This document shows, one piece after another, positions 1 through 64,000 of a stretch of 64,000 bases of DNA. Made by a program: the position numbers and the translations under genes. Positions within the stretch are counted from its first letter, which is position 1; each line of letters begins with the position of its first letter. The notes beneath the pieces are model-generated. The model worked only from the letters and a program-made list of their open reading frames with translations. It made no database searches and was not told the origin of the DNA. Where the stretch lies: NCBI GenBank assembly GCA_045602325.1, contig JAZSBH010000039.1, forward strand, positions 18,918 through 82,917. The letters run 5' to 3'. Origin of the DNA: Eubacteriales bacterium (GTDB taxonomy: Bacteria; Bacillota; Clostridia; Oscillospirales; CAG-272).

Positions 1-119
1 TCTACCCGTTTTTCGTACTCGCAGTCAAAGGGCAGACAGTACATGATCTTCTCACCTGTCACCGAGGCAGCATCGTAAGCCGCTCTGTCGGCAGGGGACA
101 TATCAAAGAGCAGTTTCAT
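1..119 (-). CDS. hypothetical protein, first 39 codons only (gene runs off the left edge)
   Basis: ATG at 117-119 (minus) with AAGGAGG 10 nt upstream. That SD overlaps the TAA stop of the upstream gene (TAAGGAGG = complement of 130-137). Frame is open to the window edge. Translation: MKLLFDMSPADRAAYDAASVTGEKIMYCLPFDCEYEKRV. Confidence 0.5.
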   Translation of the reverse strand, partial: MKLLFDMSPADRAAYDAASVTGEKIMYCLPFDCEYEKRV

Positions 120-134
120 AGGGAAACGACCTCC

Positions 135-743
135 TTACAGGTATATTTCAACCTTCTTGTAGCTGTGCTTGTCCAGCTTTCCGGGATCATCGATGGTAAA
201 GCAGTTACCGTCAATGTCATACATGAACACGCGTCCATCCTCCAGGGTGCGGATATTGGAGGTAGGGTTGTTCATGATGAACTCCACCCGTCCTGCGCTG
301 GTGGTCACGTCCCAATAGCAGTAACCAAACTTCTCGCGGAATGAATGGATCTTTATGATGGAGGGGGTAAAGTAGCGGCGACCCAACTCGTCGTTGATCA
401 TATCCGCCACCTCGGTAGGAAATACGGCCAGGGTTTCGATCATGCCGATCTCGGCACCGCGGCCGTTCAGTTGAGTGTCGGGCTCGCGGATAGCGATGAA
501 ACTATCGGGGGAGGAAATGGGAAATGCCCGTACGGGAACGATGCGCTCAAAAAATTCCACCTTGCCGGAGGGCTGAGTGACCTCCAGCGAGATCAGATTT
601 CCCGCAGAACGGGTGAACCTCGCATTTTCGGGGGTCAGATCCAGGGATACCCGATGCTCAAAGAGCTCGGTAATGTCGCTATCATCAAGAGGCTTTTTTG
701 TTTCTGTTGCATTAGCCATAATATTTGTACCTGTTCCTTTCAT
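135..743 (-). CDS. DUF1854-like small soluble protein (ABC-exporter-associated)
   Basis: 202-aa ORF immediately downstream of the ABC exporter on the same strand. The family call is from memory of DUF1854 sequences and their ABC-linked context. Alternative start at 719 (MANATETKK). No strong SD at either start. Confidence 0.6.
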   Translation of the reverse strand: MKGTGTNIMANATETKKPLDDSDITELFEHRVSLDLTPENARFTRSAGNLISLEVTQPSGKVEFFERIVPVRAFPISSPDSFIAIREPDTQLNGRGAEIGMIETLAVFPTEVADMINDELGRRYFTPSIIKIHSFREKFGYCYWDVTTSAGRVEFIMNNPTSNIRTLEDGRVFMYDIDGNCFTIDDPGKLDKHSYKKVEIYL

Positions 744-879
744 GGGGGTGAAAGTGTGTGGTGAATTTAATACGTATGTAAGGCTTGGGACATGGACTCA
801 GAAGTTTCCCTCCTGTTCTTTCAGGAATTTTGCTCGTTTGGAGCGAAAAGGGAAACTTCTTGCTGAAGCGAATCGCGCT

Positions 880-3198
880 TCAGCGGCCTTCCATAACCTT
901 TTGCAGCTGCTCGTTTTGGAGCGTCCAGAGGCGGTAGTAGATGCCTTTCTTTTCCATGAGCTCCTCGGCGGTGCCCATTTCGGCCAACTCTCCGTTGTCG
1001 ATGGCCATGAGGTAGTTACAGTTCTTGAGGGTGGACAGACGGTGCGCAATGGAGATGGTGGTCTTGCCTTCGCTCACACGATCGATGGCCTCGGAGATCA
1101 GCCGCTCGGTCTCGGTATCCATGGCGGCGGTGGCCTCGTCCAAAATCAGCAGGGAAGGGTTGAGCAGAAGGGCGCGGGCAATGGACACACGCTGACGCTC
1201 ACCGCCCGACAGGGAACGGGAACCGATACCCACCATGGTGTCATAGCCCTCGGGCATGCGAAGAATAAAGTCGTGGGCGTTGGCGGCCTTGGCGGCGGCG
1301 ACCACTTCTTCGCGGGTAGCCTCGGGCTTGGCGTAGCGGATATTATCTAGGATGGTTCCACGGAAAATGTAGACCTCCTGAGATACGATGGCTACGTTGC
1401 GGCGCAGGGAGTTCATTTCAATATCCTTGATATCCACACCGTCAATGGTGATGGAGCCGCTGACCACGTCGTACATGCGAGTGATGAGATTGGCGATGGT
1501 GGACTTGCCCGAGCCCGTATGTCCTACCAGGCCTACATGGTCACCCTTCTGAATGGAGAAGGAAATGTCCTTCAGAATGGGACGGTTGGGATTGTAGTGG
1601 AAATTTACGTGCTCGAAGGTGATCTCGCCGTCAATGGTATCCAGACGGACAGGATTTTGAGCCTCAACTACCTCGGGGGTGGTGTCCAGCACCTCGAACA
1701 TACGGACAGCCGAGTTCATGGTGTCGGTTACCATATTGGTGAAGTTGGTAAAGAAGTTCAGCGGGCCAAAGATCATACCCGTATAGCCCATGTATACCGT
1801 CAGTTCACCGTAGGTCATGGTCTCGCCCATAACCTCAATGCCCGCAAATCCCCACATGGCGTGGCAGGTACCTGCCACCAGAATGGAGATGACCGGGAAG
1901 ATGAACATGGAAACCTTTTGGGTGCGGAGATTCGCCTTGTAAAGCTTGGAGGCGTACTCGTAGAAACGACTGGTCTCGTTGTCCTCCTTGGCGAAAGCCT
2001 TGACTACGCGGATACCCGACAGGGAATCGTTCATCATGGTATTCATGGAGGAGGAGCGTCTCCACTGGTGAGAATAGCACTTCCAGAGCTTGGGCAGGGC
2101 GAATTTCAAAATCAGCACCACGGGCAGAATGGGCGCATACAGGATCAGCGTCAGCTTCCAGTTGATGCAGAACAGAAGAACCGTCAGCACAATGTAGGAA
2201 AGCACGTGGCTGATGAGGTAGGGCACGCCGTCGATGAAGAAGCTGCGGATGCGTTCGGCGTCGTAGTTAACGCGGTTGATCAGCTTACCCGTTGGATTGG
2301 AATTGAAGTAGGATAGGGACAGTCTTTGCATGGCACGGAAGATGTCGTTCTTCATGTTTCTCGTCACGCGGGTGGACAGGTAAGCGTTGGTGCGGTTCTG
2401 GATGATGCCAATGCCCATAGAAAGCAGAGCCATACCCGTGAGCACGCCTACCCAGATATACACATACTTTGCCTCGTGCATGGAGCCTGTTTCACTGATG
2501 ACCTCGTCGTACAGAATGGTACCGCTGACGATGGGATTGAGCAGGGAAAGACCCGTGGTCGCCAGGAGACACAGGAGAACGATGAAAACCTGCTTCTTAA
2601 ACACCATGAAGTAGGACATAAGCCGTCCCATCACACCCTTGCGGTTGACACAGTGCTCGCAAACGCGATTGTGGGGATCGCGGTACATCCGTCCGCATTT
2701 GGGGCAGGTTCGGTTAAACTGTTCAAAGATGGCGTCGTCGTCCGCTACGGTGTCTCCCCGCTTCAGGCGATCCCAGAGATTCACAAAGGCTAACAAACGA
2801 AGCTTGACGGCATTAGTGCAGTAACCCAACACCACGGTGGTGCCTCCACAGTTGTAGGTGCGTGTAGCACGTTGGAATTCGTCGTCGGTCAGATCTCCCT
2901 TTTCGGGGGGCAGATCGTCGGGGGCGTGGCGATGCACCTGCAGACGGTTGGAGGTCGTGTAGTTGTCGATGTAAGGTTCGGTCAATTCGGACAGCGGGAA
3001 GGTCTCAAGATCCTCGCCGGCTATGCGGTAGATATAGCCGTCGGTGTGGGAGAAGACCAACCACACCTCTCCGTAGTCGCCCTTCATGTCCAGATCCAAT
3101 TTCAGGCACATGTCCGGTGCTTCGGGGTCAATGCCGTGGGATTTCAGAACGGCGGCTATCTTGTCGGACATTTTTTCAAGCGGTAAAATTTGAATCAC
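880..3198 (-). CDS. ABC transporter ATP-binding/permease protein (type I exporter half-transporter) with ~190-aa N-terminal zinc-ribbon extension
   Basis: 772 aa. Walker A GHTGSGKST, signature LSGGERQR, Walker B LLILDEAT. Hydrophobic TM block starts near residue 195. CPKC-x11-CEHC lies in the N-terminal extension. The GTG start at 3198 has a cramped SD (AAAGGA only 1 nt upstream), so the exact start is uncertain. Confidence 0.9.
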   Translation of the reverse strand: MIQILPLEKMSDKIAAVLKSHGIDPEAPDMCLKLDLDMKGDYGEVWLVFSHTDGYIYRIAGEDLETFPLSELTEPYIDNYTTSNRLQVHRHAPDDLPPEKGDLTDDEFQRATRTYNCGGTTVVLGYCTNAVKLRLLAFVNLWDRLKRGDTVADDDAIFEQFNRTCPKCGRMYRDPHNRVCEHCVNRKGVMGRLMSYFMVFKKQVFIVLLCLLATTGLSLLNPIVSGTILYDEVISETGSMHEAKYVYIWVGVLTGMALLSMGIGIIQNRTNAYLSTRVTRNMKNDIFRAMQRLSLSYFNSNPTGKLINRVNYDAERIRSFFIDGVPYLISHVLSYIVLTVLLFCINWKLTLILYAPILPVVLILKFALPKLWKCYSHQWRRSSSMNTMMNDSLSGIRVVKAFAKEDNETSRFYEYASKLYKANLRTQKVSMFIFPVISILVAGTCHAMWGFAGIEVMGETMTYGELTVYMGYTGMIFGPLNFFTNFTNMVTDTMNSAVRMFEVLDTTPEVVEAQNPVRLDTIDGEITFEHVNFHYNPNRPILKDISFSIQKGDHVGLVGHTGSGKSTIANLITRMYDVVSGSITIDGVDIKDIEMNSLRRNVAIVSQEVYIFRGTILDNIRYAKPEATREEVVAAAKAANAHDFILRMPEGYDTMVGIGSRSLSGGERQRVSIARALLLNPSLLILDEATAAMDTETERLISEAIDRVSEGKTTISIAHRLSTLKNCNYLMAIDNGELAEMGTAEELMEKKGIYYRLWTLQNEQLQKVMEGR

Positions 3199-3332
3199 AT
3201 CCTTTCTCGCGACGTGGCGCGTGCAGCGGTGTTTTTCGGGTAGGCAAGCGGTGGCAAAAAGCGTCTTACGTACACGGTCACAGCCCGTGCCGAAGGCTGT
3301 GAGACATGGTTGCGTCCGTGAATGTTATGTGA

Positions 3333-3360
3333 ATTATACCACATTTTTCCGGAAAAGCAA
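3333..3360 (-). promoter_or_regulatory. sigma-A type promoter for the ABC exporter operon
   Basis: Minus strand reads TTGCTT, 16 nt, TGgTATAAT (extended -10). It lies about 125 nt upstream of the 3198 start. Confidence 0.5.
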
Positions 3361-3567
3361 CCTTTTTTTGAAATTCCTTCAATTTCGGGTGATTTACTAA
3401 TCACTTACATAGCAAGACCTGAATTTTGTGAAAAATAACGAAAGGATTGGATTTCAAAGAGGAATCAAGCCGTAATTTCCGAAAATCGCAAATTTTTTTG
3501 TAAATATGAATTTCCATATAATAATGAAAGAAATGGGAAAGTCATTTTATATTTTTGAATTTTACTC

Positions 3568-3596
3568 TTGCAATTTTTTGAAAAATCGTGTATAAT
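3568..3596 (+). promoter_or_regulatory. sigma-A type promoter for xpt
   Basis: TTGCAA (3568-3573), 17 nt, TATAAT (3591-3596), with TG immediately upstream of the -10. Confidence 0.55.
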
Positions 3597-3663
3597 AATT
3601 CTATTAGACAAAAAACGGCAGGATATGAGCCGCCGACATTTACGGGAAAGGCAGGAAATCATC

Positions 3664-4239
3664 ATGAAACTGATGGAGGATCGCATTCGCAAGGACGGTA
3701 TCATCGAGGACGGAGACGTGCTTAAGGTCGGTACCTTTTTGAATCAACAGCTGGACACCCGCTTCATCCGTAAGCTCGGTGATGAGTTCTACCGCTTATA
3801 CAAGGACGACGGCGTTACCAAGATCCTGACCATCGAGGCATCCGGTATCGGACTGGCCTGCCTCTGTGCTCTTCCCTTTGACGTGCCCGTAGTCTTCGCC
3901 AAAAAAGCAAAATCCAGCAATATCGTAGGCCCTGCCTATACCTCGAAGGTACACTCCTTTACTCACGGAACCGATCACACCGCCGTGATTCCTTGCAATA
4001 TGCTTTCGTCCGAGGATCGCATCCTCCTTATCGACGATTTCTTGGCCCGCGGTCAGGCACTTCACGCCCTCATCGACCTCTGCGAGCAGGCGGGTGCTAC
4101 CATTGTGGGTGCCGGTGTGTTCGTGGAGAAGACCTATCAGGGCGGCGGTGATGAGATACGCGCCCGTGGTGTGCGGGTGGAATCTCTGGCCATGATTAAG
4201 TCCATGAGTGTGGAGGACGGAATCGAATTCTGCCGATAA
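3664..4239 (+). CDS. xpt: xanthine phosphoribosyltransferase
   Basis: 191 aa from the ATG at 3664, with a GGAAAGG/AGGAAA SD upstream. PRTase motif RILLIDDFLARGQA. Full-length resemblance to Firmicute Xpt (MKLMEDRIRKDG..., VESLAMIKSM...). Confidence 0.9.
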   Translation: MKLMEDRIRKDGIIEDGDVLKVGTFLNQQLDTRFIRKLGDEFYRLYKDDGVTKILTIEASGIGLACLCALPFDVPVVFAKKAKSSNIVGPAYTSKVHSFTHGTDHTAVIPCNMLSSEDRILLIDDFLARGQALHALIDLCEQAGATIVGAGVFVEKTYQGGGDEIRARGVRVESLAMIKSMSVEDGIEFCR

Positions 4240-4332
4240 GCGATAAGCGGGAAGGACAGAGTTTTTTGTCCGACTTCGTCAAAATGTATAATTATTTTGA
4301 CGGATAGGTGAACAAATTGTGACATATACCTC

Positions 4333-4362
4333 TTGTCAAATCGGGTCGTTTCGTGTTAAAAT
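4333..4362 (+). promoter_or_regulatory. sigma-A type promoter for the BMP/ABC operon
   Basis: TTGTCA (4333-4338), 18 nt, TGtTAAAAT extended -10 (4354-4362). Confidence 0.45.
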
Positions 4363-4455
4363 AACGTATAGTCTTTCTTTAATTCTATGGTGTGATGTCC
4401 TGCCGGACTGCACATATATTTCTTCACCAAAAATTAATAATGAAGGAGAAACGAA

Positions 4456-5670
4456 ATGAAGAAGTTCTTATCTCTCGCGTCCTTAACTCTCATCGCGGCC
4501 ATGTTGCTTTCCTGCATGGTTCTGTTCGGTTCTTGCTCGGATAACGGCAAGGCCGACTTCAAGTTGGGTGTCATCCTGCTGCACGACGAGGATTCCACCT
4601 ATGACAACAACTTCATCAACGGCGTAAAGGCTGCTCAGAAGGCTCTGGGTCTGACCGATGATCAGGTCATCATCAAGCGTAATATCCCCGAGTCCAATGA
4701 GTGCTACGAGGCTGCTCTCGACCTGGTCGATGAGGGCTGTGACATCATCTTTGCTGACAGCTTCGGTCACGAGACCCACATGCTGGAGGCTGCCAAAAAG
4801 TACCCCAACGTGGAGTTCTGCCACGCTACCGGTACCATGGCTCACACCGCTGGTCTGGATAACTTCCACAACGCTTTTGCTTCCATCTACGAGGGTCGTT
4901 ACCTCGCCGGTGTGGCTGCAGGTCTGAAGCTCAACCAGATGATCGAGGCCGGTGATATCACCGCCGATCAGGCCAAGATGGGCTATGTAGGTGCTTTCAC
5001 CTACGCCGAGGTTATTTCCGGCTACACCTCCTTCTACCTGGGCGCCAAGTCCGTATGCCCCAGCGTTACCATGGATGTTCAGTTCACCGGTAGCTGGTAC
5101 GACGAGACTGCCGAGAGAAACACCGCCAACGCTCTGATCAACGGCGGTTGCGTGCTCATCAGCCAGCACGCCGACTCCATGGGCGCTCCCTCCGCTTGCG
5201 AGGATAAGAACGTTCCCAACGTTTCCTACAACGGCTCCACTCTTGAGCACTGCCCCAAGACCTTTATCGTGTCTTCCCGCATTGACTGGTCTCCCTACTT
5301 CCAGTACATTTGCACCCAGGTCATGAACGGTGAGAAGATCGCCACCGACTGGACCGGCACCATCGCTACCGGTTCCGTGGTTCTGACCGACATCAATACC
5401 GCTGCTGCCGCTCCCGGCACCGCTGAGGAGATTGCTAAGGTTATGGAAGAGCTGAAGAACGGCACCCGCCATGTCTTCGATACCAAGAACTTCACCAAGG
5501 ACGGCGCTACTATCACCACCCATAAGGCTGATGTGGACACCGATGACGCATTTACTCCCGATACCGAGGTTATTGAGAACGGCGTGTTCTTCGAGTCCAA
5601 GCACCGCTCCGCTCCCTACTTCGATATCCAGATCGACGGTATCAACCTGCTGAACACCAATTTCGGTTAA
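4456..5670 (+). CDS. BMP-family (PnrA/Med/TmpC-like) ABC transporter substrate-binding lipoprotein, probable nucleoside binding
   Basis: 404 aa. Signal peptide with lipobox LFGSC. AAGGAG SD. Followed by a duplicated-ATPase gene and two permease genes, the typical BMP nucleoside importer layout. Confidence 0.85.
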   Translation: MKKFLSLASLTLIAAMLLSCMVLFGSCSDNGKADFKLGVILLHDEDSTYDNNFINGVKAAQKALGLTDDQVIIKRNIPESNECYEAALDLVDEGCDIIFADSFGHETHMLEAAKKYPNVEFCHATGTMAHTAGLDNFHNAFASIYEGRYLAGVAAGLKLNQMIEAGDITADQAKMGYVGAFTYAEVISGYTSFYLGAKSVCPSVTMDVQFTGSWYDETAERNTANALINGGCVLISQHADSMGAPSACEDKNVPNVSYNGSTLEHCPKTFIVSSRIDWSPYFQYICTQVMNGEKIATDWTGTIATGSVVLTDINTAAAAPGTAEEIAKVMEELKNGTRHVFDTKNFTKDGATITTHKADVDTDDAFTPDTEVIENGVFFESKHRSAPYFDIQIDGINLLNTNFG

Positions 5671-5744
5671 TACGCAAGACCAGGGCTGAATAAGCCACCG
5701 GCGGCGTGTGCCGAAGCATATGACACAAGCCGACCATCAGAAAT

Positions 5745-5793
5745 AGGCGGAGTTTTCGCAGCTATCTGCGCTCCGCCTCATTTCTGATTTTTT
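5745..5793 (+). terminator. intra-operon hairpin plus U-tract (partial terminator/attenuator after the binding-protein gene)
   Basis: AGGCGGAG (5745-5752) pairs with CTCCGCCT (5771-5778). An inner CGCAG/CTGCG stem is present. Followed by CATTTCTGATTTTTT. Confidence 0.55.
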
Positions 5794-5827
5794 GGATTAT
5801 TCCACTTTTACTACATGGAGGTGCCGC

Positions 5828-7381
5828 GTGAGCAAACCCGTTGCATTGGAGCTGAAAAACGTTTCCAAACGATTCGGAAGCGTGATTGCCAACAAGAATG
5901 TGGACTTGACCGTGTATCACGGCGAGATCCTGGCCATTCTCGGAGAGAATGGCTGCGGAAAGACTACCCTCATGAACATGATCTCGGGTATCTATTTCCC
6001 CGACGAGGGACAAGTGTTCGTGAACGGGGAAGAGGTTATCATTTCCTCTCCCAAAGATGCGTTTCGCTATAAGATCGGGATGATCCATCAGCACTTCAAG
6101 CTGGTGGACGTGTTCACCGCAACCGAAAATATCATCCTCGGTGTCAAGGACGAGGCAGGCTACTCCCGCGCCGAGGCCGAAGCCCGTGTTCGTGAGATCA
6201 CCGAACGCTATGGCTTCCATATGGATCCCCATAAGAAGATTTACGAAATGTCTGTGTCTGAAAAGCAGACGGTGGAGATCATCAAGGTGCTCTACCGCAA
6301 CGCCGACATCCTTATCCTGGATGAGCCCACCGCAGTGCTCACTCCCCAGGAGACCGAGGTGCTGTTTAACATCCTGCGCCGTATGCGGGACGATGGCAAG
6401 TCGGTGATCATCATTACCCATAAGCTCCACGAGGTGCTGGCTCTCACAGACCGCGTGGCTGTTCTCCGTCGCGGCGAGCATATTGCTACTGTTCATACCG
6501 CCGAGACCGATGAGACGGCGCTGACCGAAATGATGGTCGGCAAAAAAGTAAGTTTGAATATTGCACGGTCGGAGCCGCAAAATCCCTGCGACCGCCTGAC
6601 CGTTTCTCATATCAGTTGTACCGATCACGAAGGCATTAAGTTGTTGGATGACGTATCCTTCACCGCACGAAGCGGTGAGATCCTGGGCGTCGCAGGTATC
6701 GCGGGCTCGGGTCAGCGTGAGCTGTTGGAATCCATAGCAGGTCTTCAGCATCTGGACGACGGCGAGATCCTGTACGTCAGTCCCAAGAATGGGGAGACCG
6801 TCAATCTGCGGGATAAGAATCCTCTGCAGATCCGGGACCTCGGTGTTCGCCTTTCCTTCGTCCCCGAGGATCGTCTGGGCATGGGTCTGGTCGGAAACAT
6901 GGACATCATCGACAACATGATGCTCCGCAGCTATCGCCGCGGTCACTCCATGTTCGTGGATCGTAAGAAGCCCCGCGATCTGGCAGAGAAGATCGTGGAA
7001 AGCCTGGAGGTGGTTACCCCCGGTGTCACGACTCCCGTTCGCCGTCTATCGGGCGGAAATGTGCAGAAGGTACTGGTTGGCCGTGAGATCGCCGCCGCTC
7101 CGTCGGTGCTCATGGTGGCCTATCCCGTCCGTGGCTTGGACATCAACTCGTCATATGCCATCTACAATCTGCTCAACGCCCAGAAGGACGCAGGAACCGC
7201 TGTTATTTTTGTGGGCGAGGATTTGGACGTGCTTCTGGAGCTTTGCGACCGTATCATGGTCATTAATTCCGGCCGTATTACGGGCGTGGTGGACGGTCGT
7301 ACCGCTACCAAGGAAGAGCTTGGTCTGCTCATGACAGGCTCGGCTGAAAATCAGGATATGGAGGATGTGAAACATGGCTAA
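5828..7381 (+). CDS. ABC transporter ATP-binding protein with two fused ATPase domains (nucleoside/sugar importer type)
   Basis: Walker A GENGCGKTT and GIAGSGQRE, Walker B ILILDEPT, second signature LSGGNVQK. I prefer the GTG at 5828 (GGAGG 6 nt upstream) over the track ATG at 5792, which has no SD. Confidence 0.9.
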   Translation: MSKPVALELKNVSKRFGSVIANKNVDLTVYHGEILAILGENGCGKTTLMNMISGIYFPDEGQVFVNGEEVIISSPKDAFRYKIGMIHQHFKLVDVFTATENIILGVKDEAGYSRAEAEARVREITERYGFHMDPHKKIYEMSVSEKQTVEIIKVLYRNADILILDEPTAVLTPQETEVLFNILRRMRDDGKSVIIITHKLHEVLALTDRVAVLRRGEHIATVHTAETDETALTEMMVGKKVSLNIARSEPQNPCDRLTVSHISCTDHEGIKLLDDVSFTARSGEILGVAGIAGSGQRELLESIAGLQHLDDGEILYVSPKNGETVNLRDKNPLQIRDLGVRLSFVPEDRLGMGLVGNMDIIDNMMLRSYRRGHSMFVDRKKPRDLAEKIVESLEVVTPGVTTPVRRLSGGNVQKVLVGREIAAAPSVLMVAYPVRGLDINSSYAIYNLLNAQKDAGTAVIFVGEDLDVLLELCDRIMVINSGRITGVVDGRTATKEELGLLMTGSAENQDMEDVKHG

Positions 7382-8486
7382 AAACAACACTGCCAAGGAA
7401 ATCGGCCGTACCCGAGAGCCCTTGCTCCATATCTCCAAGCGAGCCACCATTCCCATGTGGAAAGCCTGGACGATTCGCGTCATCGCGATCCTTGCAGCCT
7501 TCTTGGTCTGCGGTATCATCACCTTTATTCTGGAAGGACGCAATCCCATCGATATGTACGTTGCCATGTTCAAGGGTTCCTTCGGCACCAGCCGTAAGAT
7601 CTGGAAGCTCATCAAGGACTTGGCCGTCCTGCTCTGTATTTCTCTTGCCGTTACCCCTGCTTTCCGTATGAAGTTCTGGAACATCGGCGCCGAGGGTCAG
7701 GTGCTGGTCGGATGTCTCGCCACCACCGCTTGTATGTTTTATCTGGGCGGTAAGATCCCCGATTGGGCTGTTATCATCTGTATGCTGGTCACCGCCCTCT
7801 TGGCAGGAGCCGTCTGGGGCTTGATCCCTGCCATCTTCAAGGCCAAGTGGAACACCAACGAGACCCTCTTTACCCTCATGATGAACTACGTGGCTACGTA
7901 CCTTGTTGCTTTTTTCCTGCTCACTTGGACACCCGACGGTTCCAGTACCCTGAAGCGTCAGGAATACGGTAACCTCCCCGTCCTCTTCGGAAACGAATAT
8001 CTGCTCATCATTCTGGTAGTGGCCGTACTGACCATCGCTATGTACGTCTACCTCAACTATACCAAGCACGGCTACGAGATCTCTGTGGTGGGTGAGAGTG
8101 AGAACACCGCCCGCTACGTAGGTATCAGCGTACCCAAGGTCATCATCCGCACCATGATCGTGTCGGGTGCTATCTGCGGCCTGGCCGGCTTCCTCATCGT
8201 AGGAGGCTTGGATAAGACCATTACCACCGAATCAGCCGGCGGCCAGGGCTTTACCGCCATTATGGTCTCCTGGCTGGCTAAATTCGATCCCTTGGTCATG
8301 GTGCTGACTTCCTTCCTACTCATCTTTCTGGATCAGGGTGCGGCGCAGGTGGCACAGGACTTCAACATCAGCGAAGCATTCCCCAGCATCATTACGGGTA
8401 TCATCCTGTTCTTCATCATCGGATGCGAGTTCTTCATCAATTACAAGGTCGTGTTCCGCGCGGCCAAGAAGGAGGGTAAGGCATGA
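7374..8486 (+). CDS. ABC transporter permease (BMP-type importer)
   Basis: 370 aa, polytopic and hydrophobic. Start overlaps the ATPase stop by 8 nt. Confidence 0.85.
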   Translation: MAKNNTAKEIGRTREPLLHISKRATIPMWKAWTIRVIAILAAFLVCGIITFILEGRNPIDMYVAMFKGSFGTSRKIWKLIKDLAVLLCISLAVTPAFRMKFWNIGAEGQVLVGCLATTACMFYLGGKIPDWAVIICMLVTALLAGAVWGLIPAIFKAKWNTNETLFTLMMNYVATYLVAFFLLTWTPDGSSTLKRQEYGNLPVLFGNEYLLIILVVAVLTIAMYVYLNYTKHGYEISVVGESENTARYVGISVPKVIIRTMIVSGAICGLAGFLIVGGLDKTITTESAGGQGFTAIMVSWLAKFDPLVMVLTSFLLIFLDQGAAQVAQDFNISEAFPSIITGIILFFIIGCEFFINYKVVFRAAKKEGKA

Positions 8487-9451
8487 ATTACGTCTTGGAT
8501 TTTCTTCTCAACGCCATTCCTCTGGGTATGACCTTCCTCTACGGCTCCACCGGTGAGATCATTACCGAGAAAGCCGGACACCTCAACCTAGGTATCCCCG
8601 GCATCATGTGTGTGGGCGCCGCCGGCGGCTGTGCCATGCTTCAGACCCTTGTAATGGCAGGGAATATTCCCGGTGCTTTGATGGTGGTACTGGGGATTCT
8701 GGCCGCTTTCGTGTCTGCTGGACTTATGGGCCTTCTGTACAGCATTCTCACCGTCACCTTTAAAGCTAACCAGAACGTGACGGGTCTGACCATGACCATC
8801 TTCGGTGTAGGCGTAATGAAATTCATCATGACGGGTCTGGAGGGTCACATGTACCTCAAGACGCTGGAATTCTTCCGTTATCCCTTTTCCGTGCTTCTGC
8901 CCGGTACCTCTTGGCAGTACTGCGGCGTGATGGTGTATCTGGCCATTATCATCGCCGTGATCGCCTCTTTGGTGCTCACCAAGACCAAGGTGGGTCTCCA
9001 CCTCCGTGCCGTGGGTGAGAACCCTGCCACCGCCGATGCCGTGGGTATCAACGTCACAGCCTACAAGTATGGTGCCACCATTATTGGTAGTGGTATCGCA
9101 GGTCTGGGCGGACTCTTCTACATCGTTAACTATGCAGGTTCCCCTGAGGCTTACAAGAGTATCGAGACCCTTGGATGGCTGTCCATCGCTCTGGTTATCT
9201 TTGCTCTTTGGAGACCTCATTTGAGCATCTTGGGCTCTGCCGTGTTCGGTGCCCTCTATCTGGCGGGCTCCTATATTCCCACCATCCTGGCCAGTCAGGG
9301 CGTGGGTCTGCCCATGAGCGTTACCCAACTTCTCAAGATGCTGCCCTACGTGGTCACCGTTATCGTGCTGACCGTTACCAGTATCCGCAACAAACGGGAA
9401 AATCAGCCTCCCGCGGGCTTGGGTGTCAACTACTACCGCGAGGAACGTTGA
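8483..9451 (+). CDS. ABC transporter permease (BMP-type importer)
   Basis: 322 aa, polytopic. ATGA start/stop overlap with the preceding permease gene. Confidence 0.85.
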   Translation: MNYVLDFLLNAIPLGMTFLYGSTGEIITEKAGHLNLGIPGIMCVGAAGGCAMLQTLVMAGNIPGALMVVLGILAAFVSAGLMGLLYSILTVTFKANQNVTGLTMTIFGVGVMKFIMTGLEGHMYLKTLEFFRYPFSVLLPGTSWQYCGVMVYLAIIIAVIASLVLTKTKVGLHLRAVGENPATADAVGINVTAYKYGATIIGSGIAGLGGLFYIVNYAGSPEAYKSIETLGWLSIALVIFALWRPHLSILGSAVFGALYLAGSYIPTILASQGVGLPMSVTQLLKMLPYVVTVIVLTVTSIRNKRENQPPAGLGVNYYREER

Positions 9452-9464
9452 CCTTCCTGTGCGC

Positions 9465-9507
9465 AAAAAAATACCGACGGAGTTTTCGATTCCGTCGGTA
9501 TTTTTTC
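9465..9507. terminator. bidirectional intrinsic terminator
   Basis: ATACCGACGGA (9471-9481) pairs with TCCGTCGGTAT (9491-9501). Flanked by an A-run upstream and a T-run downstream. Sits between the convergent permease and rimI genes. Confidence 0.85.
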
Positions 9508-10021
9508 ATTTGATCTTACAAACCATGACCAAAGCATCCTCAGTAGGCTTTTGGTAGAACCCCTTGCGGCGTCCCATTTCCACAAATCCCGCCTCCTTGT
9601 AGAGGTTAATGGCGGCGGTGTTGGACGCGCGAACCTCCAAAGATACCGAATCCAGCCTGGCGTCCTTGGCATGGCGGAGCAGGGAACGGACAATGGCGGA
9701 GCCAAGCCCTTGGCGACGATGGTCGGGATGTACCGCAATGTTGGTGATCTGTCCTTCATCCACCGTGATGAGCATACCTCCGTAAGCAGTTACCACGGGC
9801 TCGGTATTGGGAGCGGCAGGAGTGAGGCAGAGGTAGCCAACACCAATGCCCTCGTTTGTCAGAAGTTCCAGACTCTGGGCACTCCAGGGACTGGAGAAGC
9901 AGAGTTTTTCCAGCGTGGCGGCTCCCTCCAGATGTGCGGGAATCTTTTGCATTTTGACGGGATGGAGCTTGGGACGTTTGGGCTTTTGTCCCTCGGTAGG
10001 AGTATGGATCGTATCAGTCAT
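9506..10021 (-). CDS. rimI: ribosomal-protein-alanine N-acetyltransferase (GNAT)
   Basis: 171 aa from the ATG at 10021 (AGAAAGGAA SD). GNAT acetyl-CoA motif RRQGLGSAIVRSLL. RimI-like length and pattern. The track start at 10123 would overlap the upstream gene. Confidence 0.75.
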   Translation of the reverse strand: MTDTIHTPTEGQKPKRPKLHPVKMQKIPAHLEGAATLEKLCFSSPWSAQSLELLTNEGIGVGYLCLTPAAPNTEPVVTAYGGMLITVDEGQITNIAVHPDHRRQGLGSAIVRSLLRHAKDARLDSVSLEVRASNTAAINLYKEAGFVEMGRRKGFYQKPTEDALVMVCKIK

Positions 10022-10058
10022 GTCGGATTCCTTTCTGATTTCGGCGTTAGGCTGACAA

Positions 10059-10700
10059 TTATTCCAGTCCCAATGCGGTGTGGATGTCGTCGTCAACGGG
10101 GACAAATTGCTGGTCAAAGGCATTGTACAGGAAATACTTGCCGTAGGATTTGTCTTCGATTTTCAGATCGTCGGCGTATTCCACGTAGGTCAGCGTATAG
10201 TAGAATCCGGGATAGTTCACGGACTCAAACCGCACCTTGTAGCTTCGCAGGGGCGTTGTACCGGGATAGGGAATGGACTCTCCCTCGGTGTAGTCGTTGA
10301 CCAGCGAAGAAACGACTACCGCATCCTCTATGCGCTTGATCTCATGGGAATCGGTGCATACGCGGAGGATGGTGGGCATCATCTGCATCAAGGTGGGCAT
10401 ATCGATATCGGAGGCATAGACGATATTGAAATCCTCGGTCGCCAGCATTTCGGTGGGATCCATGCCGGGGATGGTATAGAGGGTGTAGGATTCGGTATCG
10501 GTGACGGTCAGTTTACCGTATTCTTTGATCAGGGAGATGGCTTCGTATACAGGGGAGGCGTGACAGTAGGAAATGTCGTTCTTTTTATCGTAAAGACCGT
10601 TATCTCCGGATTGCAGGGTAACCTTGCAGGCGGTCATGGACATGGCACAAAGCAGGGAAGTCAGCCCGACCAAAAGGGCTTTTTTGATTACAGATCTCAT
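10059..10700 (-). CDS. hypothetical lipoprotein
   Basis: 213 aa. Signal peptide with lipobox MTAC. AAAGGAA SD 7 nt upstream. I recognise no family. Confidence 0.7.
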   Translation of the reverse strand: MRSVIKKALLVGLTSLLCAMSMTACKVTLQSGDNGLYDKKNDISYCHASPVYEAISLIKEYGKLTVTDTESYTLYTIPGMDPTEMLATEDFNIVYASDIDMPTLMQMMPTILRVCTDSHEIKRIEDAVVVSSLVNDYTEGESIPYPGTTPLRSYKVRFESVNYPGFYYTLTYVEYADDLKIEDKSYGKYFLYNAFDQQFVPVDDDIHTALGLE

Positions 10701-10718
10701 GCTGGATTCCTTTCTGGA

Positions 10719-11210
10719 TCAGTATCCGAAAACACCGGAGAGGGAGTCGTCGTCGTCGATCCACTCCTGTACGTTAATGACACGGTATTCGGTGGGGGTA
10801 TCGCGGATGACCACCTTAGCGATGCCGGCGTTGAGGATCATGCGCTTGCACATCATGCAGTTGTTGGTGCCGGCTACGAGACTTCCATCCTTGGGGTCGG
10901 TGCAGACCATGTAGAGGGTACCGCCCAGCATCTGATCGCGGGAGGCGTTGATAATGGCGTTGGCCTCCGAGTGGATGGAACGGCACATCTCGTAGCGCTC
11001 ACCGCGGGGGATGTTCAGCTTGTCCCGCATGCAGTACGCAATATCAATGCAGTTCTTCCGTCCCCGGGGGGCACCGTTGTAGCCGGTGGACAGAATGACG
11101 TCGTTCTTGACAATGATAGCCCCGTACCGCTTACGCAGACAGGTGCAACGCTCCGCCACGGTTTGGGCAATATCCAGATAGTAGTTTTCTTTAGAAACAC
11201 GATCAGCCAT
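10719..11210 (-). CDS. comEB: deoxycytidylate (dCMP) deaminase, ComEB-like
   Basis: 163 aa from the ATG at 11210 (GGAGG 6 nt upstream). Zinc motifs HSEANAI and NCMMCKRM (CxxC). Confidence 0.85.
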   Translation of the reverse strand: MADRVSKENYYLDIAQTVAERCTCLRKRYGAIIVKNDVILSTGYNGAPRGRKNCIDIAYCMRDKLNIPRGERYEMCRSIHSEANAIINASRDQMLGGTLYMVCTDPKDGSLVAGTNNCMMCKRMILNAGIAKVVIRDTPTEYRVINVQEWIDDDDSLSGVFGY

Positions 11211-11317
11211 GTTGACCTCCAAGATATGTATTTCGAGGGTAACGATCATTCATTTTATCATTGTACCACATTTCCGTGAACAAATCAAGCATATTGCGAG
11301 AATTGTGTGAGAATTTT

Positions 11318-11352
11318 CAAGAAAAAGGGCATTTTCCGTGGAAAATACCCTT
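11318..11352 (-). terminator. intrinsic terminator after the MFS transporter gene
   Basis: The minus strand forms an ~11-bp stem (AAGGGTATTTT / AAAATGCCCTT, with one G-U pair), followed by TTTTTC. Confidence 0.7.
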
Positions 11353-11361
11353 TGCTTGGTA

Positions 11362-12726
11362 TTAAGCCCGCTCGGTATCGAGATCGGGCTCCAGTCTCTT
11401 ACGGCCGATCAGCACGTAAGCAATAATGATGAATTCCACCACGCCGCAGATCATGGTGAGGAGCGGTGTACCCGTGGTGTAGGTATACCCGAAGGCCGTA
11501 AATGAGAAATCCTTGGTCAACTCGGTAAACACAATGCCAAATAGCATGCCCGCCATAGACCCCAGATTGAAAATAATCTGGTAGAAGGACGTAAAGCAGT
11601 CCCGATTGGTCAGAGGCATATTGATATACTGGAAATTGGCGAAAGCCACGTTGTGTCCGGTTCCGGCAAAATGCTGGGGAAGGCGGACAGCAAGAACTAG
11701 GGGCACGTATAGGGGAATAGACATGACTGCGGTTCCGATGGTCAGTTCAAAGTTTCCGGGTTGTACGAAACCGTACAGGATCTGCAAAGGGGCTACGATC
11801 AGGAGGGAAATGCCGAACACCCTGAACCACGATGTTTTTTCGATCCGTCTCCGCCAGTAGTTCATGAACAGCATGAAGAAGGGCCCGTACAGGAAAATGA
11901 TAATGTTGTAGAAGGTCTGGGTCATGCCGATGGTGTCCAGCAGGTAATAGTTGAGCTGGGAGGAGTAGCAGTACAGGGAGAACTGCCACAGGAAAACCAC
12001 CAGCATGGTACGCATGAATTTCTTGTGCTTCAAAGGAATCGAAACGATATCCGCAAATTTTGGCGTGCGGATGACGGGGTATTCCACTTCATTGGGGAGG
12101 AGGAGGAAGATGACGTTGATCACACCCAGACCGAAGGCAAAGTAACGCAGGGCCAGAACGAACCAGTCGTCCAGATGATCGCATAGCCACCCTGCCGAGA
12201 GCATCAGCACGCCGGAAATGATGGCGTTGAGGAATTGGCTCACGGTCATGTGGTAGGCGCGCACCTCCTCGGGTTGAAAGCGAATGTGCCAGGCGGAATA
12301 TCCCGCTGTCGCAATGATATTGAACAAGGAGGAAAGGAAGGTGACGGCGATCATGCAGATGAGCAAGGTGCTGTAATCCTTGATGATAGCGGGGAGAACT
12401 GTCAGTCCCGCCACGTTCAGAACATAGTAAAGGAGCTTGCACACCGCCAACAGCCACCGCCGCTTGGGGAAGTGGTTCAGGAGTCCTGGTGTAAAGAACA
12501 CGAACATGGAGGCCAGGAAGGGAATGAAATTCAAAATGCCAACACCCGTAATGTCCACCCCATAGCTCTGCAGGAACTGTGTATAGAAGATACCCGAGGT
12601 TATGTAGACTAAAAAATATTCCACCAAGGTGTAGATCAGCACGCAGACCCGTCCCTTGGCATCGGGGTCGCGGAAGTTGTAAACTCGACGGAATTTTGAA
12701 AGTGTAGCGCTCACGGCAAAGACCAT
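11362..12726 (-). CDS. MFS-type transporter
   Basis: 454 aa with about 12 hydrophobic segments. No clear SD at the ATG. Substrate unknown. Confidence 0.75.
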   Translation of the reverse strand: MVFAVSATLSKFRRVYNFRDPDAKGRVCVLIYTLVEYFLVYITSGIFYTQFLQSYGVDITGVGILNFIPFLASMFVFFTPGLLNHFPKRRWLLAVCKLLYYVLNVAGLTVLPAIIKDYSTLLICMIAVTFLSSLFNIIATAGYSAWHIRFQPEEVRAYHMTVSQFLNAIISGVLMLSAGWLCDHLDDWFVLALRYFAFGLGVINVIFLLLPNEVEYPVIRTPKFADIVSIPLKHKKFMRTMLVVFLWQFSLYCYSSQLNYYLLDTIGMTQTFYNIIIFLYGPFFMLFMNYWRRRIEKTSWFRVFGISLLIVAPLQILYGFVQPGNFELTIGTAVMSIPLYVPLVLAVRLPQHFAGTGHNVAFANFQYINMPLTNRDCFTSFYQIIFNLGSMAGMLFGIVFTELTKDFSFTAFGYTYTTGTPLLTMICGVVEFIIIAYVLIGRKRLEPDLDTERA

Positions 12727-12760
12727 CCTATCTGTGGGAATGATGATTCCAAATCATCTA

Positions 12761-12789
12761 ATTATACTTGATTTTGGATGGATTTTCAA
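12761..12789 (-). promoter_or_regulatory. sigma-A type promoter for the MFS gene
   Basis: Minus strand reads TTGAAA, 17 nt, TATAAT. Confidence 0.45.
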
Positions 12790-12914
12790 TGGGCACATCC
12801 ACCAACTTTCACCATTGAATTTTGCCAATGTTGTACAAGGAAACAAAGGGATATTGCACAAACGGCAACATCCCTCGGTTCTTTTGTATTTGCACGAGTT
12901 CTTATACTATGTGT

Positions 12915-13766
12915 CTAAAAACGTCTTGCATATCCGCATCGGCGGCAAAGCACCTCGGTAGCGCATCGGCGTTGAAATCCCTCTCGCATGGCCTGTGCAC
13001 GGGGGGATAACAAAATATCCTCCACAGGTGCTTCAAAGATATTCCCCAAGGCGATGGCTCCCTCCCGATCCAGGCAACAGGGAACCACTCTGCCGTCGCA
13101 CAGAATGGCGAAATGATTCTTGAGGCCGTAGCAGAATACGCCGTTGCCTCGGTCAGTAGCTTCCATATCCGGCCACTCAAAACGGTCGCCGTACTCCAGA
13201 TGGAGCTTATCCCGCAGTCGTGCCCCACGAGCGGAGAATTTCCAAGGAGTTTCTTCGGTATCAGGAAAACGGGTGCGGAGATAGTCCAGCGTGCGCGTGT
13301 TATTGCCTCCAAGAGCCTGCCCGTGGCCGTCCAGGTTCCAGAGACGGAGCACCGTAAGCACACCGTTTTTCGAGGCGTAGTCGGCAAAATCCAAAAGTCC
13401 GTCAAGGTATTTTTCGAGGGCCTCACCGTCCTCTCCGTCCTCAAAGCTGTGGACAGAAATATTGACCTTGTACACCCCCGCCTCCACCAATTCCTTGCCA
13501 TGGGAGGGAAGCAAGGTTCCGTTGGTGGTGATGGCCGATTTGAAGCCCTTGTCCTTGGCTAAACGGATAAAATCGGGGAGCTGCGGATGGGTCAGAGGCT
13601 CCCCCATGACGTGGTAGTAGATATATTCGGTCACCCCACGGAGTCGGTCGGCGACGGTGTCAAACTCCGCAAGGCTCATGCGGCGGTGAGGCCGCACCGT
13701 CCCGGGACAGAATGAGCATGAGCGGTTGCAGATATTCGTGATTTCAACGTAAACGCGGGAATACAT
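12915..13766 (-). CDS. radical SAM/SPASM domain protein
   Basis: 283 aa from the ATG at 13766 (AGGAG SD). CNRSCSFC (Cx3Cx2C) at residues 11-18. C-terminal Cys cluster (CDGRVVPCC, CRRCG) typical of SPASM/twitch domains. Confidence 0.8.
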   Translation of the reverse strand: MYSRVYVEITNICNRSCSFCPGTVRPHRRMSLAEFDTVADRLRGVTEYIYYHVMGEPLTHPQLPDFIRLAKDKGFKSAITTNGTLLPSHGKELVEAGVYKVNISVHSFEDGEDGEALEKYLDGLLDFADYASKNGVLTVLRLWNLDGHGQALGGNNTRTLDYLRTRFPDTEETPWKFSARGARLRDKLHLEYGDRFEWPDMEATDRGNGVFCYGLKNHFAILCDGRVVPCCLDREGAIALGNIFEAPVEDILLSPRAQAMREGFQRRCATEVLCRRCGYARRF

Positions 13767-13856
13767 AGAGGCTCCTGCTTTCATAAGATATAGGTTATTA
13801 TAGCACATCCGCTCACGGTTGTCAACTCCATCCGGCCGTAAGTTTACGTACCCCTA

Positions 13857-13885
13857 TTGACAAAAATCCTGTCCTGTGCTACAAT
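13857..13885 (+). promoter_or_regulatory. sigma-A type promoter for the M28 peptidase gene
   Basis: TTGACA (13857-13862), 17 nt, TGcTACAAT extended -10 ending at 13885. Confidence 0.6.
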
Positions 13886-13909
13886 ATTGACAGAATATGA
13901 AAGGGGGAT

Positions 13910-14866
13910 ATGCCCGTGACCGAAACCACCAAGGCCATATTCGAGAAATACGAGATCCGTAAATCCCGTAAGCAAAAGACAGCGTTCATTGAATACGTGC
14001 AATCTACCGCTACCGATATGGGCTACGAGTCCCACACCGAGAAGGGCTACTTCGGTGCCCGCAACATTATCGTCGGTAATCCCGATAAAGCAAAAGTTAT
14101 TTATACTGCCCATTACGATACCTGCGCGGTCATGCCCTTTCCCAACTTCATCACCCCCAAAAGCATCGGTATTTATCTGCTCTACCAGATTCTTTTGACA
14201 GTTGTTCTTCTGGGTGTCCCCGCTCTGATGACAATGGGAATCAGAGCTTTGCTCGTTGATCTTTTATCTGTTTCCGAGGAACTGTTACCCGTCATTCTCT
14301 ACTACTGCTGGCTCATACTCATCATAGGCGAAATGTGGGTACTCATGGCCGGCCCTGCTAATAAGCACACCGCCAACGACAACACCTCGGGTGTCACCAC
14401 CCTTCTGGACATTATGAACACCCTCCCCGAAGATCTTCGCGGGGACGTCTCCTTCATCTTCTTTGACCTGGAGGAAATGGGACTCTTTGGCTCGGCAGGC
14501 TATGCCAATCAGCACAAGAGCATCATGAAGAATACCCTCTTGCTCAACTTCGACTGTGTCTCCGATGGTGACACCATTCTGTTTGCCGTTCGTAAGGGCG
14601 CAAAAGAGTATGCACCTGCCATCGAAGCCGCCTTCCCCACCTCAGAAACCCGCCGTGTCGAGGTGGTTTCCAAAGGTGTTTTCTACCCCTCCGATCAAGC
14701 CAATTTTGCCCGTGGCGTGGGTGTGGCCGCCCTAAAACAGTCCAAAGGAGGCATCCTTTACATGGATCGCATCCATACCAAGCGGGATACCGTCTATGAG
14801 GAAGGGAATATCGCCTACCTGACTGAGGGGGCTGTCCAATTAGTGCAGTCCTTGCATGAATCCTGA
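13910..14866 (+). CDS. M28-family metallopeptidase with membrane-spanning insert
   Basis: 318 aa. AHYDT, NDNTSGV and FFDLEEMGLFGS motifs. Hydrophobic block at residues ~90-150. Confidence 0.75.
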   Translation: MPVTETTKAIFEKYEIRKSRKQKTAFIEYVQSTATDMGYESHTEKGYFGARNIIVGNPDKAKVIYTAHYDTCAVMPFPNFITPKSIGIYLLYQILLTVVLLGVPALMTMGIRALLVDLLSVSEELLPVILYYCWLILIIGEMWVLMAGPANKHTANDNTSGVTTLLDIMNTLPEDLRGDVSFIFFDLEEMGLFGSAGYANQHKSIMKNTLLLNFDCVSDGDTILFAVRKGAKEYAPAIEAAFPTSETRRVEVVSKGVFYPSDQANFARGVGVAALKQSKGGILYMDRIHTKRDTVYEEGNIAYLTEGAVQLVQSLHES

Positions 14867-14868
14867 TC

Positions 14869-14913
14869 AAAAAAGCGTATGCTCCGTCTCCGGAACATAC
14901 GCATTTTGTTTTT
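14869..14913. terminator. bidirectional intrinsic terminator
   Basis: GCGTATGCTCC (14875-14885) pairs with GGAACATACGC (14892-14902), one mismatch. A-run upstream, TTTTGTTTTT downstream. Lies between convergent genes. Confidence 0.75.
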
Positions 14914-14925
14914 CGCGGTCAGCGA

Positions 14926-16155
14926 TTATCTTGCCGTAATCAGCACGCCCTCATTGGACTTTACTGCCACGGCATACAGCCCGTCGCCCAAGTCCACTAC
15001 GGGCTTATACCCGTTGCCACCCAGAGCGCGGATACAGCGATCGGGGGCTCGGAAGGTGATGTTGTACTCCTTGGGGGCGTTTTCATGGGGGTCATCTGCG
15101 GTACAGATCATCAAAGCAACCGATCCGTCAGACTTGCGGTTGACCATCTCACCGATGACCAGAGGCGCGCCGTTATCGGCTTTTACATCGAAGAAGATAC
15201 CCGTGGACAGGGACTCGATGGCATCCTGCTTCACAGCGGCCATGTCGGGGTGTCCCTTGAATCCCACAAAATGGGTGGACACGCGGCGGTACTTCATGTA
15301 CTCGTCGGCTATGGTGCGGATCTCGGCGTTGATCTTCTTCAGCTTGTCGTACTGCGGGGTCTTGTTGCCCTCGGCGTCCAGCACCTGATTGTGCCACCAT
15401 CCGGCGGTGTAGCAGGCCCAGATGATGTTCTCGGCACCGAAGGCCATGGAGGTGTAGGCCTGGAAGCGGAGGTTGTTCTCGCTCATCCACTCTTCGGGCT
15501 TGTTGGAATTGACCTGGAGCACGATCCACATGCTCCGCCCCGTGTTTCGACAGGCATCCGCGACAACCCGCAGATTTTCGTAGTGCTTGGTGACGTTGAT
15601 GGAGTAGAGGTAGAAGTCGTAGCAGAGGTAATCCACGGGGATATTCTCGCAGTATTTCTGAATATGCTCGTCGTAGGTGGCGGTACCCAGCTGGTTGACC
15701 GTTTCTTGGGCGTTGTTCTGGGAAACCGAAGCGTAATTGGGGTAGAGATTCAGGTAGGCGAACTGGCTCGGGAAGGCGCGGCCCACGTAGTCCATGACTC
15801 GACCGTAGTAGGGGAAGTCCAGCGCGGAGGGCTCGTCGCCCACGTCGATGCCCCAAATGGCGGGATGATCGGTGAAGGCGGCCGCGGCGGCCTCGTACTT
15901 CTCCAGAGGGTTGGTCTCGGCCAACTTGCCCGCGTTGTTTCCGTCACCGCCCCACCAGCCGGGGACAATGCCCGAGACGATGGCGCCCACGCCGTACTTG
16001 TGGAAGAGATCCAGAGCGGGGCGGTCGTTGTCCATGCAGACCACGAAATCAATGCCGCAGTCGGCCACTTCCTTGATATGAGCCTCGGTGCGGGCGTAGG
16101 GTCTCAGGTGGTAAACGCCGATATTCAGGCGGTTGCGGTCCATGCGTTTGTTCAT
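14926..16155 (-). CDS. putative glycoside-hydrolase-like TIM-barrel protein
   Basis: 409 aa. AAGGAG SD 8 nt upstream. No signal peptide. The function call rests on general resemblance to (beta/alpha)8 glycosidases and is weak. Confidence 0.45.
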   Translation of the reverse strand: MNKRMDRNRLNIGVYHLRPYARTEAHIKEVADCGIDFVVCMDNDRPALDLFHKYGVGAIVSGIVPGWWGGDGNNAGKLAETNPLEKYEAAAAAFTDHPAIWGIDVGDEPSALDFPYYGRVMDYVGRAFPSQFAYLNLYPNYASVSQNNAQETVNQLGTATYDEHIQKYCENIPVDYLCYDFYLYSINVTKHYENLRVVADACRNTGRSMWIVLQVNSNKPEEWMSENNLRFQAYTSMAFGAENIIWACYTAGWWHNQVLDAEGNKTPQYDKLKKINAEIRTIADEYMKYRRVSTHFVGFKGHPDMAAVKQDAIESLSTGIFFDVKADNGAPLVIGEMVNRKSDGSVALMICTADDPHENAPKEYNITFRAPDRCIRALGGNGYKPVVDLGDGLYAVAVKSNEGVLITAR

Positions 16156-16175
16156 GGTGATTCTCCTTTCGGTGT

Positions 16176-16625
16176 TTAGTCTGTACTGTAATCGAAGGTG
16201 ATCAAGCTGATTCCTTCTTTTTTCATCAAGACTTTGAATTGATCCTTCTTTTTTCTTTGTGCCTTAACAAAGCAGTGCATACGGTATTTGGTTGCTGGGG
16301 TCTTGACAGTCATATCAAAAGACCCGTTTCCGTCGTTCATTGTGATTTGGATGATGTCGGTCAGCGGGATCTCGACCGATGTTTTCTTATGTAGAATCAG
16401 TTTTCCATCCGTTACCTCGATGGCAATGCCGTCCTTTCGGATCGTGATGATAAACATGACCGTCATAACGGCGGCAAATCCGATGGCCATCACGATTCTG
16501 CCCCCCAAAAAACTATCCGGCCAATAGATCACCGACAGAATGAGCGCGACCGGGATGATAACGGTCATGACCAGGAACATCCAAGCGGAATGCTTGGTGT
16601 AATGGGCTTCGAATTGCTTTTGCAT
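16176..16625 (-). CDS. hypothetical membrane protein (two TM helices plus small C-terminal domain)
   Basis: 149 aa from the ATG at 16625 (GAGGAG SD). The upstream gene's stop lies 2 nt before this ATG. Confidence 0.6.
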   Translation of the reverse strand: MQKQFEAHYTKHSAWMFLVMTVIIPVALILSVIYWPDSFLGGRIVMAIGFAAVMTVMFIITIRKDGIAIEVTDGKLILHKKTSVEIPLTDIIQITMNDGNGSFDMTVKTPATKYRMHCFVKAQRKKKDQFKVLMKKEGISLITFDYSTD

Positions 16626-16627
16626 GA

Positions 16628-17923
16628 TCACTCCTCGGAAGTCGTCAGACGGTAGGAAACCTCCTGCTCCTGCCCGCACTTGACGGTGACGTGGAGATAC
16701 TTATCCCCTACGCGCAGATTGCCGATGGAGACGGTCTCCCCATCCAGCTCGCGGGGCATACAGGGGGTGACGGTCACCGTATCGGTCACCGCGTCGTAGC
16801 GGATGCCGAACAGCACCTCCGCAATGAGGTGGATGTACTCCGATGCCGACCAGCCGTAGCGAAGCACGCCGTGACCCTCTCCCGTGGAGGGGCTGATGAA
16901 CTCGGCGTAGTTGCCGTTGAAGGTGCGGACGGTCTGGAGGGCGATGTGGGAAGCCTCCTCGCGGAGCCCCGCCTCCAGCAGTCCCGTGGCGATGATGCGG
17001 TTGCGGAAGGTCCAGATGTTGCCGCTCCAGCTGGGGTAGCCTTGGTACACGCCCACCGTCTCTACGTAGCGATCGCAGGTCTTGGCCATGGTGGTGATGC
17101 CCCATTGACTGTCATAGCCGAAGAGGGAATCATCCTTCAAAAGCTTCAGAAGCCCCTCGCGGCGGTCAAGGGGGATGATCCCCCGCTTGAACACGTCGAA
17201 CATGGAGTTGTAGACCTGCTCGGTGAGCAGACGCTCCTCCTCCACCAGCCAGGCGTAGTAGCCTCCGTCGGCGGGGTCATAAAGCCAGCGGTTGATGGCA
17301 TCCCGCACCTCGGCAAAGAGGGAACGGTAGCGGTCAGCGGCGGCGGTGTCCCCCAGACGGGTGGCCATTTCCGCCAGTACGTCGGCACCCACGGCCACCT
17401 GCACGTTGAGGTCGGGCTGGGCCACCGTGAGCTGCTCATGGATATCCGAGGGGTCTGCCTCCTCGAAGATGCCGCAGACAAGACCTGTCTTGGGGTCTCG
17501 CTTGAGGGGGGACAGCCACCAATCCATGTACCTCGCCAGCATATGGTAGATGCGGCGGACGTAGTTCTCGTCGGTGGTCTCGCGGCAGATGTAGGCGGCC
17601 ACCTCAAAGATCACGGGGATGGCGCTCAGCTCGATATCGTAATCCAGAACACGGTCGAAGCCGTAGAGGGGAATGCGGCCGTTTTCCTTCTGCACGAAGG
17701 TGAAATTATCCAGGGCGATGCGGCAGTAGTCGGGATCCAGCCAGCGATAGCCCAGAAGGGTCAGAGCGGTGTCCCGCTCCCACCAGCAGTTGCCGTACTG
17801 CCCGCCCGGCCCCATGAAGGGGTAGGGGAAGCCCAGGGCGGGGGTGGACTTGCATTCCTCCAGGACGGCAAAGGCATCCGTGAATTGCTCTTGAGTGATG
17901 CCGGGAAAAGAGAGCTTCAGCAT
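16628..17923 (-). CDS. six-hairpin (alpha/alpha)6 glycosidase-like protein (GH63/GH37/MGH1-like)
   Basis: 431 aa. AAGGAG SD. Cytoplasmic. Family call is from overall sequence pattern recalled from trehalase/mannosylglycerate-hydrolase-like proteins. Confidence 0.55.
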   Translation of the reverse strand: MLKLSFPGITQEQFTDAFAVLEECKSTPALGFPYPFMGPGGQYGNCWWERDTALTLLGYRWLDPDYCRIALDNFTFVQKENGRIPLYGFDRVLDYDIELSAIPVIFEVAAYICRETTDENYVRRIYHMLARYMDWWLSPLKRDPKTGLVCGIFEEADPSDIHEQLTVAQPDLNVQVAVGADVLAEMATRLGDTAAADRYRSLFAEVRDAINRWLYDPADGGYYAWLVEEERLLTEQVYNSMFDVFKRGIIPLDRREGLLKLLKDDSLFGYDSQWGITTMAKTCDRYVETVGVYQGYPSWSGNIWTFRNRIIATGLLEAGLREEASHIALQTVRTFNGNYAEFISPSTGEGHGVLRYGWSASEYIHLIAEVLFGIRYDAVTDTVTVTPCMPRELDGETVSIGNLRVGDKYLHVTVKCGQEQEVSYRLTTSEE

Positions 17924-17986
17924 GATTGTGTCTCCTTATCATGAAATAAAGCGGCCTGCCAGATGACAAGCCGCCGGGGATGAAAA

Positions 17987-18736
17987 TTACTGATCAAACT
18001 TGTCCGACAGCTTGTACTGGATGCAGGGACAGCCGTTCTCAATGGGGTACACGATCTCGTTGGGCGCCGCCCACTTCACCGCGTTACAGATGATGCGTTG
18101 CACGTAGGTGTTGTAGAAGGAACGGCAGAACTCGTGGCCGGGCTGGAAGTAGAAGACCTTGCCCGCGCCGCGGTAGTAGCAGAGACCCGAACGGAAGATG
18201 AAGCCGTCCTCGTACCAGCCGCCGAAGACCAACTCGTCGGGCTGGGGCACGTAGAAGGGTTCGCAGTAGAGCTCCTCAAAGAGGGAGAAATGATCGGGAA
18301 TGCCGGCGGCGATGGGGTGGGCGGGGAGCAGATTCCAGATGATCTCGTTCTGGTCGCGACCCCAGGACAGGTTGCCGTTGGTGCCCACTACCTGCTTGAA
18401 TACCTTGGAGTGGTGACCCGAGTGCAAGACGATCAGGCCCATCTTGCCCATGTAAACACGTTGGCGGATTCGCTCCACCAAGCCGTCATCCACCTCATGG
18501 TGAGCCATGTGACCCCACCAGAGCAGGACGTCGGTCTCGTTCAGTACCTCATCGGGAAGTCCCTGATCGGGATCGTCCAGAGCGGCGAGACGAACGTTCA
18601 GGGTGGCATCGTCGGCTTCCAGGAAGGACATGATCAGGCCGTGGATACCGTTGGGATAGATAGCCTTGCAGGCTTCCTCCATCCGCTCGTGGCGGAACTC
18701 GTTCCAAACAACAACGTTGAGTTTCTTTTCGGACAT
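17987..18736 (-). CDS. ThuA-domain protein (trehalose-utilisation-like, class I glutamine amidotransferase fold)
   Basis: 249 aa from the ATG at 18736 (AAGGAG SD). Pattern VVVWNEFRHE..., WWGHMAHHEV, IVLHSGHHSK and FYFQPGHE is typical of ThuA. Confidence 0.75.
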   Translation of the reverse strand: MSEKKLNVVVWNEFRHERMEEACKAIYPNGIHGLIMSFLEADDATLNVRLAALDDPDQGLPDEVLNETDVLLWWGHMAHHEVDDGLVERIRQRVYMGKMGLIVLHSGHHSKVFKQVVGTNGNLSWGRDQNEIIWNLLPAHPIAAGIPDHFSLFEELYCEPFYVPQPDELVFGGWYEDGFIFRSGLCYYRGAGKVFYFQPGHEFCRSFYNTYVQRIICNAVKWAAPNEIVYPIENGCPCIQYKLSDKFDQ

Positions 18737-18790
18737 GGTAATATCTCCTTTATGTAAATTCAAAAAATGGGAACAGGTAAGAACGTGGGA

Positions 18791-19579
18791 TCAGACCTCA
18801 AAGGTAAACCCGTCGTAAGCGGGCGTCACACCCTTGGGCTTCAAAAACTCCACCAGACTCTCGTGGTCGGTGTGAAGTGTCCTTGCCAGATGGGACACGT
18901 AGTATTTTACATCGGGGGCAAAGAGGTTATATTTGCGGAACATGGTCAGCATAATATCCAGCATTTCAGGGGTGTTGTGCTCAAAGATGCGCCAGTCGTA
19001 GGTGGCTGTTTCGCCACAGGTCAACTCCAGCACCATGGCGTTGACTGGTTTTTCGCGGATGATGTTCCAGGAGGTCGTGGGGATCCAGGAGGAGTCACAG
19101 CCGTAGTAGAGGATGCGGCCTTCCTGCTCCACCAAATAGAGGCGTGGGGTCTCGTCGGGAAACTCGGTGGCGTGGTTGGCGCGCAGAGGGGTGACCTTGT
19201 AGCCGCCGATGAGATAGTCGCGGTTGATATAGGTTTCTACAAACTTGATATTCTCGGCCATCTTTTCCCCCACCAGCAGGGTCAGCTTGTTCATGCACAT
19301 CTTGTCCGCCCAAAGCGTACAGCCATAGCGGGAGCAGAGATCCACCACGACCCAGGGGTCGAAATGATCGCCGTGGGAATGGGTGACAATAATGTTTTTT
19401 AGGTTGTTAAACATTTTCGGCGTACCGTTCTTTTCGGCGAAATGGAAAATGTGAGCGTTGGGATCCACCAGCAGATCGTCGTTTATGAGGATGCTGGAAT
19501 TGCGGCGGAAAAACTCTCCGTCGCGGTATGCGCGGATGTCCCAGTCGGCCGCGCCGGTGCCGAGAAAGGTTACTTTCAT
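18791..19579 (-). CDS. MBL-fold metallo-hydrolase
   Basis: 262 aa from the ATG at 19579 (GGGAGGAG SD). HSHGDH motif. Confidence 0.8.
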   Translation of the reverse strand: MKVTFLGTGAADWDIRAYRDGEFFRRNSSILINDDLLVDPNAHIFHFAEKNGTPKMFNNLKNIIVTHSHGDHFDPWVVVDLCSRYGCTLWADKMCMNKLTLLVGEKMAENIKFVETYINRDYLIGGYKVTPLRANHATEFPDETPRLYLVEQEGRILYYGCDSSWIPTTSWNIIREKPVNAMVLELTCGETATYDWRIFEHNTPEMLDIMLTMFRKYNLFAPDVKYYVSHLARTLHTDHESLVEFLKPKGVTPAYDGFTFEV

Positions 19580-19612
19580 GGAAGACTCCTCCCTGTGTTT
19601 TCGGTTATCTAT

Positions 19613-19641
19613 ATCATACACAATTTTCAAGCAAATTGCAA
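19613..19641 (-). promoter_or_regulatory. sigma-A type promoter for the MBL/ThuA/glycosidase operon
   Basis: Minus strand reads TTGCAA, 17 nt, TATGAT, preceded by TGTG. Confidence 0.5.
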
Positions 19642-19661
19642 GGGGTTTGGGGAAATTTGTG

Positions 19662-19697
19662 CAAAAAATATCCCCCTCCGCGAGAAACGGAGGGGGA
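19662..19697 (-). terminator. intrinsic terminator after the anti-sigma gene
   Basis: 10-bp GC-rich stem TCCCCCTCCG/CGGAGGGGGA (19671-19697), followed on the minus strand by TATTTTTTG. Confidence 0.85.
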
Positions 19698-19702
19698 CAG
19701 TA

Positions 19703-20491
19703 TCACGGAATATCTGTGGTAGGCAGGGCGGTTCCGGTTTCTAGTTCAGGAAGCATCGGTGTATTGTCCTCGGTGAAGAGCAGAAACTCAAAAAATTCGG
19801 TCACCGTGCTGAAATCCTCGGGCTCATCTAAGAGCCGGGGATTGAAAAAACGCACCGACAGGCAGTATCCGTCATAGTTGATATACCATATCTTCGACTG
19901 ATCCCCATGAGCATGGAATGCCTTTCCTCCACGGTCGGTCAGTCCGAATTGATCCAGCACACCCGCGTAGGAGCCTTTACTTTTGGACAGAGTAACGATG
20001 ATGCCCACGTCGTACAGCGAGGGAGGAACACTCGGCAAGTCGGACCCCGTGTCCGCAGGCATGAAATAGTAGAAGTAATTGTACTCATTTTCTGTCGCGC
20101 GAATAAAGGTGAATTCAGCGGTCTTGCACACAGGCACTACCAGAAAATCCATCCCCTGCTCGGCGTGTGTTGCTTGCCAATGTGCTACGAATTCTTCCAG
20201 ATCATCGGTATTACAAAGGGGAACCTTTTCCGAGGAAACACCCGGGTCTTCCCGGTGCAGGATAGCGAACATTCCTACAGCCAATCCGCAGAGCAGCAGT
20301 ACTGCCGCCGCCGCGATCAGTGCACGCCGTAGGATAAGTCCCTTCTTTGGTGGCTTGACTTGCTTGGGGGTAAGCTCCATCAAATAGTCGGTGGGAATGG
20401 GCGTCATAGGCTCCGCCGCTTCGGCAATCAAAGCCTCGTCCAACTCTCCAATAGCTTGGAATAATACGGTTTCGTTCATGGGTGTACTCAT
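19703..20491 (-). CDS. putative anti-sigma factor (single-pass membrane protein with ~180-aa extracytoplasmic domain)
   Basis: 262 aa. ATGA overlap with the sigma-factor stop. One TM helix (ALIAAAAVLLLCGLAVGMFAIL). The role is inferred from position only. Confidence 0.55.
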   Translation of the reverse strand: MSTPMNETVLFQAIGELDEALIAEAAEPMTPIPTDYLMELTPKQVKPPKKGLILRRALIAAAAVLLLCGLAVGMFAILHREDPGVSSEKVPLCNTDDLEEFVAHWQATHAEQGMDFLVVPVCKTAEFTFIRATENEYNYFYYFMPADTGSDLPSVPPSLYDVGIIVTLSKSKGSYAGVLDQFGLTDRGGKAFHAHGDQSKIWYINYDGYCLSVRFFNPRLLDEPEDFSTVTEFFEFLLFTEDNTPMLPELETGTALPTTDIP

Positions 20492-21045
20492 AATCCGATT
20501 CCCTCCTTTTCCAGGCATACCCGCAGCTTTTCCCGCAATCGGTACAGCCGTGCCGTGATGGCTGACTCGGAAAGTCCCGTCTCTTTGGCCAGTTGCGCGA
20601 TGGGGACAGCGTAGAAATACCGCCGCAGAAATAGCCGCCGAGCCTCGGACTCTTGGGCTTTGAGAAACCGTCCCAACACCTCTCGGATGTGCGTGCTGTC
20701 ATCCATCTTTGCGAAATCGCATGTGTCGGGCAGACATTCGCTCAGCTCCTGCGTCAGCTCCACTGTGATCCCCGTTCTCTTTTGCGCGTGCCGTTTTTCA
20801 CAGACCGACAGCGCGTTGTGACGAATGATCTTGGCAAGAAAAGCGAACAAGTGGACAGGCCTTGCCGGGGGAATGGACTGCCATGCCTCCAGATAGGTGT
20901 CGTTGACACATTCCTCTGCATCCTGCTCGTTTTCGGTTATGGAGCGGGCAATGACCGAGAGACGGGAACCGTATTTGCTCGCCGTCTCCCGCAGGGCTGT
21001 CTCGTCGCGTTGAAAGAAGAGCTCGATGATGCGTGTATCTTCCAC
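20488..21045 (-). CDS. ECF-type RNA polymerase sigma-70 family factor
   Basis: 185 aa. GTG start with a GAGGAG SD. Region 2 (DAEECVNDTYLEAW) and region 4 HTH (IAQLAKETGLSESAITARLYRLREKL). Confidence 0.85.
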   Translation of the reverse strand: MEDTRIIELFFQRDETALRETASKYGSRLSVIARSITENEQDAEECVNDTYLEAWQSIPPARPVHLFAFLAKIIRHNALSVCEKRHAQKRTGITVELTQELSECLPDTCDFAKMDDSTHIREVLGRFLKAQESEARRLFLRRYFYAVPIAQLAKETGLSESAITARLYRLREKLRVCLEKEGIGL

Positions 21046-21153
21046 GGGAATATCTCCTCTCGGTGAATATTTGGACGTATTTGAAAAGTACCTTCACCAT
21101 ATAAGGCGGATTATTTTCGTGAATCTTGCGAATGAGAGAAACTTTTTTACGGA

Positions 21154-21936
21154 CTATTTTTGATTCGCTGTATCTTCTCCGTAGAATTGTTCATAAAAGC
21201 TTTTATCCACCATTCCCGTTACGGGAGACGCCCGAAGCATGCCCTTTTGATGACGCATGATGGGTGCATAACTGTTCTCGGTGACGATGATATGCTCCAA
21301 AAACAACATGCCAATGGTTTCCATTGCGTTTTCTACCATGCGGGTAACCTCAATATCTGCGCTTGAAGGGATGGCAAGTCCCATGGGGTGATTGTGTGCG
21401 AGCACAGCACAGGAGGCATGCTTGCGCAGACAAAGCTCGGCCACCTTGCGAACGGTGACCTTGGAACAGTTGACGGCTCCGTCATCCAAATGACAGCAGT
21501 CGATGAGTCGCATGCTGTTGTCAAAAAGCAGGAGATACACCCGCTCAAAGGTGATACCCGTGTACTTGGCGTGCAGGAATTCGCCGATTTTGGCCAATGT
21601 ATCCATGGATTCGCCGGGTTCACACTTATTCAGGGCATAACGGCGAAAAGCAGAGGGCAGCATGGTCAGAAACTGTGCTGCACCGGGACCGATTCCGTCC
21701 ACCTCGCACAGTTCCTCGGGGAGCGCATCAAAAGCTCCAGCGACCGATCCGAAGCGCTCGATGAGATGGTGTGCCGTGGCATTCACGTCCACACGTGGAA
21801 TGGCATAGGTCAAAAGGAGCTCCAATATTTCGTGATCCGCAAAATCATCCAGGCCGGAGCGAGAAAATCGTTCGCGAAGTCGCTCTCTGTGGCCGGCGTG
21901 AATATTCTTATTGCTTGGGTTTGCTTGCTCAGACAT
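21154..21936 (-). CDS. radC: RadC-family JAB/MPN domain protein
   Basis: 260 aa from the ATG at 21936 (GGAGG SD). N-terminal HhH region. JAMM-like motif AHNHPMG...SSADIEVT. Confidence 0.8.
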   Translation of the reverse strand: MSEQANPSNKNIHAGHRERLRERFSRSGLDDFADHEILELLLTYAIPRVDVNATAHHLIERFGSVAGAFDALPEELCEVDGIGPGAAQFLTMLPSAFRRYALNKCEPGESMDTLAKIGEFLHAKYTGITFERVYLLLFDNSMRLIDCCHLDDGAVNCSKVTVRKVAELCLRKHASCAVLAHNHPMGLAIPSSADIEVTRMVENAMETIGMLFLEHIIVTENSYAPIMRHQKGMLRASPVTGMVDKSFYEQFYGEDTANQK

Positions 21937-21995
21937 AATAACCTCCAAAAAAGAAATGCGGACGCTATAACACGCCCGCATTCCCATGTATTTGA

Positions 21996-23393
21996 TTAGA
22001 ATGCGATGACCTTTTCAATATAAGCCTTCAGTTCGGAGATGGGCAGTCTCACCTGCTCCATGGTGTCACGGTCGCGAACAGTCACGCAACCGTCGGTCTC
22101 GGACTCAAAGTCGTAAGTGATACAGAGGGGAGTACCGATCTCGTCCTGACGGCGGTAACGCTTACCGATAGAACCGGTCTCGTCGAACTCCATGTTGAAG
22201 TACTTGGCCAGCTCGTCGTAAACCTGGCCTGCCTTCTCGGAGAGCTTCTTGGAGAGGGGAAGCACGGCGGCCTTGACGGGAGCCAGAGCGGGATGTAGGT
22301 GGAGCACCACGCGGACATCGTTCTTGGCGGGATCCACGATCTCCTCGTCGTAAGCGTCGCAGAGGAAGGCCAGAGCTACGCGGTCAGCACCCAGAGAGGG
22401 CTCGATGACATAGGGGATGTACTTTTCGTTGGTCTCGGGATCAAAGAACTCCATGGACTCGCCCGATACGGTCTGGTGCTGGGTCAGGTCGTAGTCGGTA
22501 CGGTCAGCGATACCCCAGAGCTCGCCCCAGCCGAAGGGGAACAGGAACTCGATATCGGTGGTACCCTTGGAGTAGAAGCAAAGCTCCTCGGGGCTGTGGT
22601 CGCGCAGACGGAGGTTCTCCTTACGCATACCCAGGTTGTACAGCCACTCCTCGCAGAAGCCTCTCCAGTACTGGAACCACTCCAGGTCGGTGCCGGGCTT
22701 GCAGAAGAACTCCAGCTCCATCTGCTCGAACTCACGGGTACGGAACACGAAGTTACCGGGGGTGATCTCGTTACGGAAGGACTTACCGATCTGACCCACG
22801 CCGAAGGGCATCTTGCGGCGGGTGGAGCGGGCGACGTTCTTGAACTGGACGAAGATACCCTGCGCGGTCTCGGGACGCAGATACACGGTGTTGGAGGAAT
22901 CCTCGGTAACACCGATGAAGGTCTTGAACATCAGGTTGAACTTACGGATGGAGGTGAAGTCACCGCTGCCGCAGGAGGGGCAAACAATGTGCTTTTCCTT
23001 GATGTAGTTCATCATCTCGTCGTCGGTCCAGCCGGCGGGATTGTCCTCCAGACCGTTGACAAAGGCGTAGTCCTCGATGAGCTTGTCGGCTCTGTGGCGA
23101 GTACGGCAGACCTTGCAATCCATGAGGGGGTCAGAGAAGCCGCCCAGGTGGCCCGAGGCGACCCAAGTCTGGGGATTCATGATGATAGCAGAGTCCAGAC
23201 CCACGTTGTAGCGACACTCCTGGACGAACTTCTTCCACCAAGCGCGCTTGACGTTATTCTTGAACTCAACGCCCAGGGGGCCGTAGTCCCAGGAGTTGGC
23301 GAGACCGCCGTAGATTTCGGAGCCGGGGAAGATGAAGCCGCGGTTCTTACAGAGTGCGACGATCTTGTCCATTGTCTTTGCAGAATTATCCAT
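21996..23393 (-). CDS. glyQS: glycine--tRNA ligase (homodimeric class II)
   Basis: 465 aa from the ATG at 23393. [26 protein letters not shown] and full-length GlyRS pattern. Confidence 0.95.
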
Positions 23394-23443
23394 GATTCTA
23401 TATACCTCTCTTACAGTATTCAATGAAATAAAAATCAATTGTT

Positions 23444-23472
23444 ATTGTACCACATGGGTGGAAATTTGTCAA
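23444..23472 (-). promoter_or_regulatory. sigma-A type promoter for glyQS
   Basis: Minus strand reads TTGACA, 17 nt, TGgTACAAT. This leaves only a ~45-nt leader. Confidence 0.6.
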
Positions 23473-23487
23473 GGGAAAAACTGGAAA

Positions 23488-24687
23488 TTATTCCTCGTTT
23501 GCAGGGAGATTCGACAGGGGATACTGAATCACCGTATCTCTTGACAGAGGCTCACCCAGCAGGGGCAGTCCGTCCTCATCAAAGCTGATGGGCTGGACGT
23601 ACATATACCGCCCGCCCTCGCCTGCGTCGGGGGTGTGCATACCGTGGTAGGAGATCCAGGTTACGCCGTCGGGGGTGTTGAAGAAGGCGCAGTGCCCCAC
23701 GCCGTAAACCTCGTTGGCGGCGGAGAAAATGGCCTCGTTGTGTTTCTTCCAGTTGGACTTGTTCATCACGCTGTCCACGGAGAAGTCATCCCCCGTGAAT
23801 TCCAGAAGCCCCAGGCAGTAGTATTCCGACCAACAACCGCTGGCGGAGTAGATGAGGGAGAGTTTGCCGTCATGGCAGAGGAACACGGGGCCCTCGTTGA
23901 CCCGCTCGTCCTTGCCTTCGGTCTTGCCCTGACGCTCCCAGGGATACTTGGGGTAGGACACCTCGATGCGCTTGTCAGATACCGTCCAAGGGTTCTCCAT
24001 GACCGCCAAGGTGATGACCTGCCCCTTGCTCGTGAACTCGGAGAAAGCGGTATAGAGGGTGCCGCTTGCCTCGTCATAGAACACGGTCTGATCAATGGCC
24101 AGAACATTGGGGTCTGTGTATCCCTTGAAGACGTATTCCCCGAAGGGGTCGTTTGTGACCGACTCCAGACAAAACATACGGATGGAGAAGAAATCCCAGC
24201 CGCTCGTGGAGCCGCTGGCGTAAATGTACCAATGGTCGGTGGCGGGATTGTAGTGAAGCTCGGGCGCCCAGATATTGCCCTGCACCGTGTCGTTCAGATT
24301 CATGACAATGATCTTCTCGTCGGTCAGCACGGTCTTGAGATCCTTGCTGCGGTAGAGGGCGATGCCCAGCGCCTCGGTAAAGGTGGCGTAGTAGTAGCCG
24401 TCGTGGTACACCACCACAGGATCGGGGGCAGCACCTGTGGACAGAGGGTTTTGGAAGGATTCCATGACAAAGGTCTCACTTTCTGTTTCGGGCTGTGTTG
24501 GAGTCTCTGTGGGGGGCTCGGTCGTCTCCTGTGCGTGGGCTTCAGTTGTGGGAGAAGTGACCGTGCTACTTTCTGTGGGTCTCTCGGTCCCACCTCCGTT
24601 TCCTGCGAGCGTACAGGAAGCGAGCAGGAGGGTCATAAGCGCCACCCCAAGAGCGGCGGTCTGTTTCAGATGCAGTTGTTTCATCAT
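23488..24687 (-). CDS. glycoside hydrolase family 43 lipoprotein (arabinofuranosidase/xylosidase-type five-bladed propeller)
   Basis: 399 aa. Lipobox LLASC, then a Thr/Glu/Pro-rich linker. DPVVVYHDGYYY, NIWAPELHY and EGPVFLCHDGK motifs. Confidence 0.8.
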   Translation of the reverse strand: MMKQLHLKQTAALGVALMTLLLASCTLAGNGGGTERPTESSTVTSPTTEAHAQETTEPPTETPTQPETESETFVMESFQNPLSTGAAPDPVVVYHDGYYYATFTEALGIALYRSKDLKTVLTDEKIIVMNLNDTVQGNIWAPELHYNPATDHWYIYASGSTSGWDFFSIRMFCLESVTNDPFGEYVFKGYTDPNVLAIDQTVFYDEASGTLYTAFSEFTSKGQVITLAVMENPWTVSDKRIEVSYPKYPWERQGKTEGKDERVNEGPVFLCHDGKLSLIYSASGCWSEYYCLGLLEFTGDDFSVDSVMNKSNWKKHNEAIFSAANEVYGVGHCAFFNTPDGVTWISYHGMHTPDAGEGGRYMYVQPISFDEDGLPLLGEPLSRDTVIQYPLSNLPANEE

Positions 24688-24698
24688 GCCGCCACCCG

Positions 24699-25232
24699 TT
24701 ACGGATTCACGAACTTATCGTTGTACTGCTCAATGCACATTTGGATGATCTCCTCGGCCTCCTTGCGGTCAAAGAGCTCCTTAACGGCGGTCTGCTTGTT
24801 CTCCAGCTGCTTGTAGACCGTGAAGAAGTGCATGATTTCGTCGAAAATGTGGGAGGGCAGCTCGTCGATGGACTTGATGCCGTGATAGGTGGGGTCCGAG
24901 AAGGGAACCGCGATGATCTTATCGTCCAGCTTGCCGCCGTCGTACATCCGCATACATCCGATGGGGTAGACCTGCACCAGGGTCATGGGGTAGATGGGCT
25001 CGGCGCAGAGCACCAGCACGTCCAGGGGATCGCCATCGTCAGCATAGGTACGGGGAATAAAACCGTAGTTAGCGGGGTAGTGGGTGGCGGTGTAGAGCAC
25101 GCGATCCAGACGGCGCATACCGTTCTTCTTGTCCAGCTCGTACTTGCAGGACGAGCCCTTGGGGATCTCGATGACGGCGGTAAAGTCTGTGGGGGCGATC
25201 TCGGCGGGGTCAATGTCGTGCCAAACGTTCAT
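24699..25232 (-). CDS. ppa: inorganic diphosphatase (family I)
   Basis: 177 aa. AAGGAGG SD. YELDKKNG and DGDPLDVLVL motifs. Confidence 0.95.
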   Translation of the reverse strand: MNVWHDIDPAEIAPTDFTAVIEIPKGSSCKYELDKKNGMRRLDRVLYTATHYPANYGFIPRTYADDGDPLDVLVLCAEPIYPMTLVQVYPIGCMRMYDGGKLDDKIIAVPFSDPTYHGIKSIDELPSHIFDEIMHFFTVYKQLENKQTAVKELFDRKEAEEIIQMCIEQYNDKFVNP

Positions 25233-25275
25233 GGGGGGCCTCCTTATGTAAATGATGTGGTTTTGTGGTGAATGC

Positions 25276-25755
25276 TTACGGATGCTCGCGGGTATCGGCG
25301 TAATCGTAAAGAATTTCTTGTGCCCAGTAAGAAGCCGATCTTTCTTCTCCGACGGGAGTTAATTTAATATCGTTCAGCCATAGAAAATAGTGTGTCAGCT
25401 CGTGGGCGATGCATTTGAGGTTTACCGTTAAAATACTGTCTTTTCCCCACTCCTCCAAACGCTTCTCATAATCTCCCGTGGCGATTCGCACGTAAGGCTC
25501 CATCAGTCGGTCGAAGGGACAAAAACACGTTCCGTAGGCAAGATCACCGTCCATACACTGAACCTGTTCGCAAGCCTTGACGTACACGACGACGCGCATG
25601 GGAAATTCATATTCCGAGCGGAGCCAATCGCAGAACTCCATGCAGGCGCGCCGAACCTCCGGGTCGACCCCCTTCTCATACCGTACCCGCAAGCCGGTTC
25701 GGTGAGGGTGTTGGTCGTAGAAGGCGCGCCATTTTTTTGATCGCCAGATGTTCAT
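25276..25755 (-). CDS. hypothetical protein with HExxH motif
   Basis: 159 aa. The obg stop lies 2 nt upstream of the ATG. Contains HELTHY. I recognise no family. Confidence 0.6.
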   Translation of the reverse strand: MNIWRSKKWRAFYDQHPHRTGLRVRYEKGVDPEVRRACMEFCDWLRSEYEFPMRVVVYVKACEQVQCMDGDLAYGTCFCPFDRLMEPYVRIATGDYEKRLEEWGKDSILTVNLKCIAHELTHYFLWLNDIKLTPVGEERSASYWAQEILYDYADTREHP

Positions 25756-25757
25756 GG

Positions 25758-27056
25758 TTACTTCACATAATCAAACTCAAACTCATAGATCGAAACCGTG
25801 TCTCCGTCCTTACAGCCCTTTTCTTCCAGCATCTCAAACACCCCGCTATTCTGCAGGACGCGCTGGAAGTAGTTGAGGGACTCGTAATCGTCGAAGTTGA
25901 TGCGCCCCATGAGGTTGTAGATCCAGTCGCCCTCCACGAAGAAGGTACGGTTCTCCTGGCGGATGACGGTGTCCTTGACACCCGCTCCGGCAATGTCGGA
26001 CAGAAGTGCCTCACCCTCGGCCACCTCGCTCTCGTAGACCGTGATGGGGGGGAGCAGCTTCAGCCGCTCGGAGACGCGGAAGATCATGTCCTGAATGCCC
26101 TCACCCGTGGCGGCGGAGACGTAGATCATCTCCCACTCGTTCTCGTCCACGAAGTCCTCGAAGGCCTGTACGTCCACGACCTCCTCATCCAGCGCGTCGT
26201 ACTTGTTGGCGATGATGATCTGGGGGCGGGTCGCCAGCTCGGGGCTGTACTTTTCCAGCTCGGAGTTGATGTTCTTCACATCCTCGATGGGATCTCTGCC
26301 TTCAAAGCAGGAGATGTCCACCACGTGGAGCAGCAGTCGGCAGCGGTCGATGTGGCGCAGGAAATCGTGCCCCAGACCCGCGCCCTCGGCGGCGCCGTCG
26401 ATGAGTCCGGGAATGTCGGCGGCCACGAAGCCGTCGCCCCCCGCCACCTGGACTACGCCCAGATTGGGAGACAGGGTGGTGAAGTGGTAGTCAGCGATCT
26501 TGGGGCGTGCCGCGCTGATGCGAGCCAGCAGGGAGGACTTACCCACGCTGGGATAGCCGATCAGACCCACGTCTGCGATCATTTTCAGCTCCATGAGGAC
26601 TTCGCGCTCTTCGCCGCGGGTGCCGTTCTTGGCGAACTGGGGAGCCTGACGGGTGGCGGTGGCGAAGTGGCGGTTGCCCCAGCCGCCTCGGCCGCCACGG
26701 CAGCAGATGTAGTCCGCGCCGCCGTTCTCGGACATATCGTGGATGACCTTGCCCGTGGCGGCATCCTTTATGACAGTCCCTTCGGGAACAGGAAGGATCA
26801 GATCCTCGGCGTTGGCGCCGTGGAACTTCTCGGGCATACCGTTGCCGCCGTTCTGAGCGGTAAAGTGGTGCTTGTAGCGGTAGGCCAGCAGGGTATTGGT
26901 GCCCTTGTCCACGCGGAAGACGATGTTACCGCCGTTACCGCCGTCGCCGCCGCTGGGGCCGCCGTGGGAGACGTACTTCTCGCGATGGAAGGCGATGGCA
27001 CCGTTGCCGCCGTTGCCGGCCTTGAGGTAGACTTTTACGTGGTCGAAGAATTGCAT
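25758..27056 (-). CDS. obg: GTPase Obg/CgtA
   Basis: 432 aa. Gly-rich Obg fold (GGNGGNG, GGPSGGDGGNGG). G1 GYPSVGKSS. C-terminal OCT-like domain. AAGGAG SD. Confidence 0.95.
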   Translation of the reverse strand: MQFFDHVKVYLKAGNGGNGAIAFHREKYVSHGGPSGGDGGNGGNIVFRVDKGTNTLLAYRYKHHFTAQNGGNGMPEKFHGANAEDLILPVPEGTVIKDAATGKVIHDMSENGGADYICCRGGRGGWGNRHFATATRQAPQFAKNGTRGEEREVLMELKMIADVGLIGYPSVGKSSLLARISAARPKIADYHFTTLSPNLGVVQVAGGDGFVAADIPGLIDGAAEGAGLGHDFLRHIDRCRLLLHVVDISCFEGRDPIEDVKNINSELEKYSPELATRPQIIIANKYDALDEEVVDVQAFEDFVDENEWEMIYVSAATGEGIQDMIFRVSERLKLLPPITVYESEVAEGEALLSDIAGAGVKDTVIRQENRTFFVEGDWIYNLMGRINFDDYESLNYFQRVLQNSGVFEMLEEKGCKDGDTVSIYEFEFDYVK

Positions 27057-27172
27057 ATGGTTGGTCTCCTTTCGTGGGAGGATGTTATGGAGGAATAATG
27101 GTTAAGCAGGGAAAATGACTTGCAAACCGAATGAACTGTCTATGCGCGGTATGATCCAAAGGTAAAAAAATA

Positions 27173-27243
27173 CCATCTCCGCGCTTGCCTTCCCCTTGGG
27201 GAAGGTGGCACGCCCATAGGGCGTGACGGATGAGGGTCACCCT
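27173..27243. repeat. left copy of a ~70-bp three-hairpin module (inverted relative to 27685-27755)
   Basis: CCTTCCCC-tt-GGGGAAGG, CACGCCC-ata-GGGCGTG, AGGGT-c-ACCCT. About 90 percent identical by eye to the reverse complement of 27685-27755. Confidence 0.85.
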
Positions 27244-27270
27244 TGGGGTGCTACTCTGTTTGGAGAAGTA

Positions 27271-27639
27271 TTATTCCAAATCCGCTGCGGTCAACCCCAA
27301 ACGTCTCAAAATATCCTCGCATACGGCTTGAAAGTTTCGGTTAATGTCTTGATTTGAATATCGCAAGACGGTGATCCCCAATGCCCAAAGTTCTCTATCT
27401 CTTTCATCATCAGCTGCACGGTTCTCGGGAAATTTGTGTTGTCGTCCGTCGATTTCTATAGCCAGACTGTGGCTGTGAATATAGAAATCAATGATGTAGT
27501 TTCCAATGTTCTTTTGACGGTTTACGGTGAGGGGCAGGCGTTGCAGGAAAAGATACCAAAGCTTTCTTTCAGCGTTGGTCATGTTGTTTCGCAGATCCTT
27601 GGCGAAGGAAACAAGTTTTTTGTTATGGTAGAGTGGCAT
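27271..27639 (-). CDS. DUF559-like (Vsr/restriction-endonuclease-fold) small protein
   Basis: 122 aa from the ATG at 27639 (MPLYHNKKLVSFAKDLR...). NAERKLW, IDFY and IEIDG-type pattern recalled from DUF559. The track start at 27741 would translate through the repeat module. Confidence 0.7.
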   Translation of the reverse strand: MPLYHNKKLVSFAKDLRNNMTNAERKLWYLFLQRLPLTVNRQKNIGNYIIDFYIHSHSLAIEIDGRQHKFPENRAADDERDRELWALGITVLRYSNQDINRNFQAVCEDILRRLGLTAADLE

Positions 27640-27684
27640 GATGTTATATTGTTGGGTGGATGACGGAAAAGAGTGAAATCGGGA

Positions 27685-27755
27685 AGGGTGACCCTCATCC
27701 GTCACGGCTATGCCGTGCCACCTTCCCCCAGGGGAAGGCAAGCGCGGGGATGGAA
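27685..27755. repeat. right copy of the ~70-bp three-hairpin module
   Basis: AGGGT-g-ACCCT, CACGGC-tat-GCCGTG, CCTTCCCC-ca-GGGGAAGG. Lies 45 nt upstream of the DUF559-like start. Confidence 0.85.
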
Positions 27756-27791
27756 TTTATGTGGAGAAGCTATACACCGCGTGGGATGAGA

Positions 27792-29183
27792 TCACTCCCC
27801 CAATCCATCATCATCCTCGTCTTCCTTCTTATCCTTCTTCCCCCTGATATTGATCTCGGGATCGTCACCCCTCTGCTTAATGATCATCTTGATGGGCGTT
27901 CCCTTGAATCCATAGGTCTCCCGCAGACAGTTCTCAATATACCGTTGGTAAGAGAAGTGGAACAGCTCGGCCATATTGCAGAACAGCACGAAGGTGGGGG
28001 GCGCGGTCTGGGTTTGGGTCATATAGTAGATCTTGAGCCGGCGGCCCTTGTCTGTGGGAGGCTGGACACGCATCATGGCCTCGCCCAGCACGTCGTTGAG
28101 CGCGCCCGTGGTGACACGGAGGTGAGACTGCTCGTAGACCGAGAGGATGAGGTCGTAGAGTCCGTCGATGCGCTGGCCGGTCTTGGCCGAAACAAAGGTG
28201 ATGGGGGCGTAGGGCATATAGGCCAGAGAATCACGAATGCGGTCGGTGAATTCCTTGACGGTGCTGTTGTCCTTTTCAATGGAATCCCACTTGTTGACCA
28301 CGATGATGGTGGCCTTACCCGCTTCGTGGGCGATACCAGCGATCTTCTCGTCCTGCTCGGTGATGCCCACCGACGCGTCGATCATGAGGAGGCAGACGTC
28401 GGCTCTCTCCACCGCCATATGGGCGCGGAGTACCGAGTATTTCTCGATCTGATCCCCAATCTTGGACTGACGGCGGATGCCCGCGGTGTCGATGAAGGTA
28501 AAGGTTCCGCGCTCATTGACCAGACGGGTGTCCACCGCATCACGGGTGGTGCCGGCGATGTCGGATACGATCATGCGGTTCTCGCCCAGGAAGCGGTTGA
28601 TGATGGAGGATTTGCCCGCATTGGGCTTACCGATGACGGCGATCTTGATGCCGCTCTCTTCCTCTTCGCCCTCTTCCCAGTCGGCAAGAGCCTCACAGCA
28701 GGCGTCCAGCAGGTCGCCGGTACCCGAGCCGTGGATGGAGGACACCGCTACAGGGTCGCAGTCAAAGCCCAGTTCGTAGAACTCGTAGTATTCAAAGGGA
28801 AGATCGCCTACGCGGTCGCACTTGTTGATGCAGGGAATGATGGGCTTGCCGCTCTTCTGGAGCATGACTCCGATGTCGCGGTCGGCGGCGGTCAGACCCG
28901 TGCGGACGTCGCACATGAAAACAATGACGTCAGCGTCGTCGATGGCCACCTGGGCCTGCACCTTCATCTGGGACAGGATGATGTCGTCGGTCTTGGGCTC
29001 GATACCGCCGGTGTCGATGAGGATCAGCTGACGGCCATTCCATTCGGTCTCGCCGTAGATGCGGTCGCGGGTGACACCGGGGGTATCCTCCACGATGGAG
29101 CGACGCTCGCCGATAAGCTTATTGAACAGGGTGGATTTGCCCACGTTGGGGCGGCCGACAATAGCGATAATGGGTTTGGACAT
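27792..29183 (-). CDS. der: ribosome-biogenesis GTPase Der (EngA)
   Basis: 463 aa. Tandem G domains (GRPNVGKST, GKPNAGKSS). KH-like C-terminus plus a charged tail. AAGGAG SD. Confidence 0.95.
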   Translation of the reverse strand: MSKPIIAIVGRPNVGKSTLFNKLIGERRSIVEDTPGVTRDRIYGETEWNGRQLILIDTGGIEPKTDDIILSQMKVQAQVAIDDADVIVFMCDVRTGLTAADRDIGVMLQKSGKPIIPCINKCDRVGDLPFEYYEFYELGFDCDPVAVSSIHGSGTGDLLDACCEALADWEEGEEEESGIKIAVIGKPNAGKSSIINRFLGENRMIVSDIAGTTRDAVDTRLVNERGTFTFIDTAGIRRQSKIGDQIEKYSVLRAHMAVERADVCLLMIDASVGITEQDEKIAGIAHEAGKATIIVVNKWDSIEKDNSTVKEFTDRIRDSLAYMPYAPITFVSAKTGQRIDGLYDLILSVYEQSHLRVTTGALNDVLGEAMMRVQPPTDKGRRLKIYYMTQTQTAPPTFVLFCNMAELFHFSYQRYIENCLRETYGFKGTPIKMIIKQRGDDPEINIRGKKDKKEDEDDDGLGE

Positions 29184-29243
29184 GGTTATATAGTCTCCTT
29201 TCGGTCAGGGAAGGGTATTTTTTGATTTTGGTACTTGCGTGGT

Positions 29244-29531
29244 TCAATTCGCGAACGTTTCTCCAATCTCAAAGCTTTCAACGATCAGAGCACCATTGGA
29301 ATCTACACGGAACCAAATGTGGAGTACTTCACTGTTTCCGCAATCCCATTCGAAAATGGTAAAGCCTGAACCGACTTCGGTCCCTTTTTCTCCCAGTAGG
29401 GTAACCACTTCTTCATATGTCATGCCGACTTGAATTTCATCGCTTTTTTCTTTGATCCGATTGCCGCAAGCGGACAGCGCGAAAAGAAGCAGAACAGATA
29501 AGCACAGAAAGAAACATAATTTGGCTTTCAC
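29244..29531 (-). CDS. small hypothetical lipoprotein
   Basis: 95 aa. GTG start with GGAGG 6 nt upstream. Lipobox LSAC. Confidence 0.6.
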   Translation of the reverse strand: MKAKLCFFLCLSVLLLFALSACGNRIKEKSDEIQVGMTYEEVVTLLGEKGTEVGSGFTIFEWDCGNSEVLHIWFRVDSNGALIVESFEIGETFAN

Positions 29532-29573
29532 GAGGGACCTCCTTCAGTTAAAAAAATGTGGATGGGGTAGAGA

Positions 29574-30887
29574 TTATTCAATTCCCAGCATTTCCTTGAT
29601 AAACTCCGCGCCGTTATTCTTTCCCGCGCGGATGGGAACACCCAGCTTTTCGGACAGCTCGGCAAGGGTCATATCGTCGAGGAACATAGCCTCGTCCGCC
29701 CGCAGGGTATTTTCGGGAATGATGAGCTGTTCACCCAATTCCTTGTGGTCGAGCTGTTCGTACATATCCTTGCCCGTCAGCAGACCTGCCACGGTGACGG
29801 ATTCGCCGAAAAAGTGATTGATGATCTCGTATACGTGAATAGTCAGCCCTTCCACCTGTGCCTCCAGTCGTGCGGCCATGGCCTTGACAGTGGGGTAAGC
29901 GGCCACACCGGTGCAAACAGATACGGTGCGGGGAGCCTGGTAGTCGGAGAGATACTCGTCGAGGAAATTCATCTCGTCGTTGAACTCGGTCAGCAGGGAG
30001 GTGATCATTCCCACGCCGTTCTCAATCTGGGCGTAGCCCTCGTAGTAGTCCTCAGAAGGGAGGGGAAGTCCTGCCTTGAGGTATAGCTCGTCGGCGCAGA
30101 AGAACTTGCGGGTGCCGCATTCAGCCAGACACTTGTCCGCGAAAGCCTCTACCTGCCGTACCACGGCGGCGGCCTCCTCGGGGGTATATGTGGTCAAAGG
30201 ATACAGCTTGTCCCGATACTTGGTCAGACCCGCAGGCACGATGGATACGCTCTCCATGGCGTCGCCCAGGGCATAGAGATCCCGCATGGAACGATCCAGC
30301 TCGTCTCCGTCGTTGATGCCGCGGCAGAGGACGATCTGCCCGCACAGGGTAATGCCCGCCTCGGCCAGTCGGGGCAGATAATCCAGTACCAGCCCTGCCC
30401 GCTTGTTGTGCATCATCTTGACCCGCAGCTCGGGGTTGGTGGTGTGTACAGAGACGTTGACGGGGGAGATGTGCATCTCAATGATGCGGTCAATGTCGTG
30501 GTCCCGGAGATTGGTCATGGTGATGAAGTTGCCGTGGAGGAAGGACAGGCGGCTGTCGTCGTCCTTGAAGTATAGGGTCTCCCGCATCCCCTTGGGTAAT
30601 TGATCGATGAAGCAGAAAATGCACTTGTTCTCACAGGAGTGCTTCTTGTCCATGAGGGGGGTCTCGAAATCCAGCCCGATGTCGTCGTATTCCCGCTTGC
30701 GGATGGTGACCTCAAAGGGCTCGCCGTCACGGGTAAGCGATAGCTTTACCTCGGTGGCGGTGAGGAAGAAGCGGTAGTCCAGCACGTCGGTGACCTCCCG
30801 GCCGTTGATGGATATGAGGGTGTCTCCCGCGAGTATACCGTGTCTTTCGGCGCGGCTGTGCGGGGTAACGGCGGTGATTCTGACCAT
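29574..30887 (-). CDS. DUF512-type protein (PDZ plus radical-SAM-like domain), typical der-upstream gene
   Basis: 437 aa from the ATG at 30887 (AAGGAG SD). PDZ-like N-terminus (GILAGDTLISINGREV). CENKCIFC (Cx3Cx2C). Confidence 0.8.
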   Translation of the reverse strand: MVRITAVTPHSRAERHGILAGDTLISINGREVTDVLDYRFFLTATEVKLSLTRDGEPFEVTIRKREYDDIGLDFETPLMDKKHSCENKCIFCFIDQLPKGMRETLYFKDDDSRLSFLHGNFITMTNLRDHDIDRIIEMHISPVNVSVHTTNPELRVKMMHNKRAGLVLDYLPRLAEAGITLCGQIVLCRGINDGDELDRSMRDLYALGDAMESVSIVPAGLTKYRDKLYPLTTYTPEEAAAVVRQVEAFADKCLAECGTRKFFCADELYLKAGLPLPSEDYYEGYAQIENGVGMITSLLTEFNDEMNFLDEYLSDYQAPRTVSVCTGVAAYPTVKAMAARLEAQVEGLTIHVYEIINHFFGESVTVAGLLTGKDMYEQLDHKELGEQLIIPENTLRADEAMFLDDMTLAELSEKLGVPIRAGKNNGAEFIKEMLGIE

Positions 30888-30950
30888 GTGGCAGGGCTCC
30901 TTTCCTCGAATTGCCTTGACGGCATAGTGATACATAATAATCCAATTTAT

Positions 30951-30979
30951 ATTATACCACAAAAAAGGAAGATTGTCAA
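30951..30979 (-). promoter_or_regulatory. sigma-A type promoter for the DUF512-lipoprotein-der operon
   Basis: Minus strand reads TTGACA, 17 nt, TATAAT, with TGTGG immediately upstream of the -10. Confidence 0.65.
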
Positions 30980-31097
30980 ATGGAAAAACGGGGATTATTT
31001 ATATTTTGTAGAGAAGAAACTGGGTGTTTTGCACAAAAAAGAAACTGAAATTTCTATGTACTCAACTGATTGTGTAGTCCACTAAACAAAAAAGGTA

Positions 31098-31125
31098 TTG
31101 ACATGGGGGGGTGATGTGATATAAT
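31098..31125 (+). promoter_or_regulatory. sigma-A type promoter
   Basis: TTGACA (31098-31103), 16 nt, TGaTATAAT ending at 31125. Confidence 0.6.
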
Positions 31126-31159
31126 ATGTATAACAATCTTTTTGAGGAGGTGTTTCTGT

Positions 31160-31708
31160 ATGGCAAAAGAAAAGAATCTGTGGCTTGCGTGCTTAAAGCA
31201 CATCATAATTGCGTCCTTGGCGACTTTTGGGGTCTATATGGCCTCGGCTTACCTGGTCGCCGCTATATTTGAGGGCGAGGACAAGCGAACACTTCGTGAC
31301 CTTGTGGCTTATGCCTTTATGATGGTCTTTTATGCCGTCTTTTTCTACCGCTTCCGTGAGTACAACCGCATCAGCACCTATATGGAGCATACGGAACGGT
31401 TCGACCTGAAGGGGGAACTGATGGCGTTTCTGCGCGCCGATGGAAAGATCGTACTGGCCATTTATGGCATCGCCGCTATCGCCACGGAGATATCCTTCTT
31501 TATATTCCCCAGCCCAACTCCCAACCCCGTTGCTACGGTGTGTTTGTTCGCTTTGGGGCCATTTAGCGCCTTGATCCCCGTTCCCGTCCTCCGCTCGGCT
31601 CTGTGCTTCGTCTATGCCGCGGCTGTGGCCTGTGTCCTGGCCATGCTCCGAAGCCGCAAGATCCATCAGAATGACCTGGCGGCCAATGCGCGACGGAGAG
31701 AGCATTGA
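31160..31708 (+). CDS. hypothetical polytopic membrane protein
   Basis: 182 aa from the ATG at 31160 (GAGGAGG SD at 31144-31150). About five hydrophobic segments. Confidence 0.65.
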   Translation: MAKEKNLWLACLKHIIIASLATFGVYMASAYLVAAIFEGEDKRTLRDLVAYAFMMVFYAVFFYRFREYNRISTYMEHTERFDLKGELMAFLRADGKIVLAIYGIAAIATEISFFIFPSPTPNPVATVCLFALGPFSALIPVPVLRSALCFVYAAAVACVLAMLRSRKIHQNDLAANARRREH

Positions 31709-31780
31709 CCTGTCCGGAAATAATCGCATAATCAACCAAAAGCGACTGCTCCTTGTGGGACAGCCGCTTTTTCTATGGGA

Positions 31781-34639
31781 TCAATTATCTTTCTTTTTGC
31801 GCTTTGCGGTCAGCACCGCGCTGCCCGCCAGGGCGAGGGGCAGAATCAAGGAGGGAAGCATCGATCCGCACCCCTTGGAATCCTCACTGTCGGTTTCGGT
31901 TTCGGTGTCGGTCGTAACGTTAGGTGCCTTGGTAGTCGGCTCGATTACGGAACCCGTTTCTACGTTGGTGGGAATCTCGGTTTCACCCTCGGCGGGAGGT
32001 ACGCTGCCGGGCATGACGGTGTTGAACACGTAGTTCAGTCTGCCCAGAGGCGCCACGTCGCCCTCGGTGTAGAACTGCTCCATGGTGGTGATCTTGGACT
32101 CGCTATCCACCCACTTGAAGTAGAAGTTCATGTAGTCGCAATGGCTGACTCCCAGCATTTCCAGCGGCACCGCGATCATGAGCTGATTTCCCTTGGCGCG
32201 GTAGCTCACCTCGCCGACGATCTCAAAGGAGTAAGCACCGTCCTTGCCGTTGTACTTAGCCACCGTGGTGGTGAATTCGTCCTTTGCCTGATAGTTGACA
32301 ATGAAGTCGTAGCCGTACCAGCCTGTTGCAGCATTCTGATCGGCATCGATAAGGAGCTGCATCCAGGAGGAATTGGGATCGAACATGGAAACGTCGTGAC
32401 GGGTCTGTGCATAGAAATAGATATTCTTGGTATCATGGGTGATCTTGGAAGCCAGAATGTCGTTGCGTCCCGTGGTATCGGTGTAGCGCTGGTTGCCGTA
32501 GCCGTCAAAATCACGATCCAGACAATCGTTTTTCGGGTCGGTATAGGTCAGGGTCACGCTGTCCCACTGGGTGAAATCACCCGTAACGTTGATGGGATTG
32601 CGGGCATCCTGCAGAATGATGGGAGCCATACCCTTGAGCTTCTGGATGTTGTAGGCGAGCTGGATGTAGTAGTTATCGAAGTAACCGCCCTTCATCATCT
32701 CAATATCGCGGGAGAACTCCACCGAGGCCAGATCCACGAAGTGCGCGTACTCGTTGGAGGTGGACTGAAGCTGTGCGATCCATTCGTTCCAGCCCGTGAC
32801 CAGCACGAAGGGAACGTCAGCCTTGTGGGCTACGTCCCATTGAGCCTGGAAGTTGAGGCCCTGCTTATACAGTTCGGGATCAGCGGCGATGGCATTATAG
32901 TATTCCTCGGTGAGCTTGTCGGTGAGCTTGTCGGTGAGCTTGGCAGAACCGTAGGAGCGCCCCAGGTTGGTACGGTCCATCTTATCGTAGATGGAATCGC
33001 TGAAGCGCCATGTGCCGCGGTGCTGAGCAACCGAGACATTGATGGCAGATTGTTTACCTTTATCGTCGCGGTAGATGTATTGGGGCCGCTTCCCGTCCAT
33101 CCAGGGCCAGGCATTGATGTGATTTTCTGGCTCGGTGGGCCATTGATTGATCTTCATGGTGAAGAAATTATCGATGTTCGCGTCTGCGGGACCCACGATG
33201 ACCGGCTTACCGTCAATGCAGAACCAGGTGTCGGAGTAGTGGCCGGGCTTGTAGATCTCGTTATAGAGGTTACGGATCATGTTCGAGGCGTTGGTATTGG
33301 TGTAGAACACCACACCGGGGGCATCGTAGCCCTGCTGATTCAACTCGTGGAGGATCTTCATGATCTTGAGCGCGGTATCCGAATGGGTGTGGTTATTGGT
33401 GGTGTCAAAGAACAGGAAATCAATGCCGATGTTGGAGAGAAGCTCCATGTGCTTGCGGAGCACCCACTCGTCATTGATATAATAGTAGCCGTACAAAGGC
33501 TCGCCGAACCAATGGAACTCTCCTACCTGACCGTATTTACCCGTGGAGAGCTTACCCTTGTCGGCATCGGGGGTGGAGTCCAGAATATCCTGGAGATTGT
33601 AGATCTCGTCCGTGGGTGCGTGCTTGCCGTGCCAGAGGAAGTAGAAGAGCCCCACGTTCCGCTCGCCGTTGTCCCCGATGACACCCACCTGGGTTGCATC
33701 GTACAGGGAGCGTCCCAGATCGTCGGTGCCTGCAAAGCCGCCGAAGCAGTTGATAGCATGGTTGGGGACCGTGTAAGACCGGGTCTCGCCGTTTACCTCA
33801 TAGGAGATCGTTACGGTCTTGCCGTCGTCGGACTCGGTGAAGGTCAGAGAGCCTGCGCGGGTGTCCTCGGGGGTCGTATCCATATCCTTGTATGCGGGAT
33901 CGGTCCACTCAACGGTGGCGCCGGTCTCCTCCTCCTCGTCGGTACTGCCGCCGGCGTTCTCCTTCTCCCAGGCCAGGAGCTTTTGGTACTCGTCGTAGTT
34001 GAAGCCCTCGGCGCCGTCCTCGGTGTCGAAAAAGGCGATACAGCGGATGTCGATGGCGTCCCCGGGCTGGATCTTGGGGTTCAGGGGATCGAAGCGAAAG
34101 GCGGTGAAGGCCACTGCATCGTCCACGTCCTTCCAGGCCTCGCAGACCACGGTGATCTTGGCGAACTCCTTGGTGGGCTTCCAGCGCCAGATCTGGACGC
34201 CGCCCTTCTGGCCCATCTGCACCCCGTCGGAGCGGTTGCAGTACAGCTCGCCATCCTTGTCCATGTCGGTGCGGTAGATGATGGCCACCGACTTGCACTC
34301 CGAGGGCTTCATGTCGGGGACGTAGAGATTGCACATGGGATCGTCGGCGGTGGCGGTGAAGGTCGTATGGGAGCCCTCTGTGACGACGGCTGTGGTGTTG
34401 CCGATTCCCTCAAAGCTGAAGTAGGCGGTCAGATCCATGTAGTGGATCGGGATCGTGGAATTGATCTCCGGCTTCTTCGCAGAGAGGAGATCGAAGGAAT
34501 AGGCATCGTTGTTCATGATATTTTCGGAATAGTCCTTTTCGGTATTGTTTGAGGCAGAGCATCCCATCAAAGCCGCCGCGCCTCCAAGAAGGGAGGCGCA
34601 GAGGATGGATGCCACAGCCCGTTTGACGCTGTGTTTCAT
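31781..34639 (-). CDS. large surface protein, paralog A: lipoprotein signal, N-terminal domain, glycoside-hydrolase-like core, C-terminal TM anchor
   Basis: 952 aa. Lipobox LMGC. Core conserved with paralog B (VGLFYFLW, EPLYGYYY, IDFLFFDTTN, TGWNEW, TGRNDI). Acidic Thr-rich linker, then GCGS + 20 hydrophobic residues + KRKKKDN. The CDS itself is firm; the enzymatic call is weak. Confidence 0.6.
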   Translation of the reverse strand: MKHSVKRAVASILCASLLGGAAALMGCSASNNTEKDYSENIMNNDAYSFDLLSAKKPEINSTIPIHYMDLTAYFSFEGIGNTTAVVTEGSHTTFTATADDPMCNLYVPDMKPSECKSVAIIYRTDMDKDGELYCNRSDGVQMGQKGGVQIWRWKPTKEFAKITVVCEAWKDVDDAVAFTAFRFDPLNPKIQPGDAIDIRCIAFFDTEDGAEGFNYDEYQKLLAWEKENAGGSTDEEEETGATVEWTDPAYKDMDTTPEDTRAGSLTFTESDDGKTVTISYEVNGETRSYTVPNHAINCFGGFAGTDDLGRSLYDATQVGVIGDNGERNVGLFYFLWHGKHAPTDEIYNLQDILDSTPDADKGKLSTGKYGQVGEFHWFGEPLYGYYYINDEWVLRKHMELLSNIGIDFLFFDTTNNHTHSDTALKIMKILHELNQQGYDAPGVVFYTNTNASNMIRNLYNEIYKPGHYSDTWFCIDGKPVIVGPADANIDNFFTMKINQWPTEPENHINAWPWMDGKRPQYIYRDDKGKQSAINVSVAQHRGTWRFSDSIYDKMDRTNLGRSYGSAKLTDKLTDKLTEEYYNAIAADPELYKQGLNFQAQWDVAHKADVPFVLVTGWNEWIAQLQSTSNEYAHFVDLASVEFSRDIEMMKGGYFDNYYIQLAYNIQKLKGMAPIILQDARNPINVTGDFTQWDSVTLTYTDPKNDCLDRDFDGYGNQRYTDTTGRNDILASKITHDTKNIYFYAQTRHDVSMFDPNSSWMQLLIDADQNAATGWYGYDFIVNYQAKDEFTTTVAKYNGKDGAYSFEIVGEVSYRAKGNQLMIAVPLEMLGVSHCDYMNFYFKWVDSESKITTMEQFYTEGDVAPLGRLNYVFNTVMPGSVPPAEGETEIPTNVETGSVIEPTTKAPNVTTDTETETDSEDSKGCGSMLPSLILPLALAGSAVLTAKRKKKDN
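32907..32942. repeat. perfect 12-bp x3 in-frame tandem repeat inside paralog A
   Basis: TCGGTGAGCTTG repeated three times. Encodes KLTD-KLTD-KLTE on the minus strand. Confidence 0.9.
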
Positions 34640-34663
34640 GGTAGAGTCCTTTCGTCGCTCGGA

Positions 34664-37582
34664 TTACTGTTCCTTACGCTTGATGAACACGACGGAGGAG
34701 AGGAGTGCCATCAGCGCGATGAAGCCCGCGGAAATAACGGTGGATTTGCATCCGCCGGAGGCAGGCTCGGTCTCGGAGACGCCGGGGGTCTCGACGGCGG
34801 GGGCGTCCGTGGGTGTCTCGGTGTCGGGAGTCTGGGTCTCGGGCTCGGTCACGGGTTGAGTCTCGGGAGCCGTAGTCTCATCCTCGGGGTAGGAGATGTT
34901 GGATACACCGGGGATGTAGTTTTGGAAGACGTAATTCATTCTTCCCAAAGGTGCCACGTCGCCGTCGCAGTAGAAGTCCTCCATCTCGTCGTAGGTGGTT
35001 TCGCTGTCGGCCCACTTGAACTGGAAGCAGAGCTCTTTGTAGCCCTCGATGCCCAACAGCTCCTGGGGAACCTCGATCATCATCTTGTTCTCCTTGACGC
35101 GGTAGGCGACCTCACCCACGGTGGTAAAGCCGTACTGACCGTCGGTGCCGTTGTATTTAGCTACGGTGGTGACGGTACCGCTCTTGACCTCGTAGTTTAC
35201 GACATAGTCGTAGCCGTACCAGCCTGTACTGCCGTTGCTGTCGGCGTCGATGTACAGCTTCATCCAGGAGGAATCGTTGTCATACAAAGGAATTTTGTCG
35301 GCGGTCTCAACGTAGAAGTAAATGTTCTTGGAATCAGCGGTCACCTTGGTAGCAACGATGTCGTTACGGCCGGAGGTGTTGGTATAGGGGGTTCTGCCGA
35401 AGCCAATGGCGTCGCGGTCAGCGGTATCGCCCTTGGCGTCGTAGTAGGTGAAAGCGACGGCATCCCATTGGTCAAACTCACCCGTGACGTTGATGGGATT
35501 GCGGGCATCCTGTACCACAATGGGGGCTGCCCCCTTGACGCGCTGGACGTTGTAAGCAAGCTGGATGTAGTAGTTATCGAAGTAACCGCCCCGCATCATC
35601 TCGGAGTCGCGGGAGAACTCCATGGAGGAGGTGTCCACGAAGAAGATACTGCCGTCATTGGTGGGCTGACGCTGGGCGACCCACTCGTTCCAGCCGGTGA
35701 CCAGGATGTACATAGCACCCGAGTCAATGGCGCGGTCGAACTGTGCCTGGAAGTTGAGACCCTGGTTGGTGAGGGTTGGATCGGCCTTCCACTCGTCGTA
35801 GCGCTGCTGGAGAATCTTTTCGTTGGAGCGCTTCTCTGCCCAGAAAGAGCGGCCGCGGTTGGAGGGATCGTTGTACAGGGAGGAGCTGGAGAAGCGGACG
35901 GAACCGCTGTGCTGGGCGATGGAGACGCTGATGGCGGCGCCGTCAAAGTCGTAAGCCGAGCGGAACAGGCGGGACGGCCACTGGAAGTCCATCCAAGGCC
36001 AGCCGTTGACCTTGGACTGCTCGGTGGGCCACTGGTTCTGCTTCATGGTGAAGAAATCGTTGATGTTGGCCTCGTTGGGACCGATGATGACCGGCTTACC
36101 GTTGATCTTGAACCAGGTGTCCTCGTACAGACCCTTGCTGTAGATGTCGTTGTAGACCTGGCGGATAACGTTCTCGGCGGAGGAGTTGGTGTAGAAGACC
36201 ACCTGAGGTGCGTCAAAGCCCTGCTCGTTGAGCTCGTGGAGGCACTCCATGAGCTTCTTGGCGTTGTGGAGGTAGGGGTAGCCGTTGGTGGTATCGAAAT
36301 ACAGGAAGTCGATGTTGGCCTGGGTCAGAAGCTCGGCGTGCTTGCGATGTACCCACTGGTCGTTGGCGTAGTAGTAGCCGTAGAGGGGCTCGGCAAACCA
36401 GTGCATGGCGCCCACGGGGCCGTACTTGCCGCATTTGGTGTTGCCTGCAGCCTCAACACCCACCTCATCGATGATCTTCTGCAAGTCGAAGATACCGCTG
36501 TCGCCGTGCTCACCCTGCCACAGGAAGTAGAACAGACCGACGTACTTCTCACCGGTGGAGCCGTAGGCGCCTACGTCGGTAGAGGTGTACATGGTGCGGT
36601 CGAGGTCGTCGGTGGCGGCGTAACCGCCCATGGTGTAGTTGTAGTTGTTGGGCACGGTGTAAGAGACGGTCTCGCCGTTTACGTGATAGGAAATGGTGAC
36701 ACTCTTACCGTCCTCGGAGACCTCGTACTTGAGGGAACCGCCGTCGGTGTCCTCGGGGGTGGTCTCCTTTTCCGTGTATGTCGGTGTCTCCCAAGCGTAG
36801 TTTTTCTTGGCCTCCTCTTCTTGGCGCTTCAGTTCCTCTTCATAAGCCAGCTTGGCGATATACTGCTCCATATCGAAACCGTTGTAGAGCTCCTCGGTCT
36901 CAAAGAAGGCGATGAAGCGGATGTCGATGGAAGCGCCTGCGGGGATGGGGTACTTGACCCAGCCGGTAGAATCCTTGTAGGGCTCGCCGTTCTCGTTGAG
37001 CACGTAGCCGGCCTCCAGGGGATCGAAGCGGAAGAAGGTAGATTTCGTGCCGTTGTAGGCACCGCTGTCGATGATGGGCTGGGTGTCGAAGCCGTGGGCG
37101 TGCCACTCGCCGTCTGCAACCACAGCGGTCTCCAGCATAGCTGTGTCGTCCTTGGGGTCATTGCCGGTGGAGCCCATGTAGCACTGAATGGTGGTGTTCT
37201 CGGCATTGGAGGAGCGGTAGGCGATGACCACGTACTTGACAGGCATATCCAAGGTGGACATGGGGCGGAAGTAGGGGTCGGCGGCAGAGGGGGTAATGGT
37301 GACGTAACCGTCCTTCAGCTCGACCGAGCCCAGTCTGTCATTGGCACCCGTAGCCTTAGACAGCTCCTCGGCGGTGAGGATGTGGGAGGGCTCGGTGGTA
37401 TTAAAGGTAGGTGCCTCGTCTGCCAGGAGATCGAAGGTGTGCCGATCGCCCGTGCTGGCTGCTGCCTCGGAGGAGAGGACTGTAGCGAGCATCGTAGCGG
37501 TCAGTGTGGCGACAGAGCCGAGCATGAGCACGGCCAGAAGAACCGACATGATCGTCAGAAGAGTTTTCTTTTTTGCGTTCAT
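34664..37582 (-). CDS. large surface protein, paralog B: signal/anchor peptide, same core as paralog A, C-terminal TM anchor
   Basis: 972 aa. Roughly 55-60 percent identical to paralog A across the core by eye, with identical DNA runs of over 20 nt (for example GCTGGATGTAGTAGTTATCGAAGTAACCGCC and ACGTTGATGGGATTGCGGGCATCCTG in both). Pro/Thr/Glu linker, then GGCKS + hydrophobic stretch + KRKEQ. Confidence 0.6.
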   Translation of the reverse strand: MNAKKKTLLTIMSVLLAVLMLGSVATLTATMLATVLSSEAAASTGDRHTFDLLADEAPTFNTTEPSHILTAEELSKATGANDRLGSVELKDGYVTITPSAADPYFRPMSTLDMPVKYVVIAYRSSNAENTTIQCYMGSTGNDPKDDTAMLETAVVADGEWHAHGFDTQPIIDSGAYNGTKSTFFRFDPLEAGYVLNENGEPYKDSTGWVKYPIPAGASIDIRFIAFFETEELYNGFDMEQYIAKLAYEEELKRQEEEAKKNYAWETPTYTEKETTPEDTDGGSLKYEVSEDGKSVTISYHVNGETVSYTVPNNYNYTMGGYAATDDLDRTMYTSTDVGAYGSTGEKYVGLFYFLWQGEHGDSGIFDLQKIIDEVGVEAAGNTKCGKYGPVGAMHWFAEPLYGYYYANDQWVHRKHAELLTQANIDFLYFDTTNGYPYLHNAKKLMECLHELNEQGFDAPQVVFYTNSSAENVIRQVYNDIYSKGLYEDTWFKINGKPVIIGPNEANINDFFTMKQNQWPTEQSKVNGWPWMDFQWPSRLFRSAYDFDGAAISVSIAQHSGSVRFSSSSLYNDPSNRGRSFWAEKRSNEKILQQRYDEWKADPTLTNQGLNFQAQFDRAIDSGAMYILVTGWNEWVAQRQPTNDGSIFFVDTSSMEFSRDSEMMRGGYFDNYYIQLAYNVQRVKGAAPIVVQDARNPINVTGEFDQWDAVAFTYYDAKGDTADRDAIGFGRTPYTNTSGRNDIVATKVTADSKNIYFYVETADKIPLYDNDSSWMKLYIDADSNGSTGWYGYDYVVNYEVKSGTVTTVAKYNGTDGQYGFTTVGEVAYRVKENKMMIEVPQELLGIEGYKELCFQFKWADSETTYDEMEDFYCDGDVAPLGRMNYVFQNYIPGVSNISYPEDETTAPETQPVTEPETQTPDTETPTDAPAVETPGVSETEPASGGCKSTVISAGFIALMALLSSVVFIKRKEQ

Positions 37583-37629
37583 AGTCTGTATCCTTTCTTA
37601 TACACCGCATAAGGGTGGGAATCATACAT

Positions 37630-37658
37630 ATTATATCAAATGAATACGATTTTTGCAA
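37630..37658 (-). promoter_or_regulatory. sigma-A type promoter for the paralog B/A pair
   Basis: Minus strand reads TTGCAA, 17 nt, TGaTATAAT. Confidence 0.6.
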
Positions 37659-37707
37659 TAGGTTTTGAATTTTTTGGCATAATGACGAAAAACTCAAGGG
37701 CTTTTTG

Positions 37708-37746
37708 ACCCGAAAAGAGAAAGAGCGGCTTCCGATCGGATGCCGC
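37708..37746 (-). terminator. intrinsic terminator after the 37779-38300 gene
   Basis: Hairpin GCGGCATCC/GGAAGCCGC (37725-37746, one mismatch), followed on the minus strand by TCTTTCTCTTTTC. Confidence 0.6.
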
Positions 37747-37778
37747 CCTGTCTGTTTTCAACAAAGCCGTTGCTTTAT

Positions 37779-38300
37779 TTACCGTTCCAAAACCTCGCTT
37801 CCGTTCCAGCGATATACTTCAAAAACCCCCGTGTATTTTCCGCTTACCTTTTCCAGGAAGGTTGCGGGCTTTTTGAGCTTATTCATCATGTCACGCAGAG
37901 CCTCCTCGTGATCAGGCATCTGATACAGCCATTCCATGGGATAGGTGCTGACCTTGCGGTGATTCTCGTAGGCATCCCGATTCTTGTACCGCACGATGGC
38001 GACGATGTTATTTTCGATGACCTCGTCTATGGCAGAGAGAGCCTCCTCGGGATCCAATTTGGTCGCCACCTCAGCTTGCCCGAACCGCAGGGAGCAGGAG
38101 GACACGTACCCCTTATAAGTATCGACCTGCAAGGACACCGAAAAACGCCCTTCTTCAGGGTGGGGGAGGATCAATTCCATCACCTCCTCGCCCTTGTCGG
38201 TTACGTCGGTAACGGTACGGGGGCGGCTGTCGCGGGGGAAACGAGGTAGGTAGGTGCGTGTCAACAGGGAAGCGTATTCTTCGACGGTGTATGGAGGCAT
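37779..38300 (-). CDS. hypothetical protein
   Basis: 173 aa. AAGGAG SD 10 nt upstream. Soluble. I recognise no motifs. Confidence 0.6.
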   Translation of the reverse strand: MPPYTVEEYASLLTRTYLPRFPRDSRPRTVTDVTDKGEEVMELILPHPEEGRFSVSLQVDTYKGYVSSCSLRFGQAEVATKLDPEEALSAIDEVIENNIVAIVRYKNRDAYENHRKVSTYPMEWLYQMPDHEEALRDMMNKLKKPATFLEKVSGKYTGVFEVYRWNGSEVLER

Positions 38301-38370
38301 GGGACACGGGCTCCTTTGGAATGTTTTTACCGCGGAAGCCGTGTTTCGGGCAAAAATTTTCCCCGACCCC

Positions 38371-38399
38371 TTGCAATCCGCGTGAATCTATGGTATCAT
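38371..38399 (+). promoter_or_regulatory. sigma-A type promoter
   Basis: TTGCAA (38371-38376), 17 nt, TGgTATCAT ending at 38399. Confidence 0.55.
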
Positions 38400-38460
38400 A
38401 TAGTATAAATGATTTCTTCCCAAAAAGCAAGAGAAAAATGTAAAAATTTCGGAGGTTCCC

Positions 38461-39159
38461 ATGGAACAGATCTATACCATACCCGTAAACGAAGCATTTG
38501 AAGCCTCCCGCGACGATGCGGCCTGCGGATGCCCCATGTGCGCCATCTACCGCAAGCTGGAGGAAAACGAGCTGGATCTTATCCTCGGTGCGTCCATGAT
38601 GGAGCCCGACGTTCGTATCAAAACCAACGAGCAGGGCTTCTGCCGCCTGCATTACGACCTTATGTTCGTCCGCAAGAATCGCCTGGGGATGGCACTCACC
38701 CTGGAGAGCCATCTAAAGGAGCTGCAATCCGAGATCAAGGAAGGAACCTTCGGCACCCCCGGAAGCAAGCCTCTCAAGCGGATCACAGAACTGGAAGGGA
38801 ACTGCTACGTCTGCAAGCGCGCTCAATTCCACTTTGAACACATGGCCGAGACCGTGGTCTTTCTGTGGGATTCCGACGAGGACTTCGGCCCCAAACTCCG
38901 TGCCCAGCCCTACTTCTGCCTGCCTCACTACAAAAAACTCCTGGAGTACGGTCAGAAGCGTTTGGGCAAAAAGAAGCTCGCTCAATTCACCGCCGAGGTC
39001 GGCAAAGTGGTGAACGACTATATGACCACCCTCACCGACGACATCAGTTGGTTCTGCAAGAAGTTCGATTACCGCTATGACCAAGAGCCTTGGTATAACT
39101 CCAAGGATTCGGTGGAGCGTGCCATCAAGTTCCTGCGATCGGACATCCACAACAAGTAA
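38461..39159 (+). CDS. Cys-rich hypothetical protein (probable zinc-binding)
   Basis: 232 aa. GGAGG SD. CGCPMC and CYVC pairs, plus FCRLHY / FCLPHY repeats. It may correspond to a Clostridial DUF family, but I cannot name it reliably. Confidence 0.65.
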   Translation: MEQIYTIPVNEAFEASRDDAACGCPMCAIYRKLEENELDLILGASMMEPDVRIKTNEQGFCRLHYDLMFVRKNRLGMALTLESHLKELQSEIKEGTFGTPGSKPLKRITELEGNCYVCKRAQFHFEHMAETVVFLWDSDEDFGPKLRAQPYFCLPHYKKLLEYGQKRLGKKKLAQFTAEVGKVVNDYMTTLTDDISWFCKKFDYRYDQEPWYNSKDSVERAIKFLRSDIHNK

Positions 39160-39181
39160 AAAGAAAAGGGAAGCGAGCAGT

Positions 39182-40045
39182 ATGAATTACCTTCTCCTTT
39201 TCCTCACCGCTCTCTTTATCACCTTCCAGAAGATCATCCAGGAGCGATACAACGCCAAATGCAAATCGGGGGTATTCTTCTTCAGCGGTATGATCTCCTT
39301 CTTCGCCATGTGCTTTTTCATGGCGGTCAATCGCACTTGGGAGTGGAATGCTCACCTGATCCTCCCTGCCGTAGCCTTCGGTCTGTCCTACGCCGCCGCC
39401 ACGGTCTTCGTTGTGTTGGCCATCAAGTGCGGATCGTTGGCCAAAACCACCCTCATCACCTCCTACTCCCTCCTGGTTCCTGCTTTTGCAGGACTCATCG
39501 TCCTCCGCGAGCCCATCGGCATCCCTATGGTGGCAGGTATGATCCTGCTGACCGTGTCCCTGTGGCTGACCAATCACCAAAAGAGCACCGGCGCGGAAAA
39601 AGAAAAAGTCACCCTTAAATGGGTGATCTACTTGGTTCTCGGCTTCACGGGAAACGGTATGTGCTCCACGGTGCAGAAGCTGGCACCTCACTTTGTGGAC
39701 GGTGCCGTGCTTAACCAGAATATGTATATGATCGCAGCCTTGGGACTGTCTTCGGTGGTGCTCATCTCTGCCTCGTTCATAACGAAAGAAACCGATCTGA
39801 AGTCCACCTTGCTCCACGGTGCGCCCCTCTCCCTGTTCTGCGGGCTCTTTAACGGCGCGGTCAATTATCTTGCCATCTACCTCAACCAATTCATCCCCGC
39901 GTCGGTGATGTTCCCCGTCCTTTCGGCGGGGGAGATCATTCTGATTTTTCCATATTCGCTTTTGGTATGCCACGAGCGGTTCACAAAAAAACAGTGGGCA
40001 GGCTTTGCCATCGGTATTGTATCGGTGGTACTGCTCAATTTATAA
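39182..40045 (+). CDS. DMT-superfamily (EamA-like) transporter
   Basis: 287 aa from the ATG at 39182. About 10 hydrophobic helices in two halves. Confidence 0.6.
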   Translation: MNYLLLFLTALFITFQKIIQERYNAKCKSGVFFFSGMISFFAMCFFMAVNRTWEWNAHLILPAVAFGLSYAAATVFVVLAIKCGSLAKTTLITSYSLLVPAFAGLIVLREPIGIPMVAGMILLTVSLWLTNHQKSTGAEKEKVTLKWVIYLVLGFTGNGMCSTVQKLAPHFVDGAVLNQNMYMIAALGLSSVVLISASFITKETDLKSTLLHGAPLSLFCGLFNGAVNYLAIYLNQFIPASVMFPVLSAGEIILIFPYSLLVCHERFTKKQWAGFAIGIVSVVLLNL

Positions 40046-40056
40046 AGGAGATTCCC

Positions 40057-40611
40057 ATGATCGACCTACTCGACCTTCACAAATACTTCATTCTTAAGCA
40101 CCTCCGCCCCGGTGATGTGGCGGTGGATTTCACCATGGGTAACGGCCACGACACCGAGTTTCTGTCCAAGACCGTTGGCCCGGAGGGCTTCGTCTACGCC
40201 TTCGACATTCAGGAGCAGGCGCTGGCCTCCACCCAGGAGCATCTGGTGAACGTGGGCTGTCCCGACAACTATCAGCTCATCCTGGACTCCCATTCCAACC
40301 TCAAAAAGTACGTGGACGTCCCCTTTAAGGCGGGGATGTTCAATCTCGGCTGGCTCCCCGGCGGGGATAAATCCATCACCACCCTGCGGGAGACAACCCT
40401 CCCTGCCATCCGCGATGCCATCAGCCTCATGGATAGGGATGCCATCCTGAATATCGCCGTCTACCCGGGCCATAAGGAGGGCGATGCCGAAGGGCAGATG
40501 ATCCTCGACTATCTGGCAGGCATCAGCCGTCACCGTGTCTGTGCCACCCTCGTCAAAATTGTCAATTCTCCTTCGTCTCCCTTCTTCATCGTCGTGGAAA
40601 CCAAACCCTAA
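40057..40611 (+). CDS. mnmM: tRNA (mnm5s2U34)-methyltransferase MnmM (YtqB-like class I SAM methyltransferase)
   Basis: 184 aa from the ATG at 40057 (AAGGAG SD). DFTMGNGHDTEFL, YAFDIQEQA, FNLGWLPGGDKSITT and PFFIVVE closely follow B. subtilis YtqB as I recall it. Confidence 0.75.
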   Translation: MIDLLDLHKYFILKHLRPGDVAVDFTMGNGHDTEFLSKTVGPEGFVYAFDIQEQALASTQEHLVNVGCPDNYQLILDSHSNLKKYVDVPFKAGMFNLGWLPGGDKSITTLRETTLPAIRDAISLMDRDAILNIAVYPGHKEGDAEGQMILDYLAGISRHRVCATLVKIVNSPSSPFFIVVETKP

Positions 40612-40628
40612 ACCACAAAGGAGTCGCC

Positions 40629-41351
40629 ATGTTCCGCAGAACCCTGAAAACCTTAACCGTTACCCTGGCCGTAACCGCTCTCCTGTCCTCCTGCGGAGGC
40701 GGTTTGCCCGAATATGATTACAACATTGATATGAAAGACTATGAATCCGCTATCACGGTCACCGATAAAGCTTATCTCATCCTGACCAATAAGCAGAATC
40801 CCTTGGAGAGTGATTACAAGCCCGACTCTCTTGCCGATCTTCCCGCCGCATTAACTCTGTACGGAAAAGAAATCCAACTGGAATCAACGGCCGCCATCGC
40901 CGCCGAAGCCCTTGTCTGCGAGCTTCGCGCCTGCGGCTACAAGGATATCGCCATTACCAGCGGCTATCGTTCCTATGAGTATCAGCAGATCTTGTTCAAT
41001 ACCTATTTAGGCAACGAGATGGCTGCCCATCCGAACTGGACGCAAGCGCAGTGCGAGGCCGAGGTGCTGACCTACTCTGCCCGTCCCGGTGAGAGCGAGC
41101 ACCAGACGGGACTTTGCATCGATCTCATCAGCACACAGAACGTGGTTTTGGACGAAACCTTTGCTCAAAACCCCGCTTACGCCTGGCTGACTGAAAATGC
41201 CCATTACTTCGGATTTATCCTCCGTTATCCCAAGGGGAAGGAAGACACTACCGGTTATTCCTACGAGCCCTGGCACTACCGTTTCGTGGGCGTAAAAGCC
41301 GCCACTGAGATCTACGAGAAGGGAATCACTCTGGAGGAATATCTGGCCTGA
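40629..41351 (+). CDS. M15B (VanY-like) D-alanyl-D-alanine carboxypeptidase lipoprotein
   Basis: 240 aa. Lipobox LSSC. SGYRSYEYQ, SEHQTGLCIDL and EPWHYRFVG motifs. Confidence 0.85.
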   Translation: MFRRTLKTLTVTLAVTALLSSCGGGLPEYDYNIDMKDYESAITVTDKAYLILTNKQNPLESDYKPDSLADLPAALTLYGKEIQLESTAAIAAEALVCELRACGYKDIAITSGYRSYEYQQILFNTYLGNEMAAHPNWTQAQCEAEVLTYSARPGESEHQTGLCIDLISTQNVVLDETFAQNPAYAWLTENAHYFGFILRYPKGKEDTTGYSYEPWHYRFVGVKAATEIYEKGITLEEYLA

Positions 41352-41354
41352 TCT

Positions 41355-41585
41355 TTATCCCTGCGGCGTACGTCCCGTAGCTTCCTCCCGCTCTCTGCGC
41401 ATCTCCTGCCATACGTCCCGCTCCATGGCGGCGGGCAGGTTGGAAAACAGACGGGACGCGGGAATATCGCCCGCTAAAGCGATGTCCGCAAGCTGCGAGG
41501 TGATCGCGTATCCTTTGGCTTTGCCGAGGGGATCGGGATAGACCTCCGAGGGGTTCAGTTCCGATGGAATGAGTGGTTTAGGCAT
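41355..41585 (-). CDS. small hypothetical protein
   Basis: 76 aa. AAGGAG SD 8 nt upstream of the ATG. Coding-like G/C third positions. Its stop lies 3 nt from the stop of the convergent VanY-like gene. Confidence 0.5.
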   Translation of the reverse strand: MPKPLIPSELNPSEVYPDPLGKAKGYAITSQLADIALAGDIPASRLFSNLPAAMERDVWQEMRREREEATGRTPQG

Positions 41586-41828
41586 ATCGACTACTCCTTT
41601 CTCGGGTACGGCTACCCGTACTCTGTGGCATTAGTTTGGGAAGCAACGACGTGTTTTTTGTGTGGTAAAGTATGCCAGCCGCTGTTTTCGAAGAAAAAAG
41701 CAATCCTTCAAGTTTTTTCAAGCCACACTTCCGCAAAAATCAAGAAATCTTCACATTCGTGGCGTATAATGGATGAAAACAAAACGGAATCCTCGTATTC
41801 CGTGAGCGATATGAAGGAGGCATCTTTC

Positions 41829-43394
41829 ATGAATGAGTACGACCCTATGAAAGACAACGCTTCAAGTGATGACCGAAATACTACCCGGGAACGTACGGAT
41901 ACGCATAGTAAATCCGATCGCGGCTATGTCTACGGCTCCGCCGATTCCCGCGATGGACAAGGCTACACGAATCCGGATGGAAGCCACGGCTTTATTTACA
42001 ATCCAACCTCGTCCCCCGAGGACAAGAATCGCAGCTACCGCGGTGCCGTCATAGCCCTGTCTGCCGTGCTGGCAACCCTGATACTGGGCACCTGCTGCTT
42101 TTTCGGTGCCTATATGGCCGCCCGTTCTCTGAATCAGACCGGGGAGGAGAACTCTTCCGTTGAGACCAATTCCGATAAGCACGGGGTAGGCATATCCGGA
42201 GGCCTCGTTATCAGCGAAGATACCCATGCTGACGGAGAGGACACCGCAGAGCTTACTTTCCCCGGGGTCAACGAGAACGGCAAAACGGAAAACGAAAGCA
42301 CCAACGGAGAACTCTCCCACATGGGGAGCAGCTCCATCCCTCCCGTTGCTTCCATCGAAAAACTCCCGGCTGAACGTACCGATCTTGACGGAGACGGGAG
42401 TCCGGAGATTGAGACGGATGCGAACGGTGAGGTGCTCACCTCAGCCGGGAAGGATACCGTATCCGTGGCTACGGTGGTCAGCCGAGTCGCCGCTTCGGTG
42501 GTGGAGATCACCACCGAGACCATCGTCCGGTCGGGACGTATCGGCCAGTATATCACCAGCGGAGCCGGAAGCGGTGTCATCATCTCGGACGAAGGCTTTA
42601 TCGTCACCAATCATCACGTGATCGACGGCGCGAACACCATTACGGTGCGCCTGAATGACGGCAGAGAATTTGCGGCTACACTCATCGGCTCCGACGAGCA
42701 GACCGATATCGCCGTGCTGTGGATCGACGCCGTCGGCCACGATTTGACTGTTGCTACCCTCGGCGCCAGCTTTGATCTGGTCGTGGGCGAGGATATTCTG
42801 GCTATCGGGAATCCTCTGGGCTCCTTGGGCGGCACCGTCACCGAGGGAATGATCTCGGCTACTGCCCGTGAGATCAGCGTCAGCGGCGTGAATATGACCC
42901 TTTTGCAGGTTTCCGCACCCATTAATCCCGGTAATTCCGGCGGCGGACTCTTTAACCTGGCAGGCGATCTTGTCGGCATCGTCAACGCCAAATTGTCCTC
43001 CGAGGAGATCGAGGGCTTGGGATTCGCGATCCCTATCGATACCGCTTATACCGTTATCCTGGAACTCATTGACCACGGGTACGTACGCAACCGTCCCGCC
43101 GTTGATTTCACCGTGGTGGACGTGACATCGATTCAGACAGCTATGCGCTATTTCAATTCCTTTTACACCGGCGTTTACGTGTACGTTGAGGATCACGACG
43201 TGGTTCAATACGGTGATCTGATCCTGTCGGCAGACGGCGTTGAGATCAGCACCAGTGAGGATTTGAACAGCATCATCAAGAGTAAACGCGTTGGTGATCC
43301 TGTGGAACTGCTTGTATACAGGAATCGTGATAAGATCACACTCACCGTTACGGTCGCCGAATATATCCCCGAGGCGCTCAAGCCCGCCTCCTGA
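41829..43394 (+). CDS. htrA: S1C (HtrA/DegP-like) membrane-anchored serine protease with C-terminal PDZ-like domain
   Basis: 521 aa from the ATG at 41829 (GAAGGAGG SD 8 nt upstream). One TM helix. Catalytic His in TNHHVI, Asp in DIAVL, Ser in GNSGGGLFN. Confidence 0.85.
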   Translation: MNEYDPMKDNASSDDRNTTRERTDTHSKSDRGYVYGSADSRDGQGYTNPDGSHGFIYNPTSSPEDKNRSYRGAVIALSAVLATLILGTCCFFGAYMAARSLNQTGEENSSVETNSDKHGVGISGGLVISEDTHADGEDTAELTFPGVNENGKTENESTNGELSHMGSSSIPPVASIEKLPAERTDLDGDGSPEIETDANGEVLTSAGKDTVSVATVVSRVAASVVEITTETIVRSGRIGQYITSGAGSGVIISDEGFIVTNHHVIDGANTITVRLNDGREFAATLIGSDEQTDIAVLWIDAVGHDLTVATLGASFDLVVGEDILAIGNPLGSLGGTVTEGMISATAREISVSGVNMTLLQVSAPINPGNSGGGLFNLAGDLVGIVNAKLSSEEIEGLGFAIPIDTAYTVILELIDHGYVRNRPAVDFTVVDVTSIQTAMRYFNSFYTGVYVYVEDHDVVQYGDLILSADGVEISTSEDLNSIIKSKRVGDPVELLVYRNRDKITLTVTVAEYIPEALKPAS

Positions 43395-43455
43395 TGGTTT
43401 GCTTTTTGACATTATACAGAAAGGATGCTTCCGTTTGCCGAAGCTGTAGATTGCT

Positions 43456-44151
43456 ATGTATCACATTCTGATCGTTGACGACGAAAGCCGCATCCGTGCC
43501 ATTATCCGTAAGTACGCTGAATTTGAAGGTCATACGGTTACCGAGGCCGGTGACGGCATGGAGGCCGTCGTCCTGTGCCGCAAGGAAAGCTTTGATCTCA
43601 TTATCATGGATATCATGATGCCCGAGCTGGACGGCTTCTCCGCCTGCCGTGAGATCCGTAAGATCACCCAGACCCCCATCATCATGCTCTCTGCCCGTGG
43701 TGAGGAGTACGATAAGATCAACGGCTTTGAACTGGGGATCGACGACTACGTGGTCAAGCCCTTTTCTCCCAAGGAGCTCATGCTCCGGGTGGATGCGGTC
43801 ATGAAGCGGGTCAACCGTCCTGCCCATACCATCGGAAACACCACGCCCAACCAGGTGATCGAGATGGACAACGGCGGTCTTCGTGCCGACGTGACTGCCC
43901 GTATCGTCTACGTGGACGGAGAGCGGGTGGAGATGTCCCCCAAGGAGTACGATCTGTTCTTCTATATGCTCTCCAACCGCAACATCGCCCTTTCCCGCGA
44001 AAAGCTTATCAGCGAGGTCTGGGGCTATGATTTCTTTGGGGACGCCCGCACCCTGGATACGCATATCAAGCTGCTTCGCAAAAGCCTTGGCCCCTATGCC
44101 AAATACATCGTCACCCTCCGCGGTGTCGGCTATCGCTTTGAAGGGAAATAA
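43456..44151 (+). CDS. OmpR-family response regulator
   Basis: 231 aa. Receiver domain (ILIVDDE, IIMDIMMPELDG). Winged-helix C-terminus (LRGVGYRF). Confidence 0.9.
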   Translation: MYHILIVDDESRIRAIIRKYAEFEGHTVTEAGDGMEAVVLCRKESFDLIIMDIMMPELDGFSACREIRKITQTPIIMLSARGEEYDKINGFELGIDDYVVKPFSPKELMLRVDAVMKRVNRPAHTIGNTTPNQVIEMDNGGLRADVTARIVYVDGERVEMSPKEYDLFFYMLSNRNIALSREKLISEVWGYDFFGDARTLDTHIKLLRKSLGPYAKYIVTLRGVGYRFEGK

Positions 44152-45776
44152 TGCGTATGACGCATAGATCGAAACGAAAACCTACCGATACGACCGATCA
44201 CTCCCCCCGCCGCCAACCGAGCGCCGGGGGGCGTATCAGCATTTCCTGGAAACTCTTTGCGTACCTGGCGTTGTTTACTTTTTTTATCCTCATCGTGGTC
44301 TGGATCATGCAGATCGGCCTTTTGAATTACTTTTACAGCCAAAGTAAATACAAAGAATTGGATATCACCGATAAGCTTGTCACCGAGGCGGTACTGGCCA
44401 ATCCCTCCAGACTGGAGGAGGTTGTGGAGGAGTGTGCCACCGATTACCTGTTGTGTATCCGTGTGTTCCGCGTGGACGGCCCCACGGCTCGCCAGATCGT
44501 CAGTGCAGAGGTATCCGGGGACTGTTTGATCCACCGCATATCCGATCGGTATCTGACGTATCTGTACAACGAGGCGGTCCATAACGGCGGTGTCTACACC
44601 AAGCGCGTGTCCCCGGACGCGTTATTTACCACCAATCCCGAAGCCATGGCCGGTTGGTCCGAATCCCAAAGACCGCAGGATAATAAAGAGAATTTCCGTG
44701 ATCGCCTTTGGAATTCACCCCTGGAGCAGAACGTGAATATGCTCCATGTTCGGGTCATTACGGATGCTGGCGGGGATGCCTATATCCTTATGCTCAACTC
44801 CGAGCTGGAGCCACTCAACGCCACGGTGGAGACCCTCAAGACGCAATTCTGGATGATCGCATTCATTTTACTGTGGGGGGCCTTGTTCCTAGCGATCTTG
44901 ATCTCCCGGAATATTTCCGCGCCCATTCAAAAAATGAATCGAGCGGCGAAACGTCTGGCCAAAGGGCATTACGATGCTGATTTCCACGTAAACGGGTATC
45001 GCGAGGTCAGCGAGCTTTCCGAATCTTTGACCAACGCATCGGCGCAGTTGGCGCAGAACGATCGGCTTCAAAAGGAGCTCATTGCCAATATCTCCCACGA
45101 TCTCCGTACCCCCCTGACTATGATCGTCGGCTACAGCGAGGTCATGCGGGACCTGCCCGGTGAAAATACGCCCGAAAACGTGCAGGTCATTATCGACGAG
45201 ACCGAACGACTGTCTCAACTGGTCAACGACCTGCTCGATCTGTCGAAATTGCAGGCGGGCACACGTGTTCTCAACATGGAGACCATTAACCTCACCGAGC
45301 TCATTGAGTCTACCATGCTCCGCTACGAAAAACTGACGCAAAAGGACGGCTACCGCATCGAATATCAAGCCGATGCCTCGATTGACGTCTGTGCAGACCG
45401 TACCATGCTGCTGCAGGTCATCTACAATCTCATCAACAACGCCATCAACTATACGGGTGAGGATAAACTGGTGCGCGTGACCCAGACCCTGACGGGGGAC
45501 GGTGAGCGTGTCCGTGTATCGGTCATTGACAGCGGTGCGGGAATCCCCCCCGAGCAGATCCCCCTCATATGGGATCGCTATTACAAGATCGACAAGGTCC
45601 ACCGCCGTGCCATGATCGGCACGGGACTGGGTTTGTCCATTGTCAAGCAGGTTCTGGAAGCCCACCACACCACCTACGGCGTGGAGAGCAAGGAAGGGTG
45701 TGGTTCTACCTTCTGGTTTGAGATGCGGGTGGAAAAACGCCCCGATGTGGCGTTGGAGGCCGAAAATCTGTCCTGA
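44151..45776 (+). CDS. sensor histidine kinase
   Basis: 541 aa. TAATG overlap with the regulator gene. Two TM segments. H-box SHDLRTPLT, N-box NNAINYT, G-boxes DSGAGI and GTGLGLSIV. Confidence 0.9.
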   Translation: MRMTHRSKRKPTDTTDHSPRRQPSAGGRISISWKLFAYLALFTFFILIVVWIMQIGLLNYFYSQSKYKELDITDKLVTEAVLANPSRLEEVVEECATDYLLCIRVFRVDGPTARQIVSAEVSGDCLIHRISDRYLTYLYNEAVHNGGVYTKRVSPDALFTTNPEAMAGWSESQRPQDNKENFRDRLWNSPLEQNVNMLHVRVITDAGGDAYILMLNSELEPLNATVETLKTQFWMIAFILLWGALFLAILISRNISAPIQKMNRAAKRLAKGHYDADFHVNGYREVSELSESLTNASAQLAQNDRLQKELIANISHDLRTPLTMIVGYSEVMRDLPGENTPENVQVIIDETERLSQLVNDLLDLSKLQAGTRVLNMETINLTELIESTMLRYEKLTQKDGYRIEYQADASIDVCADRTMLLQVIYNLINNAINYTGEDKLVRVTQTLTGDGERVRVSVIDSGAGIPPEQIPLIWDRYYKIDKVHRRAMIGTGLGLSIVKQVLEAHHTTYGVESKEGCGSTFWFEMRVEKRPDVALEAENLS

Positions 45777-45780
45777 CCTA

Positions 45781-45809
45781 TTGCATTTCCCGGAAAAATG
45801 GTGTATAAT
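45781..45809 (+). promoter_or_regulatory. sigma-A type promoter
   Basis: TTGCAT (45781-45786), 17 nt, TATAAT (45804-45809), preceded by TGGTG. Confidence 0.55.
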
Positions 45810-45837
45810 AAGAAAAATTGACGAAAGGAAGGCCGGT

Positions 45838-46740
45838 ATGCCCGACTTGAATCTTGAACTCAACGCTGTCCTCGTGCATAGCCTCCTGTGTCCCGTGTGC
45901 GGTGCTCCGCTTCTCGTGTCCGATGACGGGAAAAGCCTTGTGTGCACAGCCAAGGTCAGCGACCGCAATCCCAAGGGCCGCGCCCACCTCTTTGACGGCG
46001 GAGCGAGCGGTTACGTCCCCCTGTCTCCCCGCCACAGTGGCGGCGGTGATTCCAAGGATGCCGTCCGTGCCCGCACCTCCTTCCTGAACCACGGTTATTA
46101 CGCACCGGCCGCCGATGCGTTGACCGCCTTGGTTAGGGAATATACACCTGCGGAGAGGGCCGTCCTGGACGCAGGCTGCGGGGAAGGGTACTACTCCAAT
46201 CGGATCGCCCAAGCGGGGTATCCGACCTTGGGCGTGGATCTCTCCAAATTCGCCGCAGATGCCGCAGCTAAGGCCGCCCGTGCCTACCGCCTTTCGTCCG
46301 GGCATAGCTCCAAGACTCTTTACGCGGTTGGAAGCGTGTTTGAGTTGCCCGTAAAGGATGGTACCTTTGATACGGTAACCAATGTTTTTGCCCCCTGTGC
46401 ACCTGCCGAGTATGCCCGCGTTCTGAAATCGGGAGGACATCTTATCGTGGCCGGCGCGGGAGAGCGGCATTTGATCGGACTGAAGCAACTGGTTTATGAT
46501 GACCCTTATCTCAACGATCCCCGCCGTGATCTTCCCGGCGAGGGAGACGGGCTTGTCTTGGTGGATACCCGCCAGATCACCTTCCGCATTACCGTAGAGA
46601 ATCCATCGCATATCGCCGCTCTTTTTTCCATGACGCCCTACTACTGGCGGACAAGTCAGAACGGCCACGACCGCATCAAAGCCGCCGAGCGGCTTGAGAC
46701 CGAGGTCTCCTTTGATTTCCATATTTACGAAAAGCATTGA
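45838..46740 (+). CDS. RlmA-like SAM-dependent methyltransferase with N-terminal zinc ribbon
   Basis: 300 aa from the ATG at 45838. CPVCGAPL...LVC zinc ribbon. SAM motif LDAGCGEGYY. Layout resembles 23S rRNA G745/G748 methyltransferases. Confidence 0.65.
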   Translation: MPDLNLELNAVLVHSLLCPVCGAPLLVSDDGKSLVCTAKVSDRNPKGRAHLFDGGASGYVPLSPRHSGGGDSKDAVRARTSFLNHGYYAPAADALTALVREYTPAERAVLDAGCGEGYYSNRIAQAGYPTLGVDLSKFAADAAAKAARAYRLSSGHSSKTLYAVGSVFELPVKDGTFDTVTNVFAPCAPAEYARVLKSGGHLIVAGAGERHLIGLKQLVYDDPYLNDPRRDLPGEGDGLVLVDTRQITFRITVENPSHIAALFSMTPYYWRTSQNGHDRIKAAERLETEVSFDFHIYEKH

Positions 46741-46775
46741 AACAGAAAGATATTTCAAAATTGAAAGGATGAGCC

Positions 46776-47525
46776 ATGAGCACCACAGAGACCGTATTCA
46801 ACAAGAAGATTTCCCTTTGCATTCCCATGTACAACGAGAACAGCATCATCGCTGATACCGCCAAGACCCTGCATGAGTATATGTCCCAGACCTTTGCCGA
46901 CTATGAGATCATTTTCTCCAACGACGGCTCCAAAGACGGTTGTGATAAGACCGTGGAGGAGTTGAACCTGCCTAACGTCCGTGTGGTGGGCTATCCCGAC
47001 AACAAGGGCAAGGGCTGTGCCGTTCGTACCGCACTTCTGGCCGCCGACGGGGATATCATCATGTTCACCGATGCTGACCTGGCCTATGGTACCGACGTCA
47101 TCAAGCAGGTCTACGATACCTTTGCGGACAACCCCGACGCCGATATGGTCATCGGCTCCCGTAACCTCCATAAGGACGGCTATGAGGGTTATACCTTTAT
47201 CCGTAAGCTCATGTCCAAGGTCTATATCAAGATCCTCTGCTTCGTGGGCGGTTTCAAGCTCTCCGACTCCCAGTGCGGCTGCAAGGCGTTCACCAAGCAG
47301 ACCGTCCTGGAGATCTTCCCCCATTGCGAAGTCAACGGCTTTGCCTTCGATTTTGAAGCCATCCTCTGGGCTACCAAGCTGGGCAAGAAGATCGTGGAGA
47401 CCCCCGTCAAGATCATCAACCACCGCGAGTCCAAGGTCAATATCGTCAAGGATACCTTCAAGATGCTGAAGGATCTGCGGAAGATGAAGAAGCGCATCAA
47501 GAAGATCGAGATCGAAATCAAGTGA
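46776..47525 (+). CDS. family 2 glycosyltransferase (polyprenyl-phosphate glycosyltransferase-like)
   Basis: 249 aa. GAAAGGA SD. IPMYNE, NDGSKDG and TDADL (DxD) motifs. Confidence 0.8.
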   Translation: MSTTETVFNKKISLCIPMYNENSIIADTAKTLHEYMSQTFADYEIIFSNDGSKDGCDKTVEELNLPNVRVVGYPDNKGKGCAVRTALLAADGDIIMFTDADLAYGTDVIKQVYDTFADNPDADMVIGSRNLHKDGYEGYTFIRKLMSKVYIKILCFVGGFKLSDSQCGCKAFTKQTVLEIFPHCEVNGFAFDFEAILWATKLGKKIVETPVKIINHRESKVNIVKDTFKMLKDLRKMKKRIKKIEIEIK

Positions 47526-47530
47526 ATCAC

Positions 47531-47560
47531 TGTCCCCGTGTAAAAGCGGGGACATTTTTT
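47531..47560 (+). terminator. intrinsic terminator
   Basis: TGTCCCCG (47531-47538) pairs with CGGGGACA (47547-47554), followed by TTTTTT. Confidence 0.85.
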
Positions 47561-47591
47561 GCCCATTTTCGCAAAAAATCCGCAAAACATC

Positions 47592-47620
47592 TATACAAAT
47601 TCTCTTTTTTATGATATAAT
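47592..47620 (+). promoter_or_regulatory. sigma-A type promoter for rlmB
   Basis: TATACA, 17 nt, TGaTATAAT ending at 47620. Confidence 0.45.
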
Positions 47621-47659
47621 ATACTCTGTATAGAAATATCTTTTTGAAAGGAAATGTGT

Positions 47660-48664
47660 ATGGCATACAATAACGGCGAAAACCGCAATAAAAAGCCCTA
47701 TAAGCCCGAAGGAGGCAAGGGAACCAAGAAATACCCCGCCGACAGAAACTTCACACCTACGGGAGACCGACCTCACAAGGAAGGAAAGCCCTATAGCAAC
47801 AAAAAGGCCTACGAAAAGAAGCCCTACGGAGACAGTCCCCGCAACGATTATAAGTCATACGATAAGAAGCAGTACGACCGCTTTGACGACCGTGTGGACG
47901 ATGAGGACGGAAACACCTCTGACCCGGAAGCGGAAGGTCTTGTGATAGGCCGCAACGCCGTCCGTGAGCTACTCCGCTCCGACCGTACCGTGGACAAGCT
48001 CCTGGTGCGCCGCGGAGACCGTGAGGGCTCCATCGTGGTGCTGGTGGCCGAAGCGGTGGAAAAGGGTATTCCCGTGGTGGAAGTGGATAAGAGCAAGCTG
48101 GATAATCTGGCTGGCTTCGTGCCCCACCAAGGGGTGATCGCCATGGTCGCCCAAAAGGAATATTGTACCGTGGAGGACATCCTCGCCATTGCCGCCGAGC
48201 GGGGAGAAAAGCCCTTTATTGTTATTGCCGATGGCATTACCGACCCTTATAATCTGGGGGCGCTTATCCGTTGTGCCGAGGGGTGCGGTGCCCACGGGCT
48301 CATCATCCCCCGCCGTCGCGCCGTGGGACTCACCGCTTTGGTGGCTAAGTCCTCTGCGGGGGCCATGGAGCATCTGGCTGTAGCCAAGGTCGCCAATATT
48401 CATACTACCATTCTTGAGCTTCAAAAGGCCGGCGTGTGGGTCTACGCGGCTGAGGCAGGCGGTGCCGCTCATTACAATACCAACTTTGAAGGCCCCTGTG
48501 CGTTGGTCATGGGCAGTGAGGGAGACGGCGTTTCCCGCGTAGTCAAGGATGCCTGTGATGGCATCGTGTCCATTCCCATGTACGGCCACGTAAACTCCTT
48601 TAACGTGTCCACCGCGGCCTCGGTCATTTTGGCCGAGATCGCCCGTCAGCATCATAAAAAATAA
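47660..48664 (+). CDS. rlmB: TrmH/SpoU-family 23S rRNA Gm2251 2'-O-methyltransferase with basic N-terminal extension
   Basis: About 334 aa. ATG at 47660 lies 7 nt after GAAAGGA; the track ATG at 47654 is also possible. SpoU motifs GSEGDGVS and IPMYGHVNSFNVSTAASVILAE. Lys/Pro/Tyr-rich first ~95 residues. Confidence 0.85.
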   Translation: MAYNNGENRNKKPYKPEGGKGTKKYPADRNFTPTGDRPHKEGKPYSNKKAYEKKPYGDSPRNDYKSYDKKQYDRFDDRVDDEDGNTSDPEAEGLVIGRNAVRELLRSDRTVDKLLVRRGDREGSIVVLVAEAVEKGIPVVEVDKSKLDNLAGFVPHQGVIAMVAQKEYCTVEDILAIAAERGEKPFIVIADGITDPYNLGALIRCAEGCGAHGLIIPRRRAVGLTALVAKSSAGAMEHLAVAKVANIHTTILELQKAGVWVYAAEAGGAAHYNTNFEGPCALVMGSEGDGVSRVVKDACDGIVSIPMYGHVNSFNVSTAASVILAEIARQHHKK

Positions 48665-48704
48665 AAAAGCGAATCCCCATTCCAAACCGAAGGGAGGGAC
48701 TGAC

Positions 48705-51700
48705 TTGTCCGATCCGAAGAAGAATGCGAAAAAGAATCCCGAGAATACGTCCGTGGATTGGGCTGAAAAACTGAAAGCCTCCATGAATGACGGGTACACA
48801 GAATCGAAAACCGATACGTCTTCCGTCGACGACGATGATCTGGCCGCGTTGCTCCGTGCGCAGTTGAGCATGAATACGACCGAGACCTCCTTGTTGGAAA
48901 CGTTGGATACGTCTGAATTTGAAGAAGAAGAGGCGGAGGACGAGAACGAGGAAGAAAAAGTATTTCTGGATCCCGAATGCCCCGTTTTTGACGACTCCGA
49001 CGATCTCGTCGAGGGAGACCCTGACGAGATCATTGAGGACGAGCCCGACGAGAATATGGAGGACGATCTCGATGAGATCATCGAGGATGATCTTGACGAG
49101 ATCATTGAGGACGAGCTCGACGAGAATATGGAGGACGATCTTGATGAGATCATTGAGGATGATCTTGACGAGATCATTGAGGACGAGCCCGACGAGAATA
49201 TGGAGGACGATCTTGATGAGATCATCGAGGACGAACCCGACGAGAACATGGTGGACGATCTTGACGAGATCATCGAGGACAAACAAGATGAAAATAGTAT
49301 GGAGTATGAGGAAGATGTCTTCATTAAGGCAGAATCGTCCCCTTCGATCAAGAGATATTATCGCCGACCCTCGAATACCTATTATACAGACGACCGCTTG
49401 AACGGGCTGTCTCCCGATGAGATTCTCGGGGGGGCTCGGTTGCAGGCGCTGGATAAGGAAAATACAAGATTACTCAAGGAGGAAGATCCGTACTATACGT
49501 CGGGGGATTCTGGAATTGATATGGCTCATATCACTCCGGAGGACGAGAGCGGATTGGCCGTCGATGAAATCTTAGGCGAAGAAAACCGAGAGCCCATTCA
49601 CCGAACGGCAGAAAAGCACACCGTCAACCGTTCTCGTTCATTTGTACAGATTCGTGATCCGTTACAGTTGAATCTGGATGATATTTCTCCCACGGCAGGA
49701 CATAATTTTACGATCAAACCCAAAGATACCACCATATCTTCAACAACTGCATCCCGCCATACGGCGGAACACGCGGATTACACCGAATCCATGTCTTATG
49801 CGGGTGGCGAAAAAGAAATGCTCCGTGATACCGATTTGTGTATGCGGCTTGGTTACGAGGAATCTCTCCGTCATGCTGACGAGCAAAAACGCGTTGAGCA
49901 GATCAGGGCAAATACATATGAGAATCAAAAGACAAGATCATCGAATGAACGCCCCGTAGTGAAATTCGGACGTGAATACCGAGGGCGAACAGATACCGAC
50001 CGTATTGAGCTTCTGTATACCCGTGCCCGTCGGTATAATCTGATTCGCTTGTGTCTTGCGTGTACAGGAGCTCTGGGAGCTCTCCTGTATGATACCTTAC
50101 CGGTAATGGCTACCTCCGACAACGTCATATCCTTCACAAACTCGCTTCTGTATGCTCCGCTCGGTCTTCTTTGGATGCTCTTGGTTTGTTTGCCCTTCGT
50201 CACCCGTCTGGGGAGGGGGATCAAGAGTCTGTTGAGCTTTGAACCTACACGATTCGCTGTCGCGGCTATGGGTATTCTTATTACGACGGTTCACGATGTG
50301 ATCGCATGCTTCGTGAGGGATCCTGCCGGACTACCCCTATTTGGCGGTGTTGCGCTGGTCATGCTATCCGTTGCTACACTGTCCGAATATTGGGTGACAG
50401 AGGGAGAGCATCTTGCCTTTGCGGTGGTGTCTTCCGGAAAAACCGCCCATGTTATGACGAATGAGCCTACTCCTGCCACGACCGCTTTGCACCATTTCCA
50501 CGAGGCCGGCAAAGATCTCGGCAGAGCGAATGCTTCGTCCAAACGGTCAATTTTTACCATTGTTCACACAGGACAGATCGCAGACTACTTTGCTCGTACG
50601 GAGCAATATAATTCCTATATGGGACGGCTCAATTACCTACTTCCTGTTGCGCTGCTTATCTCCATTGTCAGTGCAGGGTTGGCGGTGATGCTGAAAGGAG
50701 ATCCCTTGACGGACGGTGTACGGACATTTACGGCCACGTATTTGTCGTGTATACCCGCCGCTTATCTCATCGCCATGACGCTTCCTTTGTATGAAGTCAA
50801 TCGCTCTCTCTGCAAAAAAGGTGCGGCTGTTATCGGAACCGCCGCCCCCGATGAGTATGTAGGCAAATACCCGGCGCATTTGATTTTCCCCGATGGAGAC
50901 GCCTTGAAAACTTTGTATCGAAAGGATATCACCCTGCGAGGGGATCATGATTCGGCTGAATGGCAACGTATAGCGGACGTGATCTTCTGCCTTTTGGATA
51001 CACCCCTTGGGGTAGAGTCTGCACTCCGTGATCGAAGCGCAGAAGGATACCGCATCGATATTGCCGAGACTGCAGATCAATACCTTCGCCTCTACTTGTT
51101 TGACACCGAAAACCATCGCACAATAGAAGTTATGATGGGCTCTCATGATGCTCTGACGCGCCGAGGTGTACGCCTTCCGAAGATCAATATGGAACAGCGG
51201 TATAAAAAGAGCGAGGGAAGCCGTGTGATGTATCTGGCATTTAACCGCAGTTTTCATTTGGCATACGCCGCAGAATACCGTGTGGGACGCACCTTCGCTC
51301 GTACGGCTACTACTCTTTTCGAGATGGGACACGGCGTGTCGCTCGCTTCCTATGATCCGCTGTTGGATTCCGATATGGAGGGGATCAACCGCCTGCGTAA
51401 GCGGCATCAGTTGGACGTACTCCGACCTACAGATTACGAGCCTGTCCGTAAAACCCGTTCCAGCGGAGTGATCGCGACGGGACGCTGCCTGGATATTATT
51501 CGTCCTTTAACAGCCTGCCATGGTATGAAGCGAGCATATCGGAATGCCTACTTATTCAGCTGGCTGTTCCTTGCTGTAAGTGCAGGTTTATCCATGCTGG
51601 CGGCTTGCTTGGGTGGACAAGGTCTGTTGTGCTCGGTCATTGTGTCTGCTTGGCAGATGATCGTTGCCCTTGCCATGATCTCTGTCAGCCTTATGTCGGT

Positions 51701-51782
51701 AAGAAAAACCATGGACAGTGAAACAAAGCCGCAATTTGACCTTAAGTTTGAGGAACCTACCGAAAACGCCCCCCAAAAATGA
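48705..51782 (+). CDS. large membrane protein: acidic tandem-repeat N-terminus plus degenerate P-type-ATPase-like membrane scaffold
   Basis: 1025 aa. TTG start with GGGAGGG 6 nt upstream. Residues ~105-195 are D/E-rich repeats. Hydrophobic helices run from residue ~445 onward in a P1B-ATPase-like order, but no DKTGT, TGES or GDGxND was seen. Confidence 0.7.
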   Translation: MSDPKKNAKKNPENTSVDWAEKLKASMNDGYTESKTDTSSVDDDDLAALLRAQLSMNTTETSLLETLDTSEFEEEEAEDENEEEKVFLDPECPVFDDSDDLVEGDPDEIIEDEPDENMEDDLDEIIEDDLDEIIEDELDENMEDDLDEIIEDDLDEIIEDEPDENMEDDLDEIIEDEPDENMVDDLDEIIEDKQDENSMEYEEDVFIKAESSPSIKRYYRRPSNTYYTDDRLNGLSPDEILGGARLQALDKENTRLLKEEDPYYTSGDSGIDMAHITPEDESGLAVDEILGEENREPIHRTAEKHTVNRSRSFVQIRDPLQLNLDDISPTAGHNFTIKPKDTTISSTTASRHTAEHADYTESMSYAGGEKEMLRDTDLCMRLGYEESLRHADEQKRVEQIRANTYENQKTRSSNERPVVKFGREYRGRTDTDRIELLYTRARRYNLIRLCLACTGALGALLYDTLPVMATSDNVISFTNSLLYAPLGLLWMLLVCLPFVTRLGRGIKSLLSFEPTRFAVAAMGILITTVHDVIACFVRDPAGLPLFGGVALVMLSVATLSEYWVTEGEHLAFAVVSSGKTAHVMTNEPTPATTALHHFHEAGKDLGRANASSKRSIFTIVHTGQIADYFARTEQYNSYMGRLNYLLPVALLISIVSAGLAVMLKGDPLTDGVRTFTATYLSCIPAAYLIAMTLPLYEVNRSLCKKGAAVIGTAAPDEYVGKYPAHLIFPDGDALKTLYRKDITLRGDHDSAEWQRIADVIFCLLDTPLGVESALRDRSAEGYRIDIAETADQYLRLYLFDTENHRTIEVMMGSHDALTRRGVRLPKINMEQRYKKSEGSRVMYLAFNRSFHLAYAAEYRVGRTFARTATTLFEMGHGVSLASYDPLLDSDMEGINRLRKRHQLDVLRPTDYEPVRKTRSSGVIATGRCLDIIRPLTACHGMKRAYRNAYLFSWLFLAVSAGLSMLAACLGGQGLLCSVIVSAWQMIVALAMISVSLMSVRKTMDSETKPQFDLKFEEPTENAPQK
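49023..49286. repeat. in-frame tandem repeat, eleven 24-bp units organised as 48+24 bp super-units
   Basis: Unit starts at 49023, 49071, 49095, 49143, 49167, 49215 and 49263. The 72-bp blocks 49023-49094 and 49095-49166 differ at 3 positions. Encodes DEIIEDEPDENMEDDL / DEIIEDDL. Confidence 0.95.
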
Positions 51783-53680
51783 AATACACAACGATAAGCG
51801 ATAAGGAAAAAACAACCATCATGAACCAAAATCAAAAACGTATGCTCCTGACCTCCGTATCCCGTCCCGGCCGTTACGCGGGCGGTGAGTACGGTCAGAT
51901 CATCAAGGACAAAACCACCGTCAAGGCGCGCTTTGCCTTCGCATTCCCCGATTCCTACGAGATCGGTATGTCCAACCTGGGCGTCCGCATCCTCTACCAT
52001 TGCCTCAACCTTCACGACGACATCTGGTGCGAGCGTACCTACGCCCCCTGGACGGATATGCAGGAAAAGATGGTGGCAGGGAACGTCCCACTTACCTGCC
52101 TGGAGAGCGGCGATCCCATCTCCGAATTTGACTTTTTGGGCTTCACCCTCCAGTATGAGATGTGCTACACCACTGTGCTGAATATGCTGGAGCTGTCCCA
52201 TATCCCCCTTCGTGCGTCTGACCGTGGCGAGAACTGCCCCCTGGTCATCGGTGGTGGCCCCTGCGCCTACAATCCCGAGCCCATCGCGGATTTCTTTGAC
52301 CTCTTCAACATCGGTGAGGGCGAGGAAATGCTTCCCGAAATTGTTCGTCTCTACATCAAGATGAAGGACGAGGGCACCTATACCCGCGCCGCCTTCCTCC
52401 ACGAGGCCGCCCGCACCATTCAGGGCGTTTACGTGCCTTCTCTCTACAAGGTCACCTACAACCCCGATGGCACCGTGGAGGCCTACACCCCTATCTACGA
52501 CGATATCCCCAAGACCGTGACCAAGCGCATCGTGAAGGATCTGGATAAGACTCCTTTCCCTGATAAGGTGGTCATGCCCTACATCGAGACGGTGCAGGAT
52601 CGCATCACGGTAGAGGTGGGACGTGGCTGTATCCGCGGTTGCCGCTTCTGCCAGGCGGGCATGGTCTACCGCCCCGTCCGCGAAAAGTCCCCCGAGGTGG
52701 TGGACTGCCAGTGCCGCGCCATCTTCGAGTCCTCGGGTTACGAGGAAATGTCCCTGTCCTCCCTGTCCATCAGCGATTACACCAAGGTCAATGAGCTGAC
52801 CGACAGCCTCCTGTCCTGGTCGAATCCCAACATGGTCAGCCTCTCCCTGCCCTCCCTCCGTGCCGATTCCTTCACCCGCGAGCTCATGGACAAGGTGGCC
52901 TCCATCCGCAATTCCACCATCACCTTCGCCCCTGAGGCAGGCTCCCAGCGGCTCCGCGACGTCATCAATAAGAATCTGTATGAGGAAGACCTTATGCGCG
53001 CGGTGAACGTGGCCTTTGACGTGGGTAAGAATCAGGTCAAGCTCTACTTCATGCAGGGCCATCCCACCGAGACCGACGAGGATCTGGCCGAAATCCCCGA
53101 GCTGGCCCACCGCGTGGTGTCTGCCTACTATCAGAATCCCAACCGCCGCAAGGGTCAGCACGCCCAGGTCACCATCAGCGTCTCCCCCTTCATCCCCAAG
53201 ACCTTTACCCCTTTCCAGTGGGAGCCCCAGGACACCCTCGAGGAGATGGAGCGCAAGCAGGCCTTCGTGGGCTCCTGCGTCCACGACCGCCGTGTGAAAT
53301 ACAACTACCATAACGCCAAGACCTGTCATCTGGAGGCAGTTTTTGCCCGCGGTGACCGCCGCCTCGCTCCCGCCCTGGAGGAAGCCTGCCGTCGCGGCTA
53401 TAAGTTCGAGGCATGGTCGGAGTTTTTCAACTACGAGGGATGGATGGAGATCTTTGCCGAAACCGGCATTGACCCTGCCTTCTACGCCAACCGCCGCTAC
53501 GGTCTGGACGAAGTCCTCCCCTGGGACGTCATCGACTGCGGCGTGACCAAGAAATTCCTGCAAAGAGAGAACGCCCGCGCCCACGAGGGGAATACTACCC
53601 CCAACTGCCGCGAAAACTGCTCGGGCTGCGGAGCCAATAAGATGGGAGGTGAGCGCGCATGCTGTCCCAAGACAAAATGA
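51779..53680 (+). CDS. B12-binding-domain radical SAM protein, TIGR03960-like
   Basis: 633 aa. CIRGCRFC (Cx3Cx2C). N-terminal VSRPGRYAGGEYG pattern. The ATG at 51779 overlaps the upstream TGA (ATGA). An alternative ATG at 51821 would give a more typical N-terminus. Confidence 0.85.
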   Translation: MKYTTISDKEKTTIMNQNQKRMLLTSVSRPGRYAGGEYGQIIKDKTTVKARFAFAFPDSYEIGMSNLGVRILYHCLNLHDDIWCERTYAPWTDMQEKMVAGNVPLTCLESGDPISEFDFLGFTLQYEMCYTTVLNMLELSHIPLRASDRGENCPLVIGGGPCAYNPEPIADFFDLFNIGEGEEMLPEIVRLYIKMKDEGTYTRAAFLHEAARTIQGVYVPSLYKVTYNPDGTVEAYTPIYDDIPKTVTKRIVKDLDKTPFPDKVVMPYIETVQDRITVEVGRGCIRGCRFCQAGMVYRPVREKSPEVVDCQCRAIFESSGYEEMSLSSLSISDYTKVNELTDSLLSWSNPNMVSLSLPSLRADSFTRELMDKVASIRNSTITFAPEAGSQRLRDVINKNLYEEDLMRAVNVAFDVGKNQVKLYFMQGHPTETDEDLAEIPELAHRVVSAYYQNPNRRKGQHAQVTISVSPFIPKTFTPFQWEPQDTLEEMERKQAFVGSCVHDRRVKYNYHNAKTCHLEAVFARGDRRLAPALEEACRRGYKFEAWSEFFNYEGWMEIFAETGIDPAFYANRRYGLDEVLPWDVIDCGVTKKFLQRENARAHEGNTTPNCRENCSGCGANKMGGERACCPKTK

Positions 53681-54417
53681 ACCGTATATCCAAATTTGAC
53701 CGCGAAAAGCTGGATACCCCCATCACGGTTCGCGTGATCTTCCAAAAGACGGGTAACCTCCAGTATTTTTCCCATCTTGATCTCCAGCGCACCTGGCAGA
53801 GAGTCCTGGTCCGCGCCTCCATCCCCATGTGGTACACCCAGGGCTTCAACCCCCACAGTAAGATCACCTTCGGCGTGCCTCTGCCCGTAGGTTCCGAGGG
53901 CATGGAGGAAATGGTAGACCTCCGCATCGATCGTGAGATCACCCCCGCCGAGATCAAGGCCCAGCTCAACGCCGAGCTCACCGCCGAGATGCAGGTCTCG
54001 GAGGTCTATATCCCCACCACCGCCTTCTCGGATATCGCCTGGGGTACCTACCAGATGACCCTGAAGACCCCCGGTGACCCCATCGAAAACGCTCGTGCCA
54101 TCAATGCCATCTTCGCCCCCGACGCCGAGCCCATCATCATGACCAAGCGAAGCAAATCGGGCGATAAGGATGTCAACATCCTCCCCATGATCCACGCGGT
54201 CAAGGCTGTGGCCGACGTCAACGGATTCATTCAAATCCGCGCCACCCTCCGTGCGGGGAATAGTGAGAATCTGAATCCCGAGTACCTCATTAAGGCTATG
54301 CGGGATCGCCTCGGCATTCTCCCTGAGGGCGGCGAGTATGATGAGGTGTGGTATCGGATTCTGCGTATCGGCTTCCATGACGAAAAGGGAGTGGAAGTAG
54401 GGAAGTGGTTCCGGTAA
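53659..54417 (+). CDS. radical SAM-associated protein, TIGR03936/DUF2344-like
   Basis: 252 aa. GGAGG 9 nt upstream of the ATG at 53659. Alternative ATG at 53677 forms ATGA with the upstream stop. YFSHLDLQRTWQR and GFNPHSKITFG pattern. Confidence 0.8.
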   Translation: MLSQDKMNRISKFDREKLDTPITVRVIFQKTGNLQYFSHLDLQRTWQRVLVRASIPMWYTQGFNPHSKITFGVPLPVGSEGMEEMVDLRIDREITPAEIKAQLNAELTAEMQVSEVYIPTTAFSDIAWGTYQMTLKTPGDPIENARAINAIFAPDAEPIIMTKRSKSGDKDVNILPMIHAVKAVADVNGFIQIRATLRAGNSENLNPEYLIKAMRDRLGILPEGGEYDEVWYRILRIGFHDEKGVEVGKWFR

Positions 54418-54509
54418 GTTCGGGATTTTTGAAAAGATTCGTGATCCTGTAAGATTTTCCATATTTTGGGTGTCTTATATGGATGAAGGCACTTTGAAAG
54501 GAGAATATT

Positions 54510-54908
54510 ATGAAAAAGCATATCCCTCAAATTGTTCTCCTGCTCCTCTGTATCCTGCGCCCCTTCTCCCGCGTCTTCAATATGCTGGCCTATTTGGCCG
54601 CCTACGTGGACGAGTCCGCCGGCTTCCTCATTGATCTGGCCGGCTTGATATGGGGCATCGTGGGTATCGTCGTTGCCTCAGGCTTGATCTTTCGTCTCAT
54701 GCGAAAGATCAGCGCATGGATGACCTTCGCTGTCACGGGTCTTGATATCCTCGCTTGCCTCTACTTCGTGGTTGTGAACGGAGGACTCATGATGCTCTTT
54801 ATCCTGATCTCCCTGTTCTTCTCGGTCGCCATGCTTTTGTTGGGTATCATTACATTGCGTACGTTGGACGGGAAGTTCCTTTCTGATCGCATTAAGTGTT
54901 TTTCCTGA
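54510..54908 (+). CDS. hypothetical membrane protein
   Basis: 132 aa. AAAGGAG SD. Four hydrophobic segments. Confidence 0.6.
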   Translation: MKKHIPQIVLLLLCILRPFSRVFNMLAYLAAYVDESAGFLIDLAGLIWGIVGIVVASGLIFRLMRKISAWMTFAVTGLDILACLYFVVVNGGLMMLFILISLFFSVAMLLLGIITLRTLDGKFLSDRIKCFS

Positions 54909-54927
54909 TATTTTAACTTTTAACAAT

Positions 54928-54959
54928 CTAAAAGGGCGATTCCCCACGGGAACCGCCCT
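54928..54959 (-). terminator. intrinsic terminator after the beta-helix lipoprotein gene
   Basis: AGGGCG-a-TTCCC / GGGAA-c-CGCCCT hairpin (54933-54959), followed on the minus strand by TTTTAG. Confidence 0.6.
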
Positions 54960-54974
54960 AAATGAAACTCTATT

Positions 54975-56981
54975 TCAATATGCCTCGATCTCACCCATGG
55001 ACTCATACCCCGTATAAGTCGCGGGATCGATCACACCATCCGTGACCGTCGCAGTGGTAGAGCCTCCTCCTACAATGGAATAGGTTTCCCCCGCTGCAAG
55101 CTCGGACGAGCTGAACACGATGGAGGCGATGGATTTGGGTAGCTCGAAGGCCGCCAACACCTTGCCTTCTGCATCTACAATGCCGATTGTTTCCCCTGCG
55201 GGAAGCCCGTTTCGCCAGTAAGCTGCCAGCACCGCCTGCCCTGCATTTTGGGCTGACTCGGCCATGCCGCTGCTGCCCACCGCCAGGAAGGTACCGCCCG
55301 AGATGGTCATGCCATAACTTCCGTCACCAAAGTCGATAGGGCCATTGCCGTTATCGGTGGGGCCATAGACGATGACCGTACCACCTGTCATGACGATATT
55401 GCCATTGGAGTCGATACCGTCACCCGCCGCGTCAAAGACCGTATAGCCGCCTGCGAAGGTGAGCACGGGTATATCCTCGGAGGACGAAGAGTTACTACTG
55501 CTGTTGGAGCTGCCACCCCACCGGCCTCCGCCCATACCGCCGGGTCTGCCGCTGGGGCCTCCCATCATGCCGCTGCCCATGCCATTGGTTGCGTTGGCGC
55601 CGTCATCGGAAGCCGTGATGCGGTTGGTGCCGCCCAGAATGTTGATGTGCAGGGCTTCCAGGCCCTCAAAGCTCTGGGCTACCGTGAGCACACCGCCGCT
55701 AACGGTTAGTTCTTTCTCTGCGTGGATGCCGTCGTCCGCCGCGCGGATGTGGATTGAGCCGTTTGTGATCTGCACGTCGCCGTCGCTGTGAATACCGTCA
55801 TCCTGCGCGACGATGGTGAGCTTGCCGCCGCTGACCGTGAGCGTCCTTGCGGCCTTGAGTCCCTTGGCGCTGATGGAGGCCTTGTCAGCAGGGCTTTCAT
55901 CCATCATTCCGCCGGAACCACCCGGTCTGCCGCCCGAGCCACCGCCCGGGCCGCCCATGCCGCCGAATCCACCACCGGAGGAGCTTGTGGGGTTGCCGCT
56001 CGATTCCTCCAAAACCACTCCGTCGGTATCGGTGGTGGTGAGCACCATGTTTCCGCCGCTGACTGTCAGATCCGTTGCGGCAGACAGACCGTCCCCCTTG
56101 GCGGTTACGAACAGGGAACCACCCTCAACGGTGAGATATCCCTTGCCCTCGGTCTCGGTGTTGGCGGTCTTAACGCCGTCTCCGCCGGCGTTGATGCTCA
56201 CGGTGCCACCGCTCATCTCCAGAGAATCGTTGGCGCGTATACCCACACCGACTGACGTGATGACCAGCGTACCACCCTTGATCTTCAAATCGTCCTTGGT
56301 ATTGATACCCTTGTCGGCGTTGCCCGTGACGTGGAGTGCACCGGTTCCTTCAAAATCAATGTCATCGCAGGAGTAAATGCAGGCGTTGGGGTAAACCTCG
56401 CCCTCTGCCTGTTCCTCGTCGGGAACCACGTAGTCGGTACCGTCCGACAGGATGTTCACAGATCCCTCGGTCGTGCGGAGCACCGTCTTTTTGGTGGCTG
56501 ACTTGATATACACAGCCGGTCCCGTGGCACAAGACACCGACACGCCGTTGAGTAGCAGGGTAATTTTGCTTTCATCCGCCGTGTCCACCACGATCTGACC
56601 GCCATTCAGCGTGCCGCTGATGAGGTATGTCCCCGCATTGGTTACCGTAACCACGGAACCGTCCGCGATGGCACCGTTGCCGTTCACGATGATGGTTTCC
56701 CCCAGGGTGATCACAGTTTCGGTTGTGGAAACGTAGGTGCCCACGGTAGGGGTGTCTGCCGAAACAACTTCGGGGGCGGTTTCGGGTTCTGCGGTCACAG
56801 CCGCATTTCCCGTGGTTGGTTCTGCGACGGCACCGTTGACGATCACGGTGGAGGGAGCGGTATTCTGATTTTCTGCAGATGATCCGCCTTTGCCGGCATT
56901 GCTGTTTTTGCATGCGGTCAACGGTGATGTCAATACAAGAATGAGTGCAAGAAAAGCGGTAGCTCGGCGTATGTTTCGCAT
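54975..56981 (-). CDS. carbohydrate-binding beta-helix lipoprotein (Cthe_2159-like family)
   Basis: 668 aa from the ATG at 56981 (AAAGGAAA SD). Lipobox LTAC. Repeated GG(T/S)(L/V)x(I/V) beta-helix rungs (GGTLVITS, GGTVSINA, GGSLFVTA, GGNMVLTT, GGKLTIVA, GGVLTVAQ). Two Gly/Ser-rich low-complexity linkers. Confidence 0.65.
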   Translation of the reverse strand: MRNIRRATAFLALILVLTSPLTACKNSNAGKGGSSAENQNTAPSTVIVNGAVAEPTTGNAAVTAEPETAPEVVSADTPTVGTYVSTTETVITLGETIIVNGNGAIADGSVVTVTNAGTYLISGTLNGGQIVVDTADESKITLLLNGVSVSCATGPAVYIKSATKKTVLRTTEGSVNILSDGTDYVVPDEEQAEGEVYPNACIYSCDDIDFEGTGALHVTGNADKGINTKDDLKIKGGTLVITSVGVGIRANDSLEMSGGTVSINAGGDGVKTANTETEGKGYLTVEGGSLFVTAKGDGLSAATDLTVSGGNMVLTTTDTDGVVLEESSGNPTSSSGGGFGGMGGPGGGSGGRPGGSGGMMDESPADKASISAKGLKAARTLTVSGGKLTIVAQDDGIHSDGDVQITNGSIHIRAADDGIHAEKELTVSGGVLTVAQSFEGLEALHINILGGTNRITASDDGANATNGMGSGMMGGPSGRPGGMGGGRWGGSSNSSSNSSSSEDIPVLTFAGGYTVFDAAGDGIDSNGNIVMTGGTVIVYGPTDNGNGPIDFGDGSYGMTISGGTFLAVGSSGMAESAQNAGQAVLAAYWRNGLPAGETIGIVDAEGKVLAAFELPKSIASIVFSSSELAAGETYSIVGGGSTTATVTDGVIDPATYTGYESMGEIEAY

Positions 56982-57130
56982 AAAAGTATTTCCTTTGCTC
57001 AAATCTGTTCTACCTATAGTATACCGCTTAACTGTGTTAACAAAAAGAAAGCGATTTTGAAAATATTTGAAAATTTTGTGAAGTTTGCAAGAACGTAGAT
57101 CCAAACGGTTTTGCTTTGAAAGGATTCTAT

Positions 57131-58393
57131 ATGAAACTGACCCTCGTAGCCACCTGTATGTTCGGTCTGGAAAAGCTCCTTGGTGAGGAGATCGACGCCC
57201 TGGGTCTCAAACGCCTGGATACCATGGACGGGCGCGTCACCTTTGAGGGCGAGGAGGCCGATATCCCCCGCGTCAATATCGCCCTGCGCTGTGCCGAGCG
57301 CGTATTTATCCGGCTTGGCCTGTTTCCGGCTCGCAGTTTTACCGAACTGTTTGACGGAACCAAAGCACTCCCCTGGGAGGAGTGGATCGGACGTGCCGAT
57401 GCTTTCCCGGTTAAGGGACACGCCATCAAAAGTACCCTGACCTCCATCCCCGACTGCCAGAGCATCATCAAAAAGGCGGTTGTTGAGCGGTTGCATGACA
57501 AGTATGGCATCTCCTGGTTCGAGGAAACGGGGGTCAAATACCAGATCGAATTCTTCATTTTCAAGGATATGGCCCACCTCATGATCGATACCTCGGGGGT
57601 TGCCCTCCATAAGCGGGGCTACCGTCCCGAGGCAGGCGCCGCACCTTTGCGCGAGACCCTGGCCGCCGCCCTGGCGCTTACTGCCCGTCCACGCGAGGAT
57701 ATCCTTTTCTGGGACCCCTTCTGCGGCTCGGGTACCATTGCTATTGAAGCGGCTATGATCGTCAGCGGACGTGCCCCCGGATGGGGACGCTCCTTTGCAG
57801 GAGAGGCTTTTGCCAATATCCCGAAGACTCTGTGGGACACCGCCCGCGAGGAAGCGCAGGCAAAAATCCGCACCGACTGCAAATTTGAGGTTTATGCCTC
57901 GGATATAGATGAGGATATTCTCGACATCACATACGAAAACGCTCTACGTGCAGGGGTAGAAGAGTACCTCAACATCTTCCAAGCTGATGCCCGTAAAATT
58001 AAAAAGGAAGACAGAAAGGGAACCGTTGTCTGCAATCCACCCTACGGCGAGCGCATGGGCGAGCGGGAGGAGATCGAGCGGCTCTACCAACAGCTCGGAG
58101 GCTCCTTCAAAGCCCTCTATCCATGGCAGATCTACATTCTGACCTCTTGCGACCGCTTCGACCGTCTGTACGGTCAGCGTGCCGATAAGGTGAAAAAACT
58201 CTATAACGGTATGCTCCCGTGCTACCTGTACGAGTATTTCAAGCCTGCGGAAGCCCGCGCGGAAGGAGGGCGTACCGCCAAAGAGATCTTTGACCGTAAG
58301 GCAGACCGCCACCCGGATTTCCGCGACGGAGGCCGCAGACACAACGGAGGCTCCGGGAAACCGTCGTATCCGCCGAAAAAGAAGCCGTTTTAA
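57131..58393 (+). CDS. THUMP-domain class I SAM-dependent RNA methyltransferase (RlmL/YpsC-like)
   Basis: 420 aa from the ATG at 57131 (GAAAGGA SD). N-terminal THUMP-like region. DPFCGSGT SAM motif. Catalytic NPPYGER. Basic C-terminal tail. Confidence 0.8.
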   Translation: MKLTLVATCMFGLEKLLGEEIDALGLKRLDTMDGRVTFEGEEADIPRVNIALRCAERVFIRLGLFPARSFTELFDGTKALPWEEWIGRADAFPVKGHAIKSTLTSIPDCQSIIKKAVVERLHDKYGISWFEETGVKYQIEFFIFKDMAHLMIDTSGVALHKRGYRPEAGAAPLRETLAAALALTARPREDILFWDPFCGSGTIAIEAAMIVSGRAPGWGRSFAGEAFANIPKTLWDTAREEAQAKIRTDCKFEVYASDIDEDILDITYENALRAGVEEYLNIFQADARKIKKEDRKGTVVCNPPYGERMGEREEIERLYQQLGGSFKALYPWQIYILTSCDRFDRLYGQRADKVKKLYNGMLPCYLYEYFKPAEARAEGGRTAKEIFDRKADRHPDFRDGGRRHNGGSGKPSYPPKKKPF

Positions 58394-58436
58394 TTGTATC
58401 CGACCCGATACGGACAAATTGCACATCATGTAAAAG

Positions 58437-58457
58437 CTATACCACAAAATCACCAAT
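58437..58457. repeat. left arm of a perfect 21-bp inverted repeat
   Basis: CTATACCACAAAATCACCAAT is the exact reverse complement of 58560-58580. Confidence 0.95.
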
Positions 58458-58552
58458 CGTCTTGTTTGGGACATTTGCCCCCGCATTTCGGGGGAAATAA
58501 GAAGAAATTGTAAATAATGACACCTTTCTTGCCCAAAATCACAAAAAGACTG

Positions 58553-58581
58553 TTGACAAATTGGTGATTTTGTGGTATAGT
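58553..58581 (+). promoter_or_regulatory. sigma-A type promoter for rsmE
   Basis: TTGACA (58553-58558), 17 nt, TGgTATAGT ending at 58581. The spacer and most of the -10 lie inside the right repeat arm. Confidence 0.6.
58560..58580. repeat. right arm of the perfect 21-bp inverted repeat
   Basis: ATTGGTGATTTTGTGGTATAG, 102 nt from the left arm. Confidence 0.95.
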
Positions 58582-58727
58582 ATTTTCATAAAGTTGACCA
58601 AATCGTTTGTGAATTGTCACTATGGCTGAAAAACGATGGTCAAATTGACCGAAACTTCCCGATCTTGCACGCCCCGCGCCTGTCAAGTCGGGTTTTCTGT
58701 CCATAAAAAAGGGGAAGGAGTGGTAGC

Positions 58728-59489
58728 ATGCCGCGTTTCTTTATTGATCCGTCTGCTGTCAGCGGCGACAGGATTATTTTGACGGGAGAAAACGCCCACC
58801 ACGCCGCCTACTCCCTGCGGTTAGCGCCGGGAGACAGGATCAAGGTCTGCGACCAGCAGACCGCCTATCTCTGCGAGATGGTCTCCTTTGACAGTGAGAC
58901 CGCCACGGCCCGAGTCCTTTCATCTGGTCCGATTGATACGGAGCCTCCTTTCGTAGCCCGCCTTTACCAGGCGCTCCCCAAGGGAGATAAGCTGGATACG
59001 ATCATCCAGAAGGCTGTGGAGTGCGGTGTGACCGAGGTGATCCCCTTTGAGAGCAGTCGTTGTATCGTACGTGCCAAGCCTGAAGCCGAAGTCCGCAAGA
59101 CTGAGCGCAGATGCCGCATCGCCGAGGAAGCCGCCAAACAGTGCGGACGCGGGATCATACCCACAGTGAGGCCCACCGTTTCCTATGCCGACGCGTTGCA
59201 GGCTGCGGCTGACGCGGATCTGGTTTTGTTCTGCTATGAGGGAAGTGAGGTAACGCCTCTCCCTGCTGTGATTGAGCAAGCGCACTCCAAGCTGGATGCT
59301 GCCGAGCAAAGCGGCCGCAAACCCCAGATCGCCATTTTCGTCGGCAGTGAAGGGGGCTTTTCCCCCGATGAAGTCGATGCTGCCCGTTCCCGTGATTTCG
59401 TGCTGACGGGATTGGGTAAGCGAATTCTTCGCACCGAGACCGCTTCAGGGTTTGTCTTGAGTTGTCTTATTTATGCCCTTGAACTTTGA
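58728..59489 (+). CDS. rsmE: 16S rRNA (uracil1498-N3)-methyltransferase
   Basis: 253 aa. GGGGAAGGAG SD. MPRFFI N-terminus, PUA-like domain. KGDKLDTIIQKAVECGV and ILRTETA motifs. Confidence 0.9.
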   Translation: MPRFFIDPSAVSGDRIILTGENAHHAAYSLRLAPGDRIKVCDQQTAYLCEMVSFDSETATARVLSSGPIDTEPPFVARLYQALPKGDKLDTIIQKAVECGVTEVIPFESSRCIVRAKPEAEVRKTERRCRIAEEAAKQCGRGIIPTVRPTVSYADALQAAADADLVLFCYEGSEVTPLPAVIEQAHSKLDAAEQSGRKPQIAIFVGSEGGFSPDEVDAARSRDFVLTGLGKRILRTETASGFVLSCLIYALEL

Positions 59490-59581
59490 TTCCCATAGCC
59501 CATCTCCCTTCGTACCCGATTCCGCGCGGCGGATGATTATACATTTTTAATTTGTGAAATAACAAAGAGAGGTAAAAGTCT

Positions 59582-60667
59582 ATGTCTAACAGACTGTTCC
59601 AGAGCGTGATCCATCAAATGAAGGACGCGGTTGATCGCACCATCGGTGTCATCGATGAGACCGGCGTCATCATCGCCTGCTCCGAGCTCGTCAAGATCGG
59701 CGAGGTGCGTCAGAGCATCCGTGACGAATTGGCGTACACCACCGATATTGTGGTGTCGGGTGGTTACACCTACCGTCCTCTGTCCGGCGGTGCCAAGCGT
59801 GAGTACGTCGTGTTTGTGGAGGGCGAGGATGCCGAGGCCGATAAGACCTCCCGTCTTCTGTGCGTTGCCCTTGGCAACATCAAGAACCTGTACGACGAAA
59901 AGTATGACAAGGGTTCCTTTATCAAGAACATCATTCTTGATAACATTCTGCCCTCCGATATTTACATCAAGTCCAAGGAGCTTCATTTCAACGCCGAGGA
60001 ATCCCGCGTGGTGTTCCTGGTGAAGTTCTCGGGTAAGACCGATATGATGCCCTTTGAGATGCTCCAGAATATGTTCCCCGACAAGGCACGCGATTACGTC
60101 ATCAGCGTGGGTGAGCATGATATCGTTCTGGTTAAGGAAGTCAAGGCCGGTGCAGAGAACCGCGATATGGAAAAGGTTGCCACCAATATTGTGGACACTA
60201 TGTCCTCTGAGTTCTATACCAAGGTCTCGGTCGGTGTGTCCACCATCGTGGATAACATCAAGGATCTGGCCAGAGCCTATAAGGAAGCCCAGATCGCCCT
60301 GGACGTCGGCAAGGTCTTTGAGAATGAAAAGAGCGTTGTCAGCTATGAGAACCTCGGCATTGGCCGTCTGATCTACCAGCTTCCCACCACCCTCTGCGAG
60401 ATGTTCCTCCAGGAGGTCTTCAAGAAGGGTAGCCTGGAGTCCCTCGACCGCGAGACTCTCATGACCATCCAGTGCTTCTTTGAGAACAACCTCAACGTTT
60501 CCGAGACCTCTCGTAAGCTCTTCGTCCACCGCAACACCCTGGTGTACCGCCTGGAAAAGATCCGCAAGCTGACTGGTCTGGATCTCCGCGAGTTTGAGCA
60601 CGCCATTACCTTCAAGGTGGCGCTGATGGTCAAGAAGTACCTCAGCTCCAAGCCCGGTAAGTTCTGA
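59582..60667 (+). CDS. PucR/CdaR-family transcriptional regulator
   Basis: 361 aa. AGAGAGG SD. C-terminal PucR HTH (NVSETSRKLFVHRNTLVYRLEKIRKLTG). Confidence 0.8.
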   Translation: MSNRLFQSVIHQMKDAVDRTIGVIDETGVIIACSELVKIGEVRQSIRDELAYTTDIVVSGGYTYRPLSGGAKREYVVFVEGEDAEADKTSRLLCVALGNIKNLYDEKYDKGSFIKNIILDNILPSDIYIKSKELHFNAEESRVVFLVKFSGKTDMMPFEMLQNMFPDKARDYVISVGEHDIVLVKEVKAGAENRDMEKVATNIVDTMSSEFYTKVSVGVSTIVDNIKDLARAYKEAQIALDVGKVFENEKSVVSYENLGIGRLIYQLPTTLCEMFLQEVFKKGSLESLDRETLMTIQCFFENNLNVSETSRKLFVHRNTLVYRLEKIRKLTGLDLREFEHAITFKVALMVKKYLSSKPGKF

Positions 60668-60786
60668 TTCCGTACCCGGCACTCGACGGCACAGGCACCG
60701 TCTGTGTATAATTCATGGGCGGTTGGACATACAATATGGACATACCTGTCAACAAACGATGTGCAAATGAGGACTATAAACCAAGA

Positions 60787-62478
60787 ATGAAACAAGTTAC
60801 CTATCAAATTAAGGGCATGGTCATTGAGACCATGCTCCCCGCCATTACGGCATCCTGTGAAAGTCTGACCGGCGTCCGCAACGTTCGCGTACACGTGATC
60901 GACACGGACTCTGCCCGGTTGATTCTGACCCTTAGTGATGAAAACCGGGATGCGCTGGAGCAGGATCTTTCCCGCATCATGACGGCCAAGGGACTGGAGC
61001 TTTGTCTCCCTGCCCTCGCAGTGGATGATGTGCCCAAGGAGACGCCCCACCCCGGCGTATCTGGCATGGATACCCCCGGTACGGAAAACACTCCCCAACA
61101 GAATGCCGCTCATTACGTGACGGCACCGCCCCCGAAGGAAGGGAAAAAGATCAGCCTGACTGCCGCTGTTTCCACGGTCATTACCGCTGTGATTTTGGCT
61201 GTCCTGCTGACCTTCTCGCTGACCACCGCCTATATGAAGAACGACATTCCCAACGTCGTGCAGCCCGGACAGGGGAGCGAAGAGGAGGATGCGTTCGCAG
61301 AACTGGACGTGATCGACAGACTCTTCCGTTCCGCCACCATGATGGAGGAATTGGATGAGGACGCCATCATCGCCTCTGTGCTCAAGGGCTACGTGGCCGC
61401 CACGGGCGATCTGTACGCCGAGTACTTTACCGCCGAGGAATTCAAGGAGCAAACCAGTACCCAAAACGGCGAGATGTGCGGTATTGGTGTCAGCGTTGTT
61501 AACGCAACCATTACGATCAGCGGGATCCCGTATCAAGTGATCACGGTGGCCAACGTCTATCCCGATTCCCCTGCAGAAGCGGCAGGCGTTCTGCCCGGCG
61601 ATCACATCATGTTCGTCGGAAAGGGCGACGATAAGACTCTGGTTCAGGATATCGGCTATACCGAAGCCCTCAACCGTATGAAGGGCGAGGAGGGAAGCGA
61701 GTGTGCTTTCTCGGTCTACCGCCGGCCCCAGGGCTCGGATGATACCGTGCAGTATGAGGAAGTGGAGATCACGGCCATTCGGCAAAAGCTGACCACCCGC
61801 TCGGTCATCGGCCGTGTTCATGCCGAGGATTCCACCGTGGGTGTCATCAAAATGATCAGCTTTGACAATACAACGCTGGATCAGTTTACAGAAGCCGTTG
61901 AGGCCTTGAAAGCGGAGGGCTGTCAGTATTTCGTGTTCGATCTGCGAAATAATCCCGGCGGACTTCTGACCTCGGTAGAGGACGTGTTGATCCTCTTTTT
62001 GCAGGAGGGTGACACGGTGATCTCCACCAAGGATTCCTCCGGACGTGAGTCTGTGACCAAGATCGGTGTCAACGCCGAGGGCGTGGTCACCTGCGGATCG
62101 GGCAGTCTGAAAAAAGAGGATATCGGCAAATACAGAGATCTGAATTTTTCTGTGCTGGTCAATGAATATTCCGCGTCCGCTGCCGAACTTTTCACCGCGA
62201 ATATCCGTGACTATGAGCTCGGCAAGATCGTCGGAGTAAAGACCTACGGAAAAGGTTCCATGCAGACCACCTTCTCCCTCTCCCGTTACGGCTATGACGG
62301 CGCTCTGAAGCTGACCACTGCCCACTATTTCCCGCCCTGCGGGGAAGGCTACGACGGGATCGGCATCACTCCCCACGTGGTGGTAGAGCTTTCTGAGGAA
62401 GCCCTCAAGTACAACATCAACCTGCTTCCCGACGGCCTGGACAACCAGCTTGCGGAAGCCATCAAGACTATGAAATAA
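60787..62478 (+). CDS. S41 C-terminal processing peptidase with N-terminal HMA-like domain and one TM helix
   Basis: Catalytic region FDLRNNPGGLL, NEYSASAAE and TYGKGSMQ, with a PDZ segment. Start is uncertain: ATG at 60787 (distant GAGGA SD), 60736 or 60715. Confidence 0.85.
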   Translation: MKQVTYQIKGMVIETMLPAITASCESLTGVRNVRVHVIDTDSARLILTLSDENRDALEQDLSRIMTAKGLELCLPALAVDDVPKETPHPGVSGMDTPGTENTPQQNAAHYVTAPPPKEGKKISLTAAVSTVITAVILAVLLTFSLTTAYMKNDIPNVVQPGQGSEEEDAFAELDVIDRLFRSATMMEELDEDAIIASVLKGYVAATGDLYAEYFTAEEFKEQTSTQNGEMCGIGVSVVNATITISGIPYQVITVANVYPDSPAEAAGVLPGDHIMFVGKGDDKTLVQDIGYTEALNRMKGEEGSECAFSVYRRPQGSDDTVQYEEVEITAIRQKLTTRSVIGRVHAEDSTVGVIKMISFDNTTLDQFTEAVEALKAEGCQYFVFDLRNNPGGLLTSVEDVLILFLQEGDTVISTKDSSGRESVTKIGVNAEGVVTCGSGSLKKEDIGKYRDLNFSVLVNEYSASAAELFTANIRDYELGKIVGVKTYGKGSMQTTFSLSRYGYDGALKLTTAHYFPPCGEGYDGIGITPHVVVELSEEALKYNINLLPDGLDNQLAEAIKTMK

Positions 62479-62598
62479 CCCCCATGGGGATCCCATCGGA
62501 GCGGGCTCAACCCCGCTCCGTAGGGTTGCACGCCCACAAGGGTGGTTTTCGGGAGCATCCCGAATCGAATATTTTTTGCACATAAGGAGACCAGAACA

Positions 62599-63087
62599 AT
62601 GGCAGAGAACATGAAGCAGAAGTATACAAAGCAGGGTTATCAGGATCTTGTTGACGAACTGAAATATCTGAAACTGACCCGACGCGAAGAGATCAAGGAG
62701 CAGATCGCCGTTGCCCGCGGCTTCGGTGACCTTTCCGAGAACGCCGAGTACGACGAGGCCAGAAACGAGCAGGCTAAGGTAGAAGCCCGCATTCAGGAGC
62801 TGGAGGCCCTCATTGAGAATGCCGAGATCATCGACGAGAGCACCATGGACGTACGCTCCATCAGCTTGGGCTCGGTGGTCAAGCTCTACGACGAGGACTA
62901 CGACGAGGAGATCACCTACAGCATCGTAGGCTCCAACCAGGCAGATCCTCTGGAGCAGAAGATCTCCGACCAGTCCCCCATCGGCCGTGCCCTCATGGGT
63001 AAGAAGGCCGGTGACCGCGTCACCGTTACCGCTCCTGCAGGTGAGCTTCACTTCGAGGTGAAGGAAGTTACCCGCGCAGGTCATTAA
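62599..63087 (+). CDS. greA: transcription elongation factor GreA
   Basis: 162 aa from the ATG at 62599 (AAGGAG SD 9 nt upstream). GDLSENAEYDEA coiled-coil tip. C-terminal SPIGRALMGKKAGD. Confidence 0.95.
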   Translation: MAENMKQKYTKQGYQDLVDELKYLKLTRREEIKEQIAVARGFGDLSENAEYDEARNEQAKVEARIQELEALIENAEIIDESTMDVRSISLGSVVKLYDEDYDEEITYSIVGSNQADPLEQKISDQSPIGRALMGKKAGDRVTVTAPAGELHFEVKEVTRAGH

Positions 63088-63220
63088 TCAAACATCTCAC
63101 CACGAGGGGGAAGGAACATGGACGTCCTTGCAATCGGCTGCTGTCAGCGAGCCGCGGCGGCCACGGTGGCCTTCCCCTTGCGCTTTTTATGCGACTGAAC
63201 TTGCCGTGAAAGGAAATACT

Positions 63221-64000
63221 ATGTCCCGGTATCAAAACAACGATCATGAAGATCAAACTCTGAATCAAGAAAACGATAAGCTGGAAGCCGGCGATATTAC
63301 CGCCGCCAGTCCGGCCCTCCGTTGGCTGGACAATTTCTGGTATCACTATAAATGGACGGTCATCGTGGTGGCCTTTTTCGTGTCGGTGGCCATCGTGTGC
63401 ATCGTACAGTTTGCAAGCCGCCCCAGCTACGACACTTCCATGGTCTTTGGCTCTCCCTACCGTATGAACAACGAGGAACGGGCGGATTTTGAAGATCTGA
63501 TTGCCCGCATCTGCCCCGAGGACTTCAACGGAGACGGTGAAAAGCTGGTCAATCTGGTTGTCTACCAGGTCTACTCCGAGCAAGAGTACGAATCCGAAGC
63601 CGAGGCCTACGCCGCTGTGACCAACGAGGATGGCGAAACCGATGCGTTTCAGATCAACCGCCAGTATAATACGGATGAATATAAGAATTTCTCCCAGTAT
63701 ACCATGACGGGGGAGACCTCTGTGTACATCTTGAGTCCCTATATGTACGCGTCCTTGATGGAATCAAACCGCCTCAAGCCCCTCTCCGAGGTCTATACAG
63801 ATGGAAATCTCCCCGAGGGAGCTATGGCCGACGGCTATGGCATCGCTCTCAAGGATACTGATTTCTACAAGTATAATCCCGCCGCTCAGGTCATTCCCGA
63901 CAACGCCATCATTTGTCTTCACCGCCCCACCTTGGCCGGGAGAAGCAAGGATGCTGATTTGTATGCCGAGGACGTGGCGTTCTTCAAGGCCATCGTGGAT
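63221..64000 (+). CDS. hypothetical single-pass membrane protein, N-terminal 260 codons (runs off the right edge)
   Basis: ATG at 63221, 5 nt after GAAAGGAAA. No stop to the window end. One TM helix (WTVIVVAFFVSVAIVCIV). Absent from the ORF track because the frame is open-ended. Confidence 0.65.
   Translation, partial: MSRYQNNDHEDQTLNQENDKLEAGDITAASPALRWLDNFWYHYKWTVIVVAFFVSVAIVCIVQFASRPSYDTSMVFGSPYRMNNEERADFEDLIARICPEDFNGDGEKLVNLVVYQVYSEQEYESEAEAYAAVTNEDGETDAFQINRQYNTDEYKNFSQYTMTGETSVYILSPYMYASLMESNRLKPLSEVYTDGNLPEGAMADGYGIALKDTDFYKYNPAAQVIPDNAIICLHRPTLAGRSKDADLYAEDVAFFKAIVD

Follow-up and report, generated by a model that had tools for sequence, protein, structure and literature searches.

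A predicted DUF559 nuclease gene bracketed by inverted copies of a dispersed structured repeat at a der-obg junction: a probable REPtron-like unit

Work on the BoxC/PIT repeats of E. coli goes back to the 1990s; they fold in vitro and mark unstable loci (Holder 2015, PMC4666352). PIT/BoxC elements block DNA polymerase in vitro and mark rearrangement hot spots, PIT elements acted neither as promoters nor as terminators in E. coli, and purine-motif triplexes fail to form in RNA (Holder 2015, PMC4666352). For TMECO, which has the consensus CCCTCNCCC N3-6 GGGNGAGGG N3 GGGNGAGGG, stable triplex formation in vivo was not supported, and no function, mobilising enzyme, associated gene or mobile element has been reported for BoxC/PIT (Holder 2015, PMC4666352). 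BoxC, PIT and TMECO have a common three-block design, in which a pyrimidine block is followed by its purine complement and then by a mirror purine block. The CGTC-tagged REPs, another group of repeats, 'lack a dedicated transposase' (Di Nocera et al. 2013, PMC3733652).

Here we describe a locus at which two inverted copies of a structured repeat flank a gene for a DUF559 protein. To our knowledge, DUF559 is a very widespread, uncharacterised nuclease family whose structure has been solved (3HRL) and which has no known substrate, and we know of no member of the YcjD-type subfamily with a known activity. Caulobacter VsrA, a Vsr-like DUF559 protein, causes DNA damage in vivo (PMC12907096). The literature searched contained no paper connecting DUF559 or ycjD with repeats. 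Our locus is probably a REPtron-like unit, in which a YcjD-type DUF559 gene is bracketed, tails inward, by an inverted dispersed structured repeat; that the DUF559 protein acts on the repeat, and in what manner, we infer.

The window analysed is a stretch of 64 kb, in which inverted repeat copies at 27168-27244 and 27684-27758 bracket a 122-aa DUF559 ORF between der and obg. Both neighbours are essential GTPase genes. The features are as follows.

25758-27056, minus strand: obg (context; Pfam GTP1_OBG, 3e-58), with the insertion upstream of it
27137-27187, no strand assigned: obg-proximal outer flank, a degenerate outward-facing half-module sharing P1
27144-27149 (GCGCGG) and 27179-27184 (CCGCGC): obg-proximal outer stem, 29-nt loop
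27188-27236, plus strand: module copy downstream of the DUF559 gene and antisense to it (covariance-model match, 71.8 bits, E=7e-23)
27188-27195 (CCTTCCCC) and 27198-27205 (GGGGAAGG), plus strand: P1 of the downstream copy
27206-27207, plus strand: TG of the downstream copy
27209-27215 (CACGCCC) and 27219-27225 (GGGCGTG), plus strand: P2 of the downstream copy, ATA loop
27228-27236, plus strand: tail of the downstream copy, GGATGAGGG
27237-27244, plus strand: lineage-specific extension TCACCCTT, forming a 'third hairpin' with the tail end; present in both window copies
27271-27639, minus strand: DUF559 ORF, 122 aa plus stop
27640-27683, minus strand: 5' leader from the upstream module to the ATG, with no obvious Shine-Dalgarno
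27692-27738, minus strand: module copy upstream of the DUF559 gene, gene-sense (covariance-model match, 73.5 bits, E=2e-23)
27692-27700, 27703-27717 and 27721-27738 (plus coordinates): tail, P2 and P1 of the upstream copy
27739-27790, no strand assigned: der-proximal outer flank, an outward-facing degenerate half-module sharing P1
27742-27747 (GCGCGG) and 27777-27782 (CCGCGT), then GGGATGAG at 27783-27790: der-proximal outer stem
27792-29183, minus strand: der/engA (context; Pfam MMR_HSR1 twice and KH_dom-like)

A preliminary description of this DNA had noted two inverted copies of about 90% identity around the ORF. Global alignment of 27173-27243 with the reverse complement of 27685-27755 bears this out, with 65 of 73 columns identical (89%), and a repeat search of the window gave two arm pairs, 27168-27212/27714-27758 (45 nt, 93%) and 27222-27244/27684-27706 (23 nt, 100%). 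The sequence CCTTCCCCNNGGGGAAGG occurs exactly twice in the 64 kb against 0.06 expected, a count of two that was reached in 0 of 100 shuffles, and a covariance-model scan found only two modules in the window, both flanking the gene. The first hairpin is as described (27188-27205 and 27721-27738), the gene-proximal end of the right copy is 44-45 nt from the ATG, where 45 nt had been given, and both peptide strings previously read through this copy were found again in six-frame translation. The leader holds a degenerate inverted copy of the tail (27661-27674, paired with 27691-27704, 79%). Outward of both copies, weak repeat symmetry continues to about 27137 and about 27790. It corresponds to a covariance-model half-match at 27173-27205 (minus strand, 18.4 bits) in the obg-proximal flank, and in the der-proximal flank to a half-match at 27721-27753 (plus strand, 19.5 bits) and a relaxed-pattern match at 27721-27790 (plus strand), where the repeat search also recognised an inverted repeat.

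The conserved core of the module is about 49 nt long, and is made up of P1 (CCTTCCCC/GGGGAAGG), TG, the sequence-variable hairpin P2, AC and the purine tail GGATGAGGG. P2 has conserved flanks, GGTG(G/T) and ACGG, and a conserved T.G wobble at its base. P1 and P2 both appear in the predicted fold of the two window copies, the upstream P2 being CACGGC-TAT-GCCGTG (27703-27717). Modules occur as subtypes, type T and type G, and T/G pairs are frequent. The purine arm of P1 is mirrored by the unpaired purine tail at 7 of 8 positions, and in a single register the blocks CCTTCCCC, GGGGAAGG and GGATGAGG(G) form 7 of 8 allowed triads (G*G, A*A, T*A), no other register exceeding 5 of 8; related repeat families score from 7/7 to 10/10. 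When three-way covariation between tail and P1 variants was examined, the tail proved nearly invariant within the gut subfamily, so that the mirror relation is informative only between families.

Both P1 and P2 covary strongly (126 to more than 130 distinct copies), with shuffling and sliding as controls. In a MAFFT alignment of 126 distinct copies, P2 was paired in 82% versus 59% in shuffles, and double-change cells numbered 196 versus 60, with slid controls at 20-46%. A model-fitted alignment gave pairing in 94.5% of cells versus 76%, and two-sided changes in 15 of 16 pairs, with P1 also covarying. The module is thus a real structure under selection for pairing. The difference on both arms of hairpin 2 with pairing kept, first pointed out between the two window copies, generalises to massive covariation across the module family, which supports the earlier reading of a REP-like structured dispersed repeat under selection for pairing. 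Three hairpins per copy had also been proposed, and the first two are upheld. The third, AGGGT-C-ACCCT, is present in the window but is not conserved: it becomes GGGTCTCCC or GGGTCCCCC without compensation in orthologous loci and is missing from other family members, and for this reason the three-hairpin anatomy falls.

Long-range pairing of the two flanking copies was rejected as the selected feature, since the local fold is maintained in each copy even though P2, and sometimes the subtype, is not the same in both. Hammerhead, twister and pistol cores and integron attC R'/R'' sites, compared by eye, do not fit the conserved GGAAGGUG...ACGGAUGAGG. No Rfam family overlapped a module in the window region at E<=10, and at E<=1 eight module-rich loci gave only two far-sub-threshold chance matches to miRNA families. 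One of these, mir-506 in locus L062, overlaps a tandem module array.

The ORF product matches DUF559 (PF04480; E=1.6e-26, 92.8 bits against a cutoff of 20.6) and also the YcjD family NCBIfam PRK09767/NF007294 (E=3.8e-18, 65.7 bits against an equivalog cutoff of 218); it is therefore a member of the family but not a YcjD equivalog. It matches PDB 3HRL (E=4e-11). In the Pfam search, the only matches were DUF559 and MTES_1575, with no HUH/Y1 (IS200/IS605-type) or other transposase domain in the ORF. Residues D51, E62, D64, R41, Q42, D77, R80 and D81 are invariant across 24 sequences, including one alphaproteobacterial sequence; D51, E62 and D64 are of catalytic type, with a presumed catalytic role, and the enzyme looks intact. 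Judged by its sequence, the ORF is predicted to encode a YcjD-type Vsr-like PD-(D/E)XK endonuclease. The dN/dS of the ORF is 0.07-0.16, with synonymous sites saturated. An exact-sequence lookup returned no record of the window protein, and scans for defence-system and phage families gave weak generic nuclease matches only.

The association between gene and repeat was examined from both sides. Among 80 metagenomic loci encoding DUF559 relatives of 50-82% identity, the module stands beside the gene in 77 (76 by covariance model and locus L169 by pattern only), and in 70 it lies within 400 nt of the gene by pattern search. Modules occur at 2.73/kb up to 300 nt from the gene and at 0.05/kb beyond 500 nt, an enrichment of about 50-fold over the remaining intergenic DNA of these loci, and the association of gene and repeat is specific. 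Neither outcome named in the preliminary description as refuting it was observed, as the module occurs beyond our locus and relatives retain the repeats. Relative to the gene, 80 tails point inward and 39 outward. The architecture is heterogeneous, the full form with an upstream plus-oriented and a downstream minus-oriented copy being found in only about 14 of the 80 loci under strict criteria. Flanking modules are often of mixed subtype, type G with type T, and with flanks mixed in this way a comparison of protein clade with module subtype gave no clean protein-repeat co-phylogeny.

Starting from the repeat, at least 119 genome loci and at least 120 viral-contig loci with the module were collected. 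Among the matches listed, the gene is present in one of 119 genome loci and in none of 120 viral-contig loci (227 modules), and so in only 1 of 239 module-bearing loci together. Such an asymmetry between gene and repeat would be typical of a nuclease with many targets. Orphan (gene-less) copies have no orientation bias relative to neighbouring genes (58:42), a ratio that rests on crude gene calls, among which 84 'inside ORF' cases are probably artefacts. They are often symmetric dimers, and gene-less tail-to-tail dimers with spacers of 15-110 nt are common (46 of 65 adjacent +/- pairs). Some repeats separate unrelated genes or belong to phage contigs, and a search for other cargo inside widely spaced module pairs turned up nothing but ordinary phage genes. 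An orphan copy in the genome of one relative (L111) has the lineage-specific flavour of the module.

The pairing extends to distant bacteria. Of 8 distant DUF559 genes, on replicons of Deinococcus, Methylobacterium, Azospirillum, Picosynechococcus, Neisseria, Sinorhizobium and Sphingobium, 7 are bordered by inverted repeats with a comparable GC-rich hairpin design; scoring of the mirror-tail register covered Azospirillum, Sinorhizobium and Sphingobium only. On the 3.5-Mb Sinorhizobium replicon, 4 of 20 copies are beside the DUF559 gene, where about 0.007 are expected. In E. coli, BoxC copies that match the published TMECO consensus abut ycjD. Gene and repeat are thus seen together in Firmicutes, Alpha-, Beta- and Gammaproteobacteria, Deinococcota and Cyanobacteria, with different sequences and a common design, and the variant of the repeat with a hairpin P2 was met chiefly in gut Clostridia, with some Alphaproteobacteria also carrying it. 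Neither the BoxC/PIT-like design nor this multi-phylum association with DUF559 had been recognised in the preliminary description.

Generic GC-rich repeats could fill roomy intergenic regions, or surround horizontally acquired genes, and so come to lie beside DUF559 by coincidence. They are indeed abundant, also near unrelated genes and in phage contigs, and the der-obg junction is variable among relatives, with NUDIX and Fic insertions. However, a coincidence would have to produce the roughly 50-fold enrichment at the gene, the biased orientation, the recurrence in at least five phyla of one design in different sequences, and the Sinorhizobium count; it is strongly disfavoured and extremely improbable.

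In sister lineages (Obg 84% identity) der and obg lie 15-35 nt apart, with neither the DUF559 gene nor the module. A mobile DUF559 cassette had been one of the early suggestions, and this compact junction agrees with gene and repeats acting as a unit. The proposed comparison of junctions thus gave sister lineages without gene and repeat; a target-site duplication was not recognised at the junctions and is not definable, the empty sites having diverged too far for alignment. As read from these junctions, gene and repeats arrived at a site that previously had neither. The der-obg placement of the gene is kept across 74-97% protein identity, each protein variant is found in a single genomic context only, and module cores are nearly identical across orthologous loci. 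At one locus (L152) both flanking copies have switched jointly to another subtype. Selection thus keeps both the gene and the repeats.

The same observations bear on whether DUF559 is a free-standing homing endonuclease gene, with the empty repeat dimer as target, repair copying the gene into dimers, and the repeats as pre-existing targets rather than products. Vsr-like nucleases include a homing endonuclease family (I-Bth0305I), which lends this some plausibility, as do the common gene-less tail-to-tail dimers, in which the gene would occupy the position of the spacer, and the presence of the gene in the window lineage with its absence from sister lineages. Yet the empty der-obg site of relatives holds no repeat to home into, every protein variant is confined to a single genomic context, and the apparently long vertical inheritance, at a dN/dS of 0.07-0.16 and without decayed copies, does not resemble the cycle of gain and decay that is usual for homing genes. 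We regard homing as distinctly unlikely.

The repeats could instead work in cis on the expression or the RNA of the DUF559 gene, with no enzymatic link to its product. The ribosome-binding site would be provided or hidden by the upstream module, the flanking copies would serve to stabilise, process or insulate the nuclease mRNA in the der-obg operon, and the orphans would represent other, unrelated roles of this hairpin. In many loci (L166, L177, L179, L188, L189, L199, L237) the module tail lies 6-13 nt before the start codon, and since the tail GGATGAGGTG is Shine-Dalgarno-like, this could explain the upstream adjacency. In E. coli, the annotated GTG start of ycjD overlaps GAGGTGA within a perfect 17-bp inverted repeat, which also points this way, and the conserved T.G wobble at the P2 base favours one strand. 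However, the tail in the window is 45 nt from the ATG and so cannot be a ribosome-binding site, and the downstream copy is antisense to the gene. The orphans, often symmetric dimers, lack an orientation bias, PIT elements are without promoter or terminator activity, and purine-motif triplexes do not occur in RNA (Holder 2015, PMC4666352). A scan of 26950-27900 found no terminator-like site, there is no U tract, and only weak promoter-like matches were obtained, inside the ORF. The suggestion of paired insulators or terminators is abandoned on these grounds, together with the unbiased orphans, and a cis-acting role in general is unlikely.

For the REPtron-like unit, the following course of events is proposed. 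The repeat is a variant of the BoxC/PIT 'intrastrand triplex' design in which P2, free in sequence but conserved in pairing, replaces the short loop 2. The unit would have entered a once-compact der-obg junction in an ancestor of the present gut lineage, which is related to Eubacteriales/Oscillospiraceae, and would since have been inherited vertically under purifying selection. The nuclease would recognise and nick the folded, single-stranded repeat, which could arise in replication or by cruciform extrusion, with recognition probably at the conserved P2 junction presenting T.G and G.A mismatches. Its activity would copy, homogenise or maintain the many orphan copies, in a relationship resembling the RAYT-REP/REPIN 'REPtron' with a different enzyme class and repeat.

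A host repair nuclease that removes or resolves replication-blocking hairpin or triplex structures of the repeats would also act on the folded form. In the absence of the nuclease the repeat would then do harm, and gene and repeat would be tied together as if by addiction. The polymerase blocks in vitro and rearrangement hot spots of PIT/BoxC are in keeping with this (Holder 2015, PMC4666352), as are the strong purifying selection on the ORF, the relation of DUF559 to Vsr-like nicking enzymes and the DNA damage by Caulobacter VsrA in vivo (PMC12907096). Repair leaves unexplained, however, the bracketing of the gene within tens of nucleotides, tails inward, and we consider it quite improbable.

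More broadly, and with slightly less than even confidence, we suggest that YcjD-type DUF559 proteins are the missing trans-acting, structure-specific nicking partners of BoxC/PIT repeats across Bacteria, E. coli ycjD with BoxC among them, which would recognise the repeat in its folded single-stranded form and drive its copying and homogenisation and the instability of the genome nearby. Small GIY-YIG nucleases with 'GTCATCCTGAGCG' repeats may be a parallel case. Consistent physical pairing would give BoxC/PIT repeats and DUF559 each an obvious candidate partner and, if true, would amount to a second symbiosis like that of REPIN and RAYT, enzymatically unrelated to the first. The ycjD/BoxC pairing makes the question directly testable in E. 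coli. Module repeats also break metagenome assemblies, and yield spurious N-terminal extensions and tiny ORFs in annotation.

Among known proteins, E. coli Vsr and YcjD, N. gonorrhoeae 3HRL and Caulobacter VsrA have the domain PF04480 in common and, like the window protein, are small and stand-alone with conserved acidic residues. Vsr and VsrA have a connection with cytosine methylation and the repair of T:G mismatches, whereas no methyltransferase was seen beside the window gene. Insertion sequences and MITEs likewise have terminal inverted repeats around a nuclease-type gene, many gene-less derivatives and an insertion relative to an empty site. Our unit differs in having no DDE, serine or tyrosine transposase and no target-site duplication found, in flanking copies that differ in P2 and sometimes in subtype, and in the apparently stable inheritance of the gene.

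The CGTC-tagged REPs are also found in Alphaproteobacteria and also form dimers (Di Nocera 2013, PMC3733652), and on the opposite strand P2 of the module has CGTC before it and (G)CCA after it. Their stems, however, are conserved, of 8-9 bp, starting with A-T pairs and closed by 4-5-nt loops, whereas the P2 stem is free in sequence, and P1 and the tail have no counterpart in the description of these REPs (PMC3733652). The likeness may be superficial.

With BoxC/PIT/TMECO, the module shares a GC-rich, intergenic and dispersed character without known function, and close inverted pairs of two subtypes, A with B in E. coli BoxC and type T with type G here. The blocks differ (CCTTCCCC/GGGGAAGG/GGATGAGG in the module, CCCTCNCCC/GGGNGAGGG/GGGNGAGGG in TMECO), and loop 2 is TG, a covarying hairpin of 15-25 nt (15-17 nt in the window) and AC where TMECO has 3 nt; the module is therefore a variant of the BoxC design and not a strict TMECO member. 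For BoxC/PIT elements no associated gene had been reported, whereas the module brackets a DUF559 gene and E. coli BoxC abuts ycjD.

REP/REPIN sequences and their RAYT genes ('REPtrons') place a single-copy, vertically inherited nuclease gene between inverted copies of a hairpin repeat, an arrangement like that of our unit, whose gene would also be inherited vertically. These repeats, too, are far more numerous away from the gene, often as inverted dimers, and keep their pairing while the stem sequence drifts. The GTAG tag of REP has no equivalent beside the module hairpin, the module has two hairpins and a mirror-repeat tail, and where RAYT is an HUH/Y1 transposase, the enzyme in the window is a PD-(D/E)XK Vsr-like DUF559 protein.

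Two inverted copies of a structured repeat bracket a 122-aa DUF559 ORF between der and obg. The preliminary description put their identity at about 90%; end-to-end alignment of its two intervals gives 89%, and a repeat search of the window agrees, returning inverted segments at 27168-27212/27714-27758 (45 nt, 93%) and 27222-27244/27684-27706 (23 nt, 100%). The palindrome CCTTCCCCNNGGGGAAGG occurs twice, compared with 0.06 occurrences expected in 64 kb. The locus is organised as follows:

25758-27056, minus strand: obg, flanking gene, same strand as the DUF559 ORF
27188-27236, plus strand: module core, downstream of the DUF559 gene
27271-27639, minus strand: DUF559 ORF, 122 aa (Pfam DUF559, E=1.6e-26)
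27692-27738, minus strand: module core, upstream of the DUF559 gene
27792-29183, minus strand: der, flanking gene, same strand as the DUF559 ORF

The best NCBIfam match of the DUF559 protein is the E. coli YcjD family. Hairpins 1 and 2 (P1 and P2), the difference between copies in both arms of P2, the 45-nt gap from the right copy to the ATG and both peptide strings read through that copy were all found in the window sequence. A third hairpin, AGGGT-C-ACCCT, had also been assigned to the module, but it decays without compensation in orthologous loci and is dropped here.

The orthologue set comprises 23 loci (L001-L022 and L152) from 43 contigs, with DUF559 proteins 74-97% identical to that of the window. 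Gene order is der-(NUDIX)-DUF559-obg in all of them, and both flanking repeats are retained in 23/23, such that no member of the set carries the gene without its repeats. The P2 arms (CACGGC/GCCGTG, CACGCCC/GGGCGTG or GTCGC/GCGAC) change with compensation, and in L152 both flanking copies have jointly changed subtype, to GGAAGG-GGGACCGC...GCGGTGG-ATGAGG. Within this carrier clade dN/dS for the DUF559 ORF is 0.07-0.16 and its synonymous sites are saturated (pS 0.56-0.89), and the module cores are nearly constant in the same loci. Selection acts on both the gene and the repeat.

Junctions lacking the insert, proposed earlier as a check, are found in L238-L243 (Obg 84% identical), where the der-obg gap is 15-35 nt and both DUF559 and module are absent. 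In a lineage with Obg 77% identical, a HAD hydrolase gene occupies the gap. Because the 84% lineages have neither element, the ~700-nt unit is an insertion through which the gene and its repeats reached a junction devoid of both, and it entered the der-obg site once. The DUF559 gene could instead home into pre-existing repeat dimers, but the empty der-obg site has no dimer, and we consider this quite unlikely.

The der-obg neighbourhood differs among close relatives (L001, L003, L004, L015 and others). In some a NUDIX gene separates der from the DUF559 unit, and in others extra NUDIX, Fic or unannotated ORFs lie beyond obg, in keeping with the instability described for loci of the BoxC type. 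Most contigs hosting close DUF559 homologues are just 0.5-3 kb long, as would be expected if assemblies break at the repeats on either side of the gene. N- or C-terminal extensions, present in several homologues (130-198 aa), probably run into the repeats.

The compensatory change in P2 noted between the window copies recurs in orthologous loci and across the repeat family. In a MAFFT alignment of 109 copies, P2 pairing is 82% vs 59% in shuffles (slid-pairing controls, 20-46%), double-change cells number 196 vs 60, and four P2 positions show all four Watson-Crick pair types. A covariance model trained on 26 geometry-matched copies recovers exactly two full copies in the window (73.5 and 71.8 bits) and two outward-facing half matches, each sharing P1 with a full copy, with no further match in the 64 kb. 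Alignment of 150 further matches to the model, which by its fitting leans toward structure whereas the MAFFT result is free of such bias, is 94.5% paired vs 76%, with two-sided changes at 15/16 pairs, including all seven in P1 (for example CG 109, GC 21, UA 2). P2 is free in sequence yet keeps its pairing, and therefore what is conserved is a folded single strand rather than a duplex binding site. At the base of P2 a T.G wobble is conserved in 81/113 cells, together with a G.A or U-A pair; speculatively, these hint at a Vsr-like enzyme.

Among 80 metagenomic loci encoding DUF559 relatives (50-82% identity), a module lies within 400 nt of the gene in 70 by pattern and beside the gene in 76 by covariance model, with L169 added by pattern only. 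In these loci modules number 2.73 per kb up to 300 nt from the gene vs 0.05 per kb at distances above 500 nt, an enrichment which contradicts a coincidental association and makes it highly improbable. Tails tend to point inward (upstream plus 33 and downstream minus 47, vs 13 and 26 opposite), and modules usually lie 5-45 nt from start and stop codons. Gene and repeat form a conserved unit, in which copies of a structured repeat of the BoxC/PIT type enclose a YcjD-type DUF559 gene. The modules might alternatively serve as cis-RNA or ribosome-binding-site elements, the tail being Shine-Dalgarno-like and, in many loci, only 6-13 nt away from the start codon; the window tail is 45 nt from the start, and such a role is unlikely.

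The module is not unique to this locus. A scan for GGAAGGTG-N(8-38)-ACGGATGAGGG, with one genome per species, matched at least 119 genome stretches, mostly Oscillospiraceae or other Clostridia MAGs, and also Christensenellales, Lachnospiraceae, Dehalococcoidales, Barnesiella and Alphaproteobacteria (Mesorhizobium, Bosea, Roseiarcus); some matches in high-GC taxa are due to chance. The P1 5' arm, which lies outside the search pattern, is nonetheless present in nearly all real matches. The 126 distinct copies collected have the core consensus (A)GCCTTCCCC-loop-GGGGAAGG-TG-P2-ACGGATGAGGG. Among the matches listed, a DUF559 gene is present in 1/119 genome loci (L136, an alphaproteobacterium with the same architecture as the DUF559-repeat unit) and in 0/120 viral-contig loci (227 modules).

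Orphan copies are mainly close dimers in either orientation, some with one P1 in common, and both window flanks are degenerate versions of this P1-sharing form. L111, a relative's MAG, holds a gene-less head-to-head dimer with the module flavour specific to this lineage. Nine head-to-head dimers in L023-L141 (-/+ pairs, spacing ~-20 nt) have one common P1 palindrome in the layout tail'-P2'-P1-P2-tail, and a four-way junction is a possible fold for them. A Christensenella MAG (L062:1153-1351) has four head-to-tail copies with a 49-nt period and zero spacers, and IMG/VR viral contigs (L246-L365) hold at least 227 modules in at least 120 viral or prophage loci, between ordinary phage genes.

Rather than forming a hairpin arm, the conserved 3' tail mirrors the P1 purine arm. 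The window purine-motif register (G∗G, A∗A, T∗A) scores 7/8, every other register at most 5/8, and the CCTTCTCC/GGAGAAGG variant 8/8. The same design has been described in BoxC (= PIT = TMECO), with consensus CCCTCNCCC N3-6 GGGNGAGGG N3 GGGNGAGGG, of which MG1655 has 23 copies, frequently inverted A+B pairs; triplexes form in vitro, the loci are unstable, and explicitly no gene class or mobile element was associated (Holder 2015, PMC4666352).

Of eight diverse DUF559 genes inspected, from a tblastn search of annotated replicons with an alphaproteobacterial protein, seven (Deinococcus, Methylobacterium, Azospirillum, Picosynechococcus, Neisseria, Sinorhizobium, Sphingobium) have inverted GC-rich repeats with a similar hairpin design on both sides; the eighth, from Synechocystis, has a similar motif upstream. 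Scored among the seven for three taxa only, the register gives 10/10 in Azospirillum and Sinorhizobium and 7/7 in Sphingobium, and it gives 10/10 in E. coli, with differing block sequences. In Sinorhizobium sp. K101, a 3.5-Mb replicon carries 20 copies, 4 of them no more than ~500 nt from the DUF559 gene. Judging from organism and match, the Neisseria gene probably encodes the crystallised 3HRL. In N. gonorrhoeae (L372:540-575 and 1150-1280), inverted elements CTCTCCC-TGT-GGGAGAGAG-CTA-GAGAGAGGG flank the DUF559 gene and share the three-block mirror design of BoxC/PIT.

In MG1655, a partial BoxC/TMECO overlaps the stop codon of ycjD (L366:7190-7810), a full inverted BoxC lies ~170 nt downstream, and a perfect 17-bp inverted repeat (TCACCTCATTCTGACAA / TTGTCAGAATGAGGTGA, containing GAATGAGGTGA) overlaps the annotated GTG start. 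The ycjD-region repeat has a median of 16 occurrences per E. coli genome and agrees with the TMECO consensus. The gene-repeat pairing is widespread.

In L003 (434-896), a 93-aa GIY-YIG gene (483-764) between DUF512 and der, in a part of the locus without window counterpart, has inverted repeats from a distinct family on both sides (arms GTCATCCTGAGCGAGGACTCTGTCCGAGTCGAAGGATCTC and complement, 40 nt, 93%, then three tandem partial copies). In L045, L052 and L106, fragments of this family adjoin modules. The GIY-YIG gene and its repeats may represent another pairing of a small nuclease with a hairpin repeat.

The BoxC/PIT class is already known. Rfam has no family matching the module (window and module-rich loci searched), the hairpin-in-loop-2 variant and its gut-Clostridia spread were not found in Rfam or the searched literature, and bracketing of DUF559/YcjD by repeats was not found in that literature, which covers few subscription journals. 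A DUF559 protein acting as a protective repair nuclease is very unlikely. Potential interest is high, since an old BoxC/PIT question becomes testable in E. coli. Because its tail, like that of related elements, mirrors the P1 purine arm, the window module is a BoxC/PIT-type element, with a covarying hairpin in place of the 3-nt loop 2. By analogy with RAYT and REP/REPIN, we infer that the DUF559 nuclease would act on the folded repeat and copy or maintain its orphan copies.

Follow-up and report, generated by a model that had tools for sequence, protein, structure and literature searches.

The stretch of DNA that we analysed (the window, 64,000 nt) contains two long genes, A and B, that lie next to each other on the minus strand. 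Their features are collected in Table 1. A preliminary description of this DNA had reported two adjacent same-strand open reading frames with 24 nt between them and one promoter at 37630-37658. Our coordinates confirmed both genes and their spacing, and a promoter-like TTGCAA-17-TGnTATAAT site was found at that position. The gap between the genes (34640-34663) contains AAAGGA, the ribosome-binding site for A. Both genes are bracketed by this single promoter-like site and a single terminator-like hairpin, and judging from these signals A and B probably form a two-gene operon. Two equally long plus-strand open reading frames (31775-34552 and 34631-37612) were rejected as genes because A and B contain only 0-1 TTA, CTA, or TCA codons, which makes the long plus-strand frames codon-aligned antisense shadows.

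Table 1. Positions of genes A and B, their transcription signals, and the segments of their products.
Feature	Position	Strand	Basis or remarks
Gene A	31781-34639	(-)	952 aa; paralogue of B, 24 nt downstream of B, own ribosome-binding site
Gene B	34664-37582	(-)	972 aa; GH99-like surface protein
Sigma-70-type promoter-like site upstream of B	37630..37658	(-)	TTGCAA-17-TGnTATAAT; 10/12 matches, extended TG present
Intrinsic terminator-like hairpin followed by UUUUGGUU, directly 3' of the A stop codon	31736..31770	(-)	-21 kcal/mol, z = -4.5
B residues 1-40	37463..37582	(-)	KKK n-region and 30-residue hydrophobic helix; model helix 4-40
B residues 60-232, N-terminal CBM-like beta-jelly-roll domain	36887..37405	(-)	Motifs RFDPL, IDIRFIAFF
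B residues 238-311, long charged helix, then three-strand beta unit (TISYHVNGET)	36650..36871	(-)	AlphaFold2
B residues 320-685, (beta/alpha)8-like barrel	35528..36625	(-)	Profile, fold, conservation
B residues 690-890, C-terminal beta-sandwich, constant companion of the barrel	34913..35515	(-)	Model, conservation
B residues 900-972, Pro/Thr/Glu-rich disordered linker, tail G-G-C-K-S, transmembrane helix, KRKEQ	34667..34885	(-)	
A residues 1-27, lipoprotein-type signal peptide, lipobox L-M-G-C (Cys27)	34559..34639	(-)	
A residues ~45-215, N-terminal CBM-like domain	33995..34507	(-)	Comparison with B
A residues ~302-670, barrel	32630..33736	(-)	E619, A622 correspond to B E633, A636
A residues ~675-873, C-terminal beta-sandwich	32021..32617	(-)	Comparison with B
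A residues 921-952, tail K-G-C-G-S, transmembrane helix, KRKKKDN	31784..31879	(-)	

The genes around A and B are obg, der, glycyl-tRNA synthetase, pyrophosphatase, a DUF512 radical SAM gene, and DUF6062. Since these neighbours are housekeeping genes, we rejected A and B as cargo of a polysaccharide-utilisation locus. A B-like homologue with ~69% core identity likewise lies among housekeeping genes. The housekeeping neighbours of A and B gave no clue to the substrate.

BLASTP showed 45% identity between A and B over the full length and 55-57% over the core, in agreement with the 55-60 percent previously estimated by eye for the core. The identical DNA runs of more than 20 nt noted at the same time were also present, the longest being 33, 26, and 22 nt. 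The N-terminal CBM-like domains of the two proteins showed 29% identity. The pair, in the order B then A, is an old duplication that is retained in at least five other species-level genomes.

An AlphaFold2 model of the whole B protein (pLDDT 85) reproduced the domain order that had been proposed from the sequence, and all the motifs quoted in that proposal were found in the translations of A and B. The first half of the model consists of an N-terminal helix (4-40), a beta-sandwich (60-230), a long helix (238-261), and a beta unit (285-311) with strands at 285-288, 294-301, and 304-311. The second half consists of the barrel (320-685), a beta-sandwich (690-890), a disordered linker (900-950) with pLDDT below 50, and a transmembrane helix (954-971).

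Both proteins appear to be exported. Residues 1-40 of B look like a signal peptide, or else a signal anchor that stays uncleaved. The signal of A runs from K2-R7 through a hydrophobic stretch to L24-M25-G26-C27, which by eye fits the pattern [LVI][ASTVIM][GAS]C, and the lipobox region presumably also fits PROSITE pattern PS51257. A is therefore probably lipid-anchored at Cys27. At the other end, a C-terminal Gly-Cys-x-Ser motif, transmembrane helix, and basic tail would hold both proteins at the cell surface behind a flexible Pro/Thr/Glu stalk. The tails of A and B carry G-C-x-S and no LPXTG motif, and TIGR01167 (LPXTG) scored 13.8 bits against a cut-off of 15.9. The same layout of Cys motif, transmembrane helix, and basic tail was found in ~27 open reading frames of the genome. 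It resembles MYXO-CTERM and the other tripartite sorting signals (LPXTG, PEP-CTERM) in having a low-complexity stalk followed by a short motif and then by a transmembrane helix and basic tail, and it shares with MYXO-CTERM the Cys within the motif. However, the host of A and B belongs to the Bacillota, the tails lack LPXTG, and the model scores stayed below threshold, including the comparison with MYXO-CTERM proteins (E = 0.016).

The N-terminal domain of B was modelled with a pLDDT of 92, and its best fold matches were CBM86, the xylan-binding module of BiXyn10A, CBM4, and CBM6. The comparison with 6sgf, the CBM86 of Roseburia intestinalis Xyn10A, gave a TM-score of 0.66 (the highest among these beta-jelly-rolls) and a probability of 1.0 at ~10% identity. 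In contrast to the similarity in fold, neither A nor B showed a Pfam CBM match in this domain, the fold relatives are only ~10% identical, and the long helix that follows the domain is not part of the CBM86, CBM6, CBM4, or BiXyn10A modules. The jelly-roll module probably serves to attach the enzyme to a polysaccharide.

Direct searches with A and B against Pfam, NCBIfam, and PDB sequences showed no match. The Pfam GH99 model (PF16317) matched neither protein even at E <= 1, and its best score anywhere in the genome was 20.3 bits against a cut-off of 33. The family profile, in turn, matched BtGH99, BxGH99, and human MANEA at E = 4e-8 to 1e-4, aligning the segments FY(F/Y)xW, PxxGxYxSxDxxxxRKH, and NEW, and in this profile search GH99 enzymes were the only sequence-detectable relatives with structures. 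Glyco_hydro_99 of Pfam matched 12 of 39 relatives weakly. Structure prediction followed by Foldseek, which the preliminary description had proposed, led to the same enzymes: the best barrel match of the B model in the PDB was BxGH99 (4ad1; probability 1.0, TM (target) 0.50, 14% identity), and Foldseek found no closer structure there. The earlier impression of a GH99/GH71-like TIM-barrel core that could not be placed in a family was thus supported, with GH99 reached by both profile and fold. Neither protein was clearly placed in a characterised CAZy family by these searches, and no Pfam or NCBIfam model was reached.

Neither Pfam GH71 (PF03659) nor WbsX (PF14307) matched A or B, and WbsX matched 1 of the 39 relatives (2.5e-4). 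The GH71 alpha-1,3-glucanases and WbsX belong to the same broad barrel group as A and B and carry an N-(E/D)-aromatic motif towards the end of the barrel. NCBI CDD contains uncharacterised 'GH99_GH71_like' groups. Literature searches on GH99-like, WbsX, and new GH99-neighbouring families returned no description of the A/B family. This family is best regarded, with reasonable confidence, as a distant sister of CAZy GH99 in the GH99/GH71/WbsX-type TIM-barrel group, unclassified as judged by Pfam and NCBIfam.

GH99 is among the few glycosidase families proposed to act via a 1,2-anhydro-sugar intermediate, and its base drives this unusual epoxide mechanism. GH99 enzymes (BtGH99 4acz, BxGH99 4ad1, human MANEA 6zdc; PF16317) and the A/B family have in common a (beta/alpha)8 barrel, the strand-1 motif FY(F/Y)xW, the PxxGxYxSxD...RKH segment, and (T/S)x(W/F)NEW with the general-base Glu. 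In the barrel of B the recognised motifs are FYFLW, EPLYGYYY, DFLYFDTTN (D425, D430, N433), and TGWNEW-x-A (E633, A636), followed by D650 and SRDSE (D659, E661). The general base of BxGH99 is E333 and the acid is E336, and mutants of both residues, the latter E336Q, are inactive (PMC6055899). In 335 of 337 family sequences the E333 position is Glu (E633 in B, E619 in A). The acid lies three residues after the base in GH99, whereas this position (A636 in B, A622 in A) is Ala in 322 of the 337 sequences (95.5%) and never Asp or Glu.

We considered whether A and B are true GH99 enzymes with no more than sequence divergence, and thus endo-alpha-1,2-mannosidases or mannanases with yeast mannan or N-glycans as substrates. 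In favour of this, profile and fold lead to no family other than GH99, and the general-base Glu and NEW motif are retained. However, the acid whose substitution inactivates BxGH99 is absent, the Pfam GH99 scores in the genome stay below the cut-off, and the fold match is distant in both TM-score and identity. The barrel of A and B is also longer (~365 aa with large insertions, compared with a GH99 chain of ~350 aa). It always comes with a C-terminal beta-sandwich of 200 aa, in which an Arg, an Asn, and an Asp are invariant (R723, N740, and D859 in B, together with a GD-AP-GR motif). Finally, carboxylates D425, D430, D650, D659, E661, and D669 are specific to the A/B family. We regard diverged GH99 activity as very improbable; with the GH99 acid replaced by a conserved Ala and the other invariant carboxylates specific to the family, A and B are not GH99 members.

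The conserved unit always includes the C-terminal beta domain. Ten isolated copies of this domain gave nothing meaningful against Pfam, and a relation to CBM9 was seen only below threshold (PDB 1i82, E = 0.11; CBM9_1 in 1 of the 39 relatives). Barrel and beta-sandwich together would constitute the catalytic unit. Among the 337 family sequences, D425, D430, N433, D650, R658, D659, and D669 showed 99-100% conservation, and in the AlphaFold2 model D430, E633, and D650 lie at the C-terminal ends of barrel strands. Catalysis would most likely proceed through the retained GH99-type carboxylate (E633 in B, E619 in A). Since the position of the GH99 acid is a conserved alanine, the acid role may have passed to an invariant carboxylate that is specific to the family and lies at a different strand end or in a loop, namely D430, D650, D659, or E661, candidates picked by conservation and strand position.

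The same conservation bears on the alternative that A and B have no catalytic role and act in glycan binding or adhesion at the surface, as pseudo-enzymes with a GH99-like shell. This alternative would fit the loss of one canonical catalytic residue, the tethering of the proteins to the surface with a CBM-like module, and the many paralogues per genome, which are also seen in binding-protein families. However, ~10 polar or acidic strand-end residues are near-invariant among sequences that are only 30-40% identical, which is the pattern of an active site. The family also includes cytoplasmic copies without signal peptides, which surface binding cannot explain, and where it carries a dockerin or is fused to a GH it behaves as catalytic modules do. 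A purely binding role appears improbable.

The cytoplasmic subfamily is 42% identical to the B core. In 4 of 6 contexts examined it is followed directly downstream by cobW (COG0523) and then by a cobW-like/DUF1980_C gene. The neighbours of the 565-aa cytoplasmic copy in this genome were uninformative. Because the GH99 acid is missing, the chemistry could differ from hydrolysis, with the fold retained in a transglycosylase, a phosphorylase, a lyase, or a metal-assisted glycosidase with a bound cation in place of the acid. The lost acid position, the many invariant family-specific Asp residues (D425, D430, D650, D659, D669), and the cobW linkage would fit such a change. On the other hand, the family has no His- or Cys-rich metal motif, its invariant D, E, N, R, W, and Y set is typical of ordinary glycosidases, its fusion partners are classical hydrolase accessories, and no cobW gene lies beside either this genome's own cytoplasmic copy or A and B. 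We judge a different chemistry unlikely, though less so than a loss of catalysis.

The preliminary reading of A and B as paralogous surface-anchored proteins with a hydrolase-like core held. The most plausible explanation, in which we have fair confidence, is that they are extracellular membrane-tethered glycoside hydrolases, possibly endo-acting, of an unclassified GH99-related family. That A and B reach no curated glycosidase model speaks against this explanation.

The family comprises ~2,500 clusters at 50% identity, with no characterised member among them. This 2.4-Mb genome has ~19 family copies. Other genomes of the genus showed 3-35 matches each in 17 of 18 cases and none in the remaining one, compared with 1-4 matches per positive genome in the rest of the order. 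The A/B pair belongs to a genus-wide expansion. Nine paralogues of the same genome gave only weak CBM6, CBM35, and 3-keto-disaccharide-hydrolase matches against Pfam. Cultured holders of the family are Paenibacillus nasutitermitis (WP_188992073.1) and Cohnella soli (WP_378138302.1).

Some members are cellulosomal, some are secreted by T9SS, and some are anchored to Gram-positive surfaces. Fusions of the core in other lineages involve dockerin I, CBM6, CBM32, CBM35, PA14, T9SS tails, and SLH, and, among enzymes, GH43, GH106, and GDSL and SASA esterases. One relative, 33% identical, belongs to a hexuronate operon, where it lies between a GH28 and a GH78-type rhamnosidase gene, after UxaC-UxuA-SDR-Eda-KdgK, and another has a GH5-like gene next downstream. 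The substrate is likely a polysaccharide of dietary or microbial origin in the herbivore hindgut. Weak leads, taken from relatives of only ~33% identity and from isolated cases of fusion, point to pectic or arabinogalactan-type glycans that contain rhamnose/uronic acid or galactose.

A bolder form of the glycoside hydrolase reading, which we offer tentatively and at somewhat less than an even chance, is that barrel and beta-sandwich represent a new glycoside hydrolase family that has kept the GH99 base and moved or replaced the acid, possibly by a bound metal. This family would then serve an uncultured genus of herbivore-hindgut Clostridia as its chief means of degrading polysaccharides, and would act on a glycan without an assigned enzyme family. 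The recurrence of cobW/COG0523 genes next to the cytoplasmic subfamily gives a hint of such a metal.

To the earlier reading of this locus our analysis adds the missing GH99 acid, the obligatory C-terminal domain, the CBM-like jelly-roll nature of the N-terminal domain, and the genus-wide expansion. Although the family accounts for ~1% of the genes in one hindgut genus, it is unnamed, and none of its members has a structure or has been assayed. Having retained the base but lost the acid, it offers a natural experiment on the active site of GH99. Identification of the substrate would give the catalogue used for annotation of gut and rumen metagenomes an extra enzyme family, and could explain the niche of this uncultured lineage.

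The family of A and B, two adjacent minus-strand paralogous genes with B upstream, is very large despite the absence of any match to either protein in Pfam-A, NCBIfam or the PDB sequences. A search of a 5.8-billion-protein set gave more than 1,398 matches, each labelled 'hypothetical', and an exhaustive HMMER search of 1.84 billion cluster representatives gave 2,506 at E <= 1e-3 and 964 at E <= 1e-30. The conserved unit was B residues ~320-887, a barrel and a C-terminal beta-sandwich that always co-occurred, either stand-alone (~560-620 aa) or embedded in chains as long as 2,700 aa. Two cultured bacteria have family members: that of Paenibacillus nasutitermitis (WP_188992073.1, P0153) has no annotation beyond 'fibronectin type III domain-containing protein', that of Cohnella soli (WP_378138302.1, P0290) is listed as 'hypothetical protein', and RefSeq carries no annotation on the catalytic core of either.

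To place this core, we used a profile of 39 diverse members, which reached GH99 structures only (BtGH99, E = 4e-8; BxGH99, 2e-6; human MANEA, 1e-4) and shared with them FY(F/Y)xW, PxxGxYxSxDxxxxRKH and the NEW motif. Pfam GH99 matched 12 of the 39 members weakly. Foldseek with the B model returned BxGH99 as the top barrel (probability 1.0, TM 0.50, 14% identity) and no closer structure in the PDB. Both approaches thus led to GH99, in line with the preliminary description, which had likened the core to GH99/GH71-type TIM barrels. The Pfam GH99 model, which has a cut-off of 33 bits, scored no higher than 20 bits in the own genome. A and B are accordingly homologues of GH99 that fall outside the family itself, and true GH99 activity is very improbable.

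In BxGH99 the general base is E333 and the catalytic acid E336, and each mutant is inactive (PMC6055899). Among 337 family sequences, the E333 position (E633 in B) was Glu in 335, and the E336 position (A636) was Ala in 322 and acidic in none. D425, D430, N433, D650, R658, D659 and D669 were 99-100% conserved and E661 96%; in the aligned stretches, GH99 has no counterpart of these eight residues. The B model holds D430, E633 and D650 at the C-terminal ends of the barrel strands. R723, N740 and D859 are invariant residues of the C-terminal sandwich itself, which is therefore probably part of the functional site. That A and B are non-catalytic binding proteins seems improbable.

The AlphaFold2 model of B (53 homologues as input; mean pLDDT 85, pTM 0.71) reproduced the domain order proposed earlier: N-terminal domain, small beta segment, core, C-terminal beta domain, linker and transmembrane anchor. 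A carries the lipobox reported for it (L-M-G-C, with Cys27), and B begins with a long helix, signal or anchor. Modelled separately (pLDDT 92), the N-terminal domain of B is a CBM-like jelly roll by predicted fold, closest to CBM86, the BiXyn10A xylan-binding module, CBM4 and CBM6 (TM <=0.66, ~10% identity). Close B orthologues (P0005-P0036; loci L027, L030-L032 and L045), with ~82-86% core identity, occurred in a long form of ~970-990 aa with this module and a short form of ~740-780 aa without it; the module was therefore recently gained or lost.

At their C-termini, both proteins carry G-C-x-S followed by a transmembrane helix and then a basic tail. The full tail order was a Pro/Thr/Glu stalk, G-C-x-S/T, ~20 hydrophobic residues, KKK/RKR and an acidic end, and its similarity to the LPXTG, NPXTG and MYXO-CTERM models was sub-threshold only. 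This tail looks like a putative lineage-wide sorting signal. It was seen in ~27 ORFs of the 2.4-Mb genome (e.g. on contigs C37, C157 and C164), only 7 of them with the GH99-like core.

Coordinates of features in the window, in the B model (residues) and in other genomes (genome:contig:positions)
Feature	Position	Strand	Detail
Gene A	31781-34639	-	ORF, 952 aa
Gene B	34664-37582	-	ORF, 972 aa
Promoter-like site	37658-37630	-	extended -10, TTGCAA-17-TGnTATAAT
Perfect in-frame repeat in A	32907-32942		12-bp x 3, encodes KLTDKLTDKLTE
C-terminal tail regions of A and B	31784-31879, 34667-34759	-
GH43 lipoprotein gene	23488-24687	-	Thr/Glu/Pro-rich stalk; Pfam E = 4e-42
Shadow ORFs opposite A/B	31775-34552, 34631-37612	+	nearly full-length, codon-aligned with real gene
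Shadow ORFs opposite other genes	25737-27098, 27660-29225, 22299-23426, 23635-24816	+	nearly full-length, codon-aligned
In-frame TGA, one each	G154:C12:33629-35290, G078:C1:130876-132540, G100:C2:205962-207605		genus g57
In-frame TAA, one	G138:C4:92988-94643		genus g89
B N-terminal hydrophobic helix	residues 4-40		AlphaFold2 model
B N-terminal beta-sandwich	residues 60-230		AlphaFold2 model
B long charged helix	residues 238-261		AlphaFold2 model
B three-strand beta unit	residues 285-311		AlphaFold2 model
B barrel, alternating strands/helices	residues 320-685		AlphaFold2 model
B second beta-sandwich	residues 690-890		AlphaFold2 model
B Pro/Thr/Glu stalk, disordered	residues 900-950		AlphaFold2 model
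B transmembrane helix	residues 954-971		AlphaFold2 model

The two ORFs and the promoter-like site lay where the preliminary description had put them. The 24-nt gap contains an AAAGGA ribosome-binding site, and immediately downstream of the A stop come a strong hairpin of -21 kcal/mol (z = -4.5) and then UUUUGGUU; with the promoter-like site, these features make A and B look like a single operon. Overall identity was 45% (BLASTP), the core identity, put at ~55-60% by eye, measured 55-57%, and the longest identical DNA runs, expected to exceed 20 nt, were 33, 26 and 22 nt. The repeat in A sits in a barrel-region loop, and the corresponding B loop has none. Plus-strand ORFs of near-equal length opposite A and B were rejected as genes, being codon-aligned antisense shadows. 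Many genes of the window have such a nearly full-length antisense ORF, which stays open because TTA, CTA and TCA are almost unused (1 in A, 0 in B; 0-1 per ~950 codons; GC3 ~0.8). ORF-based gene callers could therefore mis-strand genes in this Eubacteriales genome.

The own genome (2.38 Mb, 88% complete) had ~19 ORFs with the core, and 17 of 18 other genomes of the genus had 3-35 matches each. In a sample of 151 genomes of the order, own genome included, the core was found in 13, with 1-4 copies in positive genomes outside the genus (<=8 candidates scored per genome). The hosts were uncultured Clostridia of deer, goat, sheep, yak, horse and rabbit hindguts. In a maximum-likelihood tree of 68 cores, A and B fell in different clades (100/100 support each), and the B-then-A order recurred in 5 other species-level MAGs (loci L022, L027, L030, L031 and L032), and other relatives had arrays of up to four copies. 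The separate clades and recurring order indicate that the duplication is old and maintained. In four genomes of a sister family (f5), the best core match had one in-frame stop; a conserved split of the gene, pseudogenization or recoding could account for it.

Core fusions in other lineages included dockerin I, CBM6, CBM32 (F5/8-C), CBM35, PA14, T9SS tails, SLH, GH43, GH106 alpha-L-rhamnosidase, and GDSL and SASA esterases, and own-genome paralogues gave weak CBM6 and CBM35 matches. A 33%-identical cytoplasmic relative lay in an operon AraC/UxaC/UxuA/SDR/Eda/KdgK/GH28/family member/GH78-type rhamnosidase, and another relative had a GH5-like gene after it. These clues, from distant relatives only, point loosely to plant glycans with rhamnose, uronic acid or galactose. 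The genes adjoining A and B were housekeeping; the GH43 lipoprotein gene lies 7 kb from the pair, also amid housekeeping genes. On contig C132, two further paralogues flank a ~3-kb stretch.

A cytoplasmic subfamily (550-565 aa), orthologous to the own-genome copy on C109 (G000:C109:3427-5121), was 42% identical to the B core. In 4 of 6 contexts (L083, L085, L088 and L089) it was directly followed on the same strand by cobW (COG0523) and cobW-like/DUF1980_C, often then DUF436; the C109 copy had no cobW pair directly downstream. The linkage may represent a metallochaperone-client relation and is compatible with a metal-assisted mechanism; altered chemistry or metal assistance is, on balance, unlikely.

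The family is uncharacterised, unclassified in the databases searched (Pfam-A, NCBIfam and PDB), and adjoins GH99 with a changed catalytic motif. We favour, as fairly probable, the reading of A and B as surface-tethered endo-glycanases: the CBM-like module would bind the polymer, the barrel and sandwich would cleave it via E633 and a relocated carboxylate, and the imported oligosaccharides would be finished by the cytoplasmic paralogues.

Follow-up and report, generated by a model that had tools for sequence, protein, structure and literature searches.

In Myxococcota, the MYXO-CTERM signal places an invariant cysteine beside a glycine, followed by a transmembrane (TM) helix and a basic tail, at the C-terminus of secreted proteins that number dozens in each genome and are unrelated to one another, and the signal is processed by the myxosortase MrtX, a CPBP/Rce1-type glutamic intramembrane protease (Haft 2023 bioRxiv 10.1101/2023.06.07.544157; PMC11980579). 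The order proposed is lipidation, then cleavage: an unidentified 'Lgt-like' enzyme is thought to act ahead of the CPBP protease, the acyltransferase that would serve MrtX 'remains unidentified', and the enzyme that modifies the invariant cysteine of Cys-type C-terminal signals is explicitly described as unknown (PMC11980579). It was not until 2023-2025 that signals of this kind, handled by CPBP 'myxosortases', came to be recognised. Synergistota have a comparable pair in the Synerg-CTERM signal (TIGR04564), which is also built on a cysteine, and the small CPBP protease MrtS (NF040589); we know of no Lgt paralog coupled to MrtS. In the CAAX processing of eukaryotes and archaea, the signal is a four-residue cytosolic C-terminus that carries an isoprenoid: a prenyltransferase lipidates the cysteine and Rce1 or MmRce1 cuts distal to it. 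Classical lipoproteins are modified by a PF01790 transferase, Lgt, at the cysteine of an N-terminal lipobox, placed where a helix meets the outer face of the membrane; this helix is cleaved by the aspartyl signal peptidase II, LspA. Sortase substrates end in a linker, an LPXTG motif, a helix and a basic tail.

The window, by which we mean the whole stretch of 64,000 nucleotides analysed here, contains tandem minus-strand genes for two proteins, paralogs A and B, that share 47% identity (Table 1). Positions 31781-31885 of the minus strand translate as EDSKGCGSMLPSLILPLALAGSAVLTAKRKKKDN and a stop codon, forming the C-terminus of A, and positions 34664-34765 of the same strand as PASGGCKSTVISAGFIALMALLSSVVFIKRKEQ and a stop codon, forming that of B. 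The first-pass annotation had described a Gly-Cys pair, a hydrophobic helix and a basic tail at both C-termini, and translation reproduces this description exactly; the Pro/Thr/Glu-rich linkers that it placed ahead of both tails are there, and no LPXTG-type motif precedes the helix, as it had also stated. The N-terminus of A is a lipobox (LMGC), conserved in 7/7 close orthologues, and that of B is a signal-peptidase-I type signal. The remark that A would be doubly tethered gains support from its orthologues, which retain the lipobox and the G-C tail alike. Our reading is that the G-C tail is a portable, dedicated C-terminal sorting signal that belongs to a single family of Clostridia, uncultured inhabitants of gut and rumen (labelled Oscillospiraceae / Eubacteriales by NCBI), lipidated at its cysteine by a divergent Lgt paralog, Lgt2, and then cut by a CPBP protease subfamily, type X. 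We assign this reading a probability of roughly three in four; there is no biochemical evidence for either lipidation or cleavage.

Table 1 Positions of the two paralogous genes and their parts in the window.
Feature	Positions	Strand	Basis or remark
Paralog A gene	31781..34639	(-)	952 aa ORF; secreted multi-domain protein with linker and G-C tail at its end
N-terminal lipoprotein signal of A, MKHSVKRAVASILCASLLGGAAALMG-C	34559..34639	(-)	lipobox Cys27 codon at 34559-34561
Pro/Thr/Glu-rich disordered linker of A, residues ~884-922	31874..31990	(-)	pLDDT <50 from residue 884 on
Invariant Gly-Cys of tail A, G923-C924	31868..31873	(-)	translation and conservation in tails
Hydrophobic helix of tail A, MLPSLILPLALAGSAVLTA	31805..31861	(-)	translation
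Basic cytoplasmic tail of A, KRKKKDN and stop codon	31781..31804	(-)	translation
Paralog B gene	34664..37582	(-)	972 aa ORF; domain layout, linker and G-C tail as in A
Invariant Gly-Cys of tail B	34748..34753	(-)	translation
Hydrophobic helix of tail B, TVISAGFIALMALLSSVVFI	34682..34741	(-)	translation
Basic tail of B, KRKEQ and stop codon	34664..34681	(-)	translation

The sequence of paralog A gave no match in Pfam, NCBIfam or the PDB. Its AF2 model (mean pLDDT 65.6), analysed with Foldseek, consists of a CBM-like β-sandwich, a (β/α)-barrel core and a C-terminal β-sandwich; the matches to the model were CBM6/CBM11-like, and those of the barrel core to GH71-like folds were only weak. AF2 did not fold the tail as a helix, and pLDDT was low in that region.

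When the ORFs of the genome were scanned with a broad pattern, 33 secreted proteins belonging to 18 unrelated homology groups were found to end in a G-C tail. Glycine and cysteine are invariant among them and are followed by [GKAS]-S, ~20 hydrophobic residues and [KR]KK[DE]; the consensus of the tail is [KEP]-[GKS]-G-C-[GK]-S-[AV]-[VIL], ~20 hydrophobic residues and [KR]KK[DE]. Among genome ORFs of at least 200 aa that end with a hydrophobic run and a basic tail, 26 of 46 have G-C at the boundary, a pattern far beyond chance given the ~2% expected from dipeptide frequency. The 40 residues upstream of G-C in the 33 members are rich in threonine (19%), glutamate (15%) and proline (13%), and a Sec signal peptide is present in 30/30 members with a complete N-terminus. 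Typical surface cargo precedes the tails (amidase_3, CHAP, GH2, discoidin, GDPD, NAGPA, CBM9, NPCBM and Big domains), and its kinds, including amidases, glycosidases and Ig-like repeats, are those that sortases anchor.

Homologues of A and B from 33 metagenome-assembled genome (MAG) loci keep G-C in 27/27 tail-bearing cases despite ~50% identity in the body of the protein. The tail behaves as a module, since neither it nor the linker is present in six distant homologues. In 90 tails from other genomes, the glycine is present in 96% and the cysteine in 100%. The first-pass annotation had likened the tail to a Cys-containing, MYXO-CTERM-like sorting tag, a likeness that would have failed, leaving a plain anchor, had the motif been confined to the two paralogs without a partner enzyme or its Gly-Cys not been conserved in homologues; the spread over 18 homology groups and the conservation of G-C both favour the sorting tag.

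Comparison with curated models places the tail near known signals without assigning it to any of them, as none of the Pfam or NCBIfam C-terminal models reaches its cut-off through the G-C motif. The closest by sequence is Synerg-CTERM, with 9/33 tails matching TIGR04564 below threshold from G-C onwards (best 19.0 versus 22.5 bits). The MYXO-CTERM models (TIGR03901 / TIGR03382) do not reach cut-off and match only 2-3/33 tails at all (E 0.38-1.7), and the tripartite MYXO-CTERM layout, in which many secreted proteins of unrelated kinds end in an invariant cysteine, TM helix and basic tail, is present; the basic tail here is Lys-rich rather than Arg-rich. Matches to the LPXTG models (TIGR01167 / PF00746) cover only model positions 10-33, that is, the helix and basic tail, and the invariant residue is a cysteine rather than part of an LPXTG-like motif. 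In the 88%-complete assembly no sortase (PF04203), rhomboid (PF01694) or exosortase (PF09721) was found, which sets the tail apart from sortase anchoring and leaves the GlyGly-CTERM/rhombosortase and PEP-CTERM/exosortase systems without a rhomboid- or EpsH-family enzyme. In tails A and B the cysteine is 27-28 residues away from the C-terminus, not fourth from the end as in a CAAX box.

In a 150-genome sample of the order, tail HMM matches were confined to the window's own GTDB family, and within the family 27/150 genomes were positive. The CPBP subfamily type X (alignment A2) is present in 30/150 family genomes, and G-C tails occur in 29/30 genomes with type X versus 1/120 without it; 26 of these 29 were recognised by the tail HMM and three by G-C-tail genes adjoining the protease. 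One genome has tails without the Lgt2-type X pair, and in another the pair is present with no tail seen. This co-occurrence is confined to one family, may reflect few evolutionary events, and was assessed without a tree-based test. Type X meets the criteria for CPBP/Rce1-like proteins, scoring 59-74 bits against PF02517 (cut-off 22.4), with the catalytic motifs EExxxR, FxxxH and HxxxN/D intact in 81/81 sequences. It falls below the curated Mrt cut-offs (Mrt_core, NF040914, 30.5 versus 100; MrtJ, 29.8 versus 75; MrtS, 25.7 versus 130), and a sequence search of solved structures gave no match. The system differs from Synerg-CTERM/MrtS in phylum and in that both tail and protease lie under the model cut-offs. 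A type X-like match in another family (102 bits) was weak, has no Lgt2 beside it and is not the same system.

The gene for Lgt2 lies immediately upstream of the type X gene on the same strand in 99/101 loci (21/21 and 78/80), and taking the nearest protease ATG as the start gives an overlap with the end of lgt2 in most loci, most commonly of 8 nt. A G-C-tail gene is found within 5 kb of the pair in 13/16 and ~28/80 loci. A partner enzyme co-occurring with the tail had been anticipated, and one is indeed found; it is none of the sortase, rhombosortase or archaeosortase candidates that had been named, and is instead a protease of the CPBP type whose gene is coupled to that of an Lgt paralog. Lgt2 satisfies the family-level criteria for Lgt, with a PF01790 match of ~100 bits (101; Pfam cut-off 24.9) versus ~240 for the housekeeping enzyme and with the essential arginine pair R143/R239 retained (E. 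coli numbering throughout); Y26, G104, R143, G154, Y235, R239, E243 and R246 are kept in 77-79/79 sequences, and G154 is among the residues that count as invariant, with the arginine pair, Y26, Y235 and E243. A canonical Lgt is additionally present in each pair-positive genome.

Two residues of the Lgt signature motif are changed invariably in Lgt2 (N146C and E151C), whereas the housekeeping copy retains N and E; the divergent paralogs carry the motif GRLGC...GCCYG. Both replaced residues are reportedly important in E. coli Lgt, and because they are replaced the chemistry of Lgt2 could differ. With this goes an alternative in which CPBP processes a real signal while Lgt2 uses another lipid or head-group donor or another acceptor, the steps run in reverse, or the housekeeping Lgt performs the lipidation. 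Besides the two substitutions, it can draw on scores below every Lgt equivalog cut-off (TIGR00544; NF000778; 115 versus 334 and 67 versus 118.9) and on the processing of an MrtX substrate by MrtX in E. coli in the absence of any dedicated transferase (PMC11980579). We nevertheless consider it unlikely: R143/R239, Y26, Y235 and E243 are invariant, and the tight translational coupling to the protease together with the adjacency of substrate genes argues that Lgt2 and the protease share one substrate.

Neither lgt2 nor type X was found in the 88%-complete assembly of the genome to which the window belongs. Exactly one lgt2-cpbpX cassette is carried by each of its 5/5 closest relatives, together with 27-53 tails each. 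Contig C37 lacks the cassette at the position where synteny would place it; synteny with a closer relative (G294) reaches the gene adjoining the cassette and then ends, synteny with a same-genus genome (G220) breaks ~10 kb from the cassette, and the genes bordering the cassette in G294, that for FtsK among them, are likewise missing from the assembly. No cassette fragments were found at contig ends by low-stringency tblastx/blastn. As the assembly has neither gene and the C37 spot lacks the cassette, the presence of Lgt2 and type X in this organism is inferred from its relatives. The genome's own CPBP genes (C126, C141, C140 and C132) were assessed as possible partners: just 16 of the 30 family genomes with C141-like orthologues are tail-positive, and five carriers checked at E 0.5 had no tails, while C126-like orthologues occur in 42 genomes, 12 of them tail-positive. 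Neither type tracks the tail, and both were rejected. The convergent 188-aa membrane ORF beside A (31142-31708) has no CPBP motifs and no family match above threshold.

The lack of a partner enzyme in this assembly is also what an unprocessed C-terminal transmembrane anchor would predict, with G-C serving merely as a helix cap or packing preference. A helix and basic tail would suffice to anchor a protein, and these parts resemble the generic TM/basic portion of LPXTG anchors. Such an anchor would not be expected to hold a cysteine invariant at a fixed position across ~120 tails on unrelated proteins, nor to co-occur with and adjoin a lipid transferase-protease pair that all five closest relatives possess, and we regard it as very unlikely. 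The idea that lgt2-cpbpX is a variant system for maturing N-terminal lipoproteins and is only incidentally associated with the tail can appeal to paralog A, itself a lipoprotein, and to CPBP proteins that take part in N-terminal lipoprotein modification, such as LnsB in S. aureus lipoprotein N-acylation (PMC7387801), but it is very unlikely when a clear lipobox occurs in 1/33 tail proteins (paralog A), the pair follows the tail at 29/30 versus 1/120, and the genes adjoining the pair bear G-C tails with signal-peptidase-I type signals.

Under the lipidation-and-cleavage reading, the precursor would leave the cytoplasm by the Sec route, directed by its N-terminal signal peptide, and would stay in the membrane through its C-terminal helix, oriented so that the basic tail is inside and the cysteine at the outer leaflet boundary. 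Lgt2 would then transfer a lipid, inferred to be of diacylglyceryl type, onto the thiol of the invariant cysteine, and type X, its translationally coupled Rce1-like glutamic intramembrane protease, would cut distal to the cysteine and remove the helix and basic tail. The lipidation itself is inferred, as are this order of steps and the site of cleavage. The predicted product is a surface enzyme on the outside of the monoderm membrane, tethered by a C-terminal lipid through a long Pro/Thr/Glu stalk; paralog A, with its lipobox, may carry lipid anchors at both ends. The logic is that of CAAX processing, in which one enzyme lipidates a cysteine thiol and a separate CPBP-family protease cuts distal to it, except that here the cysteine is extracytoplasmic and followed by ~28 residues including a TM helix, and the candidate transferase belongs to the Lgt (diacylglyceryl) family. 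The glycine before the cysteine and the small residues after it recall classical lipoproteins, with C-G-S and C-K-S resembling mature lipoprotein N-termini; the tail does not contain a lipobox, because there is no L at -3, and the arrangement is a mirror image, the helix following the cysteine and a CPBP protease taking the place of signal peptidase II. Unlike MYXO-CTERM, the G-C system belongs to Clostridia that are monoderm, so that neither an outer membrane nor a T2SS step is involved, and, as the main difference, it has a dedicated Lgt paralog in an operon with the protease.

Our searches found nothing relevant in the literature on a Firmicutes system that pairs Lgt with CPBP or lipidates C-termini, and no paper describing the G-C tail system. 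The tail and the gene pair suggest a candidate for the enzyme, not yet identified, that lipidates signals of this kind: the signal is now seen in gut bacteria of the Gram-positive type, where a divergent Lgt paralog is translationally coupled to the protease and lies beside substrate genes, which turns the lipidation question into a three-gene cassette directly testable in a heterologous host. If correct, this would add a new means by which monoderm bacteria anchor their surface enzymes, a C-terminal lipid in place of sortase or the cell wall. It would concern 27-53 proteins per genome in Clostridia that are abundant in rumen and hind-gut, and many of these proteins are carbohydrate-active. 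We offer more tentatively, as an idea that could well prove wrong, that dozens of surface enzymes of monoderm gut Clostridia are 'reverse lipoproteins', S-diacylglycerylated at a C-terminal cysteine by their dedicated Lgt paralog and freed of the helix by the coupled Rce1-type protease, and by extension that Lgt-family enzymes perform the lipidation step for all Cys-type signals (MYXO-CTERM, Synerg-CTERM, JDVT-CTERM and CGP-CTERM). The G-C-tail proteins at present carry no sorting annotation, and a few of them risk being misannotated as LPXTG proteins because TIGR01167 reaches its cut-off on two tails, by way of the helix and basic part alone.

The neighbouring surface-protein genes paralog A and paralog B encode products that are 47% identical, and translation of the window placed their C-terminal tails (Gly-Cys, a helix and a basic end; hereafter the G-C tail) where the first-pass annotation had located them. 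The N-terminal signal is of the lipoprotein type in paralog A (…AALMG-C) and of the signal-peptidase-I type in paralog B; neither protein matched any Pfam or NCBIfam family or any PDB sequence. Only a short gap separates the two genes, a promoter-like site lies 5' of paralog B, and the pair is probably co-transcribed. The membrane ORF convergent with paralog A gave no family above threshold (DUF4131, E 0.0018, was below cut-off), and motifs of CPBP (Rce1-type) proteases were not found in it.

Coordinates of the genes, tails and sites discussed (window positions unless a contig is named; G000, assembly containing the window; G236 and G294, other genomes)
Feature	Position	Strand	Remarks
Paralog A	31781-34639	minus	952 aa, tandem with paralog B
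Paralog A, 3' end	31781-31885	minus	EDSKGCGSMLPSLILPLALAGSAVLTAKRKKKDN, then stop
Paralog B	34664-37582	minus	972 aa, tandem with paralog A
Paralog B, 3' end	34664-34765	minus	PASGGCKSTVISAGFIALMALLSSVVFIKRKEQ, then stop
Intergenic, paralog B stop to paralog A start	34640-34663		24 nt
Promoter-like site 5' of paralog B	37658-37630	minus	
Membrane ORF	31142-31708	plus	188 aa, multi-pass, convergent with paralog A
Promoter-like site of membrane ORF	31098-31125	plus	perfect TTGACA-16-TATAAT, TG extension
Tandem array	G000 C157:10519-16445		four G-C-tail genes (~400-630 aa)
Tandem array	G000 C164:33156-40276		four G-C-tail genes (~400-630 aa)
MerR-like gene	G000 C132:95602-96417 (L004 2250-3065)	minus	271 aa, N-terminal HTH, C-terminal membrane and zinc-ribbon-like part
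Weak CPBP gene	G000 C132:94817-95620		directly downstream of MerR-like gene
Divergent Lgt-family ORF	G236:C70:3673-4311		
Divergent Lgt-family ORF	G236:C74:38392-39051		
Divergent Lgt-family ORF	G294:C46:13259-13846		

Restriction of the motif to these two proteins, with no partner enzyme, would have refuted a sorting tag. A six-frame scan of the G000 assembly (2.38 Mb, 173 contigs, 88% complete; the window lies on contig C39) instead recovered 33 ORFs with the G-C tail, which formed 18 BLAST clusters after signal and tail were stripped. Their tails consist of G-C, 2-4 small residues, a hydrophobic stretch of ~20 residues and a [KR]KK[DE] end, with G and C the only invariant columns; an HMM built from them added one copy, at a contig edge. 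Among 46 long ORFs with a terminal hydrophobic run and basic tail, 26 carry G-C at the boundary, against ~2% by chance. Sec signal peptides were found in all 30 tail proteins with a complete N-terminus, and Thr, Glu and Pro are abundant in the 40 residues N-terminal to G-C across the 33. The domains identified (amidase_3, CHAP, GH2, F5/8-type-C, GDPD, NAGPA, CBM9, NPCBM, Big_2/3 and Listeria-Bacteroides repeats) are typical surface cargo.

Nor did homologues bear out the other outcome that would have counted against the tag, a non-conserved Gly-Cys. In paralog A/B homologues drawn from 33 MAG loci of Clostridia from ruminant and other herbivore guts, G-C-[GKAS]-[SA], helix and KKK were kept in all 27 that bear a tail, even at ~50% body identity; six distant homologues stop directly past the last folded domain, without linker or tail. 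In 90 further tails from other genomes, retrieved with a pattern that left the Gly free, position -1 was G in 96%, +1 was G, K, A or S, and +2 was S in 83%.

No C-terminal sorting model matched the G000 tails at cut-off through the motif. The nearest, Synerg-CTERM, reached 19.0 at best against a cut-off of 22.5, and matches to LPXTG, NPXTG and GVDTG models covered only the helix and basic part. By that part alone two tails (contigs C81 and C119) passed TIGR01167 LPXTG_anchor (16.7 and 17.1 vs 15.9), and these proteins may be labelled LPXTG in automatic annotation, although they lack the motif and no sortase was found. The partner enzyme anticipated in the first-pass annotation was not of the kinds it named. 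No sortase, rhomboid or exosortase gene was found in the 88% complete assembly; what co-occurs with the tail in the family is a CPBP/Lgt pair. G000 itself has one canonical Lgt and four CPBP genes. Two of these (C141 and C126) were rejected as partners on the distribution of their orthologues, which does not follow the tail. The weak CPBP on C132 and the MerR-like gene directly upstream may form a regulator-protease pair.

Tail HMM matches in a 150-genome sample of the order were confined to the window's own GTDB family, in which 27 of 150 genomes were positive; with G000 counted, the tail occurs in 18 of 97 genera. When all CPBPs of five tail-positive genomes were listed, the proteins adjoining tail genes formed a separate subfamily of ~265-295 aa (type X), whose profile (alignment A2) matched 30 of the 150 family genomes. 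The tail HMM was positive in 26 of these 30; three others (G185, G239 and G227) have G-C-tail genes directly beside type X, and in G186 no tail was seen. Without type X, tails occurred in 1 of 120 family genomes, G169 (97% complete, 8% contamination), which has three genuine G-C-tail genes on C33 and C37 (loci L192 and L193) and in which a search at E 1e-20 gave no type X CPBP; the explanation is either a missed cassette or mis-binning of the contigs. A 400-genome sample of the phylum yielded no type X, its single weak match being unrelated. All 81 type X sequences retain EExxxR, FxxxH and HxxxN/D, and the subfamily scores under every myxosortase cut-off.

The gene order in G294 is G-C-tail protein, a 305-aa PF01790 protein (Lgt2), type X. 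This divergent Lgt paralog directly precedes type X, in the same orientation, at 21 of 21 loci in the family sample and closest relatives, and at 78 of 80 loci gathered from separate species across the genome collection; in most loci the nearest type X ATG overlaps the end of lgt2, most commonly by 8 nt, and about 28 of the 80 have a G-C-tail gene no more than 5 kb away. Lgt2 (~100 bits) scores under every Lgt equivalog cut-off, and a canonical Lgt (~240 bits) is also present in all five positive genomes checked. Of 79 Lgt2 sequences, 77-79 retain Y26, G104, R143, G154, Y235, R239, E243 and R246 (E. coli numbering, by alignment to 5AZB), and N146C and E151C are invariant; the G000 housekeeping Lgt retains N and E. 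Some genomes carry, besides these two, still more divergent Lgt-family ORFs of 226-242 aa that score 63-72 bits.

By analogy with CAAX processing and the MYXO-CTERM model, and in view of the genetic coupling of Lgt2 to protease and substrates, we propose that the precursor would be exported by Sec, S-lipidated at the tail Cys by Lgt2 and cleaved distal to the Cys by type X, yielding a surface protein lipid-anchored at its C-terminus; none of these steps has been shown biochemically. Relative to the membrane boundary this Cys would be placed like that of a lipobox, with the helix on its opposite side. For MYXO-CTERM, Cys lipidation by an unidentified "Lgt-like" enzyme is thought to precede MrtX cleavage (PMC11980579; Haft preprint), and the housekeeping Lgt is the authors' leading candidate for the unidentified cognate acyltransferase (PMC11980579); the G-C-tail system, in contrast, has a dedicated, remodelled Lgt paralog. 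Full-text literature searches returned no paper describing an Lgt-CPBP G-C-tail system.

Neither lgt2 nor type X was found in the G000 assembly. The five closest relatives, whose paralog A orthologues are 76-79% identical, each carry a single cassette together with 27-53 tails. The G294 cassette is flanked by ftsK on one side and a lipoprotein gene on the other. The lipoprotein gene is on G000 contig C37, where synteny ends exactly, and the whole assembly lacks orthologues of the 1082-aa FtsK, the adjoining substrate gene and other cassette neighbours. The most economical inference is that the G000 cassette lies in an unassembled segment.

For paralog A, AF2 predicts from a 22-sequence alignment (mean pLDDT 65.6) an N-terminal beta-sandwich followed by a small beta domain, then a (beta/alpha)-barrel region and, ahead of the disordered linker with the tail, a C-terminal beta-sandwich. 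Foldseek returned CBM6/CBM11-like matches for a sandwich and weak GH71-like matches for the core; on these predictions both paralogs are probably carbohydrate-active surface enzymes, a low-confidence assignment. The suggestion that paralog A is doubly tethered gained support from its seven close orthologues, all of which keep both lipobox and G-C tail; in this lineage both ends of the protein would carry a lipid tether, with lipidation not shown biochemically. Elsewhere in G000, scanned members of the two tandem arrays on C157 and C164 had no Pfam match, and the arrays look like lineage-specific expanded surface-protein families.
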